This document shows positions 1 to 39,704 of a DNA stretch of 39,704 nucleotides, piece by piece (positions within the stretch are counted from its first letter, which is position 1; the number at the start of each line of letters is the position of its first letter). Made by a program: the position numbers and the translations under genes. Below the pieces are notes generated by a model. That model saw nothing but the letters and a program-made list of their open reading frames with translations, had not been told where the DNA came from and did not search any database. Where the stretch lies: sequence record MN510331.1; one strand, given 5' to 3'. This DNA comes from Escherichia phage vB_EcoP_PR_Kaz2018.

Positions 1-178
1 TCTCACAGTTCAAGAACCTCAAGTCTCCCCATAGGCCCTCTTTAAGTCCAGACCAAAGGCCCTACCCCAGTCTGTCATAAGGTTGGACCGATGGTCAAGA
101 CTTCAGGTCAACGATAGGTCAAGGCTATGGCTTAGGGAAGGACGATAGGTAGGGGCTATAGGTCTGTCTTTGAGTCTC
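1..178. repeat. Left direct terminal repeat (178 bp)
   Basis: Bases 1..178 are identical to 39527..39704 by direct reading; T7-like genomes carry direct terminal repeats of this order of size. Confidence 0.95.
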
Positions 179-204
179 TATCTGTATCAGACCTTGAGTC
201 ACTA

Positions 205-316
205 CCTACAGTCATAACCTCTACATCTCATAACCATAACTCAAAACCTACAGTCTAACTAACCTACAGTCATAGAACCATCGGTAACCACTACCTACAG
301 TCAGAGACCTACAGTT
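205..316 (+). repeat. Array of five CCTACAGT(C/T) direct repeats next to the left terminal repeat
   Basis: Copies at 205..213, 247..255, 263..271, 294..302 and 308..316, irregularly spaced. Confidence 0.8.
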
Positions 317-567
317 AATAGACACAAAGGTATAGACTTAAGGTCTAAGACATGTTAGTCAAAGACTATATCCTCTTACACCAAGGGGCCGACGATAGCT
401 TAATCAATATTATTTCAAATTACCTATTGACTACAGGTCCAGACTATGGCTTAATAGCTTCCGTCAACACGACACGGCAACAACCGGATAGTGAAGACGC
501 CTGGTCATCCAGGTTAAGTAGACAGCCTGATAAGTCATACGAACAACAGGCAGATGACAATAAGTAG

Positions 568-597
568 TTGACAAGATGTAACGATAAGATGTAAGCT
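568..597 (+). promoter_or_regulatory. Candidate host sigma70 early promoter (TTGACA, 18-nt spacer, TAAGCT)
   Basis: Perfect -35 TTGACA at 568..573 and TAAGCT at 592..597; spacer resembles the T7 A2/A3 early promoters as I remember them. Confidence 0.4.
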
Positions 598-721
598 GTA
601 CCACATCGAAACAACGGTGATGACCAACACTGAAATGGTCTACCTGAAGTCCTCTGACTGAAGGGAATGCTCTTTAACAATCTGGATAAACTCTTAATGT
701 GCGCCGATAGCGACTAACTAC

Positions 722-767
722 AGGGCCTTTGAGTCTACATCTGAAGGCCCTGACTGATAGTCACTAA
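722..767 (+). promoter_or_regulatory. Early intergenic element, copy 1: hairpin plus TGACTGATAGTCACTAA box; putative RNase III site
   Basis: 8-bp stem AGGGCCUU/AAGGCCCU (722..729 with 744..751), then the box at 751..767, directly upstream of a gene start. Confidence 0.45.
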
Positions 768-784
768 CTTAAAGGATGAACACT

Positions 785-1030
785 ATGAAACACTTAAGCA
801 CAATCACTAATCACAATGAAGTATTCGTGAACACTAAAGGTTATGCGTGGATTCAGCTTAAAGAGATGAGAGGAGCGCGTCACCGTGTGGTAGTTCGCAA
901 GGTCTCAAGCAAGCCGTTCAGCAACTACAGCGTAGATACTGTGCGTATAGACAACGAGACCTACCTGATAGATTCGCAGATAACCGTGAGTCCTACAGCG
1001 GGCGTCTCAGCTCCTTATTTCGCTAACTGA
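785..1030 (+). CDS. Hypothetical early protein (about 81 aa)
   Basis: ORF track 776..1030; AAGGA at 772..776 favours the second in-frame ATG at 785; no family recognised. Confidence 0.6.
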   Translation: MKHLSTITNHNEVFVNTKGYAWIQLKEMRGARHRVVVRKVSSKPFSNYSVDTVRIDNETYLIDSQITVSPTAGVSAPYFAN

Positions 1031-1043
1031 GAGTGATTAACTA

Positions 1044-1084
1044 CAGGTCGTTAGACTTATAGCGGCCTGACTGATAGTCACTAA
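1044..1084 (+). promoter_or_regulatory. Early intergenic element, copy 2; putative RNase III site
   Basis: 7-bp stem CAGGUCG/CGGCCUG (1044..1050 with 1063..1069) followed by TGACTGATAGTCACTAA at 1068..1084. Confidence 0.45.
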
Positions 1085-1113
1085 CACATACTTAACTTTG
1101 AGAGGATATAACT

Positions 1114-1623
1114 ATGGAACGTAACGCTAACGCATACTATGAGCTGCTGGCTGCAACCGTTGAGCTGTTCAATGAGCGTATTCAGTACGACGAAATAGCT
1201 GAAGGCGATGACTACTATGATGCGCTGCATGAGGTCGTAGACGGTCAGGTTCCGCACTATTACCACGATATTTTTACGGTGATGGCTGCTGATGGTATAG
1301 ACCACGAGTTCGAAGACTCTGGGCTGATGCCTGAAACCAAGGACGTAACGCGTATACTACAAGCTCGCATCTATGAGGCACTGTATAACGATGTGTCTAA
1401 TAGCTCTGAGGTGGTCTGGTTTGAGGCTGAAGAGGAAGACGAAAAGGCTGAATATTGGGTAGTTGACACTAGAACAGGCGAGATAATTGAGGCAGCTGTA
1501 TCACTTTACGAGGCTATTGCATGTGCAAAAGAACTCTATGAGGAAGGTTTTCACATGCAGGTCGAAGACATCAACGATAACGTAGTGTTCGATCCTGCGG
1601 CTGCTGAGGAGGACTGCGAGTGA
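1114..1623 (+). CDS. 0.3: Ocr-like anti-restriction DNA-mimic protein with a ~55-aa C-terminal extension
   Basis: Residues ~20-105 align with remembered T7 Ocr ([43 protein letters not shown]); strongly acidic; RBS GAGAGGA upstream. Confidence 0.9.
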
Positions 1624-1772
1624 TGGTAACTTATGGTCTCTGCCAGCACCACGTCACCAACGCCAGGCTTATGGTCAAGACCGGGCGATTAAACCACGAG
1701 GAGTCTATGCGTCTCTTGAAAGTGGTCTACAGGAGACGCAAGCGCATACACGACAGCTTACACGCTAAGTGA
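1623..1772 (+). CDS. Hypothetical small basic protein (49 aa)
   Basis: ATG overlaps the ocr stop (TGATG); GAGGAGGA at 1606..1613; below the 60-aa cutoff of the ORF track. Confidence 0.35.
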   Translation: MVTYGLCQHHVTNARLMVKTGRLNHEESMRLLKVVYRRRKRIHDSLHAK

Positions 1773-1779
1773 TAGACTA

Positions 1780-1820
1780 CAGGTCATCGAATGCTAGGTG
1801 GCCTGACTGATAGTCACTAA
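1780..1820 (+). promoter_or_regulatory. Early intergenic element, copy 3; putative RNase III site
   Basis: 7-bp stem CAGGUCA/UGGCCUG followed by TGACTGATAGTCACTAA at 1804..1820. Confidence 0.45.
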
Positions 1821-1839
1821 AACTGATAGGGGTTAACTA

Positions 1840-2007
1840 ATGAAATTTACAATCATCGCACTTTACATCGCCAGCATTCTGTCATGGCTAACTGCGGTCA
1901 TAGTCGATGGGAATGCACTACGTCTTGGCTGGCTGGCAGTGGACATAATATTCTCTCCGGTAGGGATCGTGCGCGGTCTACTGATGTGGATTGGACTGGC
2001 GGGATAA
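1840..2007 (+). CDS. Hypothetical small membrane protein (55 aa)
   Basis: Hand-translated MKFTIIALYIASILSWLTAVIVDGNALRLGWLAVDIIFSPVGIVRGLLMWIGLAG; two hydrophobic segments; follows element copy 3. Confidence 0.45.
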   Translation: MKFTIIALYIASILSWLTAVIVDGNALRLGWLAVDIIFSPVGIVRGLLMWIGLAG

Positions 2008-2010
2008 TCT

Positions 2011-2208
2011 ATGAGTCTTGCACTATTGATAGCCATAGGCTATGGACTTATCACCTACGTGCTGGTGAGAGACATCGACAAAGCGCGTAAAGTCTACAAA
2101 TTCAACTATGTACGTCTGGGCCGCTGGACTGTACGTCAACCTAACGGACGATTCATGCGCAACTTAGCGAACGTCTGGGACATAGCAACTATTGGGAGTA
2201 AACTGTAA
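2011..2208 (+). CDS. Hypothetical small protein with N-terminal hydrophobic helix (65 aa)
   Basis: ORF track; starts 3 nt after the preceding stop, suggesting translational coupling. Confidence 0.45.
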   Translation: MSLALLIAIGYGLITYVLVRDIDKARKVYKFNYVRLGRWTVRQPNGRFMRNLANVWDIATIGSKL

Positions 2209-2288
2209 TGAAAACCGTATACATTAACAAGCCATCTATCCGTTAGCCGTATAGAGCAATACAGCGTGACGTGTTCTTACATAGTCGC

Positions 2289-2468
2289 ATGAAGGCTGAG
2301 GGCCATAAGTCCGAACTGATGTGTCTGGCGTATGGTGGACGACCGATCACTGACGATGGTAGACTTTTAGTCTCAGGCTGGAAGGCGATAGACCAACGGT
2401 CAACCATCAAGCACACGACTCATGGTGACTTCAGTCATCTTCACGCTAACCCACTGATATGCAAGTAA
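2289..2468 (+). CDS. Hypothetical protein (59 aa from the internal ATG)
   Basis: ORF track 2271..2468 starts on GTG; first ATG at 2289; no clear RBS. Confidence 0.25.
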   Translation: MKAEGHKSELMCLAYGGRPITDDGRLLVSGWKAIDQRSTIKHTTHGDFSHLHANPLICK

Positions 2469-2473
2469 TTATG

Positions 2474-2496
2474 ACTTAACTATCACTATAGGACTC
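2474..2496 (+). promoter_or_regulatory. Phage-RNAP promoter upstream of the RNA polymerase gene
   Basis: ACTTAACTATCACTATA-GGACTC, +1 G at 2491; same core as the ten other copies. Confidence 0.7.
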
Positions 2497-2565
2497 AAGG
2501 TCTAAGACTCCAAGTGAAAGACCAAAGAGACTTTAAGTGAAAGACTAATAACAAGGACTTTAAGT

Positions 2566-5247
2566 ATGAGCGTCATCTCTATTGATAAACACGACTTCTC
2601 TGATGTGTCGAACGCCATTGAGCCGTTTAACCTGCTGGCCGACCACTACGGGCAAGATCTTGCAGTCAAACAGCTTCAGCTTGAGCATGAGGCATACACT
2701 GAAGGCGAGCGACGTTTCATCAAGAACCTTGAGCGACAGACTGAGCGCGGGGAACTGGCAGACAATCAGGTCGCCAAGCCTTTGATGCAGACTCTGGTCC
2801 CTAAGATTGCGCAAGCCGTCAAGGAGTGGCACGAAGGTCCAGACGGGAAGCTGTCAACCTCTCGTCCTAGCGTAGCGTTCACCATGTTGAGCACTGAAGA
2901 GAAGGCCGTCAAGGACCGCTCACTGCGTATCTCTTGCGAGTCTGCTGCGGTCATCATACTGAAGGTCATACTCTCCAAGCTGGTCAAGCCTGAGGGGATA
3001 CCAATTACACCGATGGCTTCCGCGATAGGTCGCACACTTGAGGATGAAATCCGCTTCGGTCGCATCCGTGACAAGGAGAAGGAGCACTTCAAGAAGGCGA
3101 TAGCTGAGAACCTGAACAAGCGAGCTGGGGTATCCTACAAAAAAGCCTACATGCAAGCGGTTGAGACCTCCATGTTGGAGCAAGGACAACTTGAAGATGC
3201 GTGGGGAACTTGGAGTCCTACAGAGGCTGTCCACGTTGGCATCAAGATGCTTGAGATTGTCATCCAGTCAACACAACTGGTAGAGCTTAAGCGGTACGGT
3301 GCTGGCAATGCAGCGGCTGACGTAGAGATGGTCCACCTGTCAGACTTCTGGGTCAAGAAGATGGCACAACGAGGATTCAGCCTTGCGGGTATCGCTCCAG
3401 TCTACCAGCCTTGCGTCGTTCCACCTAAGCCGTGGACTGGTGTCGTAGGTGGCGGGTACTGGGCCAAAGGTCGCAGACCGCTGCCCCTGATTCGCTTAGG
3501 GTCTAAATCAGCGGTGGCACGTTATGAAGACGTATACATGCCTGAAGTCTATGACGCTGTGAATATCATCCAGAATACACCTTGGAAAGTGAACAAGAAG
3601 GTTCTAGACGTGGTGAACATGGTCGAGAAGCTGAACAACACGCCTATTGATGACATCCCTCAGATGGAACCGCTGAAGCCTGAAGACTATGCGGGTGAGA
3701 CTGAAGAGGAACTCAAGGCATGGAAGAAGGCTGCTGCTGGTATCTACCGCCGAGAGAAGGCCCGGCAGTCACGCAGATTGTCACTGAGCTTTATCGTTAA
3801 CCAAGCGAACAAGTTCTCTCAGTTCAAGGCCATCTGGTTCCCGTACAACATGGACTGGCGCGGTCGCGTCTACGCTGTGCCGATGTTCAACCCTCAGGGT
3901 AACGACATGCAGAAGGGTCTCCTGACTCTGGCAGTCGGTAAGCCTATTGGTGCTGACGGTTTCAAATGGCTGAAGGTCCATGGTGCAAACTGCGCGGGTG
4001 TTGATAAAGTCACCTTCGAGGAGCGCATCAAGTGGGTGGAAGACAACCACGAAAACATCATGGCTGCTGCTAAGGCACCGATGGATAGTATTGAGTGGTG
4101 GGGCAAGTTAGACTCTCCGTTCTGCTTCCTTGCGTTCTGCTTCGAGTATGCTGGTGTAATGCACCACGGATTGTCTTACTCCTGCTCACTGCCGATAGCG
4201 TTCGATGGGTCATGCTCAGGGATTCAGCACTTTAGCGCGATGCTTCGTGATCACATCGGTGGACATGCAGTAAACCTAACGCCTTCCGGTAAGGTCCAAG
4301 ACATCTACCGAATCGTGTCCGACCGCATTGAGGGAGAGCTTAAAGTCCTGCTGGTTAACGGCACGGACAACGAGATGGTAACTCACGAGGACAAGAAAAC
4401 TGGTGAGATTACCGAACGCCTCAAGCTGGGGACACGAGAGCTGGCCCGGCAGTGGCTGACTTACGGCATGTCACGCAAGGTCACTAAGCGTTCAGTAATG
4501 ACTCTGGCCTATGGGTCGAAAGAGTACGGCTTCGCAGACCAAGTTTATGAGGACATCGTGATGCCAGCGATTGACTCAGGGTCTGGCGCTATGTTCACCG
4601 AACCAAGCCAAGCGTCCCGCTTCATGGCTAAGATGATTTGGGAAGCTGTGAGCGTGACCGTAGTTGCTGCGGTTGACGCGATGAAGTGGCTTCAGGGTGC
4701 TGCCAAGCTGCTGGCTGCTGAAGTGAAGGACAAGAAGACTGGAGAAATCCTGAAGCCTTGCCTTCCGGTACACTGGGTAACACCTGATGGTTTCCCGGTC
4801 TGGCAGGAATACCGCAAGAAGGATACCACTCGTCTGAACCTGATGTTCTTAGGGTCATTCAACCTTCAACCTACGGTCAACAAAGGCACGAAGAAAGAGC
4901 TTGACAAGCACAAGCAGGAGTCAGGCATTAGCCCGAACTTCGTCCACTCACAAGATGGTAGCCACCTCCGCAAGACTGTAGTCCACACGCATCGCAAGTA
5001 TGGCGTGATGTCATTCGCAGTGATTCATGATAGCTTCGGGACCATCCCGGCTGACGCTGAACATCTGTTCCGTGGTGTCCGTGAGACGATGGTCGAGACC
5101 TACCGCGACAACGATGTGCTGCTTGACTTCTACGAGCAGTTTGAATACCAGCTTCATGAGAGCCAGCGCGACAAGTTGCCTGAGCTTCCGAAGAAAGGTA
5201 AACTGAATATCGAAGACATCTTGTCTTCAGACTTTGCATTCGCTTAA
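2566..5247 (+). CDS. 1: Single-subunit DNA-directed RNA polymerase (893 aa)
   Basis: Colinear with remembered T7 RNAP over the whole length (e.g. FPYNMDWRGRVYAV, HGANCAGVDKV, DGSCSGIQHFSAMLRD, IHDSFGT, ending SDFAFA). Confidence 0.98.
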   Translation: MSVISIDKHDFSDVSNAIEPFNLLADHYGQDLAVKQLQLEHEAYTEGERRFIKNLERQTERGELADNQVAKPLMQTLVPKIAQAVKEWHEGPDGKLSTSRPSVAFTMLSTEEKAVKDRSLRISCESAAVIILKVILSKLVKPEGIPITPMASAIGRTLEDEIRFGRIRDKEKEHFKKAIAENLNKRAGVSYKKAYMQAVETSMLEQGQLEDAWGTWSPTEAVHVGIKMLEIVIQSTQLVELKRYGAGNAAADVEMVHLSDFWVKKMAQRGFSLAGIAPVYQPCVVPPKPWTGVVGGGYWAKGRRPLPLIRLGSKSAVARYEDVYMPEVYDAVNIIQNTPWKVNKKVLDVVNMVEKLNNTPIDDIPQMEPLKPEDYAGETEEELKAWKKAAAGIYRREKARQSRRLSLSFIVNQANKFSQFKAIWFPYNMDWRGRVYAVPMFNPQGNDMQKGLLTLAVGKPIGADGFKWLKVHGANCAGVDKVTFEERIKWVEDNHENIMAAAKAPMDSIEWWGKLDSPFCFLAFCFEYAGVMHHGLSYSCSLPIAFDGSCSGIQHFSAMLRDHIGGHAVNLTPSGKVQDIYRIVSDRIEGELKVLLVNGTDNEMVTHEDKKTGEITERLKLGTRELARQWLTYGMSRKVTKRSVMTLAYGSKEYGFADQVYEDIVMPAIDSGSGAMFTEPSQASRFMAKMIWEAVSVTVVAAVDAMKWLQGAAKLLAAEVKDKKTGEILKPCLPVHWVTPDGFPVWQEYRKKDTTRLNLMFLGSFNLQPTVNKGTKKELDKHKQESGISPNFVHSQDGSHLRKTVVHTHRKYGVMSFAVIHDSFGTIPADAEHLFRGVRETMVETYRDNDVLLDFYEQFEYQLHESQRDKLPELPKKGKLNIEDILSSDFAFA

Positions 5248-5261
5248 CAGGAGAGAGAGCT

Positions 5262-5477
5262 ATGAAATTTGCACACAAGCATACTGGCGTTAATGGTGGG
5301 ACTCAAATCGTGACCGTAACAGAACACAACGGCGCGGGTCTGGTGAAGACCACGGTCATCCCGACCAAGATGTCCAAGCAGCTTAACATCCCGTTCAAGA
5401 CTCTTGTAGATCTGGTCGAGTCCAGCCACGAGAAGTACCTGAAGGACGCAGTGTCCAAGCTGGAGCAGGCCAAATGA
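5262..5477 (+). CDS. Hypothetical protein (71 aa)
   Basis: ORF track; strong RBS AGGAGAGAGAG 6-8 nt upstream; lies between gene 1 and the first middle promoter. Confidence 0.55.
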   Translation: MKFAHKHTGVNGGTQIVTVTEHNGAGLVKTTVIPTKMSKQLNIPFKTLVDLVESSHEKYLKDAVSKLEQAK

Positions 5478-5551
5478 CAGACCTACAGTTACTGGCCTTG
5501 TGGCTGGGAGCACTAGCAGTATTCACTTTAATCCAACGCAGAAGAGGTTAA

Positions 5552-5574
5552 CCTAAACTATCACTATAGGATTA
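5552..5574 (+). promoter_or_regulatory. Phage-RNAP promoter
   Basis: CCTAAACTATCACTATA-GGATTA, +1 G at 5569. Confidence 0.8.
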
Positions 5575-5616
5575 GACTCAAGGTCATGACTCAAAGTCGT
5601 GGCCTTCATGATTAAC
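5573..5616 (+). promoter_or_regulatory. Late-type hairpin element (TAGACTCAAGGTCAT ... GTGGCCTTCATGATTAAC); putative RNase III site
   Basis: 8-bp stem AAGGUCAU (5580..5587) with GUGGCCUU (5599..5606); same element at 12860..12900 and 36453..36496. Confidence 0.5.
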
Positions 5617-5647
5617 CCTAACTAATCAATACAGGAGCTTTAACACC

Positions 5648-5828
5648 ATGTATCAGAACACTATCAACTTCGAGCGCATCCGTGAACGTCAGCAGACTTG
5701 AAGATTACATTCCGAAGGGCCGCAAGCTGAACAAGACTAAGCGGGGCGGAGGTGTCAAAGGCGCTTTCCGTAACGCTGAAGGCAAAGACTCTCTGGTTAA
5801 CCAAGAGAAGTATTTCGTAGGAGCATAA
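5648..5828 (+). CDS. 1.1: Gene 1.1 homolog, apparently interrupted by a +1 frameshift
   Basis: ATG 5648 with AGGAG RBS gives MYQNTINFERIRERQQT then TGA at 5699; the overlapping frame to 5828 encodes ...SRLEDYIPKGRKLNKTKRGGG..., matching the KGRKLNKTKR core I remember in T7 gp1.1. Confidence 0.4.
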
Positions 5829-5832
5829 CCAA

Positions 5833-6096
5833 ATGGGCCGACTTTATAGTGGCAACCTCAACGCTTTCAGAGCAGCGTGTAACAGGCTCTACCAGTTAGA
5901 CTTCTGCGTGATACAGCAGGAGGTACGAGGCCATCTGTCTCGGAAAGAGTGCATGAGACTTCAAGTCGAGGACCGAGCCGGTAACATCTTCGCGCTTGAG
6001 ACCTTCGCACACTACGATGAAGACGTGCTGTATAATACTGCAACAGACTACCTCAACGGTCTCGCTGACCATATCGACACATGGAGCAAAGCATAA
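5833..6096 (+). CDS. 1.2: gp1.2-like protein (dGTPase inhibitor family)
   Basis: MGRLYSGNLNAFRAA...IEDR..G....FAHYDEDVLYN aligns along its length with remembered T7 gp1.2. Confidence 0.9.
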   Translation: MGRLYSGNLNAFRAACNRLYQLDFCVIQQEVRGHLSRKECMRLQVEDRAGNIFALETFAHYDEDVLYNTATDYLNGLADHIDTWSKA

Positions 6097-7118
6097 TGAC
6101 AACTATTAAAACCAACCCGCACCGCGCTGTAGATTACTCTGAGTCTGGCGTTAAGAAGGCACTGGAAGCAGCCGGGTCTCTGGAAGCTGAAGTGAAATAC
6201 GACGGTGTGCGCCTGAATCTCCCGGTACTGCGTGAAGGTGAGACCTACTGGCTGAGTCGTGAGTCTAAACCTCTTCCAGCCTTGGAGTGGATGAACTCTG
6301 AGTTAGGGAATGCGTGGACCCAAGCTGACTGGCGATGGTTCCTACGTCAAGCTGGCTACGAAGGTGTGGGCATGATGATTGATGGCGAGGTCATGGTCAA
6401 AGGTGTAGACTTCAACACCTCCTCAGGTCTCATCCGAACGAAGTGGCTGAAGCCCAACAACGAGGAGTTCGCTGAATGCTATCCGGGCCGTGGTAAGAAG
6501 GTCCAGTTCTGGGTAGCCCGGTCAAGACTTAAGATTGTGGTCTACGGTGTCGTCGACATGACAACCATTGCTGACCCGAAAGCCGAAGGTCCTATCCATA
6601 GCGTAACCCGCCTGAAGGCCGAAGCTATAGTCCCTCTACTCCAGAAATACTTCCCGGAAATCGACTGGGTTCTCTCTGAGAGTCATACGGTCTATGACCT
6701 TGAGTCGCTCAACTCCCTGTACGAAGAGAAGCGTCTGGAAGGACACGAGGGTCTGGTAGTCAAGGACCCACTTGGCAAATATAAGCGTGGCAAGAAGTCT
6801 GGCATGTGGAAGATGAAGCCAAGTGAGGATACCGACGGGACCGTGTGTGGCCTCGTGTGGGGGACTCCTTGTAAGGCTAACGAAGGTAAGGTCATCGGCT
6901 TCGAGGTTCTGCTTGAGGACGGCATGGAGGTCTCCGCAACTAACATTAGTCGCGCCCTTATGTCCGAGTTCACAGAGAATGTTAAGTCAGACCCTGACTA
7001 CTACAAGGGGTGGGCTTGCCAGATTACCTACATGGAGCGGTTCCCAGATGGTTCCCTTCGTCATCCCTCGTTCAAGTGCTGGCGCGGAACGGAAGATAAC
7101 CCAACTGTTAAGAGTTAA
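6096..7118 (+). CDS. 1.3: ATP-dependent DNA ligase
   Basis: Adenylation motif KYDGVR; EGHEGLVVKDP, KRGKKSGMWKMKP and WACQITYME match T7 ligase; start taken at ATG 6096 (TAATG overlap, GGAG RBS) rather than track start 6081. Confidence 0.95.
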   Translation: MTTIKTNPHRAVDYSESGVKKALEAAGSLEAEVKYDGVRLNLPVLREGETYWLSRESKPLPALEWMNSELGNAWTQADWRWFLRQAGYEGVGMMIDGEVMVKGVDFNTSSGLIRTKWLKPNNEEFAECYPGRGKKVQFWVARSRLKIVVYGVVDMTTIADPKAEGPIHSVTRLKAEAIVPLLQKYFPEIDWVLSESHTVYDLESLNSLYEEKRLEGHEGLVVKDPLGKYKRGKKSGMWKMKPSEDTDGTVCGLVWGTPCKANEGKVIGFEVLLEDGMEVSATNISRALMSEFTENVKSDPDYYKGWACQITYMERFPDGSLRHPSFKCWRGTEDNPTVKS

Positions 7119-7129
7119 CTAAACATCAA

Positions 7130-7160
7130 CCCAGTGGTCTTATGACTGCTGGGTTTCCTT
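7130..7160 (+). terminator. Intrinsic terminator after the ligase gene (position of T7 TE)
   Basis: 10-bp stem CCCAGUGGUC/GACUGCUGGG with UUAU loop, then UUUCCUU. Confidence 0.6.
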
Positions 7161-7182
7161 GCGTCTGGGCCACCAGCTAGAC

Positions 7183-7205
7183 CCTAAGCTATCACTATAG
7201 GACAA
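7183..7205 (+). promoter_or_regulatory. Phage-RNAP promoter (variant TAAGCT)
   Basis: CCTAAGCTATCACTATA-GGACAA, +1 G at 7200. Confidence 0.75.
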
Positions 7206-7229
7206 CCATCAACAACCTAAGGAGACTCT

Positions 7230-7487
7230 ATGTCTAAGAACTTAATGTTCAACCGTTATTCCAATACCTTCCACCTGTCTCACAACCCGTTCGCTTGCAT
7301 TAAGCGCAACGAGAAGCTGGGATACTTCGGGAAGGCCGTTAAGCTGTCACCTACAGTCTTCGCTCTGATTACTCCCGGCAAAGCTGAAGAGGCTCGCCAG
7401 AAGCGTGAGACCGACGTACCTGTGGTATACACCAAGTGGCCTCGCGTTCGTCTGTTTATTGAGTTCGTGAAGGAGGTGATCTTATGA
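7230..7487 (+). CDS. Hypothetical protein (85 aa); gene 1.6 position
   Basis: ORF track; RBS AAGGAGACTCT upstream; assignment by position only. Confidence 0.7.
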   Translation: MSKNLMFNRYSNTFHLSHNPFACIKRNEKLGYFGKAVKLSPTVFALITPGKAEEARQKRETDVPVVYTKWPRVRLFIEFVKEVIL

Positions 7488-7930
7488 CTACTTATGATAA
7501 TATGATTATCAAGCTAATCGATATGAACGATGGTAATCCAGACCATTTATATAACTGTTCCTTCAATTGTGCTGGAGTTCCTTGTAACATCTGCCCCGCT
7601 AAGGATGATGACGATATGACCTTAGGTGAAATCCGAGCGATGGACCCGCGTAAATCTCATCTGAATAAACTTGAGGTAACTCCTACAGATGACCAGCCTT
7701 CCACTGAATCAATCGAAGGTGTCACTAAGCCTTCCCATTACATGCTGTTCGACGACATTGAGGCTATCGAAGTGATTGCCCGTTCAATGACTCGTGAGCA
7801 GTTCAAAGGGTACTGCTTAGGGAACATCCTTAAGTACCGCCTACGCGCTGGTAAGAAAGTCAGAACTTGCTTACTTAGAGAAAGCCAGGGCGAAAGTTGG
7901 ATTCTATCAGGAGCTGTTCGACCTGCATAA
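7484..7930 (+). CDS. Hypothetical protein with Cys cluster (148 aa); gene 1.7 position
   Basis: ORF track; strong RBS AAGGAGGTGAT; motif CSFNCAGVPCNICP; function not established from sequence. Confidence 0.7.
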   Translation: MTTYDNMIIKLIDMNDGNPDHLYNCSFNCAGVPCNICPAKDDDDMTLGEIRAMDPRKSHLNKLEVTPTDDQPSTESIEGVTKPSHYMLFDDIEAIEVIARSMTREQFKGYCLGNILKYRLRAGKKVRTCLLRESQGESWILSGAVRPA

Positions 7931-7941
7931 AGGTAAGTGCT

Positions 7942-8169
7942 ATGACGCGTGAAGAACTTCAAGCTGCATCGGCGAAGCGTAGAGCGCAAAGATTTTATCG
8001 TGCATACAAGGCGCTGCGTAAGGGTATGTCGATGTTCAAATTAGGACACAGGGAGTATTGTGATAGCGACCTCCTACCGTTTGCTTATAAGAAGACACCT
8101 AGTCTGATTATCAAGGTAGAGGAGTATGAATATTCTGATGACTGTGTTATGGTGAACCGCTATGCTTAA
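7942..8169 (+). CDS. Hypothetical protein (75 aa)
   Basis: Track ORF 7897..8169 starts on TTG; first ATG at 7942 with AAAGG 8 nt upstream. Confidence 0.55.
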   Translation: MTREELQAASAKRRAQRFYRAYKALRKGMSMFKLGHREYCDSDLLPFAYKKTPSLIIKVEEYEYSDDCVMVNRYA

Positions 8170-8266
8170 CGATGTTCTGTACTTCGGCTTAATTTGCGCT
8201 GGAGTAGGCGCGTTACTTCGCTTAATGTATTGGGAGATAGAGGTGGAATATGGTAAAACCAAGTGA
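8162..8266 (+). CDS. Hypothetical small hydrophobic peptide (34 aa)
   Basis: Hand-translated [34 protein letters not shown]; ATG overlaps the preceding stop. Confidence 0.3.
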   Translation: MLNDVLYFGLICAGVGALLRLMYWEIEVEYGKTK

Positions 8267-8348
8267 GTGGTGCCGTGAGATGTATGAGAAGACGCTCAAC
8301 CCGGACTACATCACGTTATACAACCAATGGAAGGAGCGCGGTTTATGA
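8250..8348 (+). CDS. Hypothetical small protein (32 aa)
   Basis: RBS GGAGATAGAGGTGG upstream; stop overlaps the gene 2 start (ATGA). Confidence 0.35.
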
Positions 8349-8503
8349 CTGAGGTTGAAAAGAAATACATCGTGGAGCTTGAGGGACGCGTTCAGTCCTT
8401 CGAGGTTCCGTTGTACGCAAAGTCTCTTGAAGAGGCTACCCTGAAGTCCCAAGAGTATGAGGACGCTGGGTTTGTGGTCGGACGGATTCGTCCTGAGACC
8501 TAA
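8345..8503 (+). CDS. 2: gp2-like inhibitor of host RNA polymerase (52 aa)
   Basis: Hand-translated ...[35 protein letters not shown] matches remembered T7 gp2 ([34 protein letters not shown]); AAGGAG RBS. Confidence 0.85.
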
Positions 8504-8521
8504 ACTATCACTGTAGGACAG
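8499..8521 (+). promoter_or_regulatory. Phage-RNAP promoter (variant CTGTA at -5 to -1)
   Basis: CCTAAACTATCACTGTA-GGACAG, +1 G at 8516; the gene 2 stop TAA is the TAA of the promoter. Confidence 0.7.
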
Positions 8522-8560
8522 ACGTCCAGTTCGTAACTTTTAAATAGGAGATTTACACCG

Positions 8561-8614
8561 ATGGCTAAAGAGCAACTGAAGACTTTCACCACTCCGGTAG
8601 CTGGTATCGTTTGA
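8561..8614 (+). other. Upstream in-frame segment of gene 2.5 ending at an opal codon
   Basis: ATG 8561 with AGGAG RBS encodes MAKEQLKTFTTPVAGIV then TGA at 8612..8614, in frame with the SSB ORF; resembles remembered T7 gp2.5 N-terminus MAKKIFTSALGTAEPYAYIA. Confidence 0.5.
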
Positions 8615-8623
8615 GCCTTACGC

Positions 8624-9259
8624 ATGGCTGACAAAGCAGACACCAAGTTTAATGATCGTGGTGAGCATAAGGTTAACCTGACTTTCGACCTGAGCAACCC
8701 GAAGGTCCGTAAGATGATTGATGTCTTACAGAAGATTCACGACGATGCGTATGCGAAAGCACTCGCAGACCACGAGAAGAACCCGCCTCAGGTTCAGCGT
8801 GGCAAGAAGCCTATCGAGCCGCGTGAAGGCGATATGCCGTGGATTGAGAATGGTGATGGTACTGTTACCCTAAAGTTTAAATGCTTTGCGTCTTACCTTA
8901 AAGACGGCAAGTCAGAGCCTATCGTATTACGGTTCTACGACACCGATGCTAAGTTAATCCGTGACGTCCCGAATATTGGCGCTGGCTCAAAGCTGAAGGT
9001 CAAGTTTAAAGTCCTGCCGTTCAAGTGGAACGCTGCGACTGGTGCAAGCGTTAAGCTCCAGCTTGAGTCCTGCCTTCTGGTAGAACTGAAGGAGTGGAAA
9101 GGTGATGGTGCTGGTGGCGATGGTGGCTGGGGCGATGATGAAGACCTCGGTACTGGCTACAAAGCGTCAACCGATGGTGACTTCGGTGACGATGACTTCG
9201 GTGATGATGGTTCCGAAGGTGGTGGCGACTCCAACTCTGGTGGCGACTACGACTTCTAA
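8624..9259 (+). CDS. 2.5: Single-stranded DNA-binding protein with acidic C-terminal tail
   Basis: GDMPW..NGDGT, SKLKVKFKVLPFKWNAATGASVKLQLES and tail ...GGDYDF match T7 gp2.5; the ORF may really begin at 8561 (see findings). Confidence 0.9.
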   Translation: MADKADTKFNDRGEHKVNLTFDLSNPKVRKMIDVLQKIHDDAYAKALADHEKNPPQVQRGKKPIEPREGDMPWIENGDGTVTLKFKCFASYLKDGKSEPIVLRFYDTDAKLIRDVPNIGAGSKLKVKFKVLPFKWNAATGASVKLQLESCLLVELKEWKGDGAGGDGGWGDDEDLGTGYKASTDGDFGDDDFGDDGSEGGGDSNSGGDYDF

Positions 9260-9711
9260 TGGCCCAATGGTCTGCAAAACGGGGGCACTCTGTGGGTGCC
9301 TACCGCTCTGGACTTGAAGCCAAGAACCAGCAGTGGCTGGAACATAACGGCGTCAAAGCGGAGTACGAAAGCCATTATATCAACTATGTGATTCCGGCTT
9401 CCGACCACAAGTACACACCAGATTTTATTCTTCCTAACGGTATTATCGTGGAGACCAAAGGTATCTTCGCAGTGGATGACCGTAAGAAGCATCTTCTGGT
9501 ACGAGAACAGCATCCAGAGTTAGACATCCGGTTCGTGTTCTCAAGTTCCCGCTCCAAGCTATACAAAGGGTCTCCTACCACGTATGGCGCATGGTGCGAA
9601 AAGAACGGCTTTAAGTATGCCGATAAATTCATCCCTGTTGAGTGGCTGCGAGAGGCGACTGTACGTCTGCCCTCAGGTATACTCATCCCGAAGAAAGGAG
9701 TTAAGAAATGA
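9259..9711 (+). CDS. 3: Endonuclease I (Holliday-junction resolvase)
   Basis: YVIPASDHKYTPDF, VETKG, DDRKKHLLVREQHPELDIRFVFSSSRSKLYKGSPTTYG match T7 gp3. Confidence 0.95.
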   Translation: MAQWSAKRGHSVGAYRSGLEAKNQQWLEHNGVKAEYESHYINYVIPASDHKYTPDFILPNGIIVETKGIFAVDDRKKHLLVREQHPELDIRFVFSSSRSKLYKGSPTTYGAWCEKNGFKYADKFIPVEWLREATVRLPSGILIPKKGVKK

Positions 9712-10178
9712 GCAAGCAGTTTAAACTGTTAAGTGCTGAGTGTGGCTGGCCTTGTGGGACTATCGTTACCCAGTGTGAGAAGGACCCCCAGCCAGCGATA
9801 GGAATGATTCTAGTTGAGTGCCAGACTCCAGGCACCTACAAACACGGGTCTAAAGGCCACAATACGCAACCTGAGGGAATGTGGGGAGCGTGGGTCTGTA
9901 CTGAACGCCTTGAAGAAATCAAGACAGAAGAGAAACACCAAGTCCTGCCAACTTCGAGCGTACCTCCTGTGACTGTGAAGCGTGAAGTCCTGACCATTGA
10001 TAAAATCCCGGTAGGCTATGCGTTTATCGTCCACGGTAAGCCGGGTGAAGTGTACGTGAAGATTAGTAACTCTCACGTCTTCAACCATAAGTTACTCCAG
10101 ATGCACACCACCGGATGCACACCGCTTCCAACGTCATCTGAACCTCGTAGCTGTAGAGCTGGTGGTGTACAATGGTGA
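9708..10178 (+). CDS. Hypothetical Cys-rich protein (156 aa)
   Basis: ORF track; strong RBS AAAGGAG; start overlaps the gene 3 stop (ATGA); no counterpart in T7 as I recall. Confidence 0.7.
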   Translation: MSKQFKLLSAECGWPCGTIVTQCEKDPQPAIGMILVECQTPGTYKHGSKGHNTQPEGMWGAWVCTERLEEIKTEEKHQVLPTSSVPPVTVKREVLTIDKIPVGYAFIVHGKPGEVYVKISNSHVFNHKLLQMHTTGCTPLPTSSEPRSCRAGGVQW

Positions 10179-10630
10179 GTAAGGTGCAATTCAACCCACG
10201 GTCCCGGACTGACGCTATCTTCGTTCACTGTTCGGCTACCAAGCCAGAGATGGACATCGGGGTAGAGACCATCCGTATGTGGCACAAGCAGCAAGGCTGG
10301 CTGGATGTAGGCTACCACTTTATCATCAAGCGTGACGGTACTGTGGAAGATGGTCGCCCGGTAAATGTCGTAGGGTCACACGTTAAGGATTGGAACTCCC
10401 GGTCAGTAGGCGTCTGCCTTGTAGGTGGAATTGACGCTAAGGGTCAGTTTGAAGCTAACTTCACTCCAGCCCAGATGAACTCCCTGCGCAACAAGCTGGC
10501 TGACCTGAAGGTCCTGTATCCTCAGGCAGAAATCAAAGCACACCATGACGTAGCACCTAAGGCGTGTCCAAGTTTTGACTTGCAACGCTGGCTGTCTACC
10601 AATGAACTGGTCACTTCCGACCGTGGTTAA
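10172..10630 (+). CDS. 3.5: Lysozyme (N-acetylmuramoyl-L-alanine amidase; T7 RNAP inhibitor family)
   Basis: DAIFVHCSATKP, WLDVGYHFIIKRDGTVE, GVCLVGGID, HHDVAPKACPSFD, NELVTSDRG match T7 gp3.5. Confidence 0.95.
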   Translation: MVSKVQFNPRSRTDAIFVHCSATKPEMDIGVETIRMWHKQQGWLDVGYHFIIKRDGTVEDGRPVNVVGSHVKDWNSRSVGVCLVGGIDAKGQFEANFTPAQMNSLRNKLADLKVLYPQAEIKAHHDVAPKACPSFDLQRWLSTNELVTSDRG

Positions 10631-10654
10631 TAAACTCTAAGGGAGAACAACCCA

Positions 10655-10870
10655 ATGATTAAACTTATCGAATTTCTTGGTCGTCTGGTGGTGCGTGGGT
10701 ATCGTCGTGCTGCGGTACTGGAACGAAAGGTAGAAAAGAAGACTGCGGACGGTGCGGCTGATGCTGCTGCTCTGGCTGACAAGCTGACCATAGCGTCACT
10801 GGAAGCTGGCATGAAGGCGCGTCAGGCTGACACCAAAGCTGACCAGTTGGCTCAGTTATTCAAAGCCTAA
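10655..10870 (+). CDS. Hypothetical protein (71 aa)
   Basis: ORF track; RBS AAGGGAGAA upstream; stop TAA lies inside the next promoter. Confidence 0.6.
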   Translation: MIKLIEFLGRLVVRGYRRAAVLERKVEKKTADGAADAAALADKLTIASLEAGMKARQADTKADQLAQLFKA

Positions 10871-10888
10871 ACTATCACCTTAGGGATG
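10866..10888 (+). promoter_or_regulatory. Phage-RNAP promoter, degenerate (CACCTTA), followed by a stable hairpin
   Basis: CCTAAACTATCACCTTA-GGGATG, +1 G at 10883; transcript begins with 10-bp stem 10883..10907 and a U-rich tract. Confidence 0.55.
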
Positions 10889-10935
10889 GGACCATTAGTC
10901 CTGTCCCTTTGTTCGCATTTGTGACTAAGGAGTGA

Positions 10936-12856
<1,921 letters not shown>

Positions 12857-12859
12857 GTC

Positions 12860-12900
12860 TAGACTCAAGGTCATTCATAGCGAGTGGCCTTTATGATTAG
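12860..12900 (+). promoter_or_regulatory. Late-type hairpin element, copy 2; putative RNase III site (T7 R4.7 position)
   Basis: TAGACTCAAGGTCAT ... GTGGCCTTTATGATTAG; stem 12867..12874 with 12884..12891. Confidence 0.5.
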
Positions 12901-12920
12901 ACTAAAGCGGAGGATTAACC

Positions 12921-14936
12921 ATGTTTGACCTTAAGAGTATCTGGGGTTCTGACATCGAGACCAACGGTCTCCTTGATACAGTCTCCCAGTTTCACTGTGG
13001 GGTCCTGATTAACGCCGAGTCGAATGAGACCCTTAAGTATGGGGTAGCTCCGATGGTCGGTATCGTCGGCGGCTTCAAAGAGTATGTTCATAAAGTGGAA
13101 GAGATTGCCGCATCACCTGATGGTATGCTGGTATTCCATAACGGTATCAACTATGACGTCCCGTCTATAGACAAGCTGAAGCGTTTGTACTTTGGGAAAC
13201 GCTTTAACTTCCCGAAACATAAGATGATTGATACCTTGGTGCTGGGACGCTTGATGTATCCAAACATTAAGTTCTCAGACATGGGCGCGGTGAAAGCTGG
13301 TCGTCTGCCACCTAAGATGATGGGACGCCAGTCTCTTGAGGCTTGGGGCTATCGTCTCGGTGAGATGAAAGGTGAGTACAAACACGATTACGTTGCCAAG
13401 TGCAAGGCTGAAGGTATCGAATATAAGGCTGGGGACGAATGGTTGTTCCCGTCTCAGGAGATGCTGGACTATAACGTTCAAGACGTTGTGGTCACACTGG
13501 CGTTGTTCAAGAAGTTCCTGACTGACAAGTATTACTTCCAGTCTGAACAGTTCGCTTTCGACCAGATTTATGCGTTGCGTCTGGAACATGATGCTGCGTG
13601 GACCTGTGCGAAGATGGAGCGTAACGGCTATCCGATGAACACCGAGATGGTCGAAGGCTTATATCGTGAACTCACTGTCAAACGTGCAGAGTTGCTGGAC
13701 AAGCTGCGTTCGACTTTCGGTAGCTGGTACGCACCAAAGGGAGGCAAGGAGTTCTTCAGGCATCCACGGACAGGTAAGGACCTTCCGAAGTATCCGAGGG
13801 TCGTGTATCCTAAGGTCGGTGGCATCTTTAAGAAGCCGAAGAACAAAGCTCAACGCTTATGTCTTGAACCTTGTGAACGCGATACGCGAGACACGATGGA
13901 AGGAGCACCATTCACGCCAATCACTTACGTTGAGTTTAATCCGGGAAGCGGAGACCACTTAGCGAAAGTCCTGATGGAGCGTGGCTGGGAGCCTGTTGAC
14001 TTCACTGACACCGGGAAACCTGTAGTCGATGACGAGACGTTGGAACACGTTAAGTTACCAGACGCAGAGGCTCAGGCTTGCGTAGAGCTGGTCCGTGAGT
14101 ATCTGGTAGTCCAGAAGCGCATCGGACAGGCTGCTGAAGGTAAGAACGCATGGTTGAAACTTGTAGGTCCAGACGGACGTATGCACGGTTCAATCAACCC
14201 TTGTGGAGCAGTAACCGGACGTGCGACCCATAGTTCACCAAACATGGCTCAGGTCCCGGCTAACGGTGCTCCGTATGGTGAGACTTGCCGTGGTGCTTTC
14301 GGTGCAGCGTGGAACAAGAAGGATGGCAAGCCAGACCCTTGGATTCAAGTAGGTGTGGATGCTTCAGGTCTTGAGCTTCGTTGTCTGGGGAACCGTGCGT
14401 CTCCGTTCGATGGTGGCGAATACGCGAAGACTGTGGTCGAAGGTGACATCCACTGGGCCAATGCGGTCAACGCAGGGTTAGCACCTAACGTCCCACGCGA
14501 TAAGTCTAACCACGACCATGAGGCTTTCCGCAACAACGCCAAGACGTTCATCTATGCGTTCCTGTATGGTGCAGGGGCCGCTAAGATTGGACTGATAGTT
14601 GGCGGTGGTAAGAAGGAAGGTTCAGCTCTCATGAAGAAATTCATTGAGGGTACACCAGCCATCAAGGACCTCAGGGAAGCTGTGAGTAATACGTTAATAT
14701 CAGACTCTAAGTGGGTGGACGGAGAGAACATCGTCAAGTGGAAACGCCGTTGGCTGCGTGGACTTGATGGTCGTCGTATCCACATCCGGTCCCCGCACTC
14801 AGCACTTAACGCCCTACTTCAGGGTGACGGTGCGGTGGTCTGTAAGCACTGGATAGTCGAGACCGAGCGTATGCTTGAAGAAGCTGGCTATGTCCACGGC
14901 TGGGAAGGTGACTTTGCGTACATGGCTTGGGTTCAT
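12921..14936 (+). CDS. 5: DNA polymerase, exon 1 (672 codons)
   Basis: Colinear with T7 gp5 from the 3'-5' exonuclease domain to ...GDFAYMAWVH; the ORF then hits TAA where T7 continues DEIQ... Confidence 0.95.
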
Positions 14937-15534
14937 TAACATCATGGTGCACATTAAATCTGGTGAACTCGGTGAACTCCTAATGGGACAATACCGAGCC
15001 AAGCCATAGGGAGGATGTATGAGAGGCAAGAAGTTAATTCTTGAGGCCACTGAGACTGGCTGCATAATCCCTACGTCACATAAATTGAATCAGGATGGAT
15101 ACTTCCGAAAGAGGACTAACGGTGTCCTTGAGATGTATCATAGAACTGTATGGATTAAAGCTAATGGTCCAATACCTGAAGGTTTCGAAGTAGACCACAA
15201 GTGTCGTAATAGAGCTTGTTGCAACGTCGAACATCTACAAGTATTAGACCGTGACTCACACTTAGTCAAGACCAACCAAGAGCGATACGCTGCTAGGAAG
15301 CTAGAAGCACGAGACTACTGGGTAGAGACTGGGTGTACAGGAACGAAGTTAGCCGAAGTATTCAATGTGTCGTTCTCAGCCGCCTGTGGGTGGATTAGAG
15401 AGTGGAAGGCGTAGAGACTATCCGAAAGGAGTAGGGCCGTGGGTGAGATTCCCACGTAACCCGAAGCGCCAGACAGTCACCTCAAAGACTGATGATATAG
15501 TCCGACACTTCCAGTAATGGGAGAATACAGAAAG
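14937..15534 (+). mobile_element. Group I intron in the DNA polymerase gene, containing an HNH endonuclease ORF
   Basis: 5' exon ends in U (14936) and intron ends in G (15534); candidate guide sequence GUGAAC (14963..14968 or 14972..14977) pairs with exon GUUCAU with a U-G wobble; flanking exons rejoin in frame. Confidence 0.8.
15019..15414 (+). CDS. HNH homing endonuclease encoded within the intron
   Basis: Motif EVDHKCRNRACCNVEHLQVLDRDSH is a His-Asn-His metal-finger signature; RBS GGGAGG upstream. Confidence 0.85.
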   Translation: MRGKKLILEATETGCIIPTSHKLNQDGYFRKRTNGVLEMYHRTVWIKANGPIPEGFEVDHKCRNRACCNVEHLQVLDRDSHLVKTNQERYAARKLEARDYWVETGCTGTKLAEVFNVSFSAACGWIREWKA

Positions 15535-15690
15535 GATGAGCTGCAAATTGCGTGTCGTACTCAGGAGATTGCCGAAGAAGTCGTCAAGATTGCTCAACTT
15601 GCTATGCGTAAGGTGGGCGAGTTCTATAACTTTAAATGCGTCCTTGACACCGAAGGGAAGATTGGACCAACGTGGAAGGAGTGCCACTAA
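15535..15690 (+). CDS. 5: DNA polymerase, exon 2 (51 codons plus stop)
   Basis: Hand-translated DELQIACRTQEIAEEVVKIAQLAMRKVGEFYNFKCVLDTEGKIGPTWKECH matches the remembered T7 gp5 C-terminus. Confidence 0.85.
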   Translation, partial: DELQIACRTQEIAEEVVKIAQLAMRKVGEFYNFKCVLDTEGKIGPTWKECH

Positions 15691-15938
15691 TGGCTATGAC
15701 CAAACGTATGCGAGTATCGTTCTCGCTGGGTGCTGTGCTGTCTACTGAAGACGTGAAGCAGTTCGAGAAGTCTCTCTGTGAGCTGAGCCGTAAGGTCCTG
15801 AACGGTGAGAAAGTCTCAGGGTTCGAGCGTAAGATGGTTGAAGTTGGCGTGACTGAAGGTCTGGAAGCTGTAGTCGAGCTGGTCTTCAAGAAAGGTATCT
15901 GTCGATGGTCTGAAAGAGGACCTGAGCCACTACGCTGA
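15690..15938 (+). CDS. 5.5: gp5.5-like protein
   Basis: Track ORF 15672 starts on GTG; ATG 15690 has AAGGAG 8 nt upstream and overlaps the polymerase stop (TAATG); MAMTKRMRVSF resembles the remembered T7 gp5.5 start. Confidence 0.7.
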   Translation: MAMTKRMRVSFSLGAVLSTEDVKQFEKSLCELSRKVLNGEKVSGFERKMVEVGVTEGLEAVVELVFKKGICRWSERGPEPLR

Positions 15939-15977
15939 CCAACCGTCCTTCGGTGACTTCCGAGTGGAGTTCAAACG

Positions 15978-16187
15978 ATGAGCGAATACTTACGGGTCCT
16001 AGCGGCCCTTAAGTCCTGCCCGAAGACCTTCCAGTCCAACTATGTGCGCAACAATGCAGCACTGGTGGCTGAGGCTGCGAGTCGTGGACATCTGAGCTGC
16101 CTGTCTATGGACGGGCGTAACAACGGTGCGTGGGAGATTACCGCTGCTGGCACCAAGTTCCTGAACCAACATGGAGGCTGTCTATGA
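15978..16187 (+). CDS. 5.7: gp5.7-like protein
   Basis: MSEYLRVLAALKSCPKTFQSNYVRNNAALVAEAASRGH..GAWEITAAGTKFL closely matches T7 gp5.7. Confidence 0.85.
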   Translation: MSEYLRVLAALKSCPKTFQSNYVRNNAALVAEAASRGHLSCLSMDGRNNGAWEITAAGTKFLNQHGGCL

Positions 16188-17050
16188 GTGAGAAGAAGAT
16201 TGCTCTGGTTCTGGATGGTGACTATCTGGTATTCTCTTCTATGGCTGCTGCCGAGGACGAGACTGACTGGGGCGATGACATCTGGACCCTTATCTGCGAC
16301 CATGAGAAGGCCCGTCGCATCCTTGAGAACACCATCGCTGAAATCGTTAAGAAGCGAAAGGCGTGGAAAGACGCTAAGATTGTGATGTGCTTCACCGACG
16401 ATTACAACTGGCGTAAGGACGTTCTGCCAACCTATAAGTCCAACCGCAAAGTTTCTCGCAAGCCTGTGGGATACAAGAAGTTCGTAGCCGAAGTAATGGC
16501 TGACCCACGGTTCAACAGCTTCCTGCGTCCTACGCTTGAGGGTGATGACTGTATGGGCATCATCGGGACCCGACCTCAGATTGTCGGCTGTGATCATGCG
16601 GTTCTGGTATCCTGCGATAAGGACTTCAAGACCATCCCGAACTGTGAGTTCTTCTGGTTAACCACTGGTGAAATCCTGAGTCATACGACTGCTGAGGCAG
16701 ACTACTGGCACATGGAGCAAACCATCAAGGGTGACACTACAGATGGCTACGGTGGCATTCCGGGGATGGGTGAGGACACCACTCGTGCGTTCCTTGACGA
16801 GCCGTACTACTTCGTGCAGGAGAGCCGTGAGCTTAAGACTGGTAAGAACAAAGGCCAGATTAAGACTGAGTGGAAGAAGTATCCAAAGCGTGAAGACATG
16901 ACGCTGTGGGACTGCATGGTGACTCTGGCTGCTAAAGCGGGGATGACCGAGGAGGAACTTCTGGTCCAAGCTCAGGTCGCTCGTATTTGTCGAGCCTCTG
17001 ACTACGACCCTAAGTCAAAGGAGGTCATCCTGTGGACACCATCCATGTAA
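16184..17050 (+). CDS. 6: 5'-3' exonuclease
   Basis: KPVGY, LEGDDCMGII, SCDKDFKTIPNC, TIKGDTTDGY, WDCMVTLAAKAGMTEEE match T7 gp6; start at ATG 16184 (ATGA overlap, GGAGG RBS) rather than track 16130. Confidence 0.95.
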   Translation: MSEKKIALVLDGDYLVFSSMAAAEDETDWGDDIWTLICDHEKARRILENTIAEIVKKRKAWKDAKIVMCFTDDYNWRKDVLPTYKSNRKVSRKPVGYKKFVAEVMADPRFNSFLRPTLEGDDCMGIIGTRPQIVGCDHAVLVSCDKDFKTIPNCEFFWLTTGEILSHTTAEADYWHMEQTIKGDTTDGYGGIPGMGEDTTRAFLDEPYYFVQESRELKTGKNKGQIKTEWKKYPKREDMTLWDCMVTLAAKAGMTEEELLVQAQVARICRASDYDPKSKEVILWTPSM

Positions 17051-17176
17051 TTTACTGGGCCGGACTTCTGGCCCTTTACTGCATGTACAAGTGGTTCGGG
17101 TCGAACAACCGCCCTAAACACTGAGTCTAACCGATAGTCATATCCTATCAATCCAACAGTCATCCATAGGTGAAAT

Positions 17177-17199
17177 ACTAAACTATCACTATAGGGACT
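17177..17199 (+). promoter_or_regulatory. Phage-RNAP promoter
   Basis: ACTAAACTATCACTATA-GGGACT, +1 G at 17194. Confidence 0.8.
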
Positions 17200-17260
17200 T
17201 TAGGACCTAAGATATGACTATAAGATAGACTTTAGTCTTAACTTAAAGAGGAGATTCAAG

Positions 17261-17533
17261 ATGGCGATTAATGCTATTGAAAACGTTGTTAAGCAGTTAC
17301 AGGAAGAAAGACTTGATGTCCCTAACATCTCCCAGTCTGCCATCCAGTTCCTGCACGTATTGTTCAACGCAAGCTATGCTGAGAAGATGGGAGCTATCAG
17401 TCTCCTCAAGCAGCAAGGCTACAGCGATGCGTTCATTGCCGGGTTCATCAAGGGTCTCCAGTATTGTTCTGACACTCTCGACTCTGCGATTGCTATGCGT
17501 CGTGAGCTGAAAGATACCGTTCAGTTCGATTAA
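17261..17533 (+). CDS. Hypothetical protein (90 aa); gene 6.5 position
   Basis: ORF track; RBS AAAGAGGAGA; assignment by position. Confidence 0.8.
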   Translation: MAINAIENVVKQLQEERLDVPNISQSAIQFLHVLFNASYAEKMGAISLLKQQGYSDAFIAGFIKGLQYCSDTLDSAIAMRRELKDTVQFD

Positions 17534-17547
17534 CTGTAGGAGGGACT

Positions 17548-17772
17548 ATGTGTTTCAGTCCAAAGATTAGCACTCCGAAGCCTTCGGTCCAAGCACCTGA
17601 ACCAGCACCTCTGAGTGAGGAAGTTGCGTCAGTTGACATCGGGGCTGAATCGGATGTTGACACCAACGAGACCAAAGGTATCAAAGACCTGAAGGTCAAG
17701 AAGGAGTCTGCACCTAAAGATAAATCGTCAGTTAGCCGCGCTATGCGAGCCTCTGGCGTCAACATGGGGTAA
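17548..17772 (+). CDS. 6.7: gp6.7-like virion protein
   Basis: MCFSPKISTPKP...EPAPLSEEV resembles remembered T7 gp6.7 (MCFSPKIKTPK...EPAPLTQEV). Confidence 0.85.
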   Translation: MCFSPKISTPKPSVQAPEPAPLSEEVASVDIGAESDVDTNETKGIKDLKVKKESAPKDKSSVSRAMRASGVNMG

Positions 17773-17776
17773 GACA

Positions 17777-18181
17777 ATGCTACCATATCTCAACTCACGC
17801 GAAGGTCGCCACATGTGCGCTTGTCGCCTCTGGGAAGACGGGCAGTCTAACTTCAAGTCATTCGAGGACTTCAAGGCTCATACTTACCGTATTGCTGACG
17901 AGTTCGATGGTGAAGAGTACACAATCTACGATGTCTCAGGTCAACCAGTAGCGTATCTCTACATGCTGGCTACCGCATCATGGCACCGACAGACTCCCGG
18001 TCTTGACCTTTCAATCGTCGCTATTCGTCGTGACTCGCAGTCCTCCCGCAAGGTTCTTGAGACTGTCAGGCATATCATAAACGAAGAGTGCAAGCGTTGG
18101 GGTCTTGGCTGGTATTCCCGTGTCAAGCATGTTTCCGGGTCGGTAGACATCGTAACAACTAAGGAGATTAACCATGGGTAA
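17777..18181 (+). CDS. Hypothetical protein (134 aa); gene 7 position
   Basis: ORF track; assignment by position only. Confidence 0.75.
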   Translation: MLPYLNSREGRHMCACRLWEDGQSNFKSFEDFKAHTYRIADEFDGEEYTIYDVSGQPVAYLYMLATASWHRQTPGLDLSIVAIRRDSQSSRKVLETVRHIINEECKRWGLGWYSRVKHVSGSVDIVTTKEINHG

Positions 18182-18422
18182 ATCAATCAGTAAGGCTTTC
18201 AAGAAAGTGGTGAACAGCGCGTTAGGGACCGTTGGTCTTGGCTCTGACGATGCGCCTAAGGTTGTTGAGGCTCCGACCCCAGCAGCACCAGTGGAAGTAC
18301 CAAACGACAAAGTGGAAGATGTGGATACCGAAGCGACTGCATCTGACGAGAAGAAAGTGAAGCGTTCCGGTAAGCGTAGCCTTCAGGTCTCTCGTACCTC
18401 TGGTGGCGGTATTTCTATTTGA
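18174..18422 (+). CDS. 7.3: gp7.3-like tail/virion protein
   Basis: ORF track; small Ala/Pro/Val-rich protein just upstream of portal, as for T7 gp7.3; RBS AAGGAG. Confidence 0.75.
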   Translation: MGKSISKAFKKVVNSALGTVGLGSDDAPKVVEAPTPAAPVEVPNDKVEDVDTEATASDEKKVKRSGKRSLQVSRTSGGGISI

Positions 18423-18433
18423 CCGGGTGACTA

Positions 18434-20002
18434 ATGGCTAAACGCGAAGGATTTGCCGCTGAAGGCGCGAAGTCAGTTTATGATAGACTGAAGAACGGTA
18501 GACAGCCATATGAGACACGCGCTCAGAACTGTGCTGCTGTCACTATCCCATCACTGTTTCCTAAGGAGTCAGACAACTCGTCTACAGAGTACACAACTCC
18601 GTGGCAAGCTGTAGGTGCTCGCTGCTTGAACAACTTAGCTGCAAAGCTGATGTTGGCATTATTCCCTCAGTCACCGTGGATGCGACTGACAGTCTCCGAA
18701 TATGAGGCAAAGACCTTGAGTCAGGACTCAGAGGCGGCTGCTCGTGTTGATGAAGGGCTGGCTATGGTCGAGCGTGTGTTGATGGCTTACATGGAGACTA
18801 ACAGTTTCCGTGTCCCATTATTCGAGGCGCTGAAGCAGCTTATCGTCTCAGGTAACTGCCTGCTCTACATCCCTCCTCCAGAACAAGGAACCTACAGTCC
18901 TATGCGAATGTACCGCTTAGTGTCCTACGTTGTTCAACGTGATGCTTTCGGTAACATCTTACAGATTGTGACTCTCGACAAGGTAGCGTTTAGTGCTCTA
19001 CCGGAAGACGTGAAGTCTCAACTCAACGCAGACGACTATGAGCCTGACACCGAGCTTGAAGTGTATACGCACATCTACCGTCAGGACGACGAGTATCTGC
19101 GCTACGAGGAAGTGGAAGGCATTGAGGTGACAGGGACCGATGGTTCCTACCCGCTGACTGCATGTCCATACATCCCGGTACGAATGGTTCGACTGGATGG
19201 TGAAGACTACGGTCGTTCTTACTGCGAGGAGTATCTGGGAGACCTGAACTCGCTGGAGACGATTACAGAAGCTATCACTAAAATGGCTAAGGTAGCCTCC
19301 AAGGTGATTGGCCTCGTTAACCCGAACGGTATCACGCAACCTCGACGTCTGAACAAGGCGGCTACAGGTGAGTTCGTGGCTGGTCGCGTTGAGGACATCA
19401 ACTTCCTGCAACTGACGAAAGGTCAGGACTTTACGATTGCCAAGTCGGTGGCTGATGCTATCGAGCAACGTTTAGGCTGGGCCTTCCTTCTTAATAGTGC
19501 TGTTCAGCGTAATGCCGAGCGAGTCACTGCTGAAGAGATTCGTTATGTTGCTGGCGAACTGGAGGCGACCTTAGGTGGCGTGTACTCAGTACAGTCACAA
19601 GAGCTTCAGTTACCTATCGTCCGTGTTCTGATGAACCAGCTTCAGTCTGCTGGAATGATTCCTGACCTTCCGAAAGAAGCGGTAGAGCCTACGGTCTCCA
19701 CTGGTCTGGAAGCGTTAGGTCGTGGTCAAGACTTAGAGAAGCTGACTCAGGCGGTGAACATGATGACTGGACTTCAGCCTCTGGCTCAGGACCCGGACAT
19801 CAACTTGCCGACCCTTAAGCTGCGACTCCTGAACGCTCTGGGTATAGACACCGCTGGACTACTCCTGACGCAAGACGAGAAGATTCAGCGCATGGCTGAA
19901 CAGTCGTCTCAACAGGCAGTAGTCCAAGGTGCTGGTGCTGCTGGTGCCAACATGGGCGCTGCTGTAGGTCAGGGAGCTGGTGAGGACATGGCTCAAGCCT
20001 AA
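18434..20002 (+). CDS. 8: Portal (head-tail connector) protein
   Basis: YETRAQNCA, TPWQAVGAR.LNNLA.KLMLALFP, YRLVSYVVQRDAFGN, RMVRLDGEDYGRSY, VTAEEIRYVA match T7 gp8. Confidence 0.97.
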   Translation: MAKREGFAAEGAKSVYDRLKNGRQPYETRAQNCAAVTIPSLFPKESDNSSTEYTTPWQAVGARCLNNLAAKLMLALFPQSPWMRLTVSEYEAKTLSQDSEAAARVDEGLAMVERVLMAYMETNSFRVPLFEALKQLIVSGNCLLYIPPPEQGTYSPMRMYRLVSYVVQRDAFGNILQIVTLDKVAFSALPEDVKSQLNADDYEPDTELEVYTHIYRQDDEYLRYEEVEGIEVTGTDGSYPLTACPYIPVRMVRLDGEDYGRSYCEEYLGDLNSLETITEAITKMAKVASKVIGLVNPNGITQPRRLNKAATGEFVAGRVEDINFLQLTKGQDFTIAKSVADAIEQRLGWAFLLNSAVQRNAERVTAEEIRYVAGELEATLGGVYSVQSQELQLPIVRVLMNQLQSAGMIPDLPKEAVEPTVSTGLEALGRGQDLEKLTQAVNMMTGLQPLAQDPDINLPTLKLRLLNALGIDTAGLLLTQDEKIQRMAEQSSQQAVVQGAGAAGANMGAAVGQGAGEDMAQA

Positions 20003-20020
20003 ACTATCACTATAGGAACA
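19998..20020 (+). promoter_or_regulatory. Phage-RNAP promoter
   Basis: CCTAAACTATCACTATA-GGAACA, +1 G at 20015; the portal stop TAA is inside the promoter. Confidence 0.8.
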
Positions 20021-20110
20021 ACACAACGTAAGTGAGCCAACTCTAGGTGAGTCGTAACTAGACGGCAGGCAGTTGTGTTACCTATTAACTACTCAAAGGA
20101 GAATGACTTA

Positions 20111-20995
20111 ATGTCCCAATCAGTTTATGCCGAGTTCGGCGTTAGCCCTAATGCAATCACTGGCTCCGTTGAGGACCTTAACGAACACCAACAGTCTATG
20201 CTGGAGAAGGACGTAGCTGTCCGTGATGGCGATGATGCCATTACCTTCAAGCAACTGGAAGCCGAGCAGGAAGAGGCGACCGAAGAAGACGAGAACGTCG
20301 AAGAGACTGAGGGTGCTGAAGACCACGAGTCCGATGACGAAGAGTCTGAGACCGACGGTGAGCAGCCTGAGTTCATTGAACTGGGTGATGCACCGAAAGA
20401 GCTGACCGAAAGTGTCACCGCTCTGGATGAAAACGAAGCTGCATTCGACGACATGGTGTCTTCTGCTGTGGAAGCTGGCAAGGTCACTGCTGATGAAATT
20501 ACCGCTATCAAGGCTGAATACGCCAAGGACGGTAAGCTGTCTGACGCATCCTACGCTAAGTTGCAGGAAGCAGGTTACACCAAGCGTTTCGTAGATTCGT
20601 TTGTCCGTGGTCAGGAAGCTCTGGCTGAACAGTATGCTGCTGGAGTGGTTCGCTACGCTGGTGGAGCTGAACAGTTTAACCGCATTCTGTCTCACCTTGA
20701 GTCCAACGACCCGTCAACTCGTGAAGCATTGGAAGCTGCCATCGTTCGTAAGGACATTGCGACTACCAAAGCTCTGCTGAATCTGGCTGGCAAGACTCTG
20801 GGTAAAGCTGTGGGTGTTAAACCTCAGCGCACCATCACCACTCAGGCTAAACCTGTTGTAGCACCTAAGGCTCCTCAGACCGAAGCATTCAGCTCCAAGG
20901 CTGACATGATTAAGGCTATGAGTGACCCGCGATACCTTCGTGACGCTAAGTACACGATGGAAGTACGCGCTAAGGTAGCTGCCTCAAGCCTGTAG
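20111..20995 (+). CDS. 9: Capsid assembly (scaffolding) protein
   Basis: Acidic; VYAEFGV, ESYAKL.EAGYTK.FVDSFVRGQEAL.EQY, IKAMSDPRY match T7 gp9; start at ATG 20111 (AAGGAG 9 nt upstream) rather than track GTG 20075. Confidence 0.9.
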   Translation: MSQSVYAEFGVSPNAITGSVEDLNEHQQSMLEKDVAVRDGDDAITFKQLEAEQEEATEEDENVEETEGAEDHESDDEESETDGEQPEFIELGDAPKELTESVTALDENEAAFDDMVSSAVEAGKVTADEITAIKAEYAKDGKLSDASYAKLQEAGYTKRFVDSFVRGQEALAEQYAAGVVRYAGGAEQFNRILSHLESNDPSTREALEAAIVRKDIATTKALLNLAGKTLGKAVGVKPQRTITTQAKPVVAPKAPQTEAFSSKADMIKAMSDPRYLRDAKYTMEVRAKVAASSL

Positions 20996-20996
20996 G

Positions 20997-21019
20997 ACTA
21001 AACTATCACTATAGGGAGA
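20997..21019 (+). promoter_or_regulatory. Phage-RNAP promoter for the capsid gene (closest to the full GGGAGA consensus)
   Basis: ACTAAACTATCACTATA-GGGAGA, +1 G at 21014. Confidence 0.9.
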
Positions 21020-21135
21020 CCAAGAGATGCTCTGAAATGAACAGACTCAAGGTTTCCCTATTACTTCAGTCCATACGGATTGGGCGTACAGTAAGTAATA
21101 AACTTTATCTTTCAATTGAATAGGAGAATTATCAT

Positions 21136-22179
21136 ATGGCAAACGTTCCGGGTCAGAAAGTTGGTACAGACCAAGGTAAAGGCAAATCTGGTTCCGACGC
21201 TCTGGCGTTGTTCCTGAAGGTCTTTGCTGGTGAAGTCCTGACTGCATTCACTCGCCGCTCTGTAACCGCTGACAAGCATATTGTCCGTACCATTCAGAAC
21301 GGTAAGTCTGCTCAGTTCCCGGTCATGGGTCGCACCTCTGGTGTGTATCTGGCTCCGGGTGAGCGACTGTCCGATAAGCGTAAAGGTATCAAACATACCG
21401 AGAAAGTGATTACCATTGATGGTCTGCTGACTGCCGATGTGATGATTTTCGACATTGAAGACGCGATGAACCACTATGACGTGGCTGGCGAGTACTCCAA
21501 CCAGTTGGGCGAAGCTCTGGCTATCGCTGCCGATGGTGCGGTACTGGCTGAGATGGCTATTCTGTGTAACCTACCGGCTGCATCTGATGAAAACATCGCT
21601 GGTCTTGGCAAAGCGTCTGTGCTGGAAGTTGGTACTAAAGCCGACCTGAACACTCCGGCTAAGCTGGGTGAAGCAATCATCGGTCAACTGACCATTGCTC
21701 GTGCGAAGCTGACATCCAACTACGTTCCTGCTGGCGACCGTTACTTCTACACCACGCCTGACAACTACTCTGCAATCCTCGCGGCTCTGATGCCGAACGC
21801 TGCTAACTATGCTGCGCTGATTGACCCAGAGACTGGTAACATCCGTAACGTAATGGGCTTCGTGGTTGTTGAAGTTCCACACTTGACTCAGGGTGGTGCT
21901 GGGGAAACTCGTGGTGACGATGGTATCACTATTGCGACTGGTCAGAAGCATGCCTTCCCAGCTACTGCTACTGGTGATGTTAAAGTTGCTCTGGACAACG
22001 TTGTGGGCCTGTTCTCTCACCGTTCTGCTGTAGGTACTGTTAAGCTGCGTGACTTGGCGCTGGAACGTGACCGTGACGTCGATGCTCAGGGCGACCTGAT
22101 TGTTGGTAAGTACGCTATGGGTCACGGAGGTCTGCGTCCAGAAGCGGCAGGAGCACTGGTTTTCACAGCCGCGGCGTAA
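21136..22179 (+). CDS. 10A: Major capsid protein
   Basis: LALFLKVF.GEVLTAF, KHTEKVITIDGLLTADV, DIEDAMNHYDV, YAMGHGGLRPEAAG match T7 gp10A. Confidence 0.97.
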   Translation: MANVPGQKVGTDQGKGKSGSDALALFLKVFAGEVLTAFTRRSVTADKHIVRTIQNGKSAQFPVMGRTSGVYLAPGERLSDKRKGIKHTEKVITIDGLLTADVMIFDIEDAMNHYDVAGEYSNQLGEALAIAADGAVLAEMAILCNLPAASDENIAGLGKASVLEVGTKADLNTPAKLGEAIIGQLTIARAKLTSNYVPAGDRYFYTTPDNYSAILAALMPNAANYAALIDPETGNIRNVMGFVVVEVPHLTQGGAGETRGDDGITIATGQKHAFPATATGDVKVALDNVVGLFSHRSAVGTVKLRDLALERDRDVDAQGDLIVGKYAMGHGGLRPEAAGALVFTAAA

Positions 22180-22310
22180 GCACTTTTAGCCAACCTAACG
22201 TCGCTACAGTAGCGGCTGCACCTGAAGAGGAGACTCTAACTCCTCAACAGAAAGCTGCGCGTACTCGTGCTGCGAACAGGGCCGATAAACTGGCTGAGTC
22301 CAACAACTAA
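22158..22310 (+). other. 10B: Slippery site G GUU UUC and -1-frame extension: predicted minor capsid protein 10B
   Basis: GGTTTTC at 22158..22164, five codons before the 10A stop; the -1 frame is open for ~50 codons to TAA 22308..22310. Confidence 0.55.
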
Positions 22311-22314
22311 TTGA

Positions 22315-22352
22315 AACCCCTTGGGTGCCTTCGGGTGCTTGAGGGGTTTTTG
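22315..22352 (+). terminator. Intrinsic terminator after the capsid gene (T-phi equivalent)
   Basis: AACCCCTTGGGTGCCTTCGGGTGCTTGAGGGGTTTTTG: long GC-rich hairpin plus U-run, nearly identical in form to T7 T-phi. Confidence 0.85.
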
Positions 22353-22372
22353 CTTAAAGTGAGAGTAAACCT

Positions 22373-22939
22373 ATGCCTCAATACATTCCACTGAATGCTA
22401 ACGATGACTTAGACGCCATCAACGATATGTTAGCTGCTATCGGTGAACCAGCAGTCCTACAGCTTGACGAAGGTAACGCTGACGTCTCGAACGCTCAACG
22501 CATCCTGCATCGTGTCAATCGTCAGGTCCAAGCTAAAGGCTGGAACTTTAACATCAACGAAGCTGCTGTCCTGACGCCTGATGTCCAAGACAACAGGATT
22601 CGATTCCTGCAGTCTTACCTTCGGGTCATGACTGCTGGTGCTACCAGTTACTACAGCAACATGGGGGGCTATCTCTATGACCTGTCCACTCAGTCCACCA
22701 CTTTCACCGACCCTATCACGGTAGAGCTTGTGGAGATGAAGCCATTCTCCGAGATGCCTGTGGTCTTCAGGGACTACATCGTCACTAAAGCTAGCCGTGA
22801 GTTCAACGCTAAGTTCTTCGGTAGCCCAGAGTCTGAACTGTACCTTCGTGAGCAGGAAGCAGAACTCTATCAGCAGGTCATGGAATACGAGATGGATACT
22901 GGTCGCTACAACATGATGTCCGACATTGGGAGGGACTAA
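22373..22939 (+). CDS. 11: Tail tubular protein A
   Basis: N- and C-terminal segments (RILHRVNRQVQAKGWNFNI, FRDYIVTKASREFN, YEMD.G.YNM) match T7 gp11. Confidence 0.95.
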   Translation: MPQYIPLNANDDLDAINDMLAAIGEPAVLQLDEGNADVSNAQRILHRVNRQVQAKGWNFNINEAAVLTPDVQDNRIRFLQSYLRVMTAGATSYYSNMGGYLYDLSTQSTTFTDPITVELVEMKPFSEMPVVFRDYIVTKASREFNAKFFGSPESELYLREQEAELYQQVMEYEMDTGRYNMMSDIGRD

Positions 22940-25296
22940 TGCCGCTTATTACTCAATCAATCAAGAACCTTAAAGGTGGTATTAGCCAACAGCCTGATAT
23001 ACTTAGGTTCTCAGACCAAGGCGAGGCACAGGTTAACTGCTGGTCATCCGAGAGTGATGGACTCCAGAAGCGTCCACCTACAGTCTTCAAGCGACGTCTT
23101 AACATCGACGTTGGAAGCAACCCTAAGTTCCACCTGATTAACCGTGATGAGCAGGAGCAGTATTACATCGTGTTCAATGGGTCAAACATTCAGGTAGTTG
23201 ACTTGAGTGGTAATCAATACTCAGTGTCAGGTTCGGTAGACTACGTTAAGTCCTCCAACCCACGAGATGACATCCGTGTCGTTACCGTGGCAGACTATAC
23301 GTTCGTCGTTAACCGTAAGGTTGTCGTCAAAGGTGGAAGCGAGAAGTCACACTCTGGTTATAACCGCAAAGCACGAGCTTTAATTAACCTGCGTGGTGGA
23401 CAGTATGGTCGAACCCTTAAGGTGGGAATCAACGGTGGCGTTAAGGTCTCGCATAAGCTACCAGCAGGTAATGATGCTGAGAATGACCCGCCTAAGGTGG
23501 ACGCTCAAGCCATTGGTGCAGCTCTGAGAGACCTTCTTGTTACTGCCTACCCTACCTTCACGTTTGACCTTGGGTCTGGATTCCTGCTAATCACAGCTCC
23601 TTCAGGGACCGATATTAACTCAGTGGAGACGGAGGATGGCTACGCTAACCAGCTAATAAGCCCAGTCCTAGACACTGTGCAGACAATCTCTAAACTACCT
23701 CTTGCCGCTCCTAATGGGTATATCATTAAGATTCAAGGTGAGACCAACAGTAGCGCCGATGAATACTACGTGATGTATGACTCCAACACTAAGACGTGGA
23801 AGGAGACAGTGGAGCCGGGAGTTATCACTGGGTTCGATAACACCACAATGCCACACGCTCTGGTACGACAATCTGACGGCTCCTTTGAGTTCAAGGCTCT
23901 GGACTGGTCTAAGCGTGGTGCTGGTAATGATGACACAAACCCTATGCCTAGCTTCGTGGATGCTACGATTAACGATGTGTTCTTCTATAGGAACAGGCTA
24001 GGGTTCTTGTCAGGCGAGAACGTAATCATGAGCCGTTCAGCAAGCTACTTTGCGTTCTTCCCTAAGAGTGTGGCGACACTGAGCGATGATGACCCTATTG
24101 ATGTAGCTGTAAGTCACCCTAGAATCTCAATCCTTAAGTATGCCGTTCCGTTTAGCGAGCAGCTACTACTTTGGTCAGATGAGGTGCAGTTCGTGATGAC
24201 AAGCTCAGGGGTCCTTACCTCGAAGTCTATCCAGCTTGATGTAGGCTCAGAGTTTGCCTTAGGAGATAATGCCAGACCGTTCGCTGTAGGACGCTCAGTC
24301 TTCTTCTCAGCGCCTCGTGGGTCATTCACCAGCATTAAGCGATACTTCGCTGTAGCAGATGTGTCTGACGTGAAGGATGCCGATGATACCACTGGTCACG
24401 TACTATCCTATATCCCTAACGGGGTGTTTGACATTCAGGGAACAGGGACTGAGAACTACATCTGCGTCAACTCTACAGGTGCATACAACCGAATCTACCT
24501 CTACAAGTTCTTGTTTAAGGACGGCGTACAGCTTCAATCCTCTTGGTCTCACTGGGAGTTCCCTAAAGCTGATAAGATTCTGGCGTCTGCATCGATTGGC
24601 TCTACCATGTTCATTGTTCGTCAGCACCAAGGAGGCGTGGACCTTGAGCACCTTAAGTTCATCAAGGAGGCAACTGACTTTCCGTCAGAGCCGTATAGAC
24701 TCCACGTTGACTCCAAGGTGTCTATGGTCATCCCAATTGGCTCGTTTAATGCTGACACATATAAGACTACGGTTGACATTGGTGCTGCTTATGGTGGTAA
24801 TGCTCCGTCTCCCGGTCGGTACTATCTGATTGACAGTCAGGGTGCTTATTTGGACCTTGGGGACTTGACCAGTATCTCTACTGTGATTACCCTCAACGGC
24901 GATTGGTCAGGACGTACAGTGTTCATCGGACGGTCCTATCTGATGTCCTACAAGTTCTCACGGTTCCTGATTAAGATTGAAGATGATAGTGGCACTCAGT
25001 CTGAAGACACTGGTCGTCTACAGCTTCGTCGGGCTTGGGTCAACTACAAGGACACTGGCGCTCTGAGACTCATTGTCAGAAACGGTGAGCGAGAGTTCGT
25101 TAACACCTTTAATGGGTACACCCTTGGTCAGCAAACCATAGGGACTACTAACATTGGTGACGGGCAGTATCGATTCGCTATGAATGGTAACGCATTAACC
25201 ACGAGTCTAACCTTAGAGTCCGACTATCCTACCCCAGTGTCAATCGTTGGATGCGGCTGGGAGGCATCATACGCTAAGAAAGCTCGTTCAATCTAA
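22939..25296 (+). CDS. 12: Tail tubular protein B
   Basis: Colinear with T7 gp12 (SIKNLKGGISQQPDILR, DPIDVAVS, ILKYAVPFSE, RLQLRRAWVNY, IGCGWE). Confidence 0.97.
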   Translation: MPLITQSIKNLKGGISQQPDILRFSDQGEAQVNCWSSESDGLQKRPPTVFKRRLNIDVGSNPKFHLINRDEQEQYYIVFNGSNIQVVDLSGNQYSVSGSVDYVKSSNPRDDIRVVTVADYTFVVNRKVVVKGGSEKSHSGYNRKARALINLRGGQYGRTLKVGINGGVKVSHKLPAGNDAENDPPKVDAQAIGAALRDLLVTAYPTFTFDLGSGFLLITAPSGTDINSVETEDGYANQLISPVLDTVQTISKLPLAAPNGYIIKIQGETNSSADEYYVMYDSNTKTWKETVEPGVITGFDNTTMPHALVRQSDGSFEFKALDWSKRGAGNDDTNPMPSFVDATINDVFFYRNRLGFLSGENVIMSRSASYFAFFPKSVATLSDDDPIDVAVSHPRISILKYAVPFSEQLLLWSDEVQFVMTSSGVLTSKSIQLDVGSEFALGDNARPFAVGRSVFFSAPRGSFTSIKRYFAVADVSDVKDADDTTGHVLSYIPNGVFDIQGTGTENYICVNSTGAYNRIYLYKFLFKDGVQLQSSWSHWEFPKADKILASASIGSTMFIVRQHQGGVDLEHLKFIKEATDFPSEPYRLHVDSKVSMVIPIGSFNADTYKTTVDIGAAYGGNAPSPGRYYLIDSQGAYLDLGDLTSISTVITLNGDWSGRTVFIGRSYLMSYKFSRFLIKIEDDSGTQSEDTGRLQLRRAWVNYKDTGALRLIVRNGEREFVNTFNGYTLGQQTIGTTNIGDGQYRFAMNGNALTTSLTLESDYPTPVSIVGCGWEASYAKKARSI

Positions 25297-25303
25297 CTTA
25301 TTG

Positions 25304-25353
25304 AAGGGCCTATAGATTTACCTTAACTATCACTATAGGGACTATAGGCCCTT
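25304..25353 (+). promoter_or_regulatory. Perfect 12-bp inverted repeat enclosing a phage promoter; putative RNase III site (T7 R13 position)
   Basis: AAGGGCCTATAG (25304..25315) and CTATAGGCCCTT (25342..25353) are exact reverse complements. Confidence 0.6.
25322..25344 (+). promoter_or_regulatory. Phage-RNAP promoter
   Basis: CCTTAACTATCACTATA-GGGACT, +1 G at 25339. Confidence 0.8.
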
Positions 25354-25372
25354 AAGGTTATAAGGAGACTTT

Positions 25373-25843
25373 ATGTATATTCGCAAGGCTACGGAACCGG
25401 ATGTCCACTACTTTCTGTGGCATCTTTCAGCAGATGATGTTAATGAGTGCAAAGCAAACTACGGGTCAACCGTTGGTCTCTCTGAAAGACTGCTTAAGCA
25501 CCTATCTCCGTCATCTGTGGTTTTAACGAACGGTGTAGGAGAAGTGTTTGCCTATGGTGGAAACCAAGGGGATAACGTATGGTTCTTGACTTCCGGTCTG
25601 GTCTATAAGCTGAGACCTAAAGAGAAGCGAGAGTTCATAAAGCGTATCTCTGAGTACAGGGACTTAATGTTAGACCAATACGGGACCATCTGGAACTACG
25701 TGTGGTCAGGCAATAAGTCTCACATTAAATTCTTGAAGTTGCTTGGGGCTAAGTTCCATGATGATTGGACTATCAGCCCGGTAACTGGTGAGCGTTTTCA
25801 ACTATTCACTATCTCTAAGGAGGACGTATGTGCGAGCCAATAA
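25373..25843 (+). CDS. Hypothetical virion/assembly protein (156 aa); gene 13 position
   Basis: ORF track; RBS TAAGGAGAC; assignment by synteny. Confidence 0.75.
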   Translation: MYIRKATEPDVHYFLWHLSADDVNECKANYGSTVGLSERLLKHLSPSSVVLTNGVGEVFAYGGNQGDNVWFLTSGLVYKLRPKEKREFIKRISEYRDLMLDQYGTIWNYVWSGNKSHIKFLKLLGAKFHDDWTISPVTGERFQLFTISKEDVCASQ

Positions 25844-26415
25844 GCATAGGCATGGGTGTACTGTCTGTAGCCGGGGCCACTATGTCCGCATCCCAGCAGG
25901 CCAAGGCCGAAGGTGCAGCAATTGACGCTCAGAACCGACAGGCTCAGGAAATGGTTAAGCAGATGAACTACTCTGACGCCAACCTGAAGATGCAGGAGCG
26001 AGACCTGAAGGAGCAGCAGATGGCTGAACTGACAGAGACCACGCTCAACGGTATCCGCAATCAGGGTATGGTCCGAGCTGCGGTGGCTGAGTCCGGTCTG
26101 GAAGGTAACTCTATGGACAGGATTGAACGTCAGGTCGCAGGAGATACAGTCAAGGAGCGAGCAGGGATTACCGAAAGTTACAACCGCGACTATGCGGCTA
26201 TCTTCGGGAACCGTATCGCCAACATTGAGAACACCAAGTCTGCTATCCGTGGTCAAGGTAAAATCATCAAGACCAGCCCACTGGCTCATGCACTTAATGT
26301 TGCTAACGCCGGGATGCAAGGTTACGCCGCTGGTAAGTCAATCTCTGGAGCGTCCAGCTCTGGTGGTGCTGCACCAATTAGTGCTGCTAAAGGCACACCT
26401 ACAGGTCATAGCTAA
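25828..26415 (+). CDS. 14: Internal virion protein A
   Basis: MCEP...; GNSMDRIER and the Ala/Gly-rich C-terminus match T7 gp14. Confidence 0.9.
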   Translation: MCEPISIGMGVLSVAGATMSASQQAKAEGAAIDAQNRQAQEMVKQMNYSDANLKMQERDLKEQQMAELTETTLNGIRNQGMVRAAVAESGLEGNSMDRIERQVAGDTVKERAGITESYNRDYAAIFGNRIANIENTKSAIRGQGKIIKTSPLAHALNVANAGMQGYAAGKSISGASSSGGAAPISAAKGTPTGHS

Positions 26416-26426
26416 GAGGAGGACTA

Positions 26427-28709
26427 ATGGCTAGTAATATTGAATCAGCTCTGGCTAATCGTACTATGGGTCGTGGCAGAGCGCCGGGTAAAGCTATCGC
26501 CGTAAACTATCAAGCAGCCAGCGTTCAGGCTCCGACTGGGGACTCCGGTCTGGCTCGTGCGTTAACCAACTTCGTTGAGTCCGGGACTGGATTGTACAAG
26601 CAGTTCAAGGACGAGGAGAAGACACGGGCCGACGAGCGGTCTAACGAGATTATCCGTAAGCTGACACCTCAGCAAAGACGTGAGGCTATCCAGAACGGTA
26701 CACTGCTGTATCAGGACGACCCTTACGCTATGGAAGCACTTCGAGTCAAGACAGGTCGTAACGCTGCCTTTGCGGTGGATGACGAGATTAACGTTAAGAT
26801 TCAGAACGGTGAGTTCCGTACACGTCAGGACATGGAAGAGTATCGCCACCAGCGACTTCAGGACGCCGCTAAGTCCTATGCTGAAGAGGCTGGTATCAAC
26901 CCTACCGACGAGTTCTTCCAGCGTGGGTTCAACGATAACATCACAGACCGCAACATCGCTATCTATGGGTCTTTCAATAAGTATTTCAGCAAGCAGTCTG
27001 AAGAGACAGCAATGTTGAACACCCGTATTGAGATGAACTCATTCCTGAACGATGGCGACCTGATGCGTGCACCTGAGTCTGGCAAGACATTCATGGCCTA
27101 CCTTCGTGACGGACTGACTACTGCTGCTATCCCCTCGGACCAGCGAGCGCGGGAGGTCATTACCCAGACGGTCCGTGACGCAATCCAGAAGTCAGGCGGC
27201 TCAAACTTCCTACAGCAAGTACGAGGCGAGCGAATCACCCTTAACGGCGTGGATGCTACAGTCGAAGAGATTGTAGGACCTGATGTCTTCAACGCTGCTA
27301 TTGTTGAGGCACAAGGAACTGAGTACAAGCTGGTGGCTAAGTATCAGGAAGACTTAGCGTTAGGCGTTCAGTCTGCGATTCTTCAGGACGACCCAACCAT
27401 CGGTCTTGCCCAGATTCAGAAACTCAAGGAGCAGAACAACCTGCTTCAACCGGGTGAAGAACTCACACCTCAGCGTCAGATGCTTATTAATGCCGAAGCC
27501 AGCTTACTGGAAGCGGTAAAGCGTAAGTCTGCTGAACAGGCGAAGGAGAACACGAAGTTAATCCAGACCCAGAACAAGCAACTGGTCATTGACCAAGTTT
27601 ATCAGCGACGTCTGGCTGGAGACAACGTGTCCACCAGCTATGAGGACCTTCCGGTCTCTGAAGCTACAGGAGAGTTCAAGCGTTCAGACATGAACAACTA
27701 TGCGTCTGCTAAGCTACAGCAGATTGACCAGATGGACATCCCTGAGGCTTCTAGGGACGCCCAGAAGGTTGCATTGTTAAGGGCTGACACTAACAACGGT
27801 CCGTTCCGTAATGCCTTCCAGACTCTTACTCAGGACGCTGCTGGTGAGTGGCAGGCTGCGGTCATCCGTGGACAGTACGACCCAGACAAGATGCAACGCT
27901 TCGAGTCTCTTCGTCGTGCCTACACTCAGGACCCTTCAAGTTTTGCTGCTCTGTATCCTGACCAAGCTCAGTTGTTCTCTACGTTCGACCAGATGGACAA
28001 GATGGGTCTGGACCCTCAGACGATGATTGAAGCTGATAAGCAAGCTGCAAGTCAAAGCCGTGAGATGCGCATTGAGTCAGACAAGGCGTGGCAGGAGTTG
28101 AAGAACGACTCTCGGAATAAGGACCTTTCGCGTCTTCCTACGTCTCTGGACGCAAGTGCTCGTAAGGTCTGGGACTCATGGTACTATCGTACAGGTAACG
28201 CTGACGCTGCAACTCAGCAGACTCAACGCTGGCTGAATGAGAACACCGTAACGTTCCAGTCTGAAGGTTCTGATGGTAAGTCAATCGGCATGGTGTCCAA
28301 GCACCAGCTTATGGTCGGGGATAACCCAGAGTCGTGGCAGGTTGGTCGAGACATTATCGACACCGCTCGTAAGCAGCTCATTAAGGCCAACCCTTGGGTA
28401 GTGAACTCTCAGTTGTCCGTTGTTGAACAGAACGGCTCTATCTTCCTCCAAGACGCTACAGGGACTATTCGTATTCGCTACGATAAAGAACTTGTAGGTA
28501 AACTCTACCGCGAACAACAGCAGAAGGCACAAGATGCCGCATACGCTCAGGCAGAACGTGACGCTAACAAGCGAGCGCGTATCGTCGGGACTAAAGCTGC
28601 TGGTGACAAACGTCGAGCTGACCGAGAGGCCAACATCGAGAAGCGCGGTGGGATGTACAATGACGTCTCACTGGAGGGTATCGCAAACGTACTAATTGGT
28701 AAGGAGTAA
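26427..28709 (+). CDS. 15: Internal virion protein B
   Basis: Size (760 aa), position and helical charged composition agree with T7 gp15. Confidence 0.92.
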   Translation: MASNIESALANRTMGRGRAPGKAIAVNYQAASVQAPTGDSGLARALTNFVESGTGLYKQFKDEEKTRADERSNEIIRKLTPQQRREAIQNGTLLYQDDPYAMEALRVKTGRNAAFAVDDEINVKIQNGEFRTRQDMEEYRHQRLQDAAKSYAEEAGINPTDEFFQRGFNDNITDRNIAIYGSFNKYFSKQSEETAMLNTRIEMNSFLNDGDLMRAPESGKTFMAYLRDGLTTAAIPSDQRAREVITQTVRDAIQKSGGSNFLQQVRGERITLNGVDATVEEIVGPDVFNAAIVEAQGTEYKLVAKYQEDLALGVQSAILQDDPTIGLAQIQKLKEQNNLLQPGEELTPQRQMLINAEASLLEAVKRKSAEQAKENTKLIQTQNKQLVIDQVYQRRLAGDNVSTSYEDLPVSEATGEFKRSDMNNYASAKLQQIDQMDIPEASRDAQKVALLRADTNNGPFRNAFQTLTQDAAGEWQAAVIRGQYDPDKMQRFESLRRAYTQDPSSFAALYPDQAQLFSTFDQMDKMGLDPQTMIEADKQAASQSREMRIESDKAWQELKNDSRNKDLSRLPTSLDASARKVWDSWYYRTGNADAATQQTQRWLNENTVTFQSEGSDGKSIGMVSKHQLMVGDNPESWQVGRDIIDTARKQLIKANPWVVNSQLSVVEQNGSIFLQDATGTIRIRYDKELVGKLYREQQQKAQDAAYAQAERDANKRARIVGTKAAGDKRRADREANIEKRGGMYNDVSLEGIANVLIGKE

Positions 28710-28713
28710 CATA

Positions 28714-31700
28714 ATGGCGACTCGTGGTATTCGCAATAACAATCCGGGTAACATCCGGGTAAGTAAGGACCAATGGGAAGGAATGACTGGAGATGATGGC
28801 GCATTCGTCACCTTCGATAGTCCAGAGTCTGGCGTCCGAGCTTTAGGTAAAAACCTGCTGTCCTACGGTCGCCAAGGTTATGACTCCATCGAGAAGATTA
28901 TCAACCGATGGGCACCTCCTAACGAGAACGAAACTAAGGCTTATATCGACTCAGTGGTGGCTGCAACTGGTATTCCAGCTACCCAGAGTCTCGACCTATC
29001 GGACCCTGACACCCTGTCTTCTCTGGCTCAAGCTATCAGCTTCCATGAGACAGGCTCCCGGTACGACCCTGAAGTCTATCAGAAGGGAGTCGCGCGAGCA
29101 CTCAATGGCATTAGCCCAAAGACTCCACCAGTAAGCGCTAACGTATTTGACGCACTCACGGAAGGACTCAAGGCTAAACCTAAAGTAGCTCTGGGCGAGA
29201 ACCTTCCGACCGCTGCTGGTCTAAACATTGAGGGTCAAGCACCTGAAGCTGCCAACGAATCGTTCGGTGAGATGTTCTATAAGTCTACTGGCGAGACCAT
29301 GCAGGAACGAGAGGATCGCTCTACGTGGTTCGGTTTCGGCTCGGCTACAGAAGCTGAAGTGAAGAACTCTATGGTCGGCGTGGCTATCCGCGCTGGTCAG
29401 ACCGAGGACTCACTTGATGTCATTGGCGATGTGTTCAACCCTGCCCGCTGGAACAACCATAAGTGGTCTCGTGAGGAGCTGGACCAGATTCGTAACGCTG
29501 GAGTTCTCCCTCAGTATTACGGTGTCATTACTGGTGGCTCTCCTCAGAACCTGACCGAGCTTATTAACTTGGCGCTTGAGAACCAGAAGTTGGACCAAGA
29601 GAAGGCCAAGGCTGGGACTGGTGCTCAGCTAGCGGCTGGTGTGATTGGTGCTGGTGTAGACCCACTGACCTACGTTCCTATCGCTGGACAGGTTGGCAAA
29701 GGTGCGAAGCTGGTCAACAAGATGTTCACCGTGGCTGCTCAATCTGGAGCACTTGCTGGTGTATCAGAGATGGCCCGTACCTCAGTGGCTGGTGGGGATG
29801 CTCATGTGGCTGAAGCTATCCTTGGTGGTGCTCTCTTTGGTGGTGGTATGACTGCCATCGCTGATGGGTTAGGCAGAGCCTTAGGCAAGTCCACTAATGA
29901 GTTTGCTGGCCCAGCTACACGTCTGGAAGCTCGTGAGACCGCTCGTAACGTTGATGGTCAGGACCTGTCTCGTCTTCCTATTCAGGAAGGTGAGCAGACC
30001 TTTAGTCATCAAGGCGTTAAGTTCGCTGACGTTCCTAATGAGCCGGGAAGTGTACGATTAGAAGATGGTTCAATCCTGATTGGTGAGAACCCTCTGAACC
30101 CTAAGACACGTCAAGTCTTCGACGAAGTGATTGAGCCAGAACGTGCCGCTGCTGGTGTGAACCTTGGTGGACTTACCGAGATTGGTCTGAAGCTGCTTCG
30201 GTCTGAGAACCCTGAGATTCGTGGAGTAGCTGCTGACTTAGTACGTTCACCGACTGGTATGCAGTCTGGGGCCTCAGGTAAAATAGGGACAACTGCGTCA
30301 GACGTGTTCGAGAGGCTTCGTGCTGTGGACCATCGGTTCTACAACGACATCGACGATGCGGTTACTGAGGCACTAAAGGACCCGTACTTCCAGACAGCAT
30401 TCTGGCGAGACTCTGGAGCATTCCGTCAGGACATCTACCAGCGCGTGTCTATGGCTATCGAAGATGGCAGCGGAAACCTGAAGGCTGAACTGACTCCGGG
30501 AGAACTTAAAGTCTATGACCTACTGAAGAACCAGTTTGACGCCAAGCGTGAGATGATGGAGAACCCAGCTATGTTTGGTCGGTCAGACGCTCAGTCTATC
30601 TTTCCGGGTAGCCGCTTCAAGGGAACCTACGTCCCTCATGTGTATAGCAAACAGATGAAGGAGCTGTACACCAAGGAGCTTGGGAGTCCAGAGGCGTTGC
30701 AGGAGGCCATCAAGAAGTCATGGTTGACCAGCTATGCGTCTCGACCTGAAGTCAAGAAACGCGTGGACGAGGCACTCTTAGAGTCTGACCCTACGTTGAC
30801 TCCAGAAGGACTTGCGGCTGCGGTCGATAAGTACGCCAACGATAAGGCTTACGGTATCTCCCACACCGAGCAGTTCGAACGTTCATCCGTAATGGAAGAG
30901 AATATCAACGGTCTGGTTGGTCTGGAGAACAACAGCTTCCTTGAGGCTCGTAACCTGTTCGATAGCGATATGTCAATCGTCCTACCTAGTGGTCAGACCT
31001 TCAGTGTCAACAACCTGCGTGAGTGGGACATGGACAAGATTGTCCCGGCATACAACCGTCGAGTTAATGGTGACATTGCTATTATGGCTGGTACAGGCAA
31101 GACAACGAAAGAAATGAAGGACTTGGTTGAGACCATGATGAACAAGGCTGGGGATGACGGTAAGTTGAAAGGTGAAGTATCTACCTTACGTGACACCTTG
31201 AAGATTCTAACTGGTCGTGCTCGACGTGATGGTGCTGATGATGCGGCCTTCGCTACCGTGATGCGCACAATGACAGACCTATCGTTCTTCGCCAAGAATG
31301 CCTACATGGGTGTTCAGAACTTAACGGAGATTGGTGGTATGCTGGCCCGTGGTAACGTTCGTGCAATGCTGCATGGAGTCCCAATTTTCAGTGACCTAGC
31401 CTTCCGTAACAAGAAAGTTGGGGCCTCAGAGATTAAGGACCTGCACAATGTTATCTTTGGTAAGGAGCTGGATGACTCAATCCGTCCGTCTAAACAGGAT
31501 GTCATTGACCGTCTGCGATCTTACAGTGACCTCGGTCGTGGTGCAGCTACAGCTCTGGGGACTGCCAAGTATTACACTGGCGAACTTGCAGTACGCTCTC
31601 CGTTCACTAAAGTCCTCAACGGTACGACCAACTACCTGTTAGATGCTGGACGTCAAGGCTTCCTGTCTGACATCGTGGAGCATAGCCTGACTGGTAGTAA

Positions 31701-32601
31701 GCGTAAGTTCGATGACCGCTGGCTGAAGACCGCTGGTATCTCTGACGAGCAGTGGAAGGGAATTAAGTCCCTCATCCGTGAATCAGTGACTCGTGGTCCA
31801 GACGGGAAGTATACCATCAAGGATAAGAAGGCGTTCAGTCAGGACCCAAGGGCTATGGACCTGTGGCGTATGGGTGATACCATCGCTGACGAAACGTTAC
31901 TCCGGCCCCACAAGCTGTCCAACATGGACGCCAAGGCTTATGGTCCTCTCGCTAAGACTGTCCTTCAGTTTAAGAACTTCGTCATCAAGTCCATCAATGG
32001 ACGTACCATGCGAACCTTCTATAACGCCACGAAGAACAACCGAGCGATGGACGCTGCTCTATCCACTGTGATCTCTATGGGTCTTGCTGGTATCTACTAC
32101 ATGGCTCAGGCGCACGTCAAGGCTTACGCTATGCAGGATGGTAGAGACCGTGATTACCTCAAGCAAGCTCTTGACCCGACGATGATTGGGTATGCGGCTC
32201 TGTCCCGTAGTTCACATCTGGGCGGTCCACTTGGGGTAGCTAACATTCTGGGTGGCATCGCTGGGTATGAGGACACTAAGATGCTCCGTTCGTCTATCCT
32301 ACCTCGTTCGCCTACAGAGAAGCCTGAACGTGCCATCGCGTATGGTGCAGCTACAAGTGACCCTGTGATGAATGTTGTTGGTAACTTCTTGGAGCAGGTT
32401 CCAGCTTTCGGATATGCTGCTAACGTTGGCGCTTCGGCTTACAACTTGGCTGGCTACCTCAAGGCTGATACTCGTGTCAACGAGCGTGACTACATGACCG
32501 GGATGTATAATACGTTCCGTGAACTGGTTCCGAACGACCCAATTACCCAGAAGCTGTTGCTTGGAACGTTTGAGGAGCAAGGTATCCACATCAAGGACTA
32601 A
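28714..32601 (+). CDS. 16: Internal virion protein C (ejection protein); N-terminal domain unlike the T7 transglycosylase
   Basis: From ~residue 250 colinear with T7 gp16 (ARWNNHKW, LRSPTGMQSGASGK, ENNSFLEARNLFDSD, YNRRVNGDIAIM, LSRSS.LG); start at ATG 28714 (AAGGAG 7 nt upstream) rather than track 28696. Confidence 0.95.
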   Translation: MATRGIRNNNPGNIRVSKDQWEGMTGDDGAFVTFDSPESGVRALGKNLLSYGRQGYDSIEKIINRWAPPNENETKAYIDSVVAATGIPATQSLDLSDPDTLSSLAQAISFHETGSRYDPEVYQKGVARALNGISPKTPPVSANVFDALTEGLKAKPKVALGENLPTAAGLNIEGQAPEAANESFGEMFYKSTGETMQEREDRSTWFGFGSATEAEVKNSMVGVAIRAGQTEDSLDVIGDVFNPARWNNHKWSREELDQIRNAGVLPQYYGVITGGSPQNLTELINLALENQKLDQEKAKAGTGAQLAAGVIGAGVDPLTYVPIAGQVGKGAKLVNKMFTVAAQSGALAGVSEMARTSVAGGDAHVAEAILGGALFGGGMTAIADGLGRALGKSTNEFAGPATRLEARETARNVDGQDLSRLPIQEGEQTFSHQGVKFADVPNEPGSVRLEDGSILIGENPLNPKTRQVFDEVIEPERAAAGVNLGGLTEIGLKLLRSENPEIRGVAADLVRSPTGMQSGASGKIGTTASDVFERLRAVDHRFYNDIDDAVTEALKDPYFQTAFWRDSGAFRQDIYQRVSMAIEDGSGNLKAELTPGELKVYDLLKNQFDAKREMMENPAMFGRSDAQSIFPGSRFKGTYVPHVYSKQMKELYTKELGSPEALQEAIKKSWLTSYASRPEVKKRVDEALLESDPTLTPEGLAAAVDKYANDKAYGISHTEQFERSSVMEENINGLVGLENNSFLEARNLFDSDMSIVLPSGQTFSVNNLREWDMDKIVPAYNRRVNGDIAIMAGTGKTTKEMKDLVETMMNKAGDDGKLKGEVSTLRDTLKILTGRARRDGADDAAFATVMRTMTDLSFFAKNAYMGVQNLTEIGGMLARGNVRAMLHGVPIFSDLAFRNKKVGASEIKDLHNVIFGKELDDSIRPSKQDVIDRLRSYSDLGRGAATALGTAKYYTGELAVRSPFTKVLNGTTNYLLDAGRQGFLSDIVEHSLTGSKRKFDDRWLKTAGISDEQWKGIKSLIRESVTRGPDGKYTIKDKKAFSQDPRAMDLWRMGDTIADETLLRPHKLSNMDAKAYGPLAKTVLQFKNFVIKSINGRTMRTFYNATKNNRAMDAALSTVISMGLAGIYYMAQAHVKAYAMQDGRDRDYLKQALDPTMIGYAALSRSSHLGGPLGVANILGGIAGYEDTKMLRSSILPRSPTEKPERAIAYGAATSDPVMNVVGNFLEQVPAFGYAANVGASAYNLAGYLKADTRVNERDYMTGMYNTFRELVPNDPITQKLLLGTFEEQGIHIKD

Positions 32602-32619
32602 ACTATCACTATAGGAAAC
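32597..32619 (+). promoter_or_regulatory. Phage-RNAP promoter for the tailspike gene
   Basis: ACTAAACTATCACTATA-GGAAAC, +1 G at 32614; the gene 16 stop TAA is inside the promoter. Confidence 0.8.
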
Positions 32620-32665
32620 GGGAGGCGCTATCATAGGTCTCCGTTTAATTCATAAAGGAGGCATA

Positions 32666-35600
32666 ATGTCCACGATTACACAATTCCCTTCAGGAAACAC
32701 TCAGTACAGGATTGAGTTCGACTACCTCGCCAGAACGTTTATTGTTGTTACGCTGGTGAATAGCTCTAACCCTACCCTGAACCGTGTACTGGAAGTTGGT
32801 CGAGATTACCGATTCCTTAATCCAACGATGATTGAGATGTTGGTTGACCAATCAGGTTTCGACATCGTTCGTATTCACCGTCAGACTGGAACTGACTTAG
32901 TGGTAGACTTCAGGAATGGCTCAGTGTTGACAGCTAGTGACCTGACCAATTCAGAGCTTCAGGCTATCCATATTGCAGAAGAAGGTCGAGACCAAACGGT
33001 TGACTTAGCGAAGGAATATGCCGATGCTGCTAGTAGCTCTGCTGGCAACGCTAAGGATAGCGAGGACGAAGCACGACGAATCGCTGAGAGTATCAGGGAA
33101 GCTGGTCTAATTGGCTATATTACCCGTCGCTCCTTCGAGAAAGGCTACAACGTTACAACATGGAGCGAGGTCCTGCTATGGGAAGAGGATGGTGATTATT
33201 ACCGCTGGGATGGTACGCTTCCAAAGAACGTTCCTGCTGGTTCAACTCCTGAAACTTCCGGTGGGATTGGATTAGGTGCGTGGGTTAGTGTTGGTGATGC
33301 TGCTTTAAGAAGTCAGATTTCAAATCCTGAAGGGGCAATACTCTACCCTGAATTACATAGAGCACGCTGGCTTGATGAAAAAGATGTTCGTGGTTGGGGT
33401 GCTAAAGGTGATGGTATCACTGATGATACAGCAGCGTTAACGAGCGCATTAAACGACATACCGGTTGGACAAAAGATTAATGGCAATGGGAAGACATATA
33501 AGGTCACATCCCTGCCTGACATTAGTCGCTTCATCAACACTCGTTTCGTTTATGAGCGCATTCCCGGACAACCTCTTTATTATGCCTCTGAGGAATTTGT
33601 TCAGGGTGAGTTGTTCAAAATAACGGACACCCCTTATTACAATGCGTGGCCTCAGGATAAAGCGTTCGTATATGATAATGTGATATATGCACCTTACATG
33701 GGTAGCGATCGTCATGGTGTTAGTCGTCTGCATGTATCATGGGTTAAGTCTGGTGATGATGGGCAAACATGGTCTACTCCAGAGTGGTTAACTGATCTGC
33801 ATCCAGATTACCCTACAGTGAACTATCACTGTATGAGTATGGGTGTATGTCGCAACCGTCTGTTTGCCATGATTGAAACACGTACTTTAGCCAAGAACGC
33901 ATTAACCAATTGTGCATTGTGGGATCGCCCCATGTCTCGTAGCCTGCATCTTACTGGTGGTATCACTAAAGCTGCAAATCAGCAATATGCAACAATACAT
34001 GTACCAGACCACGGACTATTCGTGGGTGATTTTGTTAACTTCTCTAATTCTGCGGTAACAGGTGTCTCCGGTGATATGACTGTTGCAGCCGTAATAGATA
34101 AGGACAACTTCACGGTTCTTACACCCAACCAGCAGACTTCAGATTTGAATAACGCTGGAAAGAATTGGCACATGGGTACTTCTTTCCATAAGTCTCCATG
34201 GCGTAAGACAGACCTTGGTCTAATCCCTCGTGTCACAGAGGTGCATAGCTTTGCTACTATTGATAACAATGGCTTTGTTATGGGTTATCATCAAGGCGAT
34301 GTAGCTCCACGCGAAGTTGGGCTTTTCTATTTCCCTGACGCTTTCAATAGCCCATCTAGTTATGTTCGTCGTCAGATACCATCTGAGTATGAACCAGATG
34401 CGTCAGAGCCATGCATCAAGTACTATGACGGTGTATTATACCTTATCACTCGTGGCACTCGTGGGGATAGGCTAGGTAGCTCTTTGCATCGTAGTAGAGA
34501 CATAGGTCAGACTTGGGAGTCACTGAGATTTCCACATAATGTTCATCATACTACATTACCTTTTGCTAAAGTAGGGGATGACCTTATTATGTTTGGTTCA
34601 GAACGTGCAGAAAATGAATGGGAAGCAGGTGCACCAGATGATCGTTACAAGGCATCTTATCCTCGCACCTTCTATGCACGCTTGAATGTAAACAATTGGA
34701 ATGCAGATGATATTGAATGGGTTAACATCACTGACCAGATTTATCAGGGCGGAATAGTTAACTCAGGTGTAGGTGTTGGTTCGGTAGTTGTGAAGGATAA
34801 TTACATCTACTACATGTTTGGTGGAGAGGACCATTTTAACCCATGGACCTATGGAGATAACTCAGCGAAGGACCCATTCAAAGCGGATGGTCATCCCTCA
34901 GATTTGTATTGCTACAAAATGAAGATTGGCCCAAGCAATCATGTTTCCCGTGATTTCAGGTATGGTGCTGTACCTAACAGAGCTGTTCCCGTGTTTTTTG
35001 ATACGAATGGGATTCGCACTGTTCCTGCGCCAATGGAATTTACAGGGGATTTGGGTTTAGGCCATGTGACCCTTAGAGCCAGCACCAGTAGTAACATTCG
35101 CTCTGAAGTTTTAATGGAAGGTGAATATGGGTTTATCGGGAAGTCTATACCGACTGATAACCCGGCAGGGCAGCGCACCATATTTTGCGGAGGTGAAGGC
35201 ACCAGTTCAACGACTGGCGCACAGATTACGCTTTATGGTGCAAATAACACCGACTCAAAGCGAATAGTTTACAATGGTGATGAGCATCTGTTCCAGACTG
35301 CTGACGTTAAGCCTTATCACGATAACGTCATTGCGCTTGGTGGACCAAGTAACCGTTTCACAACTGCATATCTCGGAAGCAACCCTATTGTTACTTCTAA
35401 TGGGGAGAAGAAAACAGAGCCGGTAGTTTTTGATGATGCTTTCCTCGATGCCTGGGGTGACGTTCACTACATCATGTATCAATGGTTAGATGCTGTTCAA
35501 CTGAAAGGCAATGATGCTCGTATTCACTTCGGGGTTATTGCTCAGCAAATTCGTGATGTATTCATTGCACACGGTCTGATGGATGAAAACAGTACGAATT

Positions 35601-35860
35601 GTCGTTATGCCGTTCTGTGTTATGACAAGTATCCACGGATGACCGATACGGTATTTTCGCACAATGAAATCATTGAACACACTGACGAGGAGGGTAATGT
35701 CACTACTACGGAAGAGCCTGTATTCACTGAGGTGGTTATCCATGAAGAGGGTGAGGAGTGGGGTGTTCGGCCTGACGGAATTTTCTTTGCTGAAGCCGCT
35801 TATCAGAGAAGAAAACTGGAAAGAATCGAAGCCAGACTTTCTGCTCTTGAACAGAAGTAA
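32666..35860 (+). CDS. 17: Tailspike: gp17-like adaptor + endosialidase + C-terminal chaperone domain (1064 aa)
   Basis: First ~140 aa match T7 gp17 (FDYLARTFIVVTL, LVVDFRNGSVLTASDL, IHIAEEGRD); two sialidase Asp-boxes SGDDGQTW and SRDIGQTW; C-terminal ~150 aa resembles self-cleaving chaperone domains. Confidence 0.95.
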   Translation: MSTITQFPSGNTQYRIEFDYLARTFIVVTLVNSSNPTLNRVLEVGRDYRFLNPTMIEMLVDQSGFDIVRIHRQTGTDLVVDFRNGSVLTASDLTNSELQAIHIAEEGRDQTVDLAKEYADAASSSAGNAKDSEDEARRIAESIREAGLIGYITRRSFEKGYNVTTWSEVLLWEEDGDYYRWDGTLPKNVPAGSTPETSGGIGLGAWVSVGDAALRSQISNPEGAILYPELHRARWLDEKDVRGWGAKGDGITDDTAALTSALNDIPVGQKINGNGKTYKVTSLPDISRFINTRFVYERIPGQPLYYASEEFVQGELFKITDTPYYNAWPQDKAFVYDNVIYAPYMGSDRHGVSRLHVSWVKSGDDGQTWSTPEWLTDLHPDYPTVNYHCMSMGVCRNRLFAMIETRTLAKNALTNCALWDRPMSRSLHLTGGITKAANQQYATIHVPDHGLFVGDFVNFSNSAVTGVSGDMTVAAVIDKDNFTVLTPNQQTSDLNNAGKNWHMGTSFHKSPWRKTDLGLIPRVTEVHSFATIDNNGFVMGYHQGDVAPREVGLFYFPDAFNSPSSYVRRQIPSEYEPDASEPCIKYYDGVLYLITRGTRGDRLGSSLHRSRDIGQTWESLRFPHNVHHTTLPFAKVGDDLIMFGSERAENEWEAGAPDDRYKASYPRTFYARLNVNNWNADDIEWVNITDQIYQGGIVNSGVGVGSVVVKDNYIYYMFGGEDHFNPWTYGDNSAKDPFKADGHPSDLYCYKMKIGPSNHVSRDFRYGAVPNRAVPVFFDTNGIRTVPAPMEFTGDLGLGHVTLRASTSSNIRSEVLMEGEYGFIGKSIPTDNPAGQRTIFCGGEGTSSTTGAQITLYGANNTDSKRIVYNGDEHLFQTADVKPYHDNVIALGGPSNRFTTAYLGSNPIVTSNGEKKTEPVVFDDAFLDAWGDVHYIMYQWLDAVQLKGNDARIHFGVIAQQIRDVFIAHGLMDENSTNCRYAVLCYDKYPRMTDTVFSHNEIIEHTDEEGNVTTTEEPVFTEVVIHEEGEEWGVRPDGIFFAEAAYQRRKLERIEARLSALEQK

Positions 35861-35993
35861 TAAACAAAACCCTTTTGCCATTAAGTTGGTGGGGTAGATG
35901 TTAGAAGGTTGTGGAGGTAGAGGCTAACTACACGCTAGACAACATAGGTAACAACTTTGGGTCACGGACGACCCGCTTTAAACTGGAGGTTTT

Positions 35994-36188
35994 ATGATTG
36001 AGTTAGACTTCAAGAATGAGGTCCTTAAAGCCTCTCCTATCGTCGGGACCGCTGCGGCTGATGGTGCCAGTCGGTTCTTCTTCGGACTTACACTGAACGA
36101 ATGGTTCTATGTTGCAGCTATCGCGTACACCGTTGTCCAGATTGGTGTGCTAGTCTACAAAACGATTAAAGGAGGTGGTAAAACATGA
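35994..36188 (+). CDS. 17.5: Holin (class II)
   Basis: MIELDFKNEVLKASPIVGT...FFGLTLNEWFYVAAIAYTVVQIG matches T7 gp17.5. Confidence 0.85.
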   Translation: MIELDFKNEVLKASPIVGTAAADGASRFFFGLTLNEWFYVAAIAYTVVQIGVLVYKTIKGGGKT

Positions 36189-36448
36189 CGCAGATGGACT
36201 TAGAGAAGTTCCTCTTGATGCTTGATACTGAGCGTGCTCGACTTATGCTGCAAGACTTGCGGGATGACACTAAGCGTTCACCTCAGCTCTACAACGCCAT
36301 TGAGAAGCTGCTTGCTCGTCACAACTTTGTGTTAAGCAAGGTGTCTGTTGACGAGAAGACGCTGGCTGATATGGAGGCCCTGAACGCAGAGTACGATAAG
36401 GTGCTCTCAGCTACGGAAGATAATGACACCGGGTATGGTGTTCAATAA
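36185..36448 (+). CDS. 18: Terminase small subunit
   Basis: LLMLDTERARLMLQDL.D..RSPQLYNAIEKLLARH matches T7 gp18; position before Rz and terminase large. Confidence 0.9.
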   Translation: MTQMDLEKFLLMLDTERARLMLQDLRDDTKRSPQLYNAIEKLLARHNFVLSKVSVDEKTLADMEALNAEYDKVLSATEDNDTGYGVQ

Positions 36449-36452
36449 GTGT

Positions 36453-36496
36453 TAGACTCAAGGTCATTACTATATGTAGTGGCCTTTATGGTTAAC
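36453..36496 (+). promoter_or_regulatory. Late-type hairpin element, copy 3; putative RNase III site (T7 R18.5 position)
   Basis: TAGACTCAAGGTCAT ... GTGGCCTTTATGGTTAAC; stem 36460..36467 with 36479..36486. Confidence 0.5.
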
Positions 36497-36550
36497 ACTA
36501 ACTAGTGGAGGCGACTCTACGTGAAAATCTGATAAACCGGGAGGGCAACT

Positions 36551-37000
36551 ATGCTCGAATTTTTAAAGAGAGCGGCTCCGTGGTTACTTGCAGCAGTGAT
36601 GTTTGCTGGTGGCTACCACACCGCTAACAATAAGTGGGAGGCTAAGGTCAATGAAGAATACACCTCTAATCTTAAGGCATCGGAAGATACAAGGCTTGCT
36701 GTCCAAGCTGAAGTCAACAAAGTGTCCAAACGGTTTCAGGACGAAATGTCCTCGCTGGAAGGCAGCACTGATAGGATTATTGCTGACCTTCAGTCTGACA
36801 ATAAGCGGCTGCGCATCCGAGTCAAGCCAACGAGTGGAACCACGCAAAGTGACGGTCGATGCGTCATTGATGGTTACGCCGAACTTGACGAACGAGATGC
36901 TAAACGTCTTATCGCCATCGGAGTGAAAGGAGACAAGTGGATTAAGGCCCTTCAGGACACTGTGAGAGCCTTGCAGCAAGATAAGGAGGTGACGCATTGA
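36551..37000 (+). CDS. 18.5: Rz-like i-spanin
   Basis: [21 protein letters not shown] (N-terminal TM), [30 protein letters not shown] match T7 gp18.5. Confidence 0.9.
36651..36926 (+). CDS. 18.7: Rz1-like o-spanin lipoprotein, embedded in the +1 frame of Rz
   Basis: [25 protein letters not shown] (lipobox) and [14 protein letters not shown] match T7 gp18.7; ATG 36651 with GGGAGG 9 nt upstream. Confidence 0.8.
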   Translation: MKNTPLILRHRKIQGLLSKLKSTKCPNGFRTKCPRWKAALIGLLLTFSLTISGCASESSQRVEPRKVTVDASLMVTPNLTNEMLNVLSPSE

Positions 37001-38757
37001 GTAAAGATTTAGTGGCGCGTCAGGCGCTAATGACTGCCCGTATGAAGGCAGACTTCGTGTTCTTCCTGTTCGTCCTGTGGAAAGCTCTGTCACTACCAGT
37101 CCCGACTCGCTGTCAGATTGACATGGCGAAGAAACTATCGGCTGGGGACAACAGGCGTTTCATCCTACAGGCGTTCCGTGGTATCGGGAAGTCCTTCATT
37201 ACGTGTGCATTCGTGGTCTGGAAACTATGGAATAACCCAGACTTGAAGTTCATGATTGTGTCGGCCTCAAAGGAACGAGCCGATGCGAACTCCATCTTCA
37301 TCAAGCGAATCATAGACCTCATGCCTCAGCTTCAGGAACTTAAACCTAAGCAGGGGCAGCGAGATGCGGTTATCAGCTTCGACGTTGGACCAGCCAAGCC
37401 AGATCACTCACCTTCGGTTAAGTCCGTTGGTATCACTGGTCAGTTGACTGGTAGTCGTGCTGACATCCTGATTGCCGATGACGTGGAGGTTCCTAACAAC
37501 TCAGCGACTCAGGCTGCACGAGACCGTCTGTCAGAGCTTGTGAAAGAGTTCGACGCTATCCTGAAGCCGGGAGGTACAATCATCTATCTGGGTACTCCTC
37601 AGAACGAGATGACCTTGTATCGTGAGCTGGAAGGTCGTGGATACACCACTACCATCTGGCCCGCTCGCTACCCACGCGATAAGAAGGACTGGCAGTCTTA
37701 CGGCGACCGTCTGGCTCCTATGCTTCAGGCAGAGCTTGAAGAGGACCCTGAGTCCTTCTACTGGCGTCCTACCGATGAAGTACGATTCGATGATACGGAC
37801 CTGAAGGAACGTGAGCTGTCATATGGTAAAGCTGGCTTCGCTCTACAGTTCATGCTTAACCCTAACCTGAGTGATGCCGAGAAGTACCCTCTGAAGCTCC
37901 GTGACCTTATCGTAGCAGACTTGGACCCAGCGTCTAGCCCAATGGTCTACCAATGGCTTCCTAACCCTCAGAACAAGCGTGAGGACGTTCCTAACGTTGG
38001 ACTCATGGGCGACTCATACCACACGTATCAGACTGTAGGTTCTGCCTTCAGTTCGTACACCCAGAAGATTCTGGTCATTGACCCTAGTGGTCGTGGTAAG
38101 GATGAAACGGGTTATGCGGTACTGTACCAGCTAAACGGCTACATCTTCGCTATGGAAGTTGGCGGTATGCGAGGTGGCTATGAAGACTCTACGCTGGAAG
38201 CCTTGGCTAAGATTGGTCGTAAGTGGAAGGTAAACGAATACGTCATTGAGGGTAACTTCGGTGATGGTATGTACCTTGAGCTATTCAAGCCTGTAGCTTC
38301 CCGTATTCATCCTGCTGCTGTAACTGAAGTGAAGAGTAAAGGTCAGAAGGAACTCCGCATCTGTGACGTTCTGGAGCCTATCATGGGGTCTCACCGACTT
38401 ATCGTCAACGCTGCTGCTATCGTCCAAGATTACCAGTCTGCCTCTGATAAGGATGGTGTTCGTAACCCTATCTACTCTCTCTTCTACCAGATGACACGTA
38501 TCTCTCGTGAACGTGGGGCCTTGGCACACGATGACCGACTTGATGCGCTGGCTATCGGTGTACAGTTCTTCGTTGAGTCTATGGCGAAGGATGCCAACAA
38601 AGGCGAACGTGAAGTCACTGAGGAGTGGCTGGAGGAACAGATGGAGAACCCACGGAAAGGCTTCGAGTCCATCCACACGGAGTTCTGGGACAATGGGGTC
38701 CGGGTAACTCACGATACCGACGAGCTGGGACTAGGGTCCTACGTTACGTTCCACTAG
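36997..38757 (+). CDS. 19: Terminase large subunit
   Basis: [80 protein letters not shown] match T7 gp19; apparent TTG start 7 nt after AAGGAGG. Confidence 0.97.
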
Positions 38758-38851
38758 CTGAATGAATAACTATAGGCGAAAACTGAATGAATAAGCAGTT
38801 AGTAACCTATAGTTACTACCAGTCTAACCTACTGTTTTACAAGGAGTTTGG

Positions 38852-38874
38852 ACTTAACTATCACTATAGGAAGA
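38852..38874 (+). promoter_or_regulatory. Phage-RNAP promoter near the right end (phi-OR position)
   Basis: ACTTAACTATCACTATA-GGAAGA, +1 G at 38869; same 20-nt sequence as the promoter at 2474. Confidence 0.75.
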
Positions 38875-39052
38875 CCCCCGGTTACTTATAGTATTACTGT
38901 AGTGAATATACATATGCAGACTTTATGCAAGACCTTAGGAGGCAGACTCCGAGTTCTTACCTAAGGCTTGCACCGATGGAAGGAGGTGATATTAATCATA
39001 ATCCCTCCAATACAGATAGTCACCGACCATAGATACAGGAGGTATGTAGCAT

Positions 39053-39214
39053 ATGGCAAAGACCAAAGCTGTACTTAAAGCTCTGGCGACCAATCGAGCT
39101 ACATACAGGTTTCTTGCTGCTGTTCTACTTGCTGCTGGCGTTACTACTGCTGGAAGTCAGTGGGTCGGGTGGGTCGAGACTCTCGTATGTTCTCTGGTGT
39201 CTCAGTGTAGTTAA
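39053..39214 (+). CDS. Hypothetical small hydrophobic protein (53 aa); gene 19.5 position
   Basis: Hand-translated MAKTKAVLKALATNRATYRFLAAVLLAAGVTTAGSQWVGWVETLVCSLVSQCS; AGGAGG upstream. Confidence 0.45.
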   Translation: MAKTKAVLKALATNRATYRFLAAVLLAAGVTTAGSQWVGWVETLVCSLVSQCS

Positions 39215-39249
39215 CGCAATCATGATAACAATCAACGAAAGGAGATAGA

Positions 39250-39318
39250 ATGGACGAAGAGTCTTACGGTTCGTTCTCTGAAGAGGACTATCAGACGGAG
39301 TGGGAATACGCTCATTGA
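39250..39318 (+). CDS. Hypothetical acidic mini-ORF (22 aa)
   Basis: AAAGGAG RBS 5 nt upstream of ATG; MDEESYGSFSEEDYQTEWEYAH. Confidence 0.3.
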   Translation: MDEESYGSFSEEDYQTEWEYAH

Positions 39319-39450
39319 AGACCTAAGGTCAGTTCATAGCTAACGCTACTCTACTGACCTTAGCTACTGTAGTCAAGGACTTTAGGTAACACCTTAAGAG
39401 AAGCTCACTTAGTGTCATCCTACTTATTGGTCTATCCTAGTGTCGCCTGA

Positions 39451-39489
39451 CCTACGGTCCTTGACCTACAGTGGCTGTGGCCTACAGTA
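39451..39489 (+). repeat. Three CCTAC(A/G)GT repeats next to the right terminal repeat
   Basis: CCTACGGTC 39451..39459, CCTACAGTG 39465..39473, CCTACAGTA 39481..39489. Confidence 0.6.
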
Positions 39490-39526
39490 GTGACGATGAG
39501 TTTTGGACCAAAAGTTTGAGACCACA

Positions 39527-39704
39527 TCTCACAGTTCAAGAACCTCAAGTCTCCCCATAGGCCCTCTTTAAGTCCAGACCAAAGGCCCTACCCCAGTCTG
39601 TCATAAGGTTGGACCGATGGTCAAGACTTCAGGTCAACGATAGGTCAAGGCTATGGCTTAGGGAAGGACGATAGGTAGGGGCTATAGGTCTGTCTTTGAG
39701 TCTC
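39527..39704. repeat. Right direct terminal repeat (178 bp)
   Basis: Identical to 1..178. Confidence 0.95.

Follow-up and report, generated by a model that had tools for sequence, protein, structure and literature searches.

The window analyzed in this study is the whole 39,704-nucleotide stretch of DNA recorded for Escherichia phage vB_EcoP_PR_Kaz2018, and this 39,704-bp genome is that of a K1F-like Kayfunavirus in the subfamily Studiervirinae. The first 1000 bases matched Escherichia phage K1F over their full length with 95.4% identity, and the whole window showed 1875 substitutions, no indels, and 95.28% identity when compared with the K1F record DQ111067, which has the same length. The two K1F records differ from each other in length by 5 bp. 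The genome announcement gave 39,704 bp, 178-bp terminal repeats (TRs), and 95.28% identity to K1F, and the ends of vB_EcoP_PR_Kaz2018 (MN510331) were fixed by comparison with K1F (PMC6895311). The finding of zero indels despite 4.7% divergence from K1F suggests that the window sequence may be a reference-guided consensus, and array copy number is therefore the sort of detail that is possibly wrong. Run-off sequencing fixed the termini of the Kayfunavirus phages SH3–SH5 (PMC4925675), which supports the end positions used here. Genes 18 and 19 matched the packaging families of T7; taken with the similarity to K1F and the 178-bp direct TR, this marks the phage as T7-like, with terminase of the T7 type. 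The features of the window considered below are as follows.

1–178, + strand: left copy of the TR, identical to 39527–39704 and matching the annotated 178-bp terminal repeat of EcoDS1
180–186, + strand: ATCTGTA directly after the TR, equivalent to ATCTGTT, the class II pause/termination signal of the T7 concatemer junction
192–200, + strand: degenerate array element CCTTGAGTC, a variant of the form CCT-NN-AGTC; relatives have CCATAAGTC, CCTCAAGTC, or CCATAGGTC here
204–213, + strand: left-array (SRL-type) copy 1, ACCTACAGTC; the aligned word varies, being CCATAAGTC in K1F and CCTCAAGTC in EcL30g
246–255, + strand: left-array copy 2, ACCTACAGTC, from the word search
262–271, + strand: left-array copy 3, ACCTACAGTC, from the word search
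293–302, + strand: left-array copy 4, ACCTACAGTC, from the word search
307–316, + strand: left-array copy 5, ACCTACAGTT, from the word search
5482–5489, + strand: isolated interior CCTACAGT, judged to be outside the array system
36185–36448, + strand: gene 18, small terminase subunit (Pfam PF11123, DNA_Packaging_2, E = 3e-12; annotated as terminase small subunit in EcoDS1)
37030–38757, + strand: gene 19, large terminase subunit (Pfam PF22530, T7 terminase RNaseH-like domain, E = 5e-38)
38852–38874, + strand: promoter for the phage RNA polymerase, counterpart of phiOR (30.9 bits; the equivalent EcoDS1 promoter is annotated phiOR)
39450–39458, + strand: right-array (SRR-type) copy 1, ACCTACGGT, 76 bp before the TR (−74 to −77 in 11 of 13 phages; 83% pairwise identity)
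39464–39472, + strand: right-array copy 2, ACCTACAGT, 62 bp before the TR (−60 to −63 in 13 of 13 junctions)
39480–39488, + strand: right-array copy 3, GCCTACAGT, 46 bp before the TR; five relatives have a CTCCTAAGGAG-like sequence instead
39494–39526, + strand: 33-bp block CGATGAGTTTTGGACCAAAAGTTTGAGACCACA, with 98% pairwise identity among 13 phages, abutting the left-end cut site
39527–39704, + strand: right copy of the TR, identical to 1–178

A preliminary description of this DNA, made from its letters, had placed five copies of ACCTACAGT(C/T) just inside the left TR and three copies of CCTAC(A/G)GT just outside the right one. Both clusters were confirmed, at 204–316 and 39451–39488, respectively, and all eight copies were on the + strand. 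Word starts in the left cluster were 205, 247, 263, 294, and 308, with copies 1–4 extending to ACCTACAGTC and copy 5 to ACCTACAGTT, and those in the right cluster were 39451 (CCTACGGT), 39465, and 39481. Exact CCTACAGT occurred 15 times on the two strands compared with 1.6 expected from shuffled sequences, none of 100 shuffles reaching 15, and CCTACRGT occurred 19 times compared with 2.5 expected. The chance that at least five of the 12 + strand matches would fall within a given 112 bp was P = 1.4e-10, or 5.5e-6 when corrected for all window positions. The + strand density was 45 per kb in the left array and 79 per kb in the right array, whereas it was 0.13 per kb in the interior; the motif is thus not similarly frequent across the genome, the circumstance that the preliminary description had named as a refutation. 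The right-end array stops 38 bp ahead of the TR and the left-end array begins 26 bp past it. Since the exact 178-bp TR is present at both ends, the two clusters bracket a single TR in a concatemer, as had been proposed, and the same layout was found in all 13 Kayfunavirus genomes. Tandem Repeats Finder called no array in positions 1–700 because the spacers are too diverged, and a simple tandem repeat was rejected on this result. Left copy 1 and right copy 3, both canonical in the window, are CCATAAGT and CCTACAGC, respectively, in K1F itself.

For the comparison within the genus, the junction (right array, TR, and left array) was assembled for 12 other Kayfunavirus genomes, whose hosts are Escherichia, Enterobacter, Salmonella, Shigella, Cronobacter, and Pectobacterium, giving 13 junctions with the window. 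The word was present on both sides of the TR in 13 of 13, with 1–3 copies to the left of the TR (2–3 in every junction except that of EcoDS1) and 3–6 copies to the right. The junctions held 90 copies in total, every one of them on the + strand and outside the TR. The base preceding the word, which lay outside the search pattern, was A in 80 of the 90 copies, and the spacing between copies was 14–16 bp in 41 of 64 intervals, with most of the remainder at approximately twice that distance. The copies of the right array hold fixed distances from the cut site (−76, −62, and −46). Among the 13 phages, right-array copy 2 showed 98% pairwise identity compared with 65–71% for the adjacent spacers, and copy 3 showed 64%, which is not above background.

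The left arrays were fluid, comprising 3 to 6 copies and expanding in units of 14–15 bp with the word kept. The left arrays of AN17P1 and PDP351P3 contained 3–4 tandem 15-bp units, and that of EcoDS1 (190–290) contained four tandem 14-bp units of a second word, CCATAAGTC. Aligned left-array positions alternated among CCTACAGTC, CCATAAGTC, CCTCAAGTC, and CCTTCAGTC, and the variant elements CCATAAGTC and CCTCAAGTC occupy positions homologous to the array word; the second word, as (A)CCATAAGTC, took turns with CCTACAGTC in several left arrays, namely at K1F 203–211 and in the ST55, Monomax, and P762 junctions. The generalized array element can be written as ACC-NNN-AGTC. A 2026 paper on the Kayfunavirus phage Sparklingdew described a 15-bp tandem unit, AACCTACAGTCCTAC, at both ends of the assembly, with a coverage anomaly adjoining the TR, and the tandem locus upset both assembly and terminus prediction (PMC13298934). 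This unit agrees with the window arrays in genus, word, and location beside the TR; it was published as a tandem-repeat locus only, with no tie to T7 SRL/SRR and no proposed function (PMC13298934). A scan of viral contigs for two words 6–8 bp apart returned, among chance or unrelated matches, several contigs of approximately 39–40 kb with the pair approximately 200–300 bp from the start of the contig sequence examined.

Several other elements lie at the junction. The sequence TATCTGTAT was invariant in 13 of 13 Kayfunavirus junctions, and the records of EcoDS1 and K11 label the position of the pause site 'concatemeric junction'. The T7 class II signal is a defined 7–8-bp sequence, which is reported to be strictly sequence-specific and to be abolished by any base change (bioRxiv 10.1101/2021.01.11.426313). 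The window has its counterpart at the same spot, immediately to the right of the TR, with the last base changed from T to A. Because any base change reportedly kills the signal for T7 polymerase, the Kayfunavirus site may well co-vary with polymerases of the K1F type. This signal is a neighbor of the arrays and not the repeats themselves. On the other side of the TR, the 33-bp block, which holds the palindrome TTTTGG-A-CCAAAA at 39501–39513, is probably part of a cleavage or recognition site. Farther to the left, 164–204 bp from the right TR, two 11-bp arms, CTAAGGTCAGT / ACTGACCTTAG, formed a perfect inverted repeat around a loop of 19 nt (39323–39363). The arms were unchanged in the relatives compared and the loop varied, and the repeat folded as DNA with −11.2 kcal/mol (z = −3.2). 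Chung, Nardone and Hinkle reportedly proposed in 1990 a hairpin intermediate for T7 concatemer processing; the inverted repeat might be such a T7-type hairpin intermediate or an RNA processing site.

Promoters were located with a weight matrix derived from the 11 promoters annotated in EcoDS1, with a reporting threshold of 18 bits. There were 11 strong phage promoters in the window and none of them was in 1–2473 or in the arrays, and a reading of the arrays as phage promoters was rejected. The same scan gave no phiOL-type promoter at 1–2473, the first strong match being at 2474, just before gene 1; phiOL is annotated right after the left array in T7, T3, and K11. In a concatemer, transcription starting at the phiOR-type promoter would cross the right array and then the TR before reaching the pause site. 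A second, weak match to the promoter matrix, CCTAAGATATGACTATAAGATAG (18.7 bits), was noted at 17206–17228, 6 bp past the phi6.5 promoter at 17177–17199. Scans of 1–1100 for sigma-70 promoters and intrinsic terminators found none. The whole window had no Rfam match at the gathering threshold, and a structured RNA was rejected for this reason.

In T7, arrays of short repeats in the corresponding position were reportedly named SRL and SRR by Dunn and Studier in 1983. By position and sequence, the Kayfunavirus arrays are the K1F-group counterpart of these arrays, because they occupy the same place relative to the TR as the CCTAAAG arrays of T7 and T3, because the words are one base apart (CCTACAG in the window and CCTAAAG in T7 and T3 agree at six of seven positions), and because the compared genera have a site of the ATCTGTT type in the interval from the TR to the left array. 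As in T7 and T3, the arrays are directly internal to each TR copy and so flank the TR in the concatemer; they consist of many imperfect copies of a 7–9-bp word in one orientation with a spacing of approximately 13–16 bp; and the same word is used on both sides of the TR, with the pause site separating the TR from the left array. Exact CCTAAAG occurred eight times to the right of the left TR, twice to the left of the right TR, and three times inside the TR in T7, and two, four, and three times, respectively, in T3. The words on both TR sides were ACCTGAGG in K11, CCTAAGG in the Przondovirus cp31, and CTTAGTG in SP6. Thus, the words differ among the six lineages, yet those of each phage match on the two sides. 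The pause-type site after the TR was ATCTGTT in T7, T3, and K11, TATCTGTT, of the ATCTGTT type, in cp31, and TCTGTT in SP6, compared with ATCTGTA in all 13 Kayfunavirus genomes. The Kayfunavirus arrays also differ from those of T7 and T3. T7 and T3 have three copies each inside the TR, whereas Kayfunavirus has none; the window has fewer copies (5 + 3) than T7, whose left array holds eight exact CCTAAAG plus variants; and, unlike in T7 and T3, the second word CCATAAGTC alternates in some left arrays and there is no phiOL promoter after the left array.

Arrays of binding sites for the small terminase subunit beside the cut site are known from other phages, namely the R sites of lambda cosB and the pacL/pacR boxes of SPP1. 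The window arrays resemble them in being short direct repeats beside the place where terminase cuts, in a phage whose packaging starts from concatemers, with the right array 38 bp from the left-end cut and the left array 26 bp from the right-end cut. Whereas small-terminase binding has been demonstrated for the lambda and SPP1 arrays, those of the window are candidate sites known from sequence, and T7-type maturation, unlike that of lambda and SPP1, also needs TR duplication and RNA polymerase.

Besides the arrays, there were eight interior copies of CCTACAGT, five on the + strand (5482, 7350, 18891, 23077, and 33812) and three on the − strand (8510, 17533, and 38032), compared with 1.2–1.5 expected from low-order Markov models; eight Kayfunavirus genomes had 6–10 interior copies each. 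The preliminary description had taken the copy at 5482, which reads CCTACAGTT at 5482–5490 and ACCTACAGT at 5481–5489, to lie near the primary origin and to be a possible replication site. It is located 4 nt past the stop codon of gene 1.1 and 70 bp upstream of the promoter at 5552–5574, the first phage promoter after gene 1 according to the weight matrix. An AT-rich stretch (35–42% GC) extends over approximately 5520–5680 on the downstream side of this promoter, and in the T3 record the primary origin is annotated downstream of the corresponding promoter. The site is mutated to CCTGCAGT in EcoDS1, where an extra gene also lies between the equivalent site and the promoter, and to CCTTAAGT in EcL30g; it was retained only where its flanks were 94–99% identical. 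A T7/T3-type primary origin element was therefore rejected, as the copy lies outside the unit of promoter and AT-rich stretch and is not conserved above background. This copy, one of the eight interior ones, is judged to have no part in the array system, and the claim that it is a replication site at the origin was not supported.

Some other interior copies fall on known elements. The − strand copy at 8510–8517 coincides with a variant of the phi2.5 promoter (8499–8521), in which CACTGTAGG stands in place of the consensus CACTATAGG; five of seven relatives compared had the same variant, and Monomax and EcL30g had ACTTTAGG. The − strand copy at 17533 overlaps the ribosome-binding site of gene 6.7. 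Within gene 17, positions 33812–33838 contain the copy CCTACAGTG followed by AACTATCACTGTATGAG, which resembles the promoter core AACTATCACTATAGGA and is below the 18-bit threshold.

Enrichment of the word in genes was evaluated by shuffling synonymous codons in 41 coding sequences with the protein sequence and codon usage fixed, a null that is heavy-tailed, many words reaching z of approximately 5. CCTACAG occurred 16 times in coding sequence compared with 3.7 ± 1.8, a count that none of 1000 shuffles reached, and ACCTACAGTC occurred four times compared with 0.12 expected; examples of the array word in coding regions are at 7349–7358, 18890–18899, 23076–23085, and 38031–38040 (− strand). Among heptamers, CCTACAG held rank 3 of 7254 in the window, and its rank was 1 in both EcoDS1 and PDP351P3 and 5 in both AN17P1 and T147P5. 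CTACAG was the most over-represented hexamer in the coding sequence of the window (rank 1 of 2043; 43 compared with 15.7), and its rank was 4 in EcoDS1 and EcL30g, 76 in cp31, 130 in T7, and 553 in T3. All seven CCT-ACA codon pairs for Pro-Thr were followed by G. The enrichment of the array word was thus strong in all Kayfunavirus genomes tested, partial in cp31, and weak or absent in T7 and T3. However, CCTACAG was enriched in cp31 too (rank 19), though the arrays of this phage use CCTAAGG, and the array word of T7 and T3 was not clearly enriched in their own genes; these results weakened the case for an interior enrichment specific to array words. Conservation of the interior copies in orthologues was uninformative on selection because the flanks are 95–99% identical. 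We consider it very unlikely that the array word is part of a dispersed, genome-wide Kayfunavirus signal, in which the protein of the end arrays would also read interior sites as a self-marker, a loading signal, or an organizing signal.

We propose that the arrays may act in cis as a platform with multiple binding sites, to which an oligomeric phage protein active at the concatemer junction would bind, with gp18, the small terminase subunit, together with gp19 as the likeliest binder; in our judgment this reading has about an even chance of being correct. Alongside the invariant 33-bp block and the ATCTGTA pause site, the platform would mark the junction and direct where both ends are cut and how the TR is duplicated. 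Function over drift is supported by the occurrence of 90 of 90 copies on the + strand, the A before the word, the phasing, the fixed distances in the right array, the conservation of its copy 2, the retention of the word through the expansions of the left arrays, and the left-right match of the word within each phage in six lineages. A role of the arrays in concatemer processing or packaging, which the preliminary description had suggested, is plausible because genus-specific equivalents bracket the TR in T7, T3, K11, cp31, and SP6. The generality of this arrangement across genera stood up, and such a role is also what is customarily supposed for SRL/SRR in T7. In T3 and T7, a packaging recognition sequence lies within 5% of the genome ends, and an RNA polymerase-lysozyme complex pauses at the junction and engages gp18 and gp19 (PMC3276506); gp18 recognizes a site called PacB (PMC9860248). 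T3 and T7 tell each other's DNA apart in packaging (PMC3276506), yet both use CCTAAAG, and therefore the word alone cannot be the specificity determinant. Literature searches on SRL/SRR, pacB, and CCTAAAG returned no binding or packaging data for the array words in any phage. Two findings weigh on the other side: right-array copy 3, conserved no better than background, counts against the platform, and the over-representation of the word core throughout coding sequence counts against a purely junction-specific signal. Moreover, the 15-bp tandem expansion of the left array is also an expected product of neutral slippage.

Slippage leads to a different account, in which the space separating the TR from the first functional elements is filled by slippage-prone, rapidly evolving arrays without function, the word being kept by descent and local homogenization. 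It would fit the freely varying copy number and spacing of the left array, with 14–15-bp expansions in AN17P1, PDP351P3, EcoDS1, and Sparklingdew, as well as the divergence of right-array copy 3 to the level of the spacers, the lack of a Tandem Repeats Finder array in the window, and the lack of a phenotype on record. Such filler would hardly keep one word on both TR sides within every one of six lineages whose words differ, nor a uniform orientation in all 90 copies, nor a right-array copy 2 with 98% identity at a constant distance from the cut among spacers of 65–71%, and we regard this account as unlikely. A connection with transcription appears comparably improbable; here the arrays would influence how the phage RNA polymerase pauses, terminates, or is released at the junction, or would mimic promoters in part, and the polymerase would in turn trigger end maturation. 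Every copy points along the direction of transcription, the phiOR-type promoter at 38852 lies upstream of the right array, and the left array begins 18 bp beyond ATCTGTA. CTACAG and the promoter core CTATAG differ by a single transition, CACTGTAGG in the phi2.5 promoter is the reverse complement of the word, and polymerase pausing at the junction is reportedly needed for the start of T7 packaging (PMC3276506). However, the T7 class II signal is reportedly a strictly specific 7–8-bp sequence in itself, with no role for its flanks in the papers cited (bioRxiv 10.1101/2021.01.11.426313), and no phiOL-type promoter accompanies the Kayfunavirus left array. Nor does the likeness to promoters hold from genus to genus, as the words of K11 and SP6 do not appear to fit the promoter cores of these phages.

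Replication elements are a further possibility, with the arrays serving as iteron-like initiation or priming sites at the ends and at the primary origin. The secondary origins of T7 and T3 are tied to phiOL and phiOR near the ends, and one copy of the word in the window follows gene 1.1 and precedes the first middle promoter. That copy is upstream of the promoter, whereas the T3 origin is annotated downstream of its counterpart; it is a single copy and not an array, it is lost in EcoDS1 and EcL30g, and the left end has no phiOL-type promoter. These points leave the replication reading highly improbable. A T7-type primase site was rejected by reasoning from the known specificity of T7 primase, because the word would template pppACU... 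and not ACC or ACA. The first few hundred bp of T7 DNA enter the cell first, and the left array is inside the first few hundred bp, so by analogy the arrays might serve genome entry or end protection as leading-end sites for an ejected or early protein. This reading would not explain why the right end, the last to enter, has a matching array, and we give it hardly any credence. The binding platform at the concatemer junction is the reading that we prefer.

The layout described here is the known and expected junction architecture of T7-like phages, and it contains no new kind of element. Its value is modest and comparative. The present data suit the design of word-swap and scrambling experiments on arrays of the SRL/SRR type; useful features for this design are the genus-specific words matched between the two sides, the strict orientation, the phasing of approximately 15 bp, and the fixed right array as compared with the fluid left array. 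Kayfunavirus arrays disturb assembly and terminus prediction (PMC13298934). Engineered K1F-type phages and packaging plasmids should probably retain the arrays.

Follow-up and report, generated by a model that had tools for sequence, protein, structure and literature searches.

A probable Gp0.4 homologue, small early genes and a missing kinase in the early operon of a K1F-type Kayfunavirus

Among therapeutic phages for E. coli K1, coliphage K1F serves as a model, and Gp0.4 of phage T7 is reportedly an inhibitor of FtsZ, a finding said to go back to Kiro et al. in 2013. According to an AlphaFold3 model, T7 Gp0.4 folds into two antiparallel α-helices, and six of its residues, V15, V22, W28, M32, L35 and Y39, contact FtsZ and are required for toxicity; the exchanges W28L and W28A abolish both FtsZ binding and toxicity (PMC13423816). 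Infection with K1F likewise leads to mislocalisation of FtsZ, filamentation of the cells and a multi-ring phenotype (PMC9372555). The 2022 study which reported that K1F blocks division via FtsZ stated that the phage has no 0.4 gene (it 'lacks the 0.4 genes') and that the peptide responsible is 'currently unknown', and proposed a novel inhibitor (PMC9372555). The gp0.7 kinases of T7-like phages, in turn, have been described as broad anti-defence factors that act via phosphorylation (PMC13645617, PMC12345140), and a depletion of Ser, Thr and Tyr in the early proteins has been reported for kinase-bearing phages (PMC13645617). Here we compare with these systems the region 785-2468 of a 39.7-kb phage sequence, the whole of which is referred to as the window. 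All features named below lie on its plus strand unless stated otherwise.

Layout of the early operon

The window is colinear with the genome of coliphage K1F (Kayfunavirus) at about 95-96.5% identity, the two being separated by about 5% of substitutions, and in gene 1 as many as 128 of the 138 differences to K1F fall on third codon positions. In the explanation that we consider probable as a whole, the region 785-2468 is the class I, that is host RNAP-transcribed, early operon of a K1F-type Kayfunavirus. As such it is unremarkable among T7-like phages. Its early proteins are 84-100% identical to their annotated K1F counterparts and occupy the same coordinates, and gp0.2 and gp0.35-gp0.38 were already named in the K1F record AM084414 and in part in DQ111067/NC_007456, with gp0.2 and gp0.38 left unannotated in DQ111067. 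All ORFs listed in the original prediction are present where it had placed them, among them the additional 81-aa gene 5' of ocr, which is gp0.2 (785-1030); finding them is essentially a rediscovery of the 2005 annotation. Minus-strand ORFs of the region (e.g. 1081-1305 and 1863-2036) were set aside, since they run opposite to conserved genes of the plus strand and the phage is transcribed on one strand.

Transcription would start at two promoters near 427 and 568. The first candidate sigma-70 promoter (427..455; TTGACT, 17 nt, CTTAAT) emerged from a sequence comparison with T7 A1, and the second, T7 A2/A3-like candidate (568..597; TTGACA, 18 nt, TAAGCT, then GTACCACATCGAAAC) is nearly identical to T7 A3 (TTGACA...TACGATGTACCACATGAAAC), both in layout and in the sequence that follows. 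Both are putative early promoters assigned from similarity to T7 A1 and A3 only. A generic sigma-70 and terminator scan gave nothing useful and called neither of them, in the case of the first because its -10 hexamer is non-canonical. Gene 1 forms the right boundary of the early region; this ORF (2566..5247) encodes a T7-type single-subunit RNA polymerase of 893 aa, annotated as RNA polymerase in K1F, and is directly preceded by the phage-RNAP promoter TTAACTATCACTATAGGAC (2474..2492), the leftmost of the nine places in the window that match a CACTATAG promoter.

The largest product of the early region, gp0.3 (1114..1623; 169 aa), is the DNA mimic Ocr. It matches Pfam PF08684 with 111.1 bits (cut-off 25; E 4.2e-32, residues 7-99) and phrog_2568 with E 2e-56, and is 54% identical to T7 Ocr, from which it differs in length (169 versus 117 aa) by a C-terminal extension. 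As in T7, it would be expected to block type I restriction and BREX.

gp0.35 and the other small genes

The gene that follows ocr, gp0.35 (1623..1772), encodes a protein of 49 aa with a pI of 11.0, which is very probably a homologue of T7 Gp0.4 and, as a diverged member of that family, a candidate FtsZ inhibitor. T7 Gp0.4 matches phrog_5058, the family of gp0.35, with E 9e-5; pairwise, the two proteins share 37% identity over 41 aa, and hhalign aligns their families over 40 columns with E 2.5e-6 and a probability of 88.8%. In the precomputed assignments, PF26807.1 is found on all 63 gp0.35-type and on all 43 Gp0.4-type homologue clusters. The genes agree in context too: the start codon of gp0.35 overlaps the ocr stop codon (gagTGATGg) downstream of GAGGAGG, where T7 has gagTAATGt and the same Shine-Dalgarno sequence, and an R0.5-type hairpin stands directly after gp0.35 as it does after T7 gene 0.4. 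Like T7 Gp0.4, gp0.35 comprises about 50 aa and is predicted to form a helical hairpin (AF2 model with pLDDT 91.8, helices 8-20 and 25-47), and the core YGL...V...MV..G...AM..LK..Y..K is conserved between the two; unlike T7 Gp0.4, which is acidic (pI 4.7), it has a strongly basic C-terminal helix (RRRKRIH; pI 11.0). Searches in the opposite direction were less productive, as gp0.35 gave no reciprocal match to phrog_7202, T7 Gp0.4's own family, at E <= 0.01, tblastn with gp0.35 failed to recover T7 records at a cut-off as lax as E 1, and a BFVD fold search produced only marginal matches beyond its own family (E 0.03-0.6). The hhalign probability for the two families, at 89%, is below 95%. Within its own family, the gp0.35 of the window is closest to that of phage Mt1B1_P3 (98%) rather than to that of K1F.

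The second gene of this series, gp0.36 (1840..2007; phrog_7319, E 5e-25), encodes a predicted two-pass membrane peptide of 55 aa with two hydrophobic segments. It is present in only 50 phage records and its slot is variable, LM33_P1 and ST29 carrying different small hydrophobic peptides there. It resembles T7 gp0.5 (47 aa) in that it is the first gene after the R0.5-type hairpin, is of similar size and has two hydrophobic segments, but the two have no detectable sequence similarity and belong to different PHROGs. The next gene, gp0.37 (2011..2208; '0.6' in DQ111067; phrog_2385, E 4e-31), encodes 65 aa with a predicted N-terminal transmembrane helix and a basic tail, is found in 225 phage records and is unrelated to T7 gp0.6 by PHROG and blastp; comparison of gp0.36 and gp0.37 with T7 gp0.5 and gp0.6 gave no PHROG cross-matches and blastp E values of 0.3 or worse. 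Since its start lies 3 nt past the gp0.36 stop and its ribosome-binding sequence GCGGGA is weak, gp0.37 is probably translationally coupled to gp0.36. Both products would be small membrane proteins.

It had been proposed that uncharacterised ORFs fill this region instead of T7 0.4-0.6. This does not hold for the 49-aa peptide, a Gp0.4-family member in the Gp0.4 position, and the 55-aa peptide also occupies the position of T7 gp0.5. The description as uncharacterised stands for gp0.2 and gp0.36-gp0.38, which match no annotated family. The suggested remote-homology searches accordingly led from gp0.35 to the Gp0.4 family and returned no functional match for the other four; when the small ORFs and the region were compared with Pfam, NCBIfam, PADLOC, PDB sequences and Rfam, only ocr gave a match, and we found no experimental function for the small early ORFs in the accessible literature. 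A role in host take-over or anti-defence is nonetheless a reasonable expectation for genes at an early position.

Might the small ORFs then be novel, unrelated genes in place of T7 0.4-0.7, whose new take-over or anti-defence functions offset the missing kinase? We consider this possible, if distinctly less probable than the family relationship set out above. It would be in keeping with the lack of detectable similarity between gp0.2 and gp0.36-gp0.38 and the T7 early proteins or annotated families, and with the distribution of gp0.2 (785..1030; 81 aa, pI 9.7; phrog_10124, E 1e-40; AAAGGA 8 nt upstream). This gene was found in 118 phage records, N4-like phages of 70 kb and one 151-kb phage among them, and thus is a mobile early gene common to unrelated phage families. 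It has no match in Pfam, NCBIfam, PADLOC or the PDB; a search of 1.8 billion representative proteins gave 13 matches, and a resemblance to SH3_5 was set aside as probably compositional because the large matches belong to unrelated types of repeat protein (SH3_5, Muc_B2, LVIVD). As gp0.7 kinases are broadly anti-defence (PMC13645617, PMC12345140), a phage without kinase may moreover rely on other tools. However, gp0.35 is very probably a Gp0.4 homologue, the PADLOC search gave no related matches, and the kinase and the supposed replacements occur side by side. In the two kinase-bearing Kayfunaviruses inspected, ST29 and Pisces, the kinase gene lies 5' of the same gp0.37 and gp0.38 genes in the same operon, and in the Berlinvirus PYps50T a 44%-identical gp0.37 homologue is located immediately 5' of the kinase. 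Neither gp0.37 nor gp0.38 can therefore be regarded as a substitute for the kinase.

gp0.35 and the FtsZ phenotype of K1F

Judged from its sequence, gp0.35 on balance appears to inhibit FtsZ, and the new point of this work is that it is likely the K1F FtsZ inhibitor sought in 2022, for which it provides a specific candidate of 49 aa. Five of the six FtsZ-contact residues of T7 Gp0.4 are identical in gp0.35, V15, V22, M32, L35 and Y39 corresponding to V11, V18, M29, L32 and Y36, and the sixth, W28, aligns with His25, which is invariant in the gp0.35 family. As a two-helix hairpin, gp0.35 would probably bind the synergy-loop face of FtsZ and stop Z-ring assembly, and such a block of FtsZ would account for the filamentation and the multi-ring phenotype caused by K1F.

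The exchange of the essential W28 for His, together with the reversal of charge (pI 11.0 versus 4.7), could however also mean that gp0.35, although derived from Gp0.4, has lost FtsZ as its target and acts instead for example on nucleic acid or on another host protein via its basic helix, in which case the phenotype would have to come from gp0.36, gp0.37, gp0.38 or gp0.2. Small membrane peptides of the gp0.36/gp0.37 type could plausibly disturb the divisome, and the surface of gp0.35 has diverged substantially, as is seen in the residues by which T7 Gp0.4 contacts CapRel-Ebc: A12, T14, L16, S19 and R23 of T7 correspond to Q8, H10, T12, R15 and K19 in gp0.35, so that four of the five are changed outright and only the replacement of R23 by Lys is conservative. 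We nevertheless think a change of target unlikely. The five identical interface residues vary little or not at all across the gp0.35 family, the invariance of His25 itself fits a functional contact, an FtsZ phenotype does occur in K1F, and no other early product has been linked to any known division inhibitor. Inhibition of FtsZ by gp0.35 is thus the reading that we prefer. Because of the altered contacts it is doubtful that CapRel-Ebc senses gp0.35, and the pair gp0.35 and T7 Gp0.4 represents a natural experiment that sets the residues needed for FtsZ binding against those needed for detection by CapRel-Ebc.

Coding status, the missing kinase and the hairpin cassettes

The early ORFs are very short, gp0.2 and gp0.38 are unannotated in DQ111067, gp0.38 is interrupted both there and in the window, and proteomic evidence was not found, all of which would also be expected if some or all of them were unexpressed chance ORFs over conserved DNA or RNA. 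This is very improbable. Each small ORF matches a PHROG family (E 1e-24 to 1e-41) and is kept, mostly at full length, in 50-225 phage genomes, with 55-98% protein identity over the full length, and gp0.2 extends to distant phage families; the proteins show conserved residue patterns and give confident structure models, stop and start codons are coupled, and a recognisable Shine-Dalgarno sequence precedes five of the ORFs, the sixth, gp0.37, having only the weak GCGGGA. By these sequence criteria the small ORFs are more than chance ORFs.

The interruption of gp0.38, finally, is absent from AM084414, an independent K1F sequence, in which the gene is intact. Alignment with AM084414, Esher7 and LM33_P1 places the gp0.38 gene (phrog_7066) at 2208..2468 and gives it 86 aa when intact. 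In the window it has an extra T at about 2243/2244 and lacks an A at about 2258/2259, and owing to this pair of indels an in-frame TAG at 2244-2246 interrupts the frame, a disruption inherited from DQ111067. The 59-aa ORF (2289-2468) that had been considered a possible separate gene therefore turns out to be the C-terminal two thirds of gp0.38, the fragment covering positions 26-95 of the 95 positions of the phrog_7066 profile. All 114 homologue clusters have lengths of 83-110 aa, and among the 223 phage records with gp0.38 the protein is full length in 211. The AF2 model shows three helices and a conserved low-confidence tail, and gp0.38 would accordingly be a conserved three-helix protein. 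Fold searches (BFVD, PDB) and sequence searches found only its own family, bar a T7-like protein of Citrobacter phage CR8 (41% identity, E 3e-3) that offers no functional clue. A Zn or His-Cys site in gp0.38 was rejected because the cysteines are not conserved.

The predicted absence of a gp0.7 kinase is confirmed. Between the left end and the RNAP gene (2566-5247) the largest ORF is the 169-aa ocr, and a kinase encoded elsewhere in the 39.7 kb was looked for by tblastn and PHROG scan and not found. Nothing in the window is similar to T7 gp0.7 (T7K) and its relatives such as JSS1_004; tblastn of the whole window gave best E values of 0.72 with T7 gp0.7 and of 2.2 with the Kayfunavirus-type kinase of ST29, and a PHROG scan of the ten window genes that are 'unknown' or unannotated in the K1F records revealed only a gp1.7-type nucleotide kinase. 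That a kinase function resides at another locus or in an unrelated protein, such as a new-fold kinase beyond the reach of sequence searches in the 156-aa ORF (9708-10175) or one of several small ORFs without function, is likewise very improbable, given that two divergent gp0.7 kinases have no tblastn match, that the sole kinase-like PHROG match is the gp1.7 nucleotide kinase and that the large ORFs are all standard T7-type replication or structural genes. The 'protein kinase' labels in LM33_P1 and CY1 sit on ocr/gp0.35 genes and are misannotations, and JSS1_004 (mBio 2025), considered as a characterised Kayfunavirus early protein, turned out to be the gp0.7 homologue of another phage, one of Salmonella that is also named JSS1. 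The Ser/Thr/Tyr content of the small early proteins of the window (0.154) is close to that of T7 (0.157) and gives no signal of depletion.

The gp0.7 kinase is simply missing from the cassette set of this lineage, and the phage is therefore without kinase-dependent host shut-off and broad anti-defence phosphorylation. Its absence varies within the genus and is not a property of a clade, as about 46 phage records contain a 243-aa, kinase-only gp0.7 homologue with at least 80% identity to the ST29 kinase. Kinase-less and kinase-bearing Kayfunaviruses can thus be compared directly, and the fact that members of a single genus gain and lose the kinase as a cassette between hairpins provides a context for the recent view that T7-type kinases are broad anti-defence weapons.

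Three hairpins divide the early region. They are located 5' of gp0.2 ('R0.2', 707..768; -25.6 kcal/mol, z -3.7; 62.8 bits), 5' of ocr (1030..1085, the equivalent of T7 R0.3; -23.7 kcal/mol, z -4.4; 66.9 bits) and at 1766..1821 (the equivalent of T7 R0.5; -21 kcal/mol, z -2.6; 64.4 bits), the bit scores being those of the covariance model R1. The first carries a copy of the 21-nt motif GGCCTGACTGATAGTCACTAA, which occurs only three times where chance predicts 0, the second is alignable with T7 R0.3 and the third is nearly superimposable on T7 R0.5. Their consensus has 18 pairs, with compensatory changes in 9 of the 18 across the K1F and T7 sites, and the T7 R1.1 site, which was held out from the model, is recovered by it with 40.8 bits. 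Structure and covariation in this analysis show them to be hairpins of the T7 RNase III type, at which the transcript is presumably cleaved; RNase III would cut it into gp0.2, ocr-gp0.35 and gp0.36-0.37-0.38-RNAP. In LM33_P1 one additional hairpin-plus-gene cassette is inserted exactly at R0.36 (the 1766-1821 position), and the kinase genes of ST29 and Pisces have hairpins on both sides. As related Kayfunaviruses carry the kinase cassette with the same flanking hairpins, the early region may be seen as a variable row of accessory cassettes, bounded by hairpins, before a conserved gp0.37-gp0.38-RNAP block, with cassettes presumably exchanged at the hairpins. Going beyond this, we tentatively put forward three proposals that are to be taken jointly: gp0.35 would be a functional FtsZ inhibitor that has kept the FtsZ-binding face and replaced the entire surface read by CapRel-Ebc, and hence an immune-evasive variant of a phage effector that is otherwise sensed; the cassettes (ocr or SAMase, Gp0.4-like, kinase, gp0.2, small membrane peptides) would recombine between phages at the shared hairpin sequences; and gp0.2 and gp0.36-gp0.38 would be take-over or counter-defence effectors.

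Compared with T7, K1F has an extra hairpin and gene, gp0.2, 5' of ocr, and before gene 1, where the covariance model detects no RNase III hairpin downstream of gp0.38, a phage promoter takes the place of the T7 site. Otherwise its hairpins stand before the same genes as the T7 sites, and they share with T7 R0.3, R0.5, R1 and R1.1 the lower stem, the internal loop and the upper stem as well as alignable sequence.

The product of gp0.35 and its relation to T7 Gp0.4

The protein encoded by gp0.35 (1623-1772), directly behind ocr, is in all probability a homologue of Gp0.4, the FtsZ inhibitor of T7. Gp0.4 binds monomeric FtsZ(L178E) with a Kd of 382 nM, and the ftsZ9 allele confers resistance to it. 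T7 Gp0.4 matches the family to which gp0.35 belongs (phrog_5058) with an E value of 9e-5, and the two proteins share 37% identity over 41 residues in pairwise alignment. The remote-homology search that the original prediction had proposed for the small early ORFs placed one of them in the Gp0.4 family, a profile-profile comparison of 23 gp0.35-type with 19 Gp0.4-type sequences giving an E value of 2.5e-6 and a probability of 88.8% over 40 columns. Precomputed assignments of Pfam PF26807.1 cover all 63 gp0.35-type and all 43 Gp0.4-type homologue clusters. The surroundings of the two genes are shared as well: each has a start codon whose first base is the final one of the ocr stop (TGATG in the window, TAATG in T7), is preceded by GAGGAGG within the acidic ocr tail, and has an R0.5-type RNase III hairpin next downstream (1766-1821 in the window).

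The AlphaFold2 model of gp0.35, built on the family alignment, is a hairpin of two helices (8-20 and 25-47) predicted with confidence (pLDDT 91.8), and the same two-helix prediction was obtained for Gp0.4 with AlphaFold3 (PMC13423816). In that study the toxicity of Gp0.4 was abolished by each of the exchanges V15A, V22A, W28A, M32A, L35A and Y39A, and its binding to FtsZ by W28L and L35P. The six toxicity residues correspond to V11, V18, H25, M29, L32 and Y36 of gp0.35 and five of the six are identical, whereas W28 is replaced by a histidine that is invariant across the gp0.35 family. The residues of Gp0.4 that contact CapRel-Ebc (A12, T14, L16, S19 and R23; PMC13423816) are not conserved, their counterparts in gp0.35 being Q8, H10, T12, R15 and K19, and the charge of the protein is reversed (pI 11.0 as compared to 4.7 for Gp0.4). 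On balance, the comparison leans toward gp0.35 having kept FtsZ inhibition, the main doubts stemming from the exchange of W28 for histidine and from the reversed charge.

Infection with coliphage K1F mislocalises FtsZ and causes cells to filament, as does infection with T7 (Dhanoa et al. 2022, PMC9372555). According to the same study, K1F 'lacks the 0.4 genes', BLAST showing no similarity, and the peptide behind the phenotype 'is currently unknown'. Our tblastn search with gp0.35 gave no T7 match even at E <=1, which reproduces this BLAST failure, and we found no later paper that names the K1F inhibitor and none on gp0.35-0.38. Being a relative of Gp0.4 in a type of phage that shows the FtsZ phenotype but has no named inhibitor, gp0.35 is the obvious candidate and likely represents the inhibitor in question. 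Its placement in the Gp0.4 family, and with it the probable identity of the missing FtsZ inhibitor of K1F, is new here and the one useful addition of this analysis; as the grouping of gp0.35 with Gp0.4 is already present in databases (PF26807), it does not establish a new kind of system.

Small early genes and the K1F records

Every one of the named small ORFs was found in the window. All match PHROG families, of unknown function except for ocr (gp0.2, 785-1030, E 1e-40; gp0.35, 2e-24; gp0.36, 1840-2007, 5e-25; gp0.37, 2011-2208, 4e-31; gp0.38, 2208-2468, 1e-35). In tblastn searches of 50,697 phage genomes they have homologues in 118, 167, 50, 225 and 223 records, respectively, almost always full length and 55-98% identical, and a Shine-Dalgarno sequence or stop/start coupling is present for every ORF. 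Together these features argue that the small ORFs are real genes and not chance ORFs. The original prediction, an early region without gene 0.7 and filled with small ORFs, is thus correct as an observation, though already contained in public K1F annotation: AM084414 lists gp0.1, gp0.2, gp0.3, gp0.35, gp0.36, gp0.37 and gp0.38 at exactly these coordinates, and as a T7-group early operon the region is ordinary. The interpretation, which took the ORFs that occupy the place of the T7 early genes as candidates for uncharacterised host-takeover and anti-defence functions, was right only in part, since gp0.35 belongs to the Gp0.4 family, the proposed 59-aa ORF is a fragment of gp0.38, and gp0.38 is no stand-in for a kinase.

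Homologues of gp0.2 are also present in Klebsiella T7-like phages and, at 36-74% identity, close to the left genome end in N4-like coliphages of 70 kb and in one 151-kb phage, so that gp0.2 is an early gene that moves between unrelated phage families. The conserved pattern of the protein is KGYAW...VRKV.SK.FSN.S..TVRI....YL.DS. Searches of family, structure and defence libraries returned no match for gp0.2; a likeness to SH3_5 repeat proteins consisted of weak matches that are probably spurious.

Over its 39,704 bases the window runs colinear with K1F (DQ111067/NC_007456; Kayfunavirus, Studiervirinae), which has the same length. The first 6.2 kb (1-6200) differ by 322 substitutions and 0 indels (~95% identity), and these differences look like natural variation. 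Of the 138 in the RNA polymerase gene (2566-5247), which are mostly synonymous, 128 fall at third codon positions. Divergence is patchy, some patches being nearer to other Kayfunaviruses than to K1F; gp0.35 is 98% identical to its counterpart in phage Mt1B1_P3 and 84% to that of K1F, and no database record matched the window at >=99%. In the homologue of gp1.2, the dGTPase inhibitor (5833-6096), 21 of 87 residues are changed relative to K1F, a share far above that of its neighbours, and this stretch looks like a recombinant patch. In the DQ111067 annotation of K1F the DNA polymerase gene (12921-15690) consists of two joined segments with a homing endonuclease ORF (15019-15414) between them.

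The 59-aa ORF (2289-2468) did not hold up as a gene. In AM084414, Esher7 and >200 other genomes an intact gp0.38 of 86 aa (or 108 aa) starts at the ATG at 2208, overlapping the gp0.37 stop, and runs to 2468. The window and DQ111067 both carry an additional T (~2243/2244) and lack an A ~15 nt further on (2258/2259), so that a TAG comes into frame at 2244-2246, after which the original reading frame resumes. The homologues in all 114 clusters are 83-110 aa long, and the N-terminal part lost in the window is conserved in them. The simplest reading is a sequencing error in DQ111067, since the independent sequence of the same phage (AM084414) has neither indel; in the source phage of the window the lesion may or may not be real. 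The structure model of gp0.38 has three helices followed by a highly conserved C-terminal tail of low confidence, and the fold search with this model found no match beyond its own family except for one 41%-identical protein of the T7-like Citrobacter phage CR8. Between gp0.37 and gp0.38, phage MirsaeidiM_Esher7 carries a gene for a 150-aa endonuclease VII/HNH homing endonuclease (2322-2774), and IMM-002 has an endonuclease VII annotation at the same spot.

Absence of the gp0.7-type kinase

As originally predicted, no gene 0.7 kinase lies to the left of gene 1, where the largest ORF is ocr (1114-1623). This ocr has 169 aa as compared to 117 aa in T7, and with the Pfam ocr domain confined to residues 7-99, a C-terminal extension of ~50 aa remains. 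Nor was a kinase found elsewhere: tblastn on the whole window gave best E values of 0.72 with T7 gp0.7 and 2.2 with the divergent kinase of Kayfunavirus ST29, and among the other unassigned window ORFs the sole kinase-type match in a PHROG scan was a gp1.7-type nucleotide kinase. These searches indicate that a gp0.7-type kinase is truly absent from the window.

Kinases of this type occur in 908 phage records. The Kayfunavirus phages ST29 and Pisces encode a kinase-only version of 243 aa, and kinases with >=80% identity to that of ST29 are present in ~46 records. In both phages the kinase gene has RNase III-type hairpins on either side and lies upstream of gp0.38 and the RNAP gene, with a recognisable gp0.37 between kinase and gp0.38 in ST29. 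The absence of the kinase here is one state of early-region variation, and gp0.38 is not its replacement, because the two genes occur together in ST29 and Pisces. The labels 'Phage protein kinase' or 'protein kinase' in LM33_P1 (LT594300, 1121-1624) and CY1 (OM937123, 11665-11811) have been placed on ocr/gp0.35 genes; such misannotations could lead automated surveys of kinase distribution astray.

Hairpins, promoters and the cassette layout compared with T7

The window contains three copies of the 21-nt motif GGCCTGACTGATAGTCACTAA, located at 747, 1064 and 1800 (chance expectation none), each of which makes up the 3' side of a long and irregular hairpin (-21 to -25.6 kcal/mol, z -2.6 to -4.4). 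These hairpins (707-768, 1030-1085 and 1766-1821) can be aligned with the T7 RNase III sites R0.3, R0.5 and R1; the RNAalifold consensus, a lower stem, an internal loop and an upper stem, has 18 pairs, 9 of which show compensatory changes. A covariance model built on these six sequences recovered T7 R1.1, which had been left out of training, at 40.8 bits and R1.3 weakly. In the window it found three further sites (39.5-55 bits), at positions equivalent to T7 R1.1 (5566-5622), R4.7 (12853-12906) and R18.5 (36446-36502), and none in the interval between gp0.38 and gene 1.

T7 has R1 and an E. coli promoter before gene 1, whereas the window has there, directly upstream of the RNAP gene, the leftmost of nine phage-polymerase promoters in the genome (TTAACTATCACTATAGGAC, 2474-2492), an arrangement that suggests that the polymerase boosts its own synthesis by positive feedback. 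Upstream of the small genes are two sequences similar to the early promoters of T7, namely TTGACT-17-CTTAAT at 427 and, close to T7 A3, TTGACA-18-TAAGCT followed by GTACCACATCGAAAC at 568; neither was called by a generic promoter scan. The annotated gp0.1 ORF (352-567, 71 aa, phrog_30192) appears doubtful as an expressed gene, because it begins upstream of, and overlaps, both. Transcription would be expected to start near 460 and 603, and processing at the hairpins, with cuts expected in their internal loops near 755, 1072 and 1808, would yield three early mRNAs, carrying gp0.2, ocr-gp0.35 and gp0.36-gp0.37-gp0.38-gene 1.

The early region is a variable array of hairpin-delimited cassettes before a conserved gp0.37-gp0.38-RNAP block, as follows from the differing units in ST29, Pisces, LM33_P1 and Esher7. 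LM33_P1 has exactly one additional unit, a hairpin plus a 75-aa gene, at the R0.36 hairpin, and both LM33_P1 and ST29 have other hydrophobic peptides in the place of gp0.36. The shared hairpin sequences may have served as recombination joints between cassettes. Membrane insertion is the sole property that can be assigned to gp0.36 and gp0.37, as a prediction, gp0.37 having an N-terminal transmembrane helix and a basic tail; Berlinvirus PYps50T encodes a 44%-identical gp0.37 homologue directly upstream of its kinase. In sequence, gp0.36 is not similar to T7 gp0.5, and gp0.37 is unrelated to gp0.6. The layout of the early region, R / 0.2 / R / 0.3-0.35 / R / 0.36-0.37-0.38-1, runs parallel to that of T7, R0.3 / 0.3-0.4 / R0.5 / 0.5-0.6-0.7 / R1 / 1, with 0.36 and 0.5 each encoding a double-hydrophobic peptide.

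Follow-up and report, generated by a model that had tools for sequence, protein, structure and literature searches.

A candidate phage RNA polymerase promoter directly upstream of the polymerase gene in a K1F-type Escherichia phage

Can the RNA polymerase of a T7-like phage transcribe its own gene during infection? The question is raised by a 23-bp sequence, ACTTAACTATCACTATAGGACTC, which constitutes positions 2474-2496 of the 39,704-nt stretch of Escherichia phage vB_EcoP_PR_Kaz2018 analyzed here (MN510331.1, hereafter the window) and lies directly before gene 1, the gene of the single-subunit RNA polymerase. A first-pass annotation made from the letters alone had described it as a full-consensus phage-type promoter located 75 nt before the gene 1 start. 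The description holds in each of these parts: the sequence is exact and all of its invariant positions from -13 to +3 match, the distance from G2491 to the ATG at 2566 is 75 nt, and the promoter identity agrees with family membership, positional conservation, co-variation with the polymerase and identity to the published promoter PK1F from -13 to +2. We refer to the site as phi1.

The first 6 kb of the window are 95% identical over their whole length to coliphage K1F (DQ111067 / NC_007456, genus Kayfunavirus). Positions 1-8000 differ from DQ111067.1 by 466 substitutions (5.8%) and no indels, and both sequences are 39,704 bp long. Within gene 1, 128 of 138 differences from DQ111067 fall at third codon positions, and 124 of the 133 altered codons still encode the same amino acid. 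A single difference (position 2510) falls within the 132 bp ahead of the start codon, and the 23-mer is identical.

Membership of phi1 in the promoter family of the phage

The window contains 10 strong promoter sites, all on the + strand and all at gene boundaries, with +1 positions at 2491, 5569, 7200, 8516, 17194, 20015, 21014, 25338, 32614 and 38869. Their family consensus reads (A/C)CT(A/T)AACTATCACTATAGG, and the sites other than 2491 correspond to T7 phi1.1, phi1.6, phi2.5, phi6.5, phi9, phi10, phi13, phi17 and phiOR (Table 1). At every invariant position from -13 to +3 phi1 agrees with this consensus, while -17 (A/C) and -14 (A/T) are variable positions within the family; the CACTATAGG core is present, as in the repeated consensus of the genome itself, and the specificity bases AACTAT are those of every other K1F site. 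Searching the window for the phi1 pattern with up to three mismatches yields 3 matches against 0.00 expected from shuffles. A weight matrix built from the other nine strong sites scores phi1 at 31.9 bits (leave-one-out; the family range is 26.5-37 bits), and the best match to the matrix outside the family reaches 14 bits in the window. A chance origin of phi1 is excluded by the pattern counts and the matrix score.

The site lies in the 97 nt that separate gene 1 from the last of the small early genes, is intergenic and shares the + orientation of the genes. The 23-mer starts 6 nt past the stop codon of the upstream ORF (2466-2468) and ends 70 nt before the ATG. Alignment with T7-type promoters places the predicted +1 of phi1 at G2491. 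The initiating bases, GGACTC, are class II-like and resemble those of early-region sites (GGAT, GGAC); they depart from the GGGAGA of class III (late) promoters, a start which in this family is restricted to the phi10-type site at 21014. Compared with the late promoters, the output of phi1 may be modest. Nor does phi1 fall among end promoters of the phiOL/phiOR type, as it lies 2.5 kb from the left end. No match to the matrix exceeds 8 bits in the window to the left of 2491, so a phiOL equivalent is lacking there. Together phi1 and gene 1 have the layout of an autogene, with the cognate promoter directly upstream and no terminator-like site between the two.

A characterized promoter provides an external reference. 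PK1F, given as gacatggctcaagCCTAAACTATCACTATAGG and also written ...CCTAAACTATCACTATAGG (supplement, PMC12218169), was used with the full-length K1F polymerase in Halomonas and E. coli (PMC12218169); the on-target effect with the cognate polymerase was approximately 46,000-fold, and cross-talk with other phage promoters was slight (PMC12218169). PK1F is the window site at 20015. It is identical to phi1 over -13 to +2, and the two differences, at -17 and -14, are both at family-variable positions. Judging from these correspondences, phi1 is very likely a T7-group single-subunit RNA polymerase promoter of the K1F specificity class.

A weaker promoter-like site, CCTAAACTATCACCTTAGGGATG, scoring 23.9 bits, is found at 10866-10888 (+1 at 10883) in the gene 3.5-4 region of the window, and a similar weak site is present in L025, one of the compared IMG/VR loci.

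Table 1. Positions of the promoter, leader, gene and reference features in the window.
Feature	Position	Strand	Basis or remark
Host sigma-70 early promoter, A1-like	427..463	+	92% identical to EcoDS1 'host RNAP promoter' 469-505
Phage RNA polymerase promoter phi1 (-17 to +6), K1F specificity	2474..2496	+	exact sequence, matrix score, EcoDS1 annotation, PK1F match
Predicted transcription start, +1 G	2491..2491	+	alignment to T7-type consensus TATA/GG
75-nt 5' leader of the phage-polymerase gene 1 transcript, A-rich, unstructured	2491..2565	+	
Leader repeat unit 1, GACTCAAGGTCTAAGACT	2492..2509	+	first 11 nt are the 5' arm of the R1.1-type hairpin, 3' arm missing
Leader repeat unit 2, GACTCCAAGTGAAAGACC	2506..2523	+	
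Leader repeat unit 3, GACTTTAAGTGAAAGACT	2529..2546	+	includes the first GACTTTAAGT
Translation initiation region, AAGGACTTTAAGTATG	2553..2568	+	Shine-Dalgarno AAGGA, second GACTTTAAGT, start codon
Gene 1, single-subunit RNA polymerase, 893 aa	2566..5247	+	ORF; annotated in K1F records
gp1 promoter-specificity loop codons, residues 749-780	4810..4905	+	alignment with T7 gp1
phi1.1-type promoter, next family member	5552..5574	+	R1.1-type RNase III hairpin directly after it
Early terminator TE (hairpin) behind the ligase gene, end of host-polymerase transcripts	7127..7160	+	sequence
phi9-type family member (+1 20015)	19998..20020	+	sequence equals published PK1F
phi10-type family member (+1 21014)	20997..21019	+	class III start GGGAGA
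phiOR-type site	38869 (+1)	+	family matrix

The gene 1 leader and the early region around it

The leader from 2491 to 2565 has an unusual composition: 43% of its nucleotides are A, which places it in the top 0.2% of 75-nt windows, its A+T content is 62.7% against 50% in the genome (top 2.3% of windows), and GAC occurs six times. Four degenerate copies of RGACTYYAAGT(GAAAGAC), which start at 2492, 2506, 2529 and 2556, make up the leader. The two leader repeats that the first-pass annotation placed at 2530..2560 are recovered as GACTTTAAGT, which occurs at 2529-2538 and 2556-2565, its only two + strand copies in the window, where 0.04 are expected. The leader folds no better than shuffled sequences (z = +1.13 for the minimum free energy), contains neither inverted repeats nor a tandem repeat detectable by TRF, and has no credible Rfam match, the only match being a spurious snoRNA (E = 0.27). 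On these fold, repeat, TRF and Rfam results the readings of the leader as a riboswitch, an attenuator or an RNase III site were rejected. We read it as an open, A-rich translation leader, for whose repeats a protein-binding or replication role may be considered.

The R1.1-type RNase III hairpins at 5575, 12862 and 36455 have as their 5' arm the same 11 nt, GACTCAAGGTC, with which the leader begins; their 3' arm, GTGGCCTTTATGATTA, is absent from the leader. Set against the T7-type R1 site, a hairpin with 5' arm ACTCAAGGTCAT and 3' arm GTGGCCTTTATGATT, the leader has the 5' 11-mer only. The three complete hairpins, TAGACTCAAGGTCAT...GTGGCCTTTATGATTA, span 5575-5620, 12862-12905 and 36455-36500 and occupy the positions of T7 R1.1, R4.7 and R18.5; they closely resemble the sequence downstream of T7 phi1.1A, which we take to be the R1.1 RNase III site. 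Another hairpin type, CTACAGG...GGCCTGACTGATAGTCACTAA, is repeated in the window at 715-775, 1038-1090 and 1770-1825, ahead of genes 0.2, 0.3 and 0.36, and probably represents RNase III sites of the early region; gene 1 is not preceded by a hairpin of this type.

At the downstream end of the leader, AGGACTTTAAGTATG (2554-2568) matches the initiation region of T7 gene 1.1 (T7 5995-6009) in 15 of 15 positions (E = 6e-4). The initiation region is kept in nine of ten aligned Kayfunavirus-type sequences, with a single substitution in one of the nine. The shared AGGACTTTAAGTATG could be a strong ribosome-binding cassette or a trace of rearrangement. Common descent of the leader with the T7 phi1.1B/origin leader was considered and rejected, as the match is confined to these 15 nt. 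The epsilon translational enhancer, TTAACTTTA, is known from the T7 gene 10 leader; it is absent from the window, and the GACTTTAAGT repeats are therefore not an epsilon element as defined.

The gene 1 product is 64% identical to T7 gp1, and the equivalents of T7 R746, N748, R756 and Q758 are R756, N758, N766 and Q768. A scan of the + strand between the early promoters and gene 1 reveals no terminator-like site. The terminator TE is cited at the same position in K1F (PMC4099482). A simple scan found no sigma-70 promoter of the T7 minor promoter C kind overlapping phi1, although the same scan also missed known early promoters. The left end of the window (180-320) carries arrays of the short direct repeats CCTACAGTC and ACCTACAGT; in other Kayfunavirus loci the repeat words of the corresponding region are different.

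Conservation and re-tuning of the site, and comparison with other phages

A 161-nt segment around phi1 is present in 220 phage records, each covering at least 80% of the segment; they derive from Escherichia, Salmonella, Enterobacter, Citrobacter, Cronobacter and other phages and essentially represent the genus Kayfunavirus. We fetched 80 IMG/VR loci with relatives of gp1 and derived a promoter consensus for each locus. Loci with a gp1 at least 79% identical to that of the window were taken as Kayfunavirus-type (n = 21), and in every one of the 21 a promoter matching the consensus of that locus lies 75-87 nt upstream of the gene 1 start codon.

The consensus itself is not constant within the clade, which comprises three specificity classes: AACTATCAC in the K1F type, AACCCTCAC in GW1, EcpYZU01 and two further loci (L022, L046), and AGGTACAC in L020. 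The genome-wide core is AAACCCTCACTATAGG in the four members of the second class and AAGGTACACTATAGG in L020. At -12 to -8 the gene 1 site has, in all three classes, the bases of its own lineage: in the switched lineages it reads ACCCT (D748/R756 loops) or AGGTA (K748 loop), like the rest of the respective genome. The residues equivalent to T7 N748 and R756 are N/N in K1F and Ro45lw and D/R in GW1 and EcpYZU01; the T3-like locus L047 likewise combines D/R at 748/756 with ACCCT promoters, and the L020 polymerase has K at 748 and a rearranged 755-758 segment. By comparison of these sequences, the site at the phi1 position is re-tuned three times to new polymerase specificities, and a site repeatedly re-tuned to a changing polymerase would be one that this polymerase uses. 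We regard the co-variation as the strongest argument for function short of experiment. Conservation and co-variation would speak for binding or initiation by the polymerase at the site, not for a selected benefit of more polymerase; downstream-gene transcription, replication priming and genome entry are alternative benefits, not distinguished by these patterns.

The site also shows variation between lineages. In the Ro45lw subgroup (L005, L016-L018, L024, L025) CACTAAAGG consistently replaces CACTATAGG in the site approximately 81 nt ahead of gene 1; in Ro45lw itself (L005), scanned over the whole genome, this variant occurs only before gene 1, and the other promoters have TATAGG or TGTAGG. 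The EcpYZU01 site before gene 1 is CACTGTAGG. Given these variants, promoter strength before gene 1 may differ between lineages. The Ro45lw record annotates other promoters and omits this one. A further difference emerges when 12800-12880 of the window is set against 12420-12500 of Ro45lw: in Ro45lw and its relatives the RNase III hairpin before gene 5 has a promoter, GCTTAACTATCACTGTAGGATAG, immediately upstream, and the window keeps this hairpin but lacks the promoter.

Other genera are arranged differently. The 600 nt upstream of gene 1 contain no promoter in any of 54 evaluable loci of the T7, T3, K11 and KP32 types, with gp1 58-64% identical. In most of them the leftmost phage promoter is of the phiOL type and lies 1.1-3.4 kb upstream of gene 1, and an R1-kind RNase III hairpin is situated just upstream of gene 1 where the sequence was inspected. 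The T7 record gives 405 as the position of phiOL; the minor E. coli promoter C (3113) lies immediately ahead of gene 1 there, and phi1.1A (5848) is the first T7 promoter downstream. The first-pass statement that T7 gene 1 is transcribed by the host enzyme only and that the first phage promoter follows it is thus overstated, as phiOL lies upstream of gene 1. T7 phiOL is regarded as weakly used, and polymerase-mediated genome entry has been attributed to it (PMC6171733). Among the enterobacterial T7-like phages examined the adjacent promoter is a hallmark of Kayfunavirus, coinciding with the lack of phiOL and of the R1 hairpin.

The nearest counterpart of phi1 is the site annotated as 'phi' in EcoDS1 (EU734172, 2244-2266), which has the same 23 bp, the same 75-nt distance and the same leader. 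Nothing substantive differs between the two, the EcoDS1 site being the direct ortholog of phi1 from a sister species within the genus. The K1F records DQ111067 and AM084414 list no promoter among the features shown for their first 8 kb. Within T7, the class II promoters (phi1.1A/B, phi1.3 and others) resemble phi1 in being 23-bp promoters with the CACTATAGG core and a non-GGGAGA start ahead of early and middle genes. They differ in specificity bases, which are AACTAT in K1F and CGACT in T7, with N at the R756 position of the K1F loop, and in order: the first class II promoter comes after gene 1 in T7, but before it in the window. T7 phiOL, in turn, shares with phi1 the status of the leftmost phage promoter, a position upstream of gene 1 and the capacity in principle for self-transcription. 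It is, however, placed 2.8 kb upstream, at the genome end and before the host promoters, whereas phi1, with its dedicated leader, lies 75 nt from the ATG.

More distant phages offer published parallels. A phage promoter immediately ahead of the polymerase gene, for which self-amplification or autoregulation was proposed, has been described as phi1 in the T7-like Pseudomonas phage LUZ100 (PMC10134795) and as phi-A8 in the Vibrio phage phiA318 (PMC4099482). Unlike in K1F, the LUZ100 promoter was mapped by ONT-cappable-seq and resides inside a MarR/integrase lysogeny module (PMC10134795), and the phiA318 promoter also precedes a kinase gene (PMC4099482). Both phages are distant from K1F. In view of the EcoDS1 annotation of the homologous 23 bp (EU734172) and the LUZ100 and phiA318 reports, the novelty implied by the first-pass annotation does not stand. 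Promoters of this kind are known, the ortholog of phi1 is annotated in EcoDS1, and the genus-wide co-variation and the reciprocal pattern of phiOL and R1 are small additions. An engineered counterpart exists as well: Dubendorff and Studier in 1991 reportedly constructed a T7 autogene, in which the cognate promoter drives the polymerase gene in positive feedback. Its architecture is that of phi1 and gene 1, but the T7 autogene is synthetic and needed lac repression and lysozyme for cloning, whereas that of K1F occurs naturally and works within a brief lytic programme. The term 'autogene' for the T7 construct appears in PMC6395690. SP6 was tried as a precedent and dismissed: no strong SP6 promoter is found before its polymerase gene, and a sigma-70-like TTGACT...TAAGAT occurs there instead. 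One of the fetched loci, a 5.7-kb 'viral' contig (L035, IMGVR_UViG_3300009034_000458), has a T7-like gene 1 and no T7-type promoters; its upstream sequence is unlike phage DNA, and the source may be an expression-strain construct.

A probable middle promoter for gene 1 and the alternatives

We consider it highly probable that phi1 is a genuine middle (class II-like) promoter, placed before gene 1, for the phage's own single-subunit RNA polymerase. A literature search returned no mapped transcript 5' end for K1F or its relatives among the searchable literature. Under the proposed course of infection, host RNA polymerase would start early at the left-end sigma-70 promoters (427-463 and probably about 568) and read, without an intervening terminator, through gene 1 to TE, giving rise to the first phage polymerase. 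Since the host enzyme can make the first gene 1 mRNA, the arrangement poses no bootstrapping problem. The newly made phage polymerase would recognize ACTTAACTATCACTATA, presumably initiate at G2491 and produce the 75-nt A-rich leader with its strong ribosome-binding region, gene 1 and the downstream DNA-metabolism genes; phage polymerases of this kind ignore TE. Gene 1 would then be both an early and a middle gene. Polymerase synthesis would become independent of the host enzyme and, as follows from the promoter layout before gene 1, self-reinforcing, to an extent that we can only presume. If T7 is a guide, the lysozyme gp3.5 would break the loop by damping class II promoters. Positive feedback of the polymerase on its own gene, the idea of the first-pass annotation, is a plausible consequence of this layout.

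The most serious alternative, though an unlikely one, is that phi1 was selected as the leftmost phage promoter, a replacement for phiOL serving genome entry, end-proximal transcription or concatemer processing, in which case its place ahead of gene 1 would be incidental and self-transcription a by-product. The reciprocal distribution agrees with this: Kayfunavirus-type genomes go without phiOL (nothing above 8 bits left of 2491 in the window, none annotated at the left end of EcoDS1), and most T7-, T3-, K11- and KP32-type loci have a phiOL-type site and none a promoter within 600 nt of gene 1. The attribution of polymerase-mediated genome entry to phiOL (PMC6171733) points the same way. A promoter 2.5 kb from the left end could not, however, serve entry from the very end, and the fixed 75-87 nt spacing with the conserved leader and ribosome-binding region points to gene 1 expression. 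In T7 the first several hundred bp enter the cell unaided. Still less probable is a role of phi1 and its A/T-rich leader as a replication origin, alone or in addition, comparable to the primary origin of T7 (phi1.1A/B with an AT-rich region), where the polymerase transcript primes DNA synthesis. The A+T enrichment described above would suit an origin but is modest. The leader shares 15 nt with the T7 gene 1.1 initiation region, which adjoins the T7 origin region downstream of phi1.1B, yet beyond these nucleotides it has no significant similarity to the T7 origin. On the side of an origin, too, K1F has one promoter only at the phi1.1 position, with an RNase III hairpin directly after it. A single bottom-strand TGGTC (GACCA at 2520), a candidate primase site by the specificity of T7 primase, is a pentamer expected by chance. 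An origin role, moreover, would not exclude gene 1 transcription.

Two further readings carry very little weight. That phi1 is mainly an RNA-level signal resembling a promoter, either a degenerate R1-like RNase III site or a translational leader, is suggested by the hairpin 5' arm GACTCAAGGTC at 2492, by the R1 hairpin that other genera have at exactly the position of phi1 and by the repeated GACTYYAAGT motifs of the leader. We judge it very improbable: the 3' arm is absent, the fold is unremarkable and inverted repeats are lacking, and the tracking of the polymerase specificity loop by -12 to -8 would be left unexplained. Least credible of all is the view that phi1 goes unused and resembles a promoter by chance or as a relic. 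The omission of the site from the Ro45lw annotation would fit, but a score of 31.9 bits with 0 expected by chance, and retention in 21 of 21 Kayfunavirus-type loci with three re-tunings, speak strongly against it.

Beyond the middle promoter itself, a broader scenario can be drawn, which we put forward tentatively and hold to be somewhat less than an even prospect: in Kayfunaviruses the promoter-leader cassette might have replaced R1 and the end-proximal phiOL, creating a natural autogene for genus-specific, rapid and host-independent build-up of polymerase, perhaps offsetting the gene 0.7 kinase that K1F lacks and perhaps also acting as a replication origin, with a feedback that measurably shapes infection timing.

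Several practical points follow the identification of phi1. Genomes of the K1F type should carry its annotation. Where K1F is engineered for therapy or as a reporter, DNA inserted ahead of gene 1 can interfere with a promoter on which polymerase synthesis probably draws. As a natural self-transcribed phage polymerase gene, phi1-gene 1 would be a design reference for autogene circuits. The comparison of Kayfunavirus, with a promoter before gene 1 and without phiOL, and the other genera examined, with an RNase III site there and a phiOL-type promoter upstream, bears on regulatory rewiring and on promoter-polymerase co-evolution.

Two minor observations concern the sequence records. The transition/transversion ratio between the window and DQ111067.1 is only 1.2 (257/209), and the differences are almost all synonymous third-codon changes. 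Such synonymous-heavy, indel-free divergence is unusual for natural divergence, and the window may be an engineered or recoded copy. The gp0.38 frame of AM084414 (window 2208-2468) has an in-frame TAG at codon 13 in the window and in DQ111067, and two compensating 1-nt indels separate the two K1F records there, which is probably a sequencing difference; gp0.38 of EcoDS1 is longer, at 132 aa.

Follow-up and report, generated by a model that had tools for sequence, protein, structure and literature searches.

A close described counterpart of the locus studied here is gene 1.1 of bacteriophage T7, the product of which (gp1.1, NP_041961.1; MRNFEKMTKRSNRNARDFEATKGRKLNKTKRDRSHKRSWEGQ in NC_001604) is a small basic protein of 42 residues that includes the sequence KGRKLNKTKR. 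In T7, promoters are located at 5848 and 5923, gene 1.1 occupies 6007-6135 and gene 1.2 begins at 6137. A literature search on the function of gp1.1 yielded genome descriptions only and no functional study. Closer in sequence is the corresponding gene of coliphage K1F, annotated as gp1.15 (CAJ29349.1) at 5648..5827 in the 39,699-bp record AM084414, with orthologs in the genera Kayfunavirus and Przondovirus. AM084414 is the second, independent record of K1F; the other is DQ111067, of which NC_007456 is the RefSeq copy. A further described system bears on how a gene interrupted by a UGA codon may be read, namely the +1 frameshift site of prfB, which consists of CUU UGA C and an upstream Shine-Dalgarno-like element.

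We analyzed the locus in Escherichia phage vB_EcoP_PR_Kaz2018 (MN510331.1), taking the whole deposited stretch of 39,704 nucleotides as the window. The ATG at 5648-5650, which is preceded by the Shine-Dalgarno sequence AGGAG, opens a frame of 17 codons that terminates at TGA 5699-5701, while the +1 frame (phase of 5649) is uninterrupted from 5649 to its TAA (Table 1). A sequence-only reading had reported this arrangement of start codon, ribosome binding site, 17 codons and stop, and direct reading of the letters agrees with it in each respect. Its figure of 46 codons for the second frame is correct when counted from 5688 and otherwise only approximate, as the length is 42 codons from the GAA at 5700, where the junction lies, and 48 codons from the GTG at 5682. 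The break coincides with a doubled T at 5698/5699, where the window reads ACTTGAAG and its relatives read ACTGAAG. As deposited, the window contains no intact single ORF for a protein of the Pfam family PF08200, the reading frame being split at 5698/5699. When one T is deleted, a 180-nt ORF of 59 amino acids plus stop is obtained with the product MYQNTINFERIRERQQTEDYIPKGRKLNKTKRGGGVKGAFRNAEGKDSLVNQEKYFVGA.

Table 1. Features of the gene 1.1 region, positions of the nine single-base indels, and product lengths before and after their repair (window coordinates)
Feature	Position	Strand	Remarks
Phage RNA polymerase promoter, at the position of T7 phi1.1	5556..5577	+	Core CTATCACTATAGG at 5558-5570; putative function
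Recurrences of the CTATCACTATAGG core	2480, 5558, 7189, 8505, 10872, 17183, 20004, 21003, 25327, 32603, 38858	+	
Leader hairpin, 12 bp	5580..5606	+	Candidate site for processing by RNase III, its position being analogous to that of T7 R1.1
Shine-Dalgarno AGGAG	5633..5637	+	10 nt before ATG 5648
5' fragment of gene 1.1 homolog	5648..5701	+	MYQNTINFERIRERQQT; in relatives the same ATG opens an uninterrupted 59-aa ORF
TT, one base of which is the frame-shifting extra	5698..5699	+	Single T in all relatives aligned
3' fragment of gene 1.1 homolog, +1 frame	5700..5828	+	Product ends EDYIPKGRKLNKTKRGGGVKGAFRNAEGKDSLVNQEKYFVGA, stop TAA 5826-5828; PHROG 4383 match
Gene 1.2, dGTPase inhibitor homolog, 87 aa	5833..6096	+	4 nt past the stop of the gene 1.1 homolog
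Nine single-base indels (DQ111067/window coordinates)	2243, 2257, 5698, 7856, 8610, 8630, 10111, 12631, 15898		
gp0.38			59 aa deposited, 86 aa repaired; 86 aa in relatives
Gene 1.1 homolog, product			17-codon ORF deposited, 59 aa repaired; 59 aa in relatives
gp1.7			148 aa deposited, 155 aa repaired; 155 aa in AM084414
gp2.5 (start altered)			211 aa deposited, 232 aa repaired; 232 aa in relatives
gp3.2			156 aa deposited, 157 aa repaired; 157 aa in AM084414
gp4 primase/helicase (C-terminus altered)			586 aa deposited, 566 aa repaired; 566 aa in relatives
gp5.5			82 aa deposited, 96 aa repaired; 96 aa in Ro45lw

From residue 6 to residue 44, and thus across the break at residue 17/18, the repaired 59-aa product matches PF08200 (Phage_1_1) with 42.3 bits (cut-off 21, E = 1e-10). 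T7 gp1.1 itself scores 53.5 bits against the same family, and precomputed PF08200 hits are also present on the products of relatives at the same position. Because the repaired product exceeds the PF08200 cut-off across the junction, its resemblance to gp1.1 is not a matter of chance. The repaired product also matches PHROG 4383 from end to end (E = 6.5e-42), with the 3' fragment alone matching positions 17-58 of 58, and in a BLASTP comparison it is 45% identical to T7 gp1.1 across 42 residues (E = 9e-6), the N-terminal NFE motif included. The protein is basic, with a pI of about 10, and exactly this 59-aa sequence was found on 134 public contigs. By sequence comparison, the split gene is an ortholog of T7 gene 1.1 and is predicted to encode a small basic protein.

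The window protein and T7 gp1.1 are both small and basic and have in common an N-terminal motif of NFE followed by basic residues (NFERIRER in the window, NFEKMTKR in T7), which is part of the Pfam match, as well as the KGRKLNKTKR core. The latter had been named as the conserved core of gp1.1 in the sequence-only reading and is identical to T7 gp1.1 residues 22-31 (NC_001604). The two differ in length, as T7 gp1.1 has 42 residues and the window protein 59, with a longer glycine-rich C-terminal part (GGGVKGAFRNAEGKDS...), and in family assignment, as T7 gp1.1 belongs to phrog_2490 and the window protein to the sister family phrog_4383; in addition, the window ORF, unlike T7 gene 1.1, is interrupted by an extra T. 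K1F gp1.15 occupies the same locus and has the same start codon and the same length of 59 amino acids, with 3 residue differences from the repaired window protein (G19D, I36V, M49L), while the gp1.15 proteins of several Kayfunavirus phages are identical to it. The only feature that sets the window apart from K1F gp1.15 and its orthologs is the extra T at 5698/5699. Gene names at this locus call for some care, as the label 'gp1.1' in AM084414 sits on an unrelated 71-aa ORF (5262-5477, + strand) and the true homolog is labeled gp1.15, a mislabeling that has spread to the annotations of relatives. The 71-aa ORF has no PF08200 match and belongs to PHROG 8082, and its exact protein was found only in other phages.

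The surroundings of the split gene follow the T7 plan. As in T7, the gene lies downstream of the RNA polymerase gene and of a phage promoter and directly upstream of gene 1.2; in the window the promoter core is at 5558-5570, the gene at 5648-5828 and the start of gene 1.2 at 5833. Together with the PF08200 match, this location, with the RNA polymerase gene on one side and gene 1.2 on the other, substantiates the earlier proposal that the locus is a gene 1.1 homolog. The promoter core CTATCACTATAGG has 13 matches in the window (9 exact, the others near-copies), all on the + strand, where 0.76 would be expected by chance, and the annotation of phage Ro45lw places a promoter at the corresponding position. 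Scanning 5200-6200 for sigma-70 promoters and intrinsic terminators found none, and the gene 1.1 homolog is expected to be transcribed from the phage promoter. The leader that follows the promoter core is strongly structured: the fold of 5568-5650 has a free energy of -22.8 kcal/mol (z = -3.62), and none of 200 shuffled sequences was as stable. By analogy with T7 R1.1, the hairpin in this leader is a candidate RNase III site. An Rfam scan of 5200-6200 gave no match, leaving the hairpin outside any curated family.

Gene 1.2 is annotated as gp1.2 in AM084414, and the product of relatives at this position carries PF10922 (T7-like_gp12). This gene is intact in the window yet unannotated in DQ111067, and vB_EcoP_PR_Kaz2018 has no recorded protein identical to its product, which fits annotation transfer from DQ111067. 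On the other side of the promoter, we noted a hydrophobic ORF of 25 amino acids at 5474-5551 on the + strand (MTDLQLLALWLGALAVFTLIQRRRG), the start of which overlaps the stop of the 71-aa gene in an ATGA. It shows few changes across about 20 relatives, is unannotated in both K1F records, and may encode a small membrane peptide.

Two sets of comparisons bear on the origin of the extra T, one with the two K1F records and one with other relatives. The window and DQ111067 are both 39,704 bp long, and an ungapped position-by-position comparison of the two finds 1875 substitutions and 0 indels, corresponding to 95.28% identity (4.72% mismatch), with the density of substitutions varying between 14 and 108 per kb. 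Despite a divergence of 4.7%, collinearity with DQ111067 holds throughout the window. DQ111067 and AM084414 differ from each other at 16 positions, 9 of which are single-base indels, and the doubled T at 5698 is one of these, AM084414 having a single T and an intact gp1.15. At all nine sites (9/9) the window carries the state of DQ111067. We aligned relatives at the nine sites, comprising four GenBank Kayfunavirus genomes, one isolate from Kenya and 21 IMG/VR contigs, and all relatives that have a homologous stretch at a site (from 1 to 26, depending on the site) showed the state of AM084414. The nine indels are shared by the window and DQ111067, and the independent sequences disagree with both.

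At position 5698 in particular, the single T is present in AM084414 and in 26 of the 26 aligned relatives, and TT is present in the window and DQ111067. The relatives have one 59-aa ORF from the same ATG. More widely, of 605 phage records in which this protein occurs, 602 have 80% or more of it encoded at one place and in a single frame, and the other three are consistent with two records derived from DQ111067 plus one distant Erwinia phage. In IMG/VR, a 23-mer bearing the TT was found on 0 contigs and the corresponding single-T 22-mer on 21; the 18 hits to a shorter 17-mer with TT were unrelated chance matches without exception, so that the TT form of this gene is absent from that collection. 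The ORF has 41 variable sites among 18 distinct relatives, of which 31 are third positions of codons, and the gene is therefore a single frame under purifying selection.

The window is a real deposit. The genome announcement of vB_EcoP_PR_Kaz2018 (MN510331) gives 39,704 bp, terminal repeats of 178 bp and a GC content of 49.8% (PMC6895311), and the window agrees with this in its perfect terminal repeat of 178 bp and its GC content of 49.87%. Eleven of its proteins, among them the RNA polymerase, are identical to QFP929xx entries of vB_EcoP_PR_Kaz2018. We had considered that the window might be an artificially mutated copy of K1F, and dropped this idea once the announcement and the identical proteins pointed to a real deposit scaffolded on a reference. 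The deposited product names, such as 'ligase', 'head to tail connector', 'tail tube' and 'endo-N-acetylneuraminidase', match those of DQ111067. The announcement reports 95.28% identity to K1F at 100% coverage and processing with Genome Detective and SPAdes (PMC6895311). It describes a SPAdes assembly and does not state that a consensus in reference coordinates was deposited (PMC6895311). Genome Detective links de novo contigs by alignment to a RefSeq reference. An independent de novo assembly of the phage was sought through exact-protein look-ups, which returned no Logan source for any of 11 window proteins.

We propose that MN510331 was deposited in K1F coordinates, those of the reference DQ111067/NC_007456, with substitutions only, because the window has zero indels over 39.7 kb and all nine of the private indels of that record at a divergence of 4.7%. 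In such a case the pipeline would have copied the indel state of the reference, and single-base errors of the reference would have been inherited along with it. The extra T is best explained as a reference-specific indel error because it is one of nine that are contradicted by AM084414 and the relatives, and within DQ111067 it was probably an error of base calling rather than a mutation in that laboratory stock. Inserted at 5698/5699 (ACT-T-GAA), it would split an intact 59-aa gene into the 17-codon ORF and the +1-frame remainder. We consider it highly probable (about 93%) that the frameshift is an artefact of the record, namely a one-base insertion inherited from an error-containing reference, and the phage itself would be expected to carry a single T at 5698. 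An indel was among the causes that had been suggested from the sequence, and it is the one that agrees with the data, as a fault of the record: the extra T is one of the nine indels at which the window agrees with DQ111067 and both differ from AM084414 and the relatives.

The alternative that fares best is a genuine one-base insertion, in the phage and/or in the K1F stock from which DQ111067 was obtained, that would make the gene 1.1 homolog a pseudogene. The gene is small, and its inactivation could be tolerable if it is non-essential here as in T7; since gene 1.1 is dispensable in T7, an inactivating mutation would be tolerated and could have arisen in the Scholl K1F stock. The TT is also present in two deposited lineages, DQ111067 and the window. 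These two depositions are not independent, however, as they have the nine indels in common and no other indel between them across 39.7 kb. Natural relatives at a comparable identity (93-95%) align in 7-17 pieces that cover 91-94% of the query. The single T of the independent AM084414, the lack of any IMG/VR contig with TT and the intact gene in 602 of 605 records likewise argue against a genuine insertion, and we regard it as unlikely.

Far less probable still is programmed +1 frameshifting of the prfB type, in which a ribosome paused at ACU-UGA would slip by one base and go on to make the 59-aa protein. A shift at ACU|U|GAA does recreate the protein of the relatives residue for residue, and the window resembles prfB in having, at the shift site, an in-frame UGA at which a +1 shift restores the product. 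The likeness does not extend to the elements that drive the shift. In prfB the CUU codon re-pairs to UUU, whereas the window has ACU and lacks a slippery P-site codon. The +1 codon CUU is neither cognate nor near-cognate for tRNA-Thr, and standard pairing rules allow no re-pairing from ACU. The 15 nt upstream of the site (CGTGAACGTCAGCAG) contain no stimulator that resembles a Shine-Dalgarno sequence (GGAGG- or AGGGGG-like). All 26 relatives in the alignment, and 602 of 605 records, have the gene in one frame, so the arrangement is conserved in no relative and there is no conserved recoding site, and the base concerned is one of the nine reference-specific indels. Programmed frameshifting, which had been put forward from the sequence as one cause of the break, is not upheld by the single frame of the relatives, the lack of re-pairing and the lack of a stimulator. 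A variant of this idea is that the phage and the K1F stock of DQ111067 truly read ACTTGAAG and make full-length gp1.1 through an unconventional +1 shift at ACU-UGA that needs neither a slippery codon nor a Shine-Dalgarno stimulator. This seems to us scarcely credible; if true, the shift would be a recently arisen recoding event that rescues a frameshift mutation.

Equally hard to credit is that the locus holds two separate small genes, one for a 17-aa peptide from ATG 5648 and one for a 48-aa protein that starts at the internal GTG 5682 or by reinitiation: GTG 5682 does open a 48-codon ORF in the +1 frame that still matches PHROG 4383, but no Shine-Dalgarno sequence precedes it (TTCGAGCGCATCC), a collection of about 15 billion proteins does not contain the 48-aa sequence, and in relatives there is one ORF from the upstream ATG, with the N-terminal 17 residues forming part of the family match. 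Two short ORFs had been a third option of the sequence-only reading, which fails in view of the one 59-aa ORF that the same ATG opens in relatives. It had further allowed that related phages might share the two-ORF arrangement with a conserved internal start; we looked for such an arrangement in the alignment of relatives and found none.

In order to see the effect of the indels on the other gene products, we repaired the record by setting the nine window sites to the state of AM084414 (Table 1). Seven of the nine repairs give five ORFs the lengths at which their products are called in relatives; for gp0.38, the gene 1.1 homolog, gp2.5 and gp4, the lengths in relatives are product calls in independent assemblies. 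Through the nine inherited indels, seven products are truncated or altered in the record: gp0.38, that of the gene 1.1 homolog, gp1.7, gp2.5, gp3.2, gp4 and gp5.5.

MN510331 seems to be a consensus built in NC_007456/DQ111067 coordinates, and the value of this finding is mainly curatorial, in that both MN510331 and NC_007456/DQ111067 should carry a flag. The RefSeq entry NC_007456 has the same nine discrepancies. Anyone who scans these records for novel small ORFs, recoding sites or pseudogenes will obtain false positives at nine positions, and findings of frameshift or truncation at the other eight indel sites have the same artefactual cause. The record may also lack real insertions and deletions that distinguish this phage from K1F. 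An example of the gene-content variation that a consensus in reference coordinates could hide is an extra 76-aa ORF that several close relatives (L051, L052 and L053) have immediately downstream of the RNA polymerase gene, ahead of the 71-aa gene, and that is absent in K1F and in the window. With regard to the phage itself, the split gene 1.1 is not a biological feature; the gene is an ordinary member of its family, intact in every independent sequence examined.

Follow-up and report, generated by a model that had tools for sequence, protein, structure and literature searches.

The in-frame stop codon in gene 2.5 of phage vB_EcoP_PR_Kaz2018 is very probably an artefact inherited from a K1F reference record

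The gene encoding the ssDNA-binding protein (SSB) of Escherichia phage vB_EcoP_PR_Kaz2018 appears, in the deposited sequence (MN510331.1; the whole record of 39,704 nt is referred to here as the window), to be interrupted by a TGA codon shortly after its start. This raises the question of whether the phage reads through the stop, restarts translation beyond it, has lost the beginning of the protein or does not carry the stop at all. The AGGAG Shine–Dalgarno sequence of the gene lies 10 nt 5′ of ATG 8561, and codons 1–17 translate as MAKEQLKTFTTPVAGIV. Codon 18 is TGA, codons 19–21 read ALR, and the ATG at 8624 then begins an ORF of 211 aa that ends at 9259; the span from 8561 to 9259 amounts to 233 codons, stop counted. 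Neither AGGAG nor GGAG was found upstream of ATG 8624. The main features had been described in a first-pass annotation of the DNA, whose literal statements on the ribosome-binding site (RBS), both ATG codons, the TGA and the length of the span were confirmed, and which offered UGA readthrough, termination–reinitiation, a nonsense mutation or a base-call error as possible explanations. Our comparison with related phages indicates that the TGA is very probably a sequence or assembly artefact inherited from the K1F record DQ111067, and that gene 2.5 is a normal, uninterrupted gene of 232 codons starting at ATG 8561. The features of the locus are collected in Table 1.

Table 1. Features of the gene 2.5 locus, and positions of the single-base indels found only in DQ111067, in window coordinates
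Feature	Position	Strand	Remarks
Gene 2.5, T7-type ssDNA-binding and annealing protein	8561..9259	+	232 codons plus stop once corrected (minus one T, plus one A)
TTT run with one probably spurious T	8610..8612	+	TT in K1F AM084414, in three complete relatives and in all fetched canonical-segment relatives (G-TTGAG)
Apparent in-frame TGA	8612..8614	+	Bases straddle the probable true codons GTT (Val17) and GAG (Glu18)
Out-of-frame stretch between the two indels	8613..8630	+	+1 frame reads EPYAWL, matching T7 EPYAYI
GAC, one A short; original frame regained	8630..8632	+	GAAC or TAAC in the compared relatives
Truncated ORF of 211 aa, gp2.5 as annotated in DQ111067	8624..9259	+	First domain strand absent
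Shine–Dalgarno AGGAG of gene 2.5	8546..8550	+	TAGGAGATTTAC before the ATG in almost all of 24 IMG/VR relatives
Phage-promoter-like AACTATCACTGTAGGACAGA	8503..8522	+	Upstream of gene 2.5; 2 window matches at <=3 mismatches versus 0.01 expected
DQ111067-only indels	2243 (+T), 2257 (-A), 5698 (+T), 7856 (+A), 8610 (+T), 8631 (-A), 10111 (+C), 12631 (+G), 15898 (+T)		

Alignment of the locus resolved the interruption into two single-base indels. Where the window and DQ111067 read GTTTGAG, the K1F sequence AM084414 and phage Mt1B1_P3 read GTTGAG, which places one extra T within 8610–8612; where the window and DQ111067 read GCTGACAAAG (GCTG-ACAAAG), AM084414 and Mt1B1_P3 read GCTGAACAAAG, which places one missing A at 8631. 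The extra T and the missing A sit 20 bases apart, and as a +1/-1 pair they leave the stretch between them out of frame. The TGA consists of the last T of GTT and the first two bases of GAG. Codons 18–23 of the zero frame accordingly read as a stop followed by ALRMA, which differs from the conserved reading, while the +1 frame of the same stretch translates as FEPYAWL and thereby encodes the conserved residues. Across the site, the canonical 35-mer is GGTATCGTTGAGCCTTACGCATGGCTGAACAAAGC and the deposited 35-mer is GGTATCGTTTGAGCCTTACGCATGGCTGACAAAGC; the substitutions beside the indels (GGTATCG, GACCTGAGCAAC) are the same as the Mt1B1_P3 variants. With both indels corrected, the gene encodes a continuous protein of 232 aa that begins MAKEQLKTFTTPVAGIVEPYAWLNKADTKFNDRGEHKVNLTF... 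and contains ...GIVEPYAWLNKADTKF....

A simple nonsense substitution (TGG to TGA or similar) was rejected, as the alignment shows two indels and no substitution, and relatives lack the stop. The base-call error proposed in the first-pass annotation was the closest of its four explanations, although the lesion is a compensating pair of indels and not a substitution in codon 18.

The corrected protein is, on the evidence of its sequence, an ordinary orthologue of the ssDNA-binding and annealing protein gp2.5 of T7. Its match to the Pfam family PF21265 (SBB_T7, OB-fold) scored 243 bits (cut-off 27) and spanned profile positions 2–169 of 169, whereas the 211 aa ORF as deposited is matched from profile position 12 onwards, so that positions 1–11, EPYAW included, are lost. 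The T7 gp2.5 structure 1JE5 (1JE5_A) was matched over residues 7–203 with an E value of 8.9e-54, and in this alignment GIVEPYAWLNKAD faces T7 GTAEPYAYIAKPD. The T7 protein ends in ...DGDF. The corrected protein likewise has an acidic C-terminal tail with an aromatic last residue, ...GDDDFGDDGSEGGGDSNSGGDYDF (...DYDF), and shares with T7 gp2.5 the length of 232 aa and the EPYA(W/Y) N-terminal strand. The gene lies between gene 2 (host RNA polymerase inhibitor, 8345–8503) and gene 3 (endonuclease I, 9259–9711).

The relatives support the same start and the same length. The gene 2.5 region is 95–97% identical at the DNA level to about 220 Kayfunavirus genomes (K1F-like, T7 supergroup). All 24 IMG/VR relatives carry an uninterrupted ORF of 230–234 aa with the same RBS and ATG, reading MAKEQLKTFTTPVAGIVEPYAWLNKADTKFN and ...GIVEPYAWLNKADTKF... 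or close variants of these; the sequence before the ATG is AAGGAGATTTAT in place of TAGGAGATTTAC in the two most divergent of the 24. Among the 57 fetched loci with the canonical segment, a set in which some contigs were fetched twice, 52 of 52 complete ORFs measured 225–240 aa. The 24 nt segment has seven variable columns; read in the VEPYAWLN frame, five of them are third codon positions, and the remaining two make up one Ala/Ser codon change. Together with the Pfam and 1JE5 matches, the ORFs sharing this start bear out the proposal that ATG 8561 and its RBS mark the true beginning of an SSB of the gp2.5 type of roughly 232 aa.

The closest comparisons are with K1F itself, for which two independent sequences exist. 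In AM084414 the gene 2.5 ORF is intact: its gp2.5 (CAJ29357, 8559..9257) agrees with the window in RBS, start, first 17 codons, downstream sequence and position between genes 2 and 3, as does gp2.5 of Mt1B1_P3, Vec13, SH3 and other Kayfunavirus phages. What separates the window from all of these is the extra T and the missing A, which break its ORF; once corrected, the window gp2.5 differs from those of its relatives by ordinary substitutions only, for example N-D-R-G versus N-E-R-G. In DQ111067, and in its RefSeq copy NC_007456, gp2.5 has the coordinates of the window, the same two indels and the same truncated ORF of 211 aa (AAZ72976, 8624..9259). The window and DQ111067 nevertheless differ by 12 substitutions within 8450–8750, and at these positions the window states match other relatives.

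Over the whole genome, 7 substitutions and 9 single-base indels separate DQ111067 from AM084414. At all nine indel sites (Table 1), AM084414 agrees with those of Mt1B1_P3, Vec13 and PhiNW-B1 that align there, and DQ111067 differs from them. Every one of the nine duplicates or deletes a base adjoining an identical base. The genes affected are 0.38, 1.15, 1.7, 2.5, 3.2, the C-terminus of 4, and 5.5, and the annotations of the two records differ accordingly. We infer that these indels are base-calling errors of the 2005 record rather than mutations of the phage stock, since such a burden, with gene 2.5 and the helicase C-terminus among its targets, would hardly be expected in a viable phage.

The indels at 2243 and 2257, a +T and a -A separated by 14 nt, likewise compensate each other and show the signature of the gene 2.5 pair; they lie inside gene 0.38, which is annotated at 2208–2468 in AM084414 and has no annotation in DQ111067. 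The insertions at 5698, 7856, 10111, 12631 and 15898 are uncompensated, shift the frame of genes 1.15, 1.7, 3.2, the C-terminus of 4, and 5.5, and were absent from all relatives aligning at each site. Between the two records, gene 1.7 is annotated at 7484–7930 versus 7483–7950, and the primase/helicase gene 4 ends at 12699 versus 12636.

Could DQ111067 instead be a faithful record of its K1F stock? The stock would then have carried a real pair of mutations, with an N-truncated SSB made from ATG 8624 or with a mixed population, and the window would have inherited the pair only through projection onto the reference. A frameshift mutation followed by an intragenic suppressor can yield a compensating +1/-1 pair, and the same record has a second such pair at 2243/2257. 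However, the stop in gene 2.5 falls inside the shifted stretch, so the pair fails to restore the protein. gp2.5 is essential in T7, and the ORF of 211 aa lacks both an RBS and the first 11 positions of the Pfam domain. The seven further indels unique to DQ111067 hit gene 4, gene 1.7 and further genes of which AM084414 has an intact version, a pattern that base-calling error fits better. We consider a mutation of the stock improbable.

The presence of the same lesions in a second genome is explained most readily by the relationship of the window to DQ111067. Both are 39,704 bp long with identical coordinates. An ungapped, position-by-position comparison gave 1,875 mismatches, or 95.28% identity, and no indels or gap openings, whereas three natural relatives compared with DQ111067 showed 1,932–2,085 mismatches, 55–77 gap openings and 12–19 alignment pieces. 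All nine indel states unique to DQ111067 are present in the window; at 12631, the flank is as in Vec13 and PhiNW-B1, and the extra G is as in DQ111067. Given this colinearity and the nine shared indels, what the window shows at its indel sites cannot be counted as independent evidence about the isolate.

The substitutions have a different character. Third codon positions account for 958 of the 1,178 in coding regions, 82% of the changed codons are synonymous, and none of the 1,178 creates a stop codon. Judged by this pattern, the substitutions of the window appear natural in kind and would represent genuine isolate data lying beside reference-derived indels.

The announcement of vB_EcoP_PR_Kaz2018 (MN510331) describes a genome of 39,704 bp with 178 bp terminal repeats and a GC content of 49.8%, which at full (100%) coverage is 95.28% identical to K1F. 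The window agrees with this description: besides the length and identity given above, we measured an exact 178 bp terminal repeat and a GC content of 49.87%. The announcement cites both Genome Detective, which is a reference-based assembly tool, and SPAdes, which it names as the assembler. The length of the RefSeq genome, zero indels at 4.7% substitutions and errors found only in the reference are the marks of reference bias in guided viral assembly (Genome Detective/AGA consensus), and the whole window looks like a reference-projected consensus. The longest stretches that are 100% identical to DQ111067 lie at 14934–15540, 7480–7907, 7934–8358 and 9691–9994. The first is a gene 5 insert of 607 nt with a homing endonuclease, for which no match was found in Mt1B1_P3, Vec13 or PhiNW-B1. 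Such identical stretches are segments that are absent from relatives or only 70–93% identical there, as would be expected of fill-in from the reference. They may come from the reference and not from the isolate, or else be a shared mobile element.

We therefore propose the following history for the two indels in gene 2.5. Both the extra T and the missing A would have arisen in the 2005 K1F record DQ111067. The vB_EcoP_PR_Kaz2018 genome would then have been built in the coordinates of the K1F reference, which would have carried the errors over, with the real substitutions of the isolate retained and all indel states taken from the reference. The step of transfer was probably a Genome Detective/AGA reference-based consensus; which output file was deposited is not stated in the announcement. 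The two compensating frameshifts would shift 18 nt into the wrong frame and produce a false TGA. The first-pass annotation had named resequencing of the site as a check on the stop; for K1F, AM084414 in effect provides this and reads a sense codon. The isolate itself almost certainly has an unbroken gene 2.5 of 232 codons, that is, the canonical state at both 8610 and 8631, as far as comparative sequence data can indicate.

An alternative to transfer from the reference is that the isolate acquired both indels in its own right, either through true shared ancestry or through recombination with the DQ111067 lineage. The window is indeed K1F-like and has K1F-specific segments. Such a history would have to extend to the seven other indels unique to DQ111067, which the window also shares, and would have to accommodate a divergence of 4.7% over 39.7 kb without one indel private to the window; moreover, AM084414, a sequence of the same phage K1F, has none of the nine. 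Acquisition by the isolate is very unlikely.

The remaining possibility is that the stop is real and is recoded, by UGA readthrough (for example as Trp), by a prfB-like +1 shift at GUU-UGA followed by a -1 shift, or by reinitiation at AUG 8624. A strong RBS and 17 conserved codons precede the TGA, and the sequence GTT TGA G bears a superficial likeness to the prfB shift site, which is CUU UGA C. The likeness to prfB-type +1 shifting or UGA readthrough consists only of a U-rich codon followed by UGA soon after a start with a strong Shine–Dalgarno sequence. Recoding signals are conserved among relatives, whereas here no independent relative has the stop or either indel, and the indel states of the window do not count as independent data. 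In a search of 50,697 phage records, the 45-mer with both indels occurred only in DQ111067 and its copy NC_007456, and the canonical 45-mer in 140 records. The exact double-indel 29-mer had no match in IMG/VR, and a degenerate version had none in metagenome contigs or genome contigs; the matching canonical 29-mer pattern, used as a positive control, was found in 19 IMG/VR and 15 metagenome contigs.

The individual forms of recoding fare no better. Readthrough in the zero frame would give xALRMAD instead of the invariant EPYAWLN, no tRNA or suppressor gene is present to support it or a reassigned code, and TGA is a normal terminator that ends 10 of the 35 annotated genes. A prfB-like +1 shift was rejected as well: beyond the -1 lesion at 8631, the +1 frame departs from the conserved protein (TKQT... 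versus NKADTKF), so that the ribosome would have to make two programmed shifts in succession, one of each sign, to reach the conserved peptide. The site itself is absent from relatives, and its stop results from an indel peculiar to a single database record. Termination–reinitiation giving an N-truncated SSB is not supported either, there being no RBS before ATG 8624, whose equivalent in relatives is out of frame, within GCA TGG. Recoding of the stop is hardly credible. We accord an equally negligible probability to the idea that the isolate or the original K1F stock truly has GTTTGAG...GCTGACAAAG and yet produces a functional SSB, by a +1 shift (GUU-UGA) and then a -1 shift (near CUG-ACA), a double shift that implies the peptide TFTTPVAGIVEPYAWLNK, or by a start at the RBS-less AUG 8624.

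As a probable artefact, the interruption of gene 2.5 has no biological significance, and the value of its recognition is curatorial. The nine presumed single-base indel errors of NC_007456/DQ111067 truncate or alter genes 0.38, 1.15, 1.7, 2.5, 3.2, 4 and 5.5, and at least one later genome apparently built on NC_007456 has all nine. These nine sites will go on being flagged whenever genomes are scanned for recoding, nonsense codons or 'split genes'. Users of the window genome or of NC_007456 as a reference should take AM084414 (NC_007636) or correct the nine positions.

Two further observations concern the surroundings of gene 2.5. The promoter-like AACTATCACTGTAGGACAGA upstream of the gene is invariant in K1F and Mt1B1_P3 and appears to occupy the place expected for the T7 gene 2.5 promoter. 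A second copy with 3 mismatches lies at 2478–2497, upstream of gene 1, and both are probably phage RNA polymerase promoters. At the other end, the stop codon of gene 2.5 overlaps the annotated start of gene 3 (TAATG, 9256–9261). Endonuclease I is annotated from 9259 (150 aa) in the K1F records and from a start 33 nt further 3′ in Mt1B1_P3 and Vec13 (a gene of 420 nt), which is an annotation discrepancy only.

Follow-up and report, generated by a model that had tools for sequence, protein, structure and literature searches.

The junction between the endonuclease I and lysozyme genes of Escherichia phage vB_EcoP_PR_Kaz2018 (sequence record MN510331.1; the whole stretch of 39,704 nucleotides was analysed and is hereafter referred to as the window) carries an open reading frame (ORF) for which a first-pass annotation, made from the sequence alone, recognised no family. 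The ORF was described as a Cys-rich insertion at a position where phage T7 has no gene, and its seven cysteines and several histidines were considered to possibly bind metal. The locus thus raises the questions of whether the ORF is a genuine gene, to which family it belongs and what kind of function its product is likely to perform. The ORF and its surroundings are organised as follows:

8492..8517, plus strand: copy of the phage RNA polymerase promoter, CTAAACTATCACTGTAGG, located 5' of gene 2.5 and belonging to a direct-repeat family of 10-11 copies
9259..9711, plus strand: gene 3, endonuclease I (Pfam Phage_endo_I, E 1.5e-81; from the ORF list)
9695..9700, plus strand: Shine-Dalgarno sequence AAGGAG, 7 nt 5' of the ATG at 9708 (read from the sequence)
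9708..10178, plus strand: the ORF as written, referred to below as gp3.2; 156 aa, from codon 136 onward out of frame with respect to its family
10161..10174, plus strand: ribosome-binding-site-like GGTGGTG and the ATG (10172) of the lysozyme gene, within the last gp3.2 codons (read from the sequence)
10172..10630, plus strand: gene 3.5, lysozyme/amidase (Pfam Amidase_2, E 9.9e-16)

The identities of the flanking genes and the strong ribosome-binding site, as proposed in the first-pass annotation, were borne out. In the ORF list, gp3.2 extends from the ATG at 9708 to the TGA at 10176-10178 and its start codon overlaps the stop codon of gene 3 (TGA 9709-9711) in the form of ATGA (9708-9711). An overlap of this kind had been ascribed to both ends of the ORF; it holds at the 5' end, but the 3' junction in the written frame is ATGGTGA, an overlap of 7 nt between the lysozyme ATG at 10172 and the TGA of the ORF. 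The ORF is a real coding gene under selection, and its translation is coupled to that of gene 3. Genes 2.5, 3, 3.2, 3.5 and 3.7 are bracketed by the promoter copies at 8492 and 10862, which places the ORF in a middle unit served by the phage RNA polymerase; the copy at 8492 is the nearest one upstream of this unit and the next is a variant at 10862-10886.

Promoter-like repeats of this family (consensus CTAAACTATCACTATAGG) occur at window positions 2467, 5545, 7176, 8492, 10862, 17170, 19991, 20990, 25314, 32590 and 38845, the copies at 8492 (..CACTGTAGG) and 10862 (..CACCTTAGG) being variants. The window also carries a perfect direct terminal repeat of 178 nt (positions 1-178 and 39527-39704), as expected for a T7-like genome.

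Profile searches matched the ORF to PHROG 16385 (E 9.8e-83; residues 1-140 of a profile with 157 positions) and its C-terminal half to PHROG 15211 (E 5.9e-30), both of which are listed as having unknown function. The ORF corresponds to the 'unknown' protein AAZ72978 of the K1F record DQ111067 and to gp3.2 (CAJ29361) of the K1F record AM084414, the annotation gp3.2 being in use in K1F AM084414, EcoDS1, PE3-1 and Dev2. As judged from these matches, the ORF is a member of the already known but uncharacterised gp3.2 family (PHROG 16385/15211). The K1F gene has for years been listed as an ORF of unknown function, and hundreds of related phages carry it. The earlier failure to recognise a family is upheld with respect to Pfam, NCBIfam and PADLOC, none of which gave a significant match for the ORF or its homolog P0001, and does not extend to PHROG; searches of Pfam with 38 diverse members of the family were likewise without significant matches. 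The best sub-threshold profile matches, to Chorion_3 (E 0.086), thymidylate synthase (E 0.24) and Imm11 (E 0.037), all fell far below the cut-offs and were rejected, and a sequence-profile search of the PDB returned only an ETS domain (E 0.81), which was treated as noise. As judged by these searches, gp3.2 is not a member of any of the zinc-finger, HNH or defence-related families tested.

A search of 5.8 billion proteins identified 257 homologs at 64-90% identity, 39-41 kb being the typical size of the longest contigs that carry them; only 17 clusters at 50% identity were recovered when 1.84 billion representatives were scanned in full with HMMER. None of the 257 homologs carries a functional name; the assigned function at this position which, according to the first-pass annotation, would refute its proposal was thus not encountered among them. 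In the literature, the name gp3.2 was found in annotation tables only, and a preprint describing a screen of accessory genes contains neither K1F nor this locus. What the present analysis adds to the known family is the diagnosis of a frameshift, the prediction of two barrels and the finding that one domain stays constant while its heads are exchanged.

The C-terminal domain of gp3.2 is present in 220 GenBank phage records, mostly Kayfunavirus, from Escherichia, Salmonella, Enterobacter, Citrobacter, Shigella, Klebsiella, Cronobacter and Providencia hosts; endonuclease I at 80% identity or above is also present in 220 records, the two sets being counted separately. Within Kayfunavirus the domain looks like a core gene, so that the term 'inserted' is apt for the difference from T7 and less so within this genus. 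The gene directly follows endonuclease I wherever the upstream gene is readable, including the distant relatives P0150, which starts after endonuclease I with an ATGA overlap, and Providencia phage PSTRCR_120. The amidase comes next in all relatives whose contig extends far enough, and gp3.2 overlaps its start in every relative in which it is adjacent; the exception to adjacency is PSTRCR_120, in which a gp3.2-like gene follows endonuclease I and is separated from the endolysin by one extra gene. The gp3.2 relative of this phage has 153 aa and is followed by the extra gene of 117 aa before the endolysin (L034, 1195-2012). HNH homing-endonuclease genes were observed in some relatives between genes 2.5 and 3 or before gene 4 (L008, 2119-2568; L006, 743-940; L005, 2731-3096), and none is present at these sites in the window.

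The written C-terminus departs from that of the family at a single base:

10111..10111, plus strand: extra C in ACCACC, common to the window and DQ111067/NC_007456 only; the last 21 codons of the ORF are out of frame

At 10104-10115 the window and DQ111067 read CACACCACCGGA, and AM084414, EPr2, Bas105, PE3-1 and GA2A read CACACCACGGA; around 10100-10120, the form without the extra C is ACCACGGAT and the form with it is ACCACCGGAT. The extra C is absent from the second K1F record (AM084414), from the intact homologs aligned or inspected and from the other GenBank matches listed, which read ...HTTDA.RF..HLNLV.VELVVYNGK/E in the +1 frame of the window. The last 21 codons in the written frame (GCTPLPTSSEPRSCRAGGVQW), which include Cys137 and Cys149, were found in 0 of 120 aligned homologs. 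The tail that characterises the family (D-A-x-R-F-x-x-H-L-N-L-V-x-V-E-L-V-V-Y-N/D-G-K/E) is missing from the written ORF and is found in the +1 frame at 10113-10179 once the extra C is removed; past this base, the frame gives DAHRFQRHLNLVAVELVVYNGE followed by a stop, which is the family consensus. Substitutions between the window and K1F are distributed over codon positions 1, 2 and 3 as 4/3/16 before 10112 in frame 0; after 10112, the distribution is 10/4/3 in frame 0 and 4/3/10 in frame +1. When the corrected C-terminal domain was searched with tblastn against 50,697 phage records, the K1F RefSeq entry (the DQ111067 copy) was the only match listed that needed two pieces. These alignments indicate that the missing family tail is an artefact or a mutation and not the mark of another family. 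The corrected gp3.2 has 157 aa, ends in ...HTTDAHRFQRHLNLVAVELVVYNGE, terminates at the TAA at 10180-10182 and overlaps the lysozyme gene by 11 nt. Programmed frameshifting at ACCACC was considered and rejected, because the family without the extra base reads straight through. The metagenomic relative P0133 (67 aa) is a natural deletion derivative in which head residues 1-47 are joined to an out-of-frame ...GGVQW, in the same wrong frame as the tail of the window.

The presence of the extra C in the window can be viewed in the light of its relation to the two independent K1F records. The window aligns position for position with DQ111067.1, with 1,875 substitutions (4.7%) and zero indels, even over 4.8 kb of non-coding DNA that is 4.9% divergent. 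The substitutions lie mostly at third codon positions and create no internal stop, and thus look natural. Over 7208-12676, DQ111067 differs from AM084414 by 3 substitutions and by single-base indels at 7856, 8610, 8630, 10111, 10292/10297 and 12631. The window agrees with AM084414 at the compensating pair 10292/10297, within the lysozyme gene, and has the length of DQ111067 wherever an indel is uncompensated. The window therefore looks like another K1F-like sequence projected on the coordinates of DQ111067, for example as a reference-guided consensus, and such a projection would cause the indels peculiar to DQ111067 to be inherited by the window. The indels at 7856, 8610 and 8630 touch the end of gene 1.7 and the start of gene 2.5 (211 vs 232 aa). 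The primase/helicase ORF (gene 4, 10939-12699, 586 aa) carries the DQ111067-specific extra G at 12631; on removal of this base, gene 4 ends in ...GSWENNDF and a stop and matches the 566-aa gp4A of AM084414, so that about 25 terminal residues of the annotated product are out of frame. The corrected tail is acidic and ends in Phe, like that of T7 gp4.

With the tail restored, gp3.2 resolves into two modules joined by a linker:

9708..9929, plus strand: N-terminal 'type A' head, aa 1-74; predicted SH3-like beta-barrel, pI 5.3, fast-evolving, 100% identical to K1F
9930..9977, plus strand: Pro-rich linker, ...HQVLPTSSVPPVTV, aa 75-90; conserved in the long forms (from alignments; low pLDDT)
9978..10182, plus strand: conserved C-terminal domain; frame 0 as far as 10112, frame +1 from there up to the TAA (10180-10182) with the extra C removed; pI 9.2
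10053..10112, plus strand: invariant core motif Y.K.SNSH.FN....QMHTT, aa 116-135; R139 and F140 follow in the +1 frame

The C-terminal 70 aa form the constant part of the family and stand alone as a protein of 74-76 aa in GA2A, SH3, Dev2 and many Salmonella Typhi phages. Within them, Y.K.SNSH.FN....QMHTT...RF is invariant across all the relatives, down to about 30% identity. About ten unrelated heads were found on the same C-terminal domain. The type A head of the window (GWPxGTIVTKC...) is present in 55 GenBank records, type B (TCKDLxVGTxYRF...) in 27 and type C (MSKTYRVLNT...) in 4, and at least six further heads occur in P0125, P0126, P0130, P0131, P0136 and P0149/P0150. Two heads (A and B) precede the C-terminal domain in P0117 and P0121, and in-frame deletions that remove the head and keep the C-terminal domain were identified in the metagenomic sequences P0124, P0140 and P0142. 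The N-terminal part of the extra gene of PSTRCR_120 is the head that is fused to the C-terminal domain in metagenomic P0149; its occurrence as a separate gene in the one and as a fusion in the other suggests that heads move between separate genes and fusions. The window itself has a mosaic breakpoint at the boundary of the linker and the C-terminal domain: 9708-9994 is 100% identical to K1F and all 40 gp3.2 differences from K1F lie in the C-terminal half, 9995-10177 being of the GA2A/SH3 type (97.4% identical to those short-form genes) and the whole ORF 91.7% identical to that of K1F.

The two modules also differ in the selection that acts on them. Among eight type A genes (Nei-Gojobori method), dN/dS of the C-terminal domain is 0.02-0.19 with dS of 0.15-1.3, and dN/dS of the head is 0.25-0.6 at measurable divergence, values greater than 1 being seen in two very close pairs with few changes. 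Low dN/dS in the presence of varying synonymous sites indicates a constraint on the protein and not on the DNA, and a nucleotide-level cause for the conservation of the C-terminal domain, such as a promoter or an RNA element, was rejected on the ground that synonymous sites vary freely (dS up to 1.3). The head, as judged by these ratios, evolves under relaxed or diversifying selection.

AlphaFold predicts two SH3-like small beta-barrels joined by the Pro-rich linker, with a five-stranded barrel topology in both modules. Structure prediction had been proposed in the first-pass annotation as a check; for the head, its outcome speaks against the metal-binding idea, in that an SH3-like barrel and not a zinc finger is predicted with high confidence. 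The C-terminal domain is not confidently predicted in the full-length model (pLDDT 30-45) and rises to 81 only in a model of the domain by itself, built on a more diverse alignment; an all-beta barrel is predicted for it. A fold search of BFVD with the C-terminal domain returned members of the family and uncharacterised small phage proteins only. A comparison of the type A head with the C-terminal domain using hhalign (probability 0.06%) gave no indication of an internal duplication.

Small barrels of the SH3-like kind serve to bind peptides, proteins or nucleic acids. This property, together with the absence of matches to catalytic families, favours a non-enzymatic binding protein, and gp3.2 is on balance probably a middle-operon gene of K1F-type Kayfunavirus encoding such a protein in two modules, a constant docking module and an exchangeable head. 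The phage RNA polymerase would transcribe gene 3.2 within the middle (DNA-metabolism) operon, and its translation would be coupled to that of endonuclease I upstream and lysozyme downstream. The true product would be a protein of 157 aa with an acidic N-terminal SH3-like barrel, a Pro-rich linker and a basic C-terminal SH3-like barrel, of which the C-terminal barrel would represent the constant functional core and the head an exchangeable and deletable part. We infer that the protein most likely acts by binding and not by catalysis or Cys-metal chemistry; the basic barrel may dock on a conserved partner, either a nucleic acid or a protein of replication or transcription, and the head may add a variable, lineage-specific interaction. 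The invariant polar cluster with its two histidines could equally be a small catalytic or metal site.

The composition of the written ORF is what brings metal binding into consideration. Its seven cysteines (positions 12, 16, 23, 38, 64, 137 and 149) amount to 4.5% of the residues, more than in any other of the 40 annotated coding sequences of the window that were counted (0.84% over the whole proteome), and K1F-type heads have five cysteines including a C-x3-C. Since the tail is out of frame from the extra C onward, however, Cys137 and Cys149 are frameshift artefacts, and among 121 aligned sequences C23 alone is invariant, C12 being retained in 31%, C16 in 5%, C38 in 34% and C64 in 12%; a single cysteine is present in the N-terminal domain in 50 of the 121 and the five-Cys pattern of K1F in 5. 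A structural metal site is defined by ligands that are conserved as a set, and no such set of at least three to four Cys/His ligands, as in zinc-binding proteins, is present. The histidines H46, H109, H123, H127 and H133 are conserved in the close family and a revised version of the proposal could call upon H123 and H133 of the C-terminal domain, which are invariant across all the relatives, but H109 and H127 vary in the distant ones and the generic, weak fold matches lend it no strength. Thus, of the earlier suggestion the count of seven cysteines stands for the written frame, while two of them are artefactual, one is invariant and an SH3-like barrel is predicted for the head; a metal-binding protein, in either version, is considered quite improbable. 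The same motif has also to be weighed as that of a small nuclease or a mobile gene resembling homing endonucleases, of the HNH or beta-beta-alpha-Me type, given that SNSHVFNHK..QMH contains H, N and H residues and that HNH insertions are frequent in this part of the genome, relatives having HNH genes nearby. The spacing from H to N is, however, far too short, no HNH match was obtained from Pfam or NCBIfam in the 38 diverse members, the predicted all-beta barrel lacks a beta-beta-alpha metal finger, and a fixed position with genus-wide presence is unlike the sporadic occurrence of homing genes. The HNH-like reading is thus already disfavoured, and a nuclease of this kind appears extremely improbable.

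Two further explanations take the position and the variability of the locus as their starting points. The ORF might act mainly in cis, as a coupling device that brings ribosomes to the start of lysozyme and thereby determines how much gp3.5 is made, with the protein being of secondary importance; gp3.5 has two roles, lysis of the cell and inhibition of the phage RNA polymerase. The lysozyme ribosome-binding site and ATG lie inside the last gp3.2 codons in relatives with an adjacent amidase, natural deletions take the head and always spare the 3' part, and the final residue toggles between K and E, a change that is synonymous in lysozyme codon 2. The low dN/dS (0.02-0.19) over the whole 70-aa domain with freely varying synonymous sites nevertheless points to a constraint on the protein, SNSH.FN....QMHTT...RF is invariant even in PSTRCR_120, in which another gene separates gp3.2 from the endolysin, and in T7 the coupling of gene 3.5 to gene 3 is direct, with no such ORF in between, all of which make a primarily cis role unlikely. 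A counter-defence or host-takeover adaptor, in which the C-terminal domain would engage a conserved host or phage component and swappable heads would recognise variable host factors at an arms-race hotspot, has a better, though still doubtful, claim. It is consistent with the replacement of the head by unrelated ones, its duplication and its deletion among otherwise collinear phages, with the raised dN/dS of the head (0.25-0.6, and greater than 1 in two very close pairs with few changes) relative to the C-terminal domain (0.02-0.19), with the narrowness of the family (17 clusters at 50% identity among 1.84 billion proteins) and with the extra head-like neighbour gene of PSTRCR_120, the same head being fused to the C-terminal domain in P0149. 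Relaxed constraint alone could, however, explain the variation of the head, and a near-invariant, genus-wide C-terminal domain is unusual among accessory anti-defence genes; the literature search returned no published anti-defence role, and PADLOC matched 0 families, which is a weak test in that PADLOC covers defence and not anti-defence proteins. It is thus only tentatively suggested that the gene 3/3.5 junction of Kayfunavirus-like phages serves as a diversification cassette, in which the near-invariant basic docking domain is joined to about ten or more unrelated and quickly exchanged heads, with gp3.2 as a modular adaptor that would bring in variable host factors or be brought to them, for example in neutralising defence or in takeover of host targets. 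If true, gp3.2 would represent a new kind of phage effector, composed of small beta-barrels in tandem.

Three points are of some value for work on the locus. The Cys-rich appearance of the ORF is in part artefactual and goes back to a single-base error or variant apparently inherited from DQ111067, a record in which the C-terminus of the primase/helicase is likewise out of frame. What is conserved is the C-terminal barrel of 70 aa and not the Cys-bearing head, and it is this unit that knock-outs or pull-downs should target. The swapping of heads marks the locus as a candidate hotspot of host interaction in a genus that is used in therapy against K1 E. coli and Salmonella Typhi.

Comparison with known systems places gp3.2 at several distances. 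At the level of the fold, the predicted models resemble SH3-like barrels such as eukaryotic SH3, FeoA, the C-terminal domain of DtxR/IdeR, ribosomal L2, the KOW domain of EF-P and Tudor, with no sequence similarity and no shared functional motif between gp3.2 and these domains. Position 10706 of T7 is both the end of gene 3 and the start of gene 3.5, so that, unlike the window, T7 has no intervening ORF, as had been stated in the first-pass annotation; T7 and the window are alike in having the same flanking genes, translationally coupled, in a class II transcription unit. The nearest counterpart is gp3.2 of K1F (CAJ29361/AAZ72978), which has the same coordinates, an identical head and a homologous linker and C-terminal core, and lies likewise between genes 3 and 3.5; the tail-shifting extra C of the window is present in the DQ111067 record of K1F and absent from AM084414. 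The short-form gp3.2 proteins of 74-76 aa (GA2A, Citrobacter phage SH3, Cronobacter phage Dev2 and Penshu1; PHROG 15211), which are devoid of the head and the linker, correspond to the C-terminal domain of the window, contain its invariant motif and likewise overlap the start of the lysozyme gene.

Follow-up and report, generated by a model that had tools for sequence, protein, structure and literature searches.

The family A DNA polymerase gene in the window (the whole stretch of 39,704 nt that was analysed) stops in the middle of a conserved motif, and its C-terminal part is encoded 598 nt further downstream. The question raised by this locus is whether the intervening segment is an intron or a free-standing gene that truly divides the polymerase. 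The preliminary description had claimed a group I intron with an HNH ORF, and this claim was borne out by exact boundaries, a predicted spliced product that is colinear from end to end, and co-varying core helices. We consider it highly probable that a mobile group I intron of subgroup IA2, with an HNH gene, occupies 14937..15534 and separates the His codon of motif C from the Asp codon; its splicing and its homing are what we infer from sequence comparison. The parts of the gene were delimited as follows.

12921..14936, plus strand: DNA polymerase exon 1 (672 codons ending ...AYMAWVH; from the ORF list; Pfam DNA_pol_A 2.6e-27; boundary from the intron-less phages ST31 and Vec13)
14937..15534, plus strand: highly probable group I intron, subgroup IA2 (598 nt; begins UAAC, which is an in-frame stop; last base omega-G 15534)
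15535..15690, plus strand: DNA polymerase exon 2 (51 codons and the stop, DELQ...KECH)

The ORF at 12921..14939 encodes 672 aa; as had been described, it ends in ...AYMAWVH followed by TAA (14937-14939), and the missing C-terminus, DELQIACRT...KECH, is encoded by 15535..15690. When the locus was aligned with the intron-less Kayfunavirus phages ST31 and Vec13, the surplus DNA was exactly 14937..15534 (598 nt), flanked by ...GGGTTCAT on the 5' side and by GATGAG... on the 3' side. The expected splice-site bases, a T at 14936 ending exon 1 and a G at 15534 ending the insert, were both in place. Exon 2 is in another genomic frame than exon 1, and because 598 is not divisible by 3, the frame is restored only if the excision is exact. 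Exact removal gave a polymerase of 723 aa, equal in length to the products of the intron-less genes and colinear with T7 gp5, and its C-terminal 130 aa, when aligned with T7 DNA polymerase (1skr/2ajq, E = 2.6e-59), ran through the junction without a gap. In the same alignment the exon junction corresponded to His653|Asp654 of T7 (VH|DE) in motif C. We take Asp654 to be one of the two catalytic aspartates of T7 DNA polymerase, located in motif C and presumably equivalent to D882 of Klenow among the family A polymerases. Since exon 2 holds the catalytic Asp654, the polymerase gene of this K1F-type genome has to be read as two exons. The synonymous sites beside the insertion read CAT|GAT GAG in intron-bearing and CAC GAC GAA in intron-less genes, a difference that would fit either co-conversion or a protected target site.

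The folding of the insert was investigated in an alignment of 18 distinct ribozymes, in which the ORF was replaced by NNNN. They came from K1F-type and 13a-type phages, Salmonella CHRF_10037, Arash, Aeromonas PT2, Edwardsiella DT115P1, Klebsiella RCIP0053, Vibrio Vp_R1 and uncultured viral contigs, and the structure scored comprised P1, P3, P4, P5, P6, P6a, P7, P7.1, P7.2, P8 and P9, with P7 crossing P3. The proposed helices of the window, whose coordinates were all confirmed on its sequence, are listed below; percentages are paired cells in the alignment.

14931..14938, plus strand: P1 5' strand (exon GUUCAU followed by UA, with which the intron begins; U14936 contributes the U of the U.G wobble at the splice site, and U14933 is mismatched with C14950)
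14945..14952, plus strand: P1 3' strand, the internal guide sequence (UG GUGCAC; in related introns it changes together with the exon)
14942..14945, plus strand: P10, intron strand UCAU (partner AUGA of exon 2, 15536..15539; 93%, nearly invariant)
14959..14965, plus strand: P3 5' strand UCUGGUG (partner 15467..15473; 98.4%, both-side changes in 5 of 7 pairs)
14968..14998, plus strand: P4 (14968-73 / 14993-98; 96.3%, 3 pairs with both-side changes) around P5 (14978-80 / 14986-88; 100%, 2 such pairs)
14999..15007, plus strand: P6 5' strand CC (partner 15408-09; 100%), AAG, and P6a 5' strand CCAU (partner 15402-05; 96%), with compensatory changes
15416..15420, plus strand: P7 5' strand GACUA (partner 15498..15502; 100%, 2 pairs compensated, as in GGUCA/UGAUC of Arash; crosses P3 to form a pseudoknot)
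15421..15462, plus strand: P7.1 hairpin (15421-30), GUA linker (15431-33) and P7.2 hairpin (15434-62), the IA2 signature
15467..15473, plus strand: P3 3' strand CGCCAGA
15474..15491, plus strand: P8 hairpin (CAGUC ... GACUG; 96.5%, both-side changes in 4 of 5 pairs)
15492..15507, plus strand: J8/7 AUGAUA, P7 3' strand UAGUC and J7/9 CGACA (the most conserved stretch of the core; agrees with the Rfam consensus GAUAUAGUC)
15508..15523, plus strand: P9 hairpin (CUUCC AGUAAU GGGAG; 97.8%, both-side changes in 4 of 5 pairs)

Standard pairs occupied 97.0% of the 1,004 cells of the 18 ribozymes, and 37 of the 57 pairs had changed on both sides. The covariation reached 0.430, compared with 0.144 in shuffles, none of which (0/500) attained the observed value; when the partners were slid, it was at most 0.063 and only 36-48% of the cells were paired. 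Pairing was at least 95% in all helices except the short outer part of P7.2. P7.1 and the inner part of P7.2 were 100% paired, with both-side changes in 3 and 5 pairs, respectively. The group I core from P3 to P9 and the P3/P7 pseudoknot have thus been kept by compensatory changes across the 18 ribozymes. The U.G wobble at the 5' splice site (18/18) and the terminal intron G were invariant. P10 obtained no statistical backing from the 18 ribozymes and is proposed tentatively, because it is nearly invariant; in the 13a-type intron it extends to 7 bp.

The covariance model RF00028 (Intron_gpI) matched 14880..15524 over its full length with 32.1 bits (E = 3e-6), below the curated 50, and at this gathering threshold Rfam gave no match in the window. 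ORF-bearing relatives scored similarly (30-39 bits), while the 271-nt ORF-less relative of Salmonella phage Arash scored 58.9 bits, above the RF00028 cut-off of 50. We attribute the sub-threshold score, putatively, to the ORF insertion of about 400 nt together with the P7.1/P7.2 insertion. As to the subgroup, PMC3428280 assigns introns to IA2 by P7.1 and P7.2 joined by G-U-A between P7 and P3', and exactly P7.1-GUA-P7.2 was found at this position. P2 is absent from the intron of the window, whereas a P2 hairpin is inserted at the corresponding place in four relatives (Edwardsiella, Klebsiella, Arash and the contig L038). Two other kinds of insert were ruled out: an intein, given the in-frame stop at the start of the insert and a length not divisible by 3, and a group II intron, for which neither an Rfam match nor a reverse-transcriptase ORF was found.

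The co-varying core also bears on how the locus has been annotated. Some records present it as a split gene (gp5/gp5.3/gp5.4 in AM084414, two 'DNA polymerase' CDS in Ro45lw), and an in-frame ATG does exist at 15517; accordingly, a free-standing HNH gene might truly divide the polymerase, with the 672-aa part and a 57-aa 'gp5.4' (ATG 15517) associating without splicing. We consider this very improbable. The flanks of the ORF are themselves the co-varying group I core, the ATG at 15517 lies in the P9 loop with no Shine-Dalgarno before it, and such a split would part His653 from the catalytic Asp654, whereas base-exact removal of the insert gives an uninterrupted gene. Relatives of the intron in PhiI and W31 were, in addition, reported as self-splicing group I introns, according to the title of Bonocora & Shub (2004) as cited in PMC3428280. 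In public records, the ORFs 15365..15517 ('unknown') and 15517..15690 ('gp5.4 / DNA polymerase') overlap the 3' domain of the ribozyme, the second of them beginning in the P9 loop, and both look like by-products of an unrecognised intron.

Within the group I reading, the guide sequence is the point at which the preliminary description held only in part. It had proposed that GUGAAC, present twice, pairs with the exon end GUUCAU. The two copies do exist, at 14963..14968 and 14972..14977, and both can pair with GUUCAU, but neither belongs to the conserved P1: the first runs from the final three bases of P3 through J3/4 into the opening base of P4, and the second takes in the end of P4 and J4/5. 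To judge from the aligned sequences, the guide is GUGCAC at 14947..14952, extended by UG (14945-46), which pairs with the first two intron bases. The exon end is GUGCAU, a perfect partner of GUGCAC, in all 7 of the 7 aligned sequenced carriers and in most other carriers, and guide and exon co-vary (AUGCAU/GUGCAU in Vp_R1, GUCCAU/GUGGAC in the contig L112); P1 is 95% paired across the 18-sequence set. That one of the GUGAAC repeats forms P1 instead is extremely improbable. In the window it could make a perfect 6-bp duplex with the U.G wobble (-4.4 kcal/mol), a duplex that is possible there only because of the T at 14933. However, its bases belong to P3/J3/4 and P4/J4/5, both strongly supported by covariation and by the Rfam alignment, and its use as a guide would destroy P3 (-9.2 kcal/mol) or P4 (-7.8 kcal/mol); the exon end GUGCAU of the natural carriers examined, moreover, is unpairable with GUGAAC (-0.4 kcal/mol).

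With GUGCAC as the guide, the window has P1, the U.G wobble and the last-base G of a group I intron, with one internal break in P1, the U x C mismatch 14933:14950. The pair at this position is G-C in 14 and C-G in 2 of the 18 sequences, and it is unpaired in the window alone. The T at 14933 (synonymous, Val) is the allele of the intron-less Vec13; the intron-bearing phages examined have a G. For the isolated P1 hairpin, the predicted energy was -0.9 kcal/mol in the window compared with -7.6 in K1F, and the mismatch may lower the splicing efficiency of the window sequence.

The comparison with K1F (DQ111067) shows how the intron relates to its surroundings. In that genome the polymerase CDS is annotated as a join of two pieces and a 'homing endonuclease' at 15019..15414, with the same coordinates as in the window, and the intron has been called a 'putative group I intron' (PMC4925675). 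The two sequences are 100% identical over 14934..15540, which includes the whole intron with its ORF. The intron of the window is the already-known K1F polymerase intron, of the PhiI/W31 kind, and is not new; what the present work yields is base-level coordinates for each helix and a corrected guide sequence, and it opens no new question. The flanking exons, on the other hand, differ from K1F (exon 1 by about 11-12% over its last 340 nt, with G->T at 14933 among the changes), and 14934..15540, that is, the intron with 3 and 6 exon bases, is the longest stretch free of differences. Over their full lengths the window and K1F, both 39,704 nt with equal feature coordinates, are separated by 1,875 substitutions and 0 indels (95.3% identity), and nothing in the phage collection matches the window better than K1F (94.4% over 12 kb, one ungapped piece). 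The differences are patchy, and none of the records in that collection exceeded about 96%. For natural genomes it would be unusual to have no indel at 4.7% substitutions, even between the genes. In the 3' region of the polymerase, 56 of the 73 differences from K1F are Vec13 alleles.

These features leave room for two further readings of the group I intron. It may be one by descent whose P1 is so broken by T14933 that it splices poorly or not at all, in a crippled or artificial variant. Its being the only one of the 18 sequences unpaired at this position, the drop in the predicted P1 energy, the Vec13 allele at 14933 and a divergence from K1F by substitution only, unusual for natural divergence, all speak for such a variant, which we regard as possible, if rather unlikely. 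What is left of P1 in the window, however, comprises 5 of the 6 exon pairs, including the U.G wobble, and the two intronic pairs, and the ribozyme is otherwise 100% identical to that of K1F. Alternatively, the window could be a real, so far unsequenced relative of K1F, in which an intron of the K1F type had recently entered a Vec13-like polymerase allele by homing and co-converted no more than 3 exon bases upstream of itself and 6 downstream. We think this improbable; if it were true, the recipient's T14933 would have been kept, P1 would be mismatched for that reason, and the newly arrived intron would not yet be fitted to its exons.

The other component of the proposed mobile intron is the gene that it carries, for which two features were located.

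15010..15014, plus strand: Shine-Dalgarno GGAGG of the intron ORF (4 nt upstream of the ATG; read from the sequence; conserved in homologues)
15019..15414, plus strand: predicted gene of an HNH homing endonuclease (131 aa), within the loop of P6a (Pfam HNH_3; the closing codons, E-W-K-A-stop, share bases with P6a', P6' and J6/7)

The HNH ORF previously claimed at 15019..15414 was recognised by Pfam HNH_3 (PF13392) with E = 7.1e-16 and 58 bits, compared with a cut-off of 24.8. It lies between the P6a strands 15004-07 and 15402-05, and its tail is strongly conserved, probably because of the overlap with P6a', P6' and J6/7. At least 168 homologues of the protein were found. H60, N69 (near-invariant), H72, H81 and N86 are conserved in 44 homologues, and the protein is 77% identical to that of the intron ORF in phage 13a. 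The predicted structure was confident (pLDDT 89), and its top Foldseek match was 1u3e, which is I-HmuI, a nicking enzyme encoded by an intron; the match is a weak one (probability 0.99, E = 0.025, TM 0.41 over 85 columns). A sequence search of the PDB with the HNH protein returned nothing meaningful and no detectable similarity to I-HmuI. The product is probably an HNH endonuclease, with the activity and target that its analogues would predict.

Based on these elements, we infer splicing, endonuclease expression, activity, target and homing in the following order. In the pre-mRNA, P1 would arise when the guide GUGCAC (14947-52) pairs with the 3' end of exon 1, where the U.G wobble marks the splice site, and the core would fold as P3-P8 with the P3/P7 pseudoknot, leaving P7.1 and P7.2 peripheral. 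An external guanosine would then attack the 5' splice site, exon 2 would be aligned through P10 (UCAU:AUGA), and the freed 3'-OH of exon 1 would attack after omega-G 15534, giving joined exons as the mRNA for the 723-aa polymerase. The endonuclease would be made from the gene in the P6a loop by way of its own ribosome-binding site. By analogy with enzymes of the I-HmuI type, its probable action in a mixed infection is to nick or cut polymerase alleles that lack the intron, close to where the intron inserts, and repair would copy the intron into the cut allele, which would amount to homing.

Coliphages are known to contain other IA2 ribozymes in which a peripheral helix accommodates an endonuclease ORF as a loop, namely the td, nrdB and nrdD introns of T4; these occupy other host genes, and the ORFs of td and nrdB are of the GIY-YIG type, not HNH. 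A precedent put forward in the preliminary description is that of the polymerase introns of PhiI and W31. The summary in PMC3428280 agrees with it: these introns are described there as group I, subgroup IA2, with an HNH ORF in P6a and insertion site 881. As far as this summary goes, the intron of the window resembles that of PhiI/W31 (HNH ORF I-TslI) in the gene that it occupies, in its position there (His|Asp within motif C, numbered 'site 881' after E. coli Pol I), in its IA2 structure with P7.1/P7.2, and in an HNH ORF placed in P6a with its own ribosome-binding site. The T7-group phage 13a, the gp5 of which is annotated as a join in GenBank, was used only as a stand-in for PhiI and W31, to which its kinship is assumed. 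Its intron is 601 nt and differs in a longer P1 loop and P10, and in compensated differences in P1, P5, P7.2 and P9. Group I introns with an HNH gene in a family A polymerase also occur in the Bacillus phages SPO1, SP82 and Bastille and in cyanophage Pf-WMP3 (I-HmuI, I-HmuII, I-BasI, I-PfoP3I), but at another insertion site, given in the summary of PMC3428280 as 674 versus 881.

The distribution of the intron family among phages was also investigated. The 3' domain of the ribozyme was matched by 59 of 50,697 phage records (44 of them over at least 80% of the domain), and the polymerase region by 309; so patchy a distribution is as would be expected of a mobile element. The family is now found in dozens of sequenced phages of several genera and is less rare than it was in 2004. 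At the His|Asp site of the polymerase, introns of this family were also seen in Vibrio (Vp_R1, L016 825..1437), Edwardsiella, Klebsiella and Aeromonas phages (L012, L013 and L011). Vp_R1 belongs to the Grimontviridae, outside the Autographiviridae, which suggests that the intron has spread across phage families. The 271-nt ORF-less intron of Arash (L014, about 1061..1331) has a closely related core and lies at another site of a family A polymerase, ...AKSVTF|GLLYGA in motif B; it carries the P2 hairpin, and its P6a contains only a tiny ORF. In uncultured viral contigs (L110 7341..9008; also L111, L128 and L134), two group I-like introns, each with an ORF, are located about 1 kb apart in the polymerase gene, and the upstream one had a weak Rfam match (25.7 bits, E = 8e-4). 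Finally, the J8/7-P7' core motif GATGATATRRTCCGAMMC occurred in at least 120 viral contigs, in many of them outside polymerase genes, which suggests that related group I introns form a large family in phages.

Follow-up and report, generated by a model that had tools for sequence, protein, structure and literature searches.

Gene 10 of the phage DNA analyzed here (the window, a single stretch of 39,704 nt) very probably directs the synthesis of two capsid proteins by the programmed -1 ribosomal frameshift of T7-like gene 10, with the minor capsid protein 10B made by slippage near the end of the major capsid gene, 10A. Most ribosomes would read 10A to its stop codon (TAA, 22177-22179), and a minority would slip back one base on the heptamer G GUU UUC (22158-22164), where tRNA-Phe would move from UUC to UUU and tRNA-Val in the P-site would re-pair loosely, from GUU to GGU. 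Translation by the slipped ribosomes would continue in the -1 frame for another 48 codons, until a TAA (22308-22310) that closely precedes the Tphi terminator. The resulting 10B would carry an Ala/Arg/Lys/Glu-rich tail on the body of 10A, and would co-assemble into the head with that tail exposed. As in T7, stimulation may originate in the terminator's 5' side, possibly together with a local hairpin that includes the 10A stop.

The site is a re-identification of a textbook recoding signal, already known and, as K1F g10b, published. The -1 frameshift between genes 10A and 10B of T7 was reportedly described by Condron, Atkins and Gesteland in 1991. The efficiency of frameshifting in T7 gene 10 is about 10%; for the window we infer both an efficiency and the stimulatory elements.

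Relation to phage K1F

The top whole-genome match to the window in the phage collection was coliphage K1F (DQ111067.1), with which it is colinear by genome comparison. Base-for-base alignment gave 95.3% identity, with 1,875 substitutions and 0 indels over 39,704 nt; the substitutions fall mainly at third codon positions, and all K1F genes are intact in the window. The window is thus a close variant of K1F, in the genus Kayfunavirus. Because there are no indels, K1F gene coordinates carry over directly, and this transfer places scaffold gene 9 at 20111-20995 and tail gene 11 at 22373-22939, on either side of the capsid gene.

The indel-free alignment itself merits comment, as relatives of comparable identity required 5-8 BLAST pieces. 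Three stretches show zero differences between the window and K1F, at 22176-22365, 7942-8348 and 15001-15500, the last being the homing-endonuclease region within the DNA polymerase gene. With these features the window resembles a consensus built on a K1F scaffold, or else a diversified copy, more than an isolate that was assembled independently.

Capsid gene and slippery heptamer

Gene 10A, encoding the major capsid protein, occupies 21136..22179 of the + strand in the zero frame (347 aa, 36.2 kDa, or 36.22 kDa to two decimals, from the ORF listing), coordinates that are the same as those of the K1F capsid CDS, AAZ72994.1. The protein matches Pfam PF21703, Gp10A-like (E=4.7e-105), and phrog_267 (E=4e-101), as well as solved T7-like capsid structures with E values down to 1e-213. 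Between the window and K1F there are 84 substitutions in 10A, giving 15 amino acid changes. Located 5' of gene 10 is CACTATAGGGAGA (21007..21019, + strand), which from its resemblance to the T7 promoter consensus is presumably the core of a T7-type late promoter; in the record of phage EcoDS1, genes 9 and 10 are separated by an annotated phi promoter.

The heptamer (GGTTTTC, 22158..22164, + strand) spans Val342-Phe343 of the zero frame, its first G being the last base of codon 341 (CTG) and its remaining six bases forming codons 342 (GTT) and 343 (TTC). The initial annotation had identified this sequence as the T7 gene 10 slippery site, and the T7 record (NC_001604) indeed has G GTT TTC in the same phase. 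It had also placed the heptamer five codons before the 10A stop, which agrees with a TAA at 22177-22179, five codons past TTC (codon 343 of 347). In T7 the Phe codon lies 4 codons before the 10A stop, as compared with 5 in the window. K1F gene 10 has an identical heptamer and identical gene coordinates. G GUU UUC does not fit the pattern X XXY YYZ, in that the P-site part is G GU and not X XX, and "G_GU in phage T7 gene 10" has been listed as an intermediate case of P-site re-pairing (PMC5009743).

The -1 frame and its predicted product

Read from 22158, the -1 frame has 50 sense codons (GFHSRGVSTFSQPNVATVAAAPEEETLTPQQKAARTRAANRADKLAESNN) followed by the TAA at 22308-22310, as anticipated in the earlier claim of a frame open for about 50 codons. 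The further claim that the frame ends just before the terminator was likewise borne out, with the TAA ending 2-5 nt before the hairpin (22313-22350). 10B is accordingly written as join(21136..22164, 22164..22310), a predicted protein of 391 aa and 41.0 kDa (40.98), in which the -1-frame part (22164..22310, + strand) supplies 48 residues unique to 10B. An extension of about 50 residues and about 5 kDa had been proposed; the mass stands (40.98 versus 36.22 kDa), and the residue count is slightly lower, at a net gain of 44, the 48 new residues replacing the last 4 of 10A. A peptide diagnostic of the slip junction is predicted as ...ALVFHSR/GVSTFSQPNVATVAAAPEEETLTPQQK. The tail matches phrog_12582, "head protein" (E=3e-10), the PHROG families being built from such tails. 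Zero-frame readthrough of the 10A stop was considered and rejected, since a TAG would end it after only 10 more residues.

The K1F tail and terminator are 100% identical to those of the window (22176-22365), whereas at the junction the last four 10A residues are TAAA in the window and SPAE in K1F, and the first tail residues are FHSRGVS in the window and FQPSGVS in K1F. With T7, whose record (NC_001604) annotates 10B as a joined CDS of 398 aa, the comparison is more informative. The predicted 10B aligns with T7 10B at 68% identity through the shift junction and into the tail, where the motif TVAAxPEE...ETLTPxQxAARTRAANxAxKxAE is common to both. The T7 tail is 8 residues longer overall than that of the window, and, as in the window, translation in its -1 frame stops shortly ahead of the terminator, here Tphi. 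Across the 43 tail codons aligned, the 58 differences between the window and T7 are distributed 13/13/32 at -1-frame codon positions 1/2/3 (chi-square p=0.002), a pattern that, judged from these aligned sequences, is the signature of -1-frame translation of the tail; the differing codons comprise 18 synonymous and 17 non-synonymous ones. The K1F-type group itself shows few tail changes and no clear synonymous excess, the variation there being too low to show constraint.

How much of this could be expected by chance was evaluated in the window. GGTTTTC occurs three times against 4.1 expected, so the heptamer alone is not enriched, and at 2.5% of out-of-frame positions inside genes the -1 frame stays open for 50 codons or more; an in-phase heptamer with an open -1 frame at a gene end is expected about 1e-3 times per genome. 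Within the window the evidence thus exceeds chance only weakly, and the decisive weight is carried by the comparative evidence. The two single frequencies are what one would cite for a -1 ORF that is a chance open frame beside a coincidental heptamer, or else a separately initiated small gene, and some annotators and PHROGs do treat such tails as separate "head protein" ORFs. However, the full open stretch of the frame (22110..22310, + strand) has no ATG, GTG or TTG in frame from 22110 to 22307, which excludes independent initiation, and no + strand ORF reaching 30 aa is listed for this frame across that stretch. The tail is additionally conserved with T7 at the protein level and is tightly associated with the slip site (see below), and GFP placed on the tail end labels K1F virions (PMC6277420). 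A chance frame or an independent small gene is therefore a hardly credible account of these observations.

Slip site and tail among T7-like phages

The joint occurrence of site and tail was evaluated in 78 capsid-homologous loci from IMG/VR, with the slip site compared to the downstream region per distinct sequence (about 60 distinct). An in-phase N GTT TTC is present in 27 sequences, and all but one of these have a -1 extension of 42-91 codons. The T3-type site, an in-phase NNA AAG, is present in 11, with an extension of 86-177 codons in 10 of them. Neither site is found in 23 sequences, which typically have GTC TTC; tail-less relatives use GTC, GTA or GTG before TTC, and where the site is missing the -1 frame either gives a junk translation of the terminator or continues into gene 11. 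The spacer between 10A and gene 11 differs correspondingly, being 193-427 nt in loci with a slip site and 23-169 nt in those without. Of 35 sequences with a slip site in phase, 33 have a spacer of at least 190 nt, as compared with 0 of 22 that lack one (Fisher p=8e-14, from counts that are not phylogenetically independent). The distance from the end of the -1 ORF to gene 11 in slip-site loci is 57-73 nt in most, and 34-164 nt in nearly all.

The one N GTT TTC sequence lacking an extension (L017 / L096, IMGVR_UViG_2974615076_000001) has a one-base deletion at the 10A stop, GTAAGC to GTAGC, that leaves a K1F-type tail intact and out of the -1 frame. Either the deletion is an error of sequencing or the phage is a natural 10B null.

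A scan with a degenerate DNA pattern coding for AARTRAAN recovered 42 T7-like loci whose capsid gene has a tail of this type in its -1 frame. N GTT TTC is present in 41 of these 42 phages, with the first base being G in 38, A in 2 and C in 1, and the remaining locus (L108) has G GTA AAG. The codon choice GTT TTC is thus, in the sequences sampled, fixed with the tail and the first base is free, which fits a slip occurring mainly by movement of tRNA-Phe from UUC to UUU with relaxed re-pairing in the P-site. A search with tblastn using the 43-aa tail against the phage collection found one record only, the low-complexity filter having probably masked the Ala/Arg-rich query, and no Rfam match at gathering thresholds was found over the whole window, no curated family covering the frameshift element.

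The same protein would be obtained if phage RNA polymerase, rather than the ribosome, slipped on the T run, since deletion of one U from the mRNA would yield an identical product. T runs known to cause polymerase slippage are far longer than four, and the run here comprises only four T's. Furthermore, what is conserved is a codon-phased hexamer, GTT TTC, or NNA AAG elsewhere, as tRNA re-pairing predicts, and in the literature on T7 the slip is taken to be ribosomal (PMC5009743). Transcriptional slippage is considered highly improbable on these grounds.

Behind the same G GTT TTC, many Kayfunavirus-like relatives have a different -1 tail of about 88 codons (...TTFKALSTEGPTLETYSSTVGTSLKVDFPELSDVTDWSLL...SLYFKATSGVEGLVIVGYDGSPVRSFNVSFTN), located about 1 kb into the locus just past the capsid stop (L005-L016, L019-L022, L025-L026, L069 and L073-L074), for which there was no Pfam match. 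As different tails are found behind the same site, 10B tails are exchangeable modules, and the slip site ahead of them stays constant. A lysine-codon shift (NNA AAG) accompanies Big_2 Ig-like tails in T3-like relatives (T3 itself, L084 at about 1420-1692, and L030, L039-L041, L044, L047, L051, L053, L057 and L063), and in L027 a U-type slip site is joined to a Big_2 tail.

Candidate stimulatory elements

Downstream of the 10B stop is a Tphi-like intrinsic terminator (22313..22351, + strand), in which a strong hairpin (22313-22350) precedes a T run. The sequence of the 5' side, AACCCCTTGGG, is exactly that of T7 Tphi and includes CCCC (22317-22320), and the equivalent element is annotated as terminator phiTE in the EcoDS1 record. 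Frameshifting in T7 gene 10 involves the terminator CCCC, more than 200 nt 3' of the site, with the stimulation left unexplained (PMC5009743). By the present comparison the slip site is separated from the terminator CCCC by about 150 nt (about 153) in the window versus about 180-200 nt in T7.

Closer to the slip site, a candidate 3' stimulatory hairpin is located at 22171..22204 (+ strand), in which GCGGCGU (22171-22177) pairs with ACGUCGC (22198-22204) across a 20-nt loop, beginning after a 6-nt spacer from the heptamer and reaching, with the last base of its 5' arm, the T of the 10A stop codon. In the window an outer helix could form as an alternative, between CAGCCGC (22166-22172) and GCGGCUG (22212-22218). 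Helices of 7-12 bp, 4-8 nt past the slip site and with the 10A stop in the 5' arm, are found in the K1F-, T7- and RKL-type groups, all with the short AARTRAAN-type tail, with arms of AGCGGCGU/ACGUCGCU in the K1F type, GGAGUAAUGCU/AGUGUUACUUC in the T7 type and GCUUAACUUC/GAAGUUGAGC in the third (RKL) group, so that the arm sequences differ between T7 and the window. Equivalent helix positions are seen in L086-L155 and in T7 (L083, at about 1198-1260). In most sequences fewer than 5% of capsid-gene control positions equal the helix.

Other observations are less favorable to a role for this structure. No double compensatory changes were found within groups in the candidate helix, the changes being one-sided and wobble-compatible. 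The helix was not found in relatives with tails of about 88 codons nor in T3-like phages, and minimum free energies downstream of the site, calculated for 50-75-nt windows, rank within the top 5-40% of those across the genome and are not distinctive. Between L151 and the RKL type, one helix pair is altered on both sides, from U-A to G-U. The helix at 22171..22204 is accordingly put forward as a candidate stimulator only. It is conceivable, and in our estimate rather unlikely, that a helix containing the stop codon acts as an unrecognised proximal stimulator of frameshifting, or as a modulator of termination, that complements the distal terminator element of T7.

Sequence differences near the heptamer bear on how well the inherited site might work. 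The window differs from K1F at 22152, 22166, 22167, 22168, 22170 and 22175. The first of these, C in K1F to A, creates a Shine-Dalgarno-like AGGAG (22149-22153) 4 nt upstream of the slip site that is present in none of the relatives inspected, and that might, at such short spacing, modulate frameshifting. The five substitutions 3' of the heptamer (22166-22175), which like AGGAG were seen in none of the relatives examined, could together with it alter efficiency relative to K1F, which is a counterpoint to the explanation preferred here. In the extreme, the site and ORF would have been inherited with frameshifting much reduced or lost, owing to ACAGCCGCGGCG after the heptamer and AGGAG before it, and the MFE fold of the window is indeed unlike those of K1F and other relatives. 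However, the ACAGC variant after the heptamer occurs naturally with full tails (in L037, L005 and others), and tail-bearing phages differ widely in the codons that directly follow the heptamer. The window also keeps the 7-bp helix and the terminator, and in a T7 helper plasmid a short GGTTTTC cassette by itself provided the gene 10 frameshift signal (PMC1635266). Loss or strong reduction of frameshifting in the window therefore appears improbable.

The -1 cassettes of the E. coli dnaX and IS911 type are likewise read by tandem slippage on bacterial ribosomes, and, as in those cassettes, a hairpin might begin some 6 nt past the site in the window. They differ in having the heptamer X XXY YYZ, which the window does not, and the documented 3' element of T7 is distal, in the terminator. 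The window site also lacks a conserved upstream Shine-Dalgarno stimulator.

10B in related phages and its annotation

That the window's 10B would be made and built into virions is argued by analogy from the literature on K1F, T7 and Kvp1. K1F g10b was reported to be produced by -1 frameshift with the "addition of 44 triplets", and GFP fused to its C-terminus gave stable fluorescent phage (PMC6277420). The same study suggested that K1F requires 10B, which T7 can do without. These 44 triplets equal the 44 codons of the window's -1 frame past the 10A stop. In a later study EGF was added at the same K1F g10b C-terminus, as a GFP-EGF fusion that was again stable and fluorescent (PMC10367136). In Kluyvera phage Kvp1, a member of a different phage genus that resembles the window in its poly-U/Phe site, 10B was proven by mass spectrometry of a larger capsid band, with the shift at TTTTCA (PMC2579914). 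The same paper describes shifts at lysine codons in T3 and phiYeO3-12, which like the window make a minor capsid 10B by -1 frameshift near the end of gene 10. The T3 slip site is C CCA AAG, at a lysine codon, as opposed to G GUU UUC in the window, and the T3 tail is a Big_2 Ig-like domain of about 85 residues (Pfam E=4e-10), as opposed to the short AARTRAAN tail. The prediction of a 10B minor capsid protein made in the initial annotation is thus supported by T7 homology, by the co-occurrence of slip site and tail, and by the published K1F g10b.

In sequence records, however, 10B is seldom to be found. Most K1F-like records list only the 347-aa "capsid", as does the K1F record DQ111067, or mislabel it as "minor capsid protein". 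The latter name is given to the 347-aa 10A in PQ133619.1, OM867676.1, MZ923531.2 and others, and in PDB 9vvq as well. A joined 10B CDS is present in few of the matched records listed, among which those of K1F, EcoDS1 and P7124 were examined directly; the EcoDS1 entry carries the remarks "slippery sequence" and "region of similarity to gp10B".

In summary, the value of the finding is practical and not conceptual, since automated annotation of K1F-like genomes usually misses 10B, and the correct joined 10B CDS should be annotated in these genomes. The comparative helix provides a cheap hypothesis for a stimulator, the T7 stimulator having been listed as unexplained in a 2016 recoding review (PMC5009743). 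The C-terminus of 10B, for its part, is a proven display site on K1F for GFP, EGF and SpyTag.

Follow-up and report, generated by a model that had tools for sequence, protein, structure and literature searches.

We found that gp16 of Escherichia phage vB_EcoP_PR_Kaz2018 very probably begins with a peptidoglycan glycosidase domain of the Enc34 type (PHA02564), spanning residues ~3–131 and predicted from sequence, fold and signature residues. By analogy with characterized relatives, we expect with good confidence that this domain is an active muralytic enzyme of phage entry, and we lean slightly toward its being specifically a glucosaminidase. Its most likely task, again judged by analogy, would be to open the wall during genome ejection, the job done in T7 by the soluble lytic transglycosylase (SLT) domain of gp16.

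The window, by which we mean the whole 39,704-nucleotide stretch analyzed (MN510331.1), is a Kayfunavirus genome with the same gene coordinates as K1F (NC_007456); each genome has 39704 bases, and the two share ~95% nucleotide identity. In the ORF list, gene 16 occupies 28714..32601 on the plus strand (ATG at 28714-28716, stop at 32599-32601), coordinates identical to those of K1F gene 16.0, and encodes internal virion protein D, an ejectosome component of 1295 aa that matches PHROG 342 at E=0. The Shine-Dalgarno sequence AAGGAG, read from the plus strand at 28701..28706, lies 7 nt upstream of the ATG and within the last codons of gene 15, whose TAA stop is at 28707-28709. The gp14-gp15-gp16-gp17 synteny is kept, with gene 16 between gene 15 and the tail-fibre gene, and the N-terminal peptide quoted in the earlier note is the true gene 16 translation. 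Two minus-strand ORFs (28547-28804 and 28591-28773) that overlap the strongly supported coding region were set aside as mechanical by-products, as was a plus-strand ORF in another frame (28880-29134), a by-product of the strongly supported gene 16 coding.

We compared gp16 with T7 gp16 (NC_001604, 1318 aa). BLASTP gave one collinear alignment, of gp16 residues 125-1295 with T7 residues 152-1315 (629 of 1182 positions identical, 53%), and aligned nothing between gp16 1-124 and T7 1-151. Consistent with this, the PDB chains of T7 gp16 (7eyb, 7k5c, 9jyy and 6yt5) matched residues 125-1294 only. These two sets of matches define a T7-collinear gp16 body at 29086..32598 (plus strand, residues 125-1295). 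It is reached through a Pro/Ala-rich linker (29107..29310, plus strand, residues ~132-199) that leads from the lytic module to the conserved gp16 body and is modeled by AlphaFold with pLDDT <50 past residue 133. Identity is low over T7 residues 152-220, and the strongly conserved block begins around the motif RSTWFGFG, so that collinearity is weak from ~125, in the linker, and unambiguous from about 185-200. The earlier note had proposed that a non-T7 N-terminal domain replaces the SLT domain, and this held: residues 1-124 do not align to T7 and give no Pfam SLT match. Its interval for that domain, 28714-29130, also covers the folded unit (about residues 3-131 in the AlphaFold model, 28720-29106), but its placing of the start of collinearity at ~residue 250 was too far downstream.

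Neither gp16 residues 1-200 nor the whole protein gave a Pfam or NCBIfam match, even at E<=1, and the family was therefore identified through a PDB sequence search and PHROGs. With residues 1-200 as query, the PDB search returned two meaningful matches. One was chain L ('Gp29') of 9vvp, a 1295-aa protein near-identical to gp16, of which that entry contains four chains. The other was 7q47_A, the catalytic domain found in ORF39, the endolysin of Hafnia phage Enc34, matched by phmmer over gp16 residues 3-122 at E=7e-15. A family profile of 45 sequences (alignment A1) matched 7q47_A at E=1.5e-42, and the same profile found none of the T7 gp16 PDB chains at E<=1. The family was founded on Enc34 ORF39 residues 1-169, and the family of 7Q47 is NCBI CDD PHA02564, 'V virion protein'. 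In PHROGs, the same 130 residues occur within families labeled endolysin, head protein, tape measure protein and tail injection transglycosylase. We place the Enc34-type domain at 28720..29106 on the plus strand (residues ~3-131).

Structure prediction and fold comparison, which the earlier note had proposed, led to the same protein. The AlphaFold model, built on the alignment of 45 homologues, reached pLDDT 87.4 and pTM 0.82 and ends at about residue 131. It is compact, mostly helical and superposable on 7Q47, with a predicted beta-hairpin (residues 24-34) followed by five helices (37-53, 59-66, 74-85, 98-113 and 119-130). When the model was compared with the PDB by Foldseek, 7q47 was the only entry found (E=5e-9, TM 0.80); the nearest folds after it are GH73 glucosaminidases. 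The 9vvp chain was absent from these Foldseek matches, either because the domain is unmodeled there or because the entry lies outside the library.

The residues expected of an active enzyme of this family are present. The family-defining motif RGIRNNNPGNIR (28723..28758, plus strand, residues 4-15) is shared with Enc34 ORF39 and Minipunavirus gp16; within it, R7, N8, N10, G12, N13, I14 and R15 (the RNNNPGNIR motif) are invariant in the 45 homologues. HMMER alignment to 7q47 equates three further plus-strand positions with Enc34 residues: Trp66 (28909..28911), a substrate-positioning aromatic, with Trp79; Tyr77 (28942..28944) with Tyr95; and Glu112 of an HETG motif (29047..29049) with the catalytic Glu131 of HENG. 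Neither Tyr77 nor Glu112 varies in alignments A1 and A3, and Trp66 is conserved in at least 90% of the 45 homologues, with Tyr in its place in phiA020 and P0022. The Enc34 report names Glu131 as catalytic, an assignment made there by superposition, and describes Trp79 and Tyr95 as conserved, catalytically important aromatics (PMC8943055). Among the options raised in the earlier note was a different muralytic module, and membership of the Enc34/PHA02564 family with the catalytic Glu, Tyr and Trp retained supports that option as a prediction from sequence.

Two relatives of the domain, both active on Gram-negative peptidoglycan, have been assayed. In turbidity assays, the Enc34 domain (ORF39deltaC) lysed E. 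coli, P. aeruginosa and H. alvei cells whose outer membrane had been permeabilised (PMC8943055). M4LysdeltaTMD degraded purified peptidoglycan and, as followed by HPLC/MS, stripped GlcNAc from muropeptides, which is N-acetylglucosaminidase behavior; the M4Lys data also suggest an endopeptidase side activity, and one figure legend says muramidase (PMC7143992). Which bond is cut by the Enc34-type family is thus unsettled. As for location, mass spectrometry of SH3, a phage closely related to K1F, detected its 1295-aa internal virion protein D in the virions (PMC4925675). Together with the 9vvp chains, that finding suggests by analogy that K1F-like gp16 is a virion protein.

The Enc34-type family is very large and has no Pfam or NCBIfam model. 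The search for N-domain homologues returned 883 clusters, and an exhaustive HMMER search returned 11,733 representatives at 50% identity (E<=1e-3). Many members sit on 500-1300-aa 'virion proteins', and one metagenomic protein joins the domain to a crAss cargo-protein domain. By tblastn, the domain occurs in 735 phage records, ~190 of them at >=80% identity; among the matches listed at that level, the genomes are Kayfunavirus-like, 38-41 kb long, and the match lies in gp16. The T7-type SLT module occurs in 1223 phage records. The Enc34-type domain is standard in Kayfunavirus gp16 and in Minipunavirus gp16, so two types of gp16 N-domain coexist within Studiervirinae.

We also considered how old this arrangement might be. 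The gp16 of the Minipunavirus phiA020 has an Enc34-type domain at its N-terminus and is collinear with our gp16 from residue 3, at 49% identity overall. This collinearity indicates that the arrangement is old and rules out a recent, independent capture by Kayfunavirus. The metagenomic gp16-like proteins P0205 and P0238 have the same architecture of N-domain plus body. Over 27.5-31 kb, the GC and skew profile runs through the N-domain without a shift in composition (GC 0.49-0.53 there and 0.50-0.56 nearby), and by composition there is no sign of recent acquisition.

Many GenBank records carry the label 'peptidoglycan lytic exotransglycosylase', and we asked whether the domain could be a lytic transglycosylase after all, as a very diverged SLT domain or by convergence. 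In a control, T7 gp16 residues 15-127 matched Pfam SLT PF01464 at 5e-31; our gp16 (residues 1-200 and whole protein, E<=1) and the 45 family members gave no match to that model. For the profile-profile search called for in the earlier note, the SLT side was an alignment of gp16 N-termini from eight phages (A2), comprising T7 and a single representative each of Teetrevirus, Elunavirus, Helsettvirus, Ghunavirus, Wuhanvirus, Cronosvirus and unclassified Melnykvirinae. No SLT signal emerged: hhalign of A1 against A2 aligned only one helix of 23 columns, at a probability of 0.9%. The catalytic glutamates also differ in position, T7 Glu37 (the 'ES' motif, invariant in A2) lying near the domain start in the first helices and the invariant Glu112 of the Enc34-type domain near its C-terminal end. 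Because of these three results, we rejected a diverged SLT domain with its catalytic Glu conserved, and lytic transglycosylase identity in either form is quite unlikely. Kinship may exist at a deeper level, since the Enc34 report argues for a very distant relationship, involving circular permutation, between this fold and the GH23/GH73 lysozyme-like alpha-lobe (PMC8943055). The position of Glu112 near the domain end fits such a permutation, and a very remote common ancestry of Enc34-type and SLT domains at the level of the lysozyme superfamily is possible. Six of the 45 family members weakly matched Pfam Glucosaminidase PF01832 (best E=0.008, none at the gathering score), and gp16 itself did not match that model.

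Even as a family member, the domain might be catalytically dead and serve as a wall-binding or anchoring module that tethers the ejectosome to murein, given that the Enc34 crystals had no sugar ligand bound and yielded no substrate complex (PMC8943055). However, the domain has kept Glu112, Tyr77, Trp66 and RNNNPGNIR although it is only 36-57% identical to free-standing homologues, and the signature persists at ~41-44% identity in a second genus's gp16. A binding-only module would be expected to lose the glutamate, and its retention makes this reading very unlikely. We give even less weight to a late function, as an auxiliary endolysin, or to a role that has nothing to do with the wall, for example in assembling the core inside the capsid. 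The founding family members, Enc34 ORF39 and M4Lys, are endolysins, and the N-terminal domain of T7 gp16 is part of the internal core; but the genome encodes an amidase, a holin and a spanin of its own, gp16 lacks any signal sequence or transmembrane element by which newly made protein could be exported, and unrelated phages carry the domain on their own ejected or virion proteins. The phage's own endolysin is the gene 3.5 amidase (10172..10630, plus strand; Pfam Amidase_2 9.9e-16 and K1F annotation), and the holin (35994-36188; Pfam T7 holin, 2.1e-22) and Rz-like spanin (36551-37000; Pfam Rz, 7e-5) complete a T7-type lysis set separate from gp16. With such a set present, the gp16 domain would not be needed for lysis, which makes wall opening at genome ejection its most likely function.

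T7 ejects gp14, gp15 and gp16 in a partly unfolded state, and these proteins then refold into the ejectosome within the envelope. By extension, we propose that gp16 of this phage would pass through the tail partly unfolded and that its small, mostly helical N-domain would refold in the periplasm after ejection. The domain could then hydrolyze glycan strands locally, with Glu112 as general acid, clearing a path through the murein layer for the gp15/gp16 channel. Its chemistry would probably be that of a hydrolytic glucosaminidase, not a lytic transglycosylase. The SLT activity of T7 gp16 is reportedly dispensable under standard conditions; the activity of the present domain could be so as well, and its importance would probably be greatest, as in T7, when the wall is heavily cross-linked.

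More tentatively, we suggest that the ejectosomes of Kayfunavirus and Minipunavirus in general may use a hydrolytic N-acetylglucosaminidase to get through the wall, possibly joined by an endopeptidase activity like that of M4Lys, and not a lytic transglycosylase. If so, this would be the first T7-like gp16 with a different bond chemistry, and the two N-domain types would be old alternatives that Studiervirinae have maintained side by side, not equivalent in function and perhaps adjusted to the state of the host wall. The Enc34-type family would then serve mainly as ejected virion cargo and not as endolysins.

The Enc34-type family, its fold and its muralytic activity have already been published (2020-2022), and podovirus internal proteins are well known to exchange virion-associated lysins as modules. 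In the searchable literature, which did not extend to the K1F genome paper, we found no statement that K1F-type gp16 carries an Enc34-type domain, and no paper there describes the 9vvp structure. Database labels are inconsistent and often wrong, and the assignment corrects a widespread annotation, many K1F-like gp16 proteins being labeled lytic (exo)transglycosylase although they have no SLT domain. The swap is genuine but unsurprising, and it opens no new class of mechanism. It does provide a concrete case of module exchange at the N-terminus of a T7-type ejectosome protein, in which the two alternatives, GH23 SLT and Enc34-type, are experimentally swappable, and it would add phage entry to the roles of a recently characterized endolysin fold. 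Current engineering of K1F for therapy and diagnostics makes use of its internal capsid proteins. It should be useful in that work that the gp16 N-terminus is predicted to be an enzyme of about 130 residues that folds on its own, with a flexible linker after it.

Among the known systems close to gp16, T7 gp16 (internal virion protein D, labeled 'peptidoglycan transglycosylase gp16'; 7EYB, 7K5C, 6YT5) shares with it the gene position, a 1170-residue body at 53% identity, a small muralytic module at the very N-terminal end, ahead of a linker, and presumably the ejectosome role. The modules themselves are unrelated by sequence or profile: T7 has an SLT/GH23 module with Glu37 and this phage an Enc34-type module with Glu112, and the chemistry probably differs as well, T7 gp16 being a non-hydrolytic lytic transglycosylase and the present domain a likely hydrolytic glycosidase, probably an N-acetylglucosaminidase. 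Enc34 ORF39 and M4Lys (Salmonella phage BSPM4) resemble gp16 in this domain and differ in its setting. They are endolysins of ~230-260 aa with a C-terminal two-helix membrane domain, whereas in this phage the domain forms the N-terminus of an internal virion protein of 1295 aa that is ejected, is shorter than that of Enc34 (it has no insertions at Enc34 loops 59-69 and 85-89), and would act in wall penetration at entry instead of lysis at exit. GH73 enzymes (FlgJ, TM0633 and Ecd09610; PF01832) are set apart by the circularly permuted catalytic helix and missing beta-lobe of Enc34, as given in its report (PMC8943055). GP11 of NO16, which was detected in virions, and the gene V product of PM2 are homologues of the gp16 N-domain, although their carrier proteins and virion architectures differ. 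With other carrier proteins and virion architectures again, SP6 gp36 and K1-5 gp38, through their lysozyme domains, and phiKMV gp36 likewise place a muralytic module on an ejected or virion-internal protein, but in SP6 and phiKMV this module has a classical lysozyme fold, unlike the gp16 N-domain (review PMC5380687).

Gene 16, which encodes the internal virion protein gp16 carrying the Enc34-type N-terminal domain, likely starts at the ATG at 28714 rather than at an in-frame TTG at 28696, a possible upstream start that would add six codons (28696–28713) to the ORF and reach into the end of gene 15. The ATG has AAGGAG 7 nt upstream of it, and counting from this ATG places the start of the family motif at residue 4, its position in homologues too.

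The Enc34-type domain (window copy, 28714–29106) belongs to a very large family. With homologues clustered at 50% identity, a HMMER search recovered 11,733 representatives at a cutoff of E ≤ 1e-3; at the stricter E ≤ 1e-10 the number was 5,499. Despite this size, no Pfam or NCBIfam model exists for the family, and most of its named members are labeled only “structural protein” or “virion protein.” Among the gp16 orthologues from Kayfunavirus in GenBank, seven matches (H3, H11, H12, H23, H30, H37, and H38) are labeled “peptidoglycan transglycosylase” or “lytic exotransglycosylase,” and the SLT domain is absent from the orthologues bearing these labels. It seems that the conserved body of the protein led to the transglycosylase name being carried over from T7.

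Some metagenomic homologues carry the domain as tandem repeats, namely P0122 (762 aa), P0124 (1259 aa), and P0132 (1337 aa). With phmmer, P0122 gave five matched stretches, and four were matched against PHROG 873. P0124 combines two Enc34-type copies with the Pfam cargo-protein domain crAss_CARG1, so crAss-like phages too seem to eject an Enc34-type enzyme.

At the genome level, the window and K1F (NC_007456/DQ111067) are identical in length (39,704 nt) and in gene coordinates. In the stretches compared (1–25000 and 28600–29400), substitutions amounted to ∼5%, chiefly at third codon positions, and no indels were found. A difference from a relative that consists of substitutions only is unusual for a natural isolate at such divergence. 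The K1F DNA polymerase gene is annotated as two joined pieces flanking an HNH homing-endonuclease ORF (15019–15414); the corresponding window region, placed by coordinate identity with the K1F annotation, would be ∼12921–15690. For K1F, this HNH-containing interruption has been described as a putative group I intron, one missing in the close K1F relative SH3 (PMC4925675).

When the Enc34-type family profile was compared with SLT-type gp16 N-termini using hhalign, the only segment paired was a single helix, comprising residues 36–57 of the window gp16 (28819–28884; SPESGVRALGKNLLSYGRQ) and residues 78–100 of T7 gp16 (NPELAINAAAKQLAGLVGK). The alignment is not statistically significant (probability 0.9%); a pairing confined to this helix is what would be predicted by the idea of a permuted lysozyme core, as put forward in the Enc34 endolysin paper (PMC8943055).
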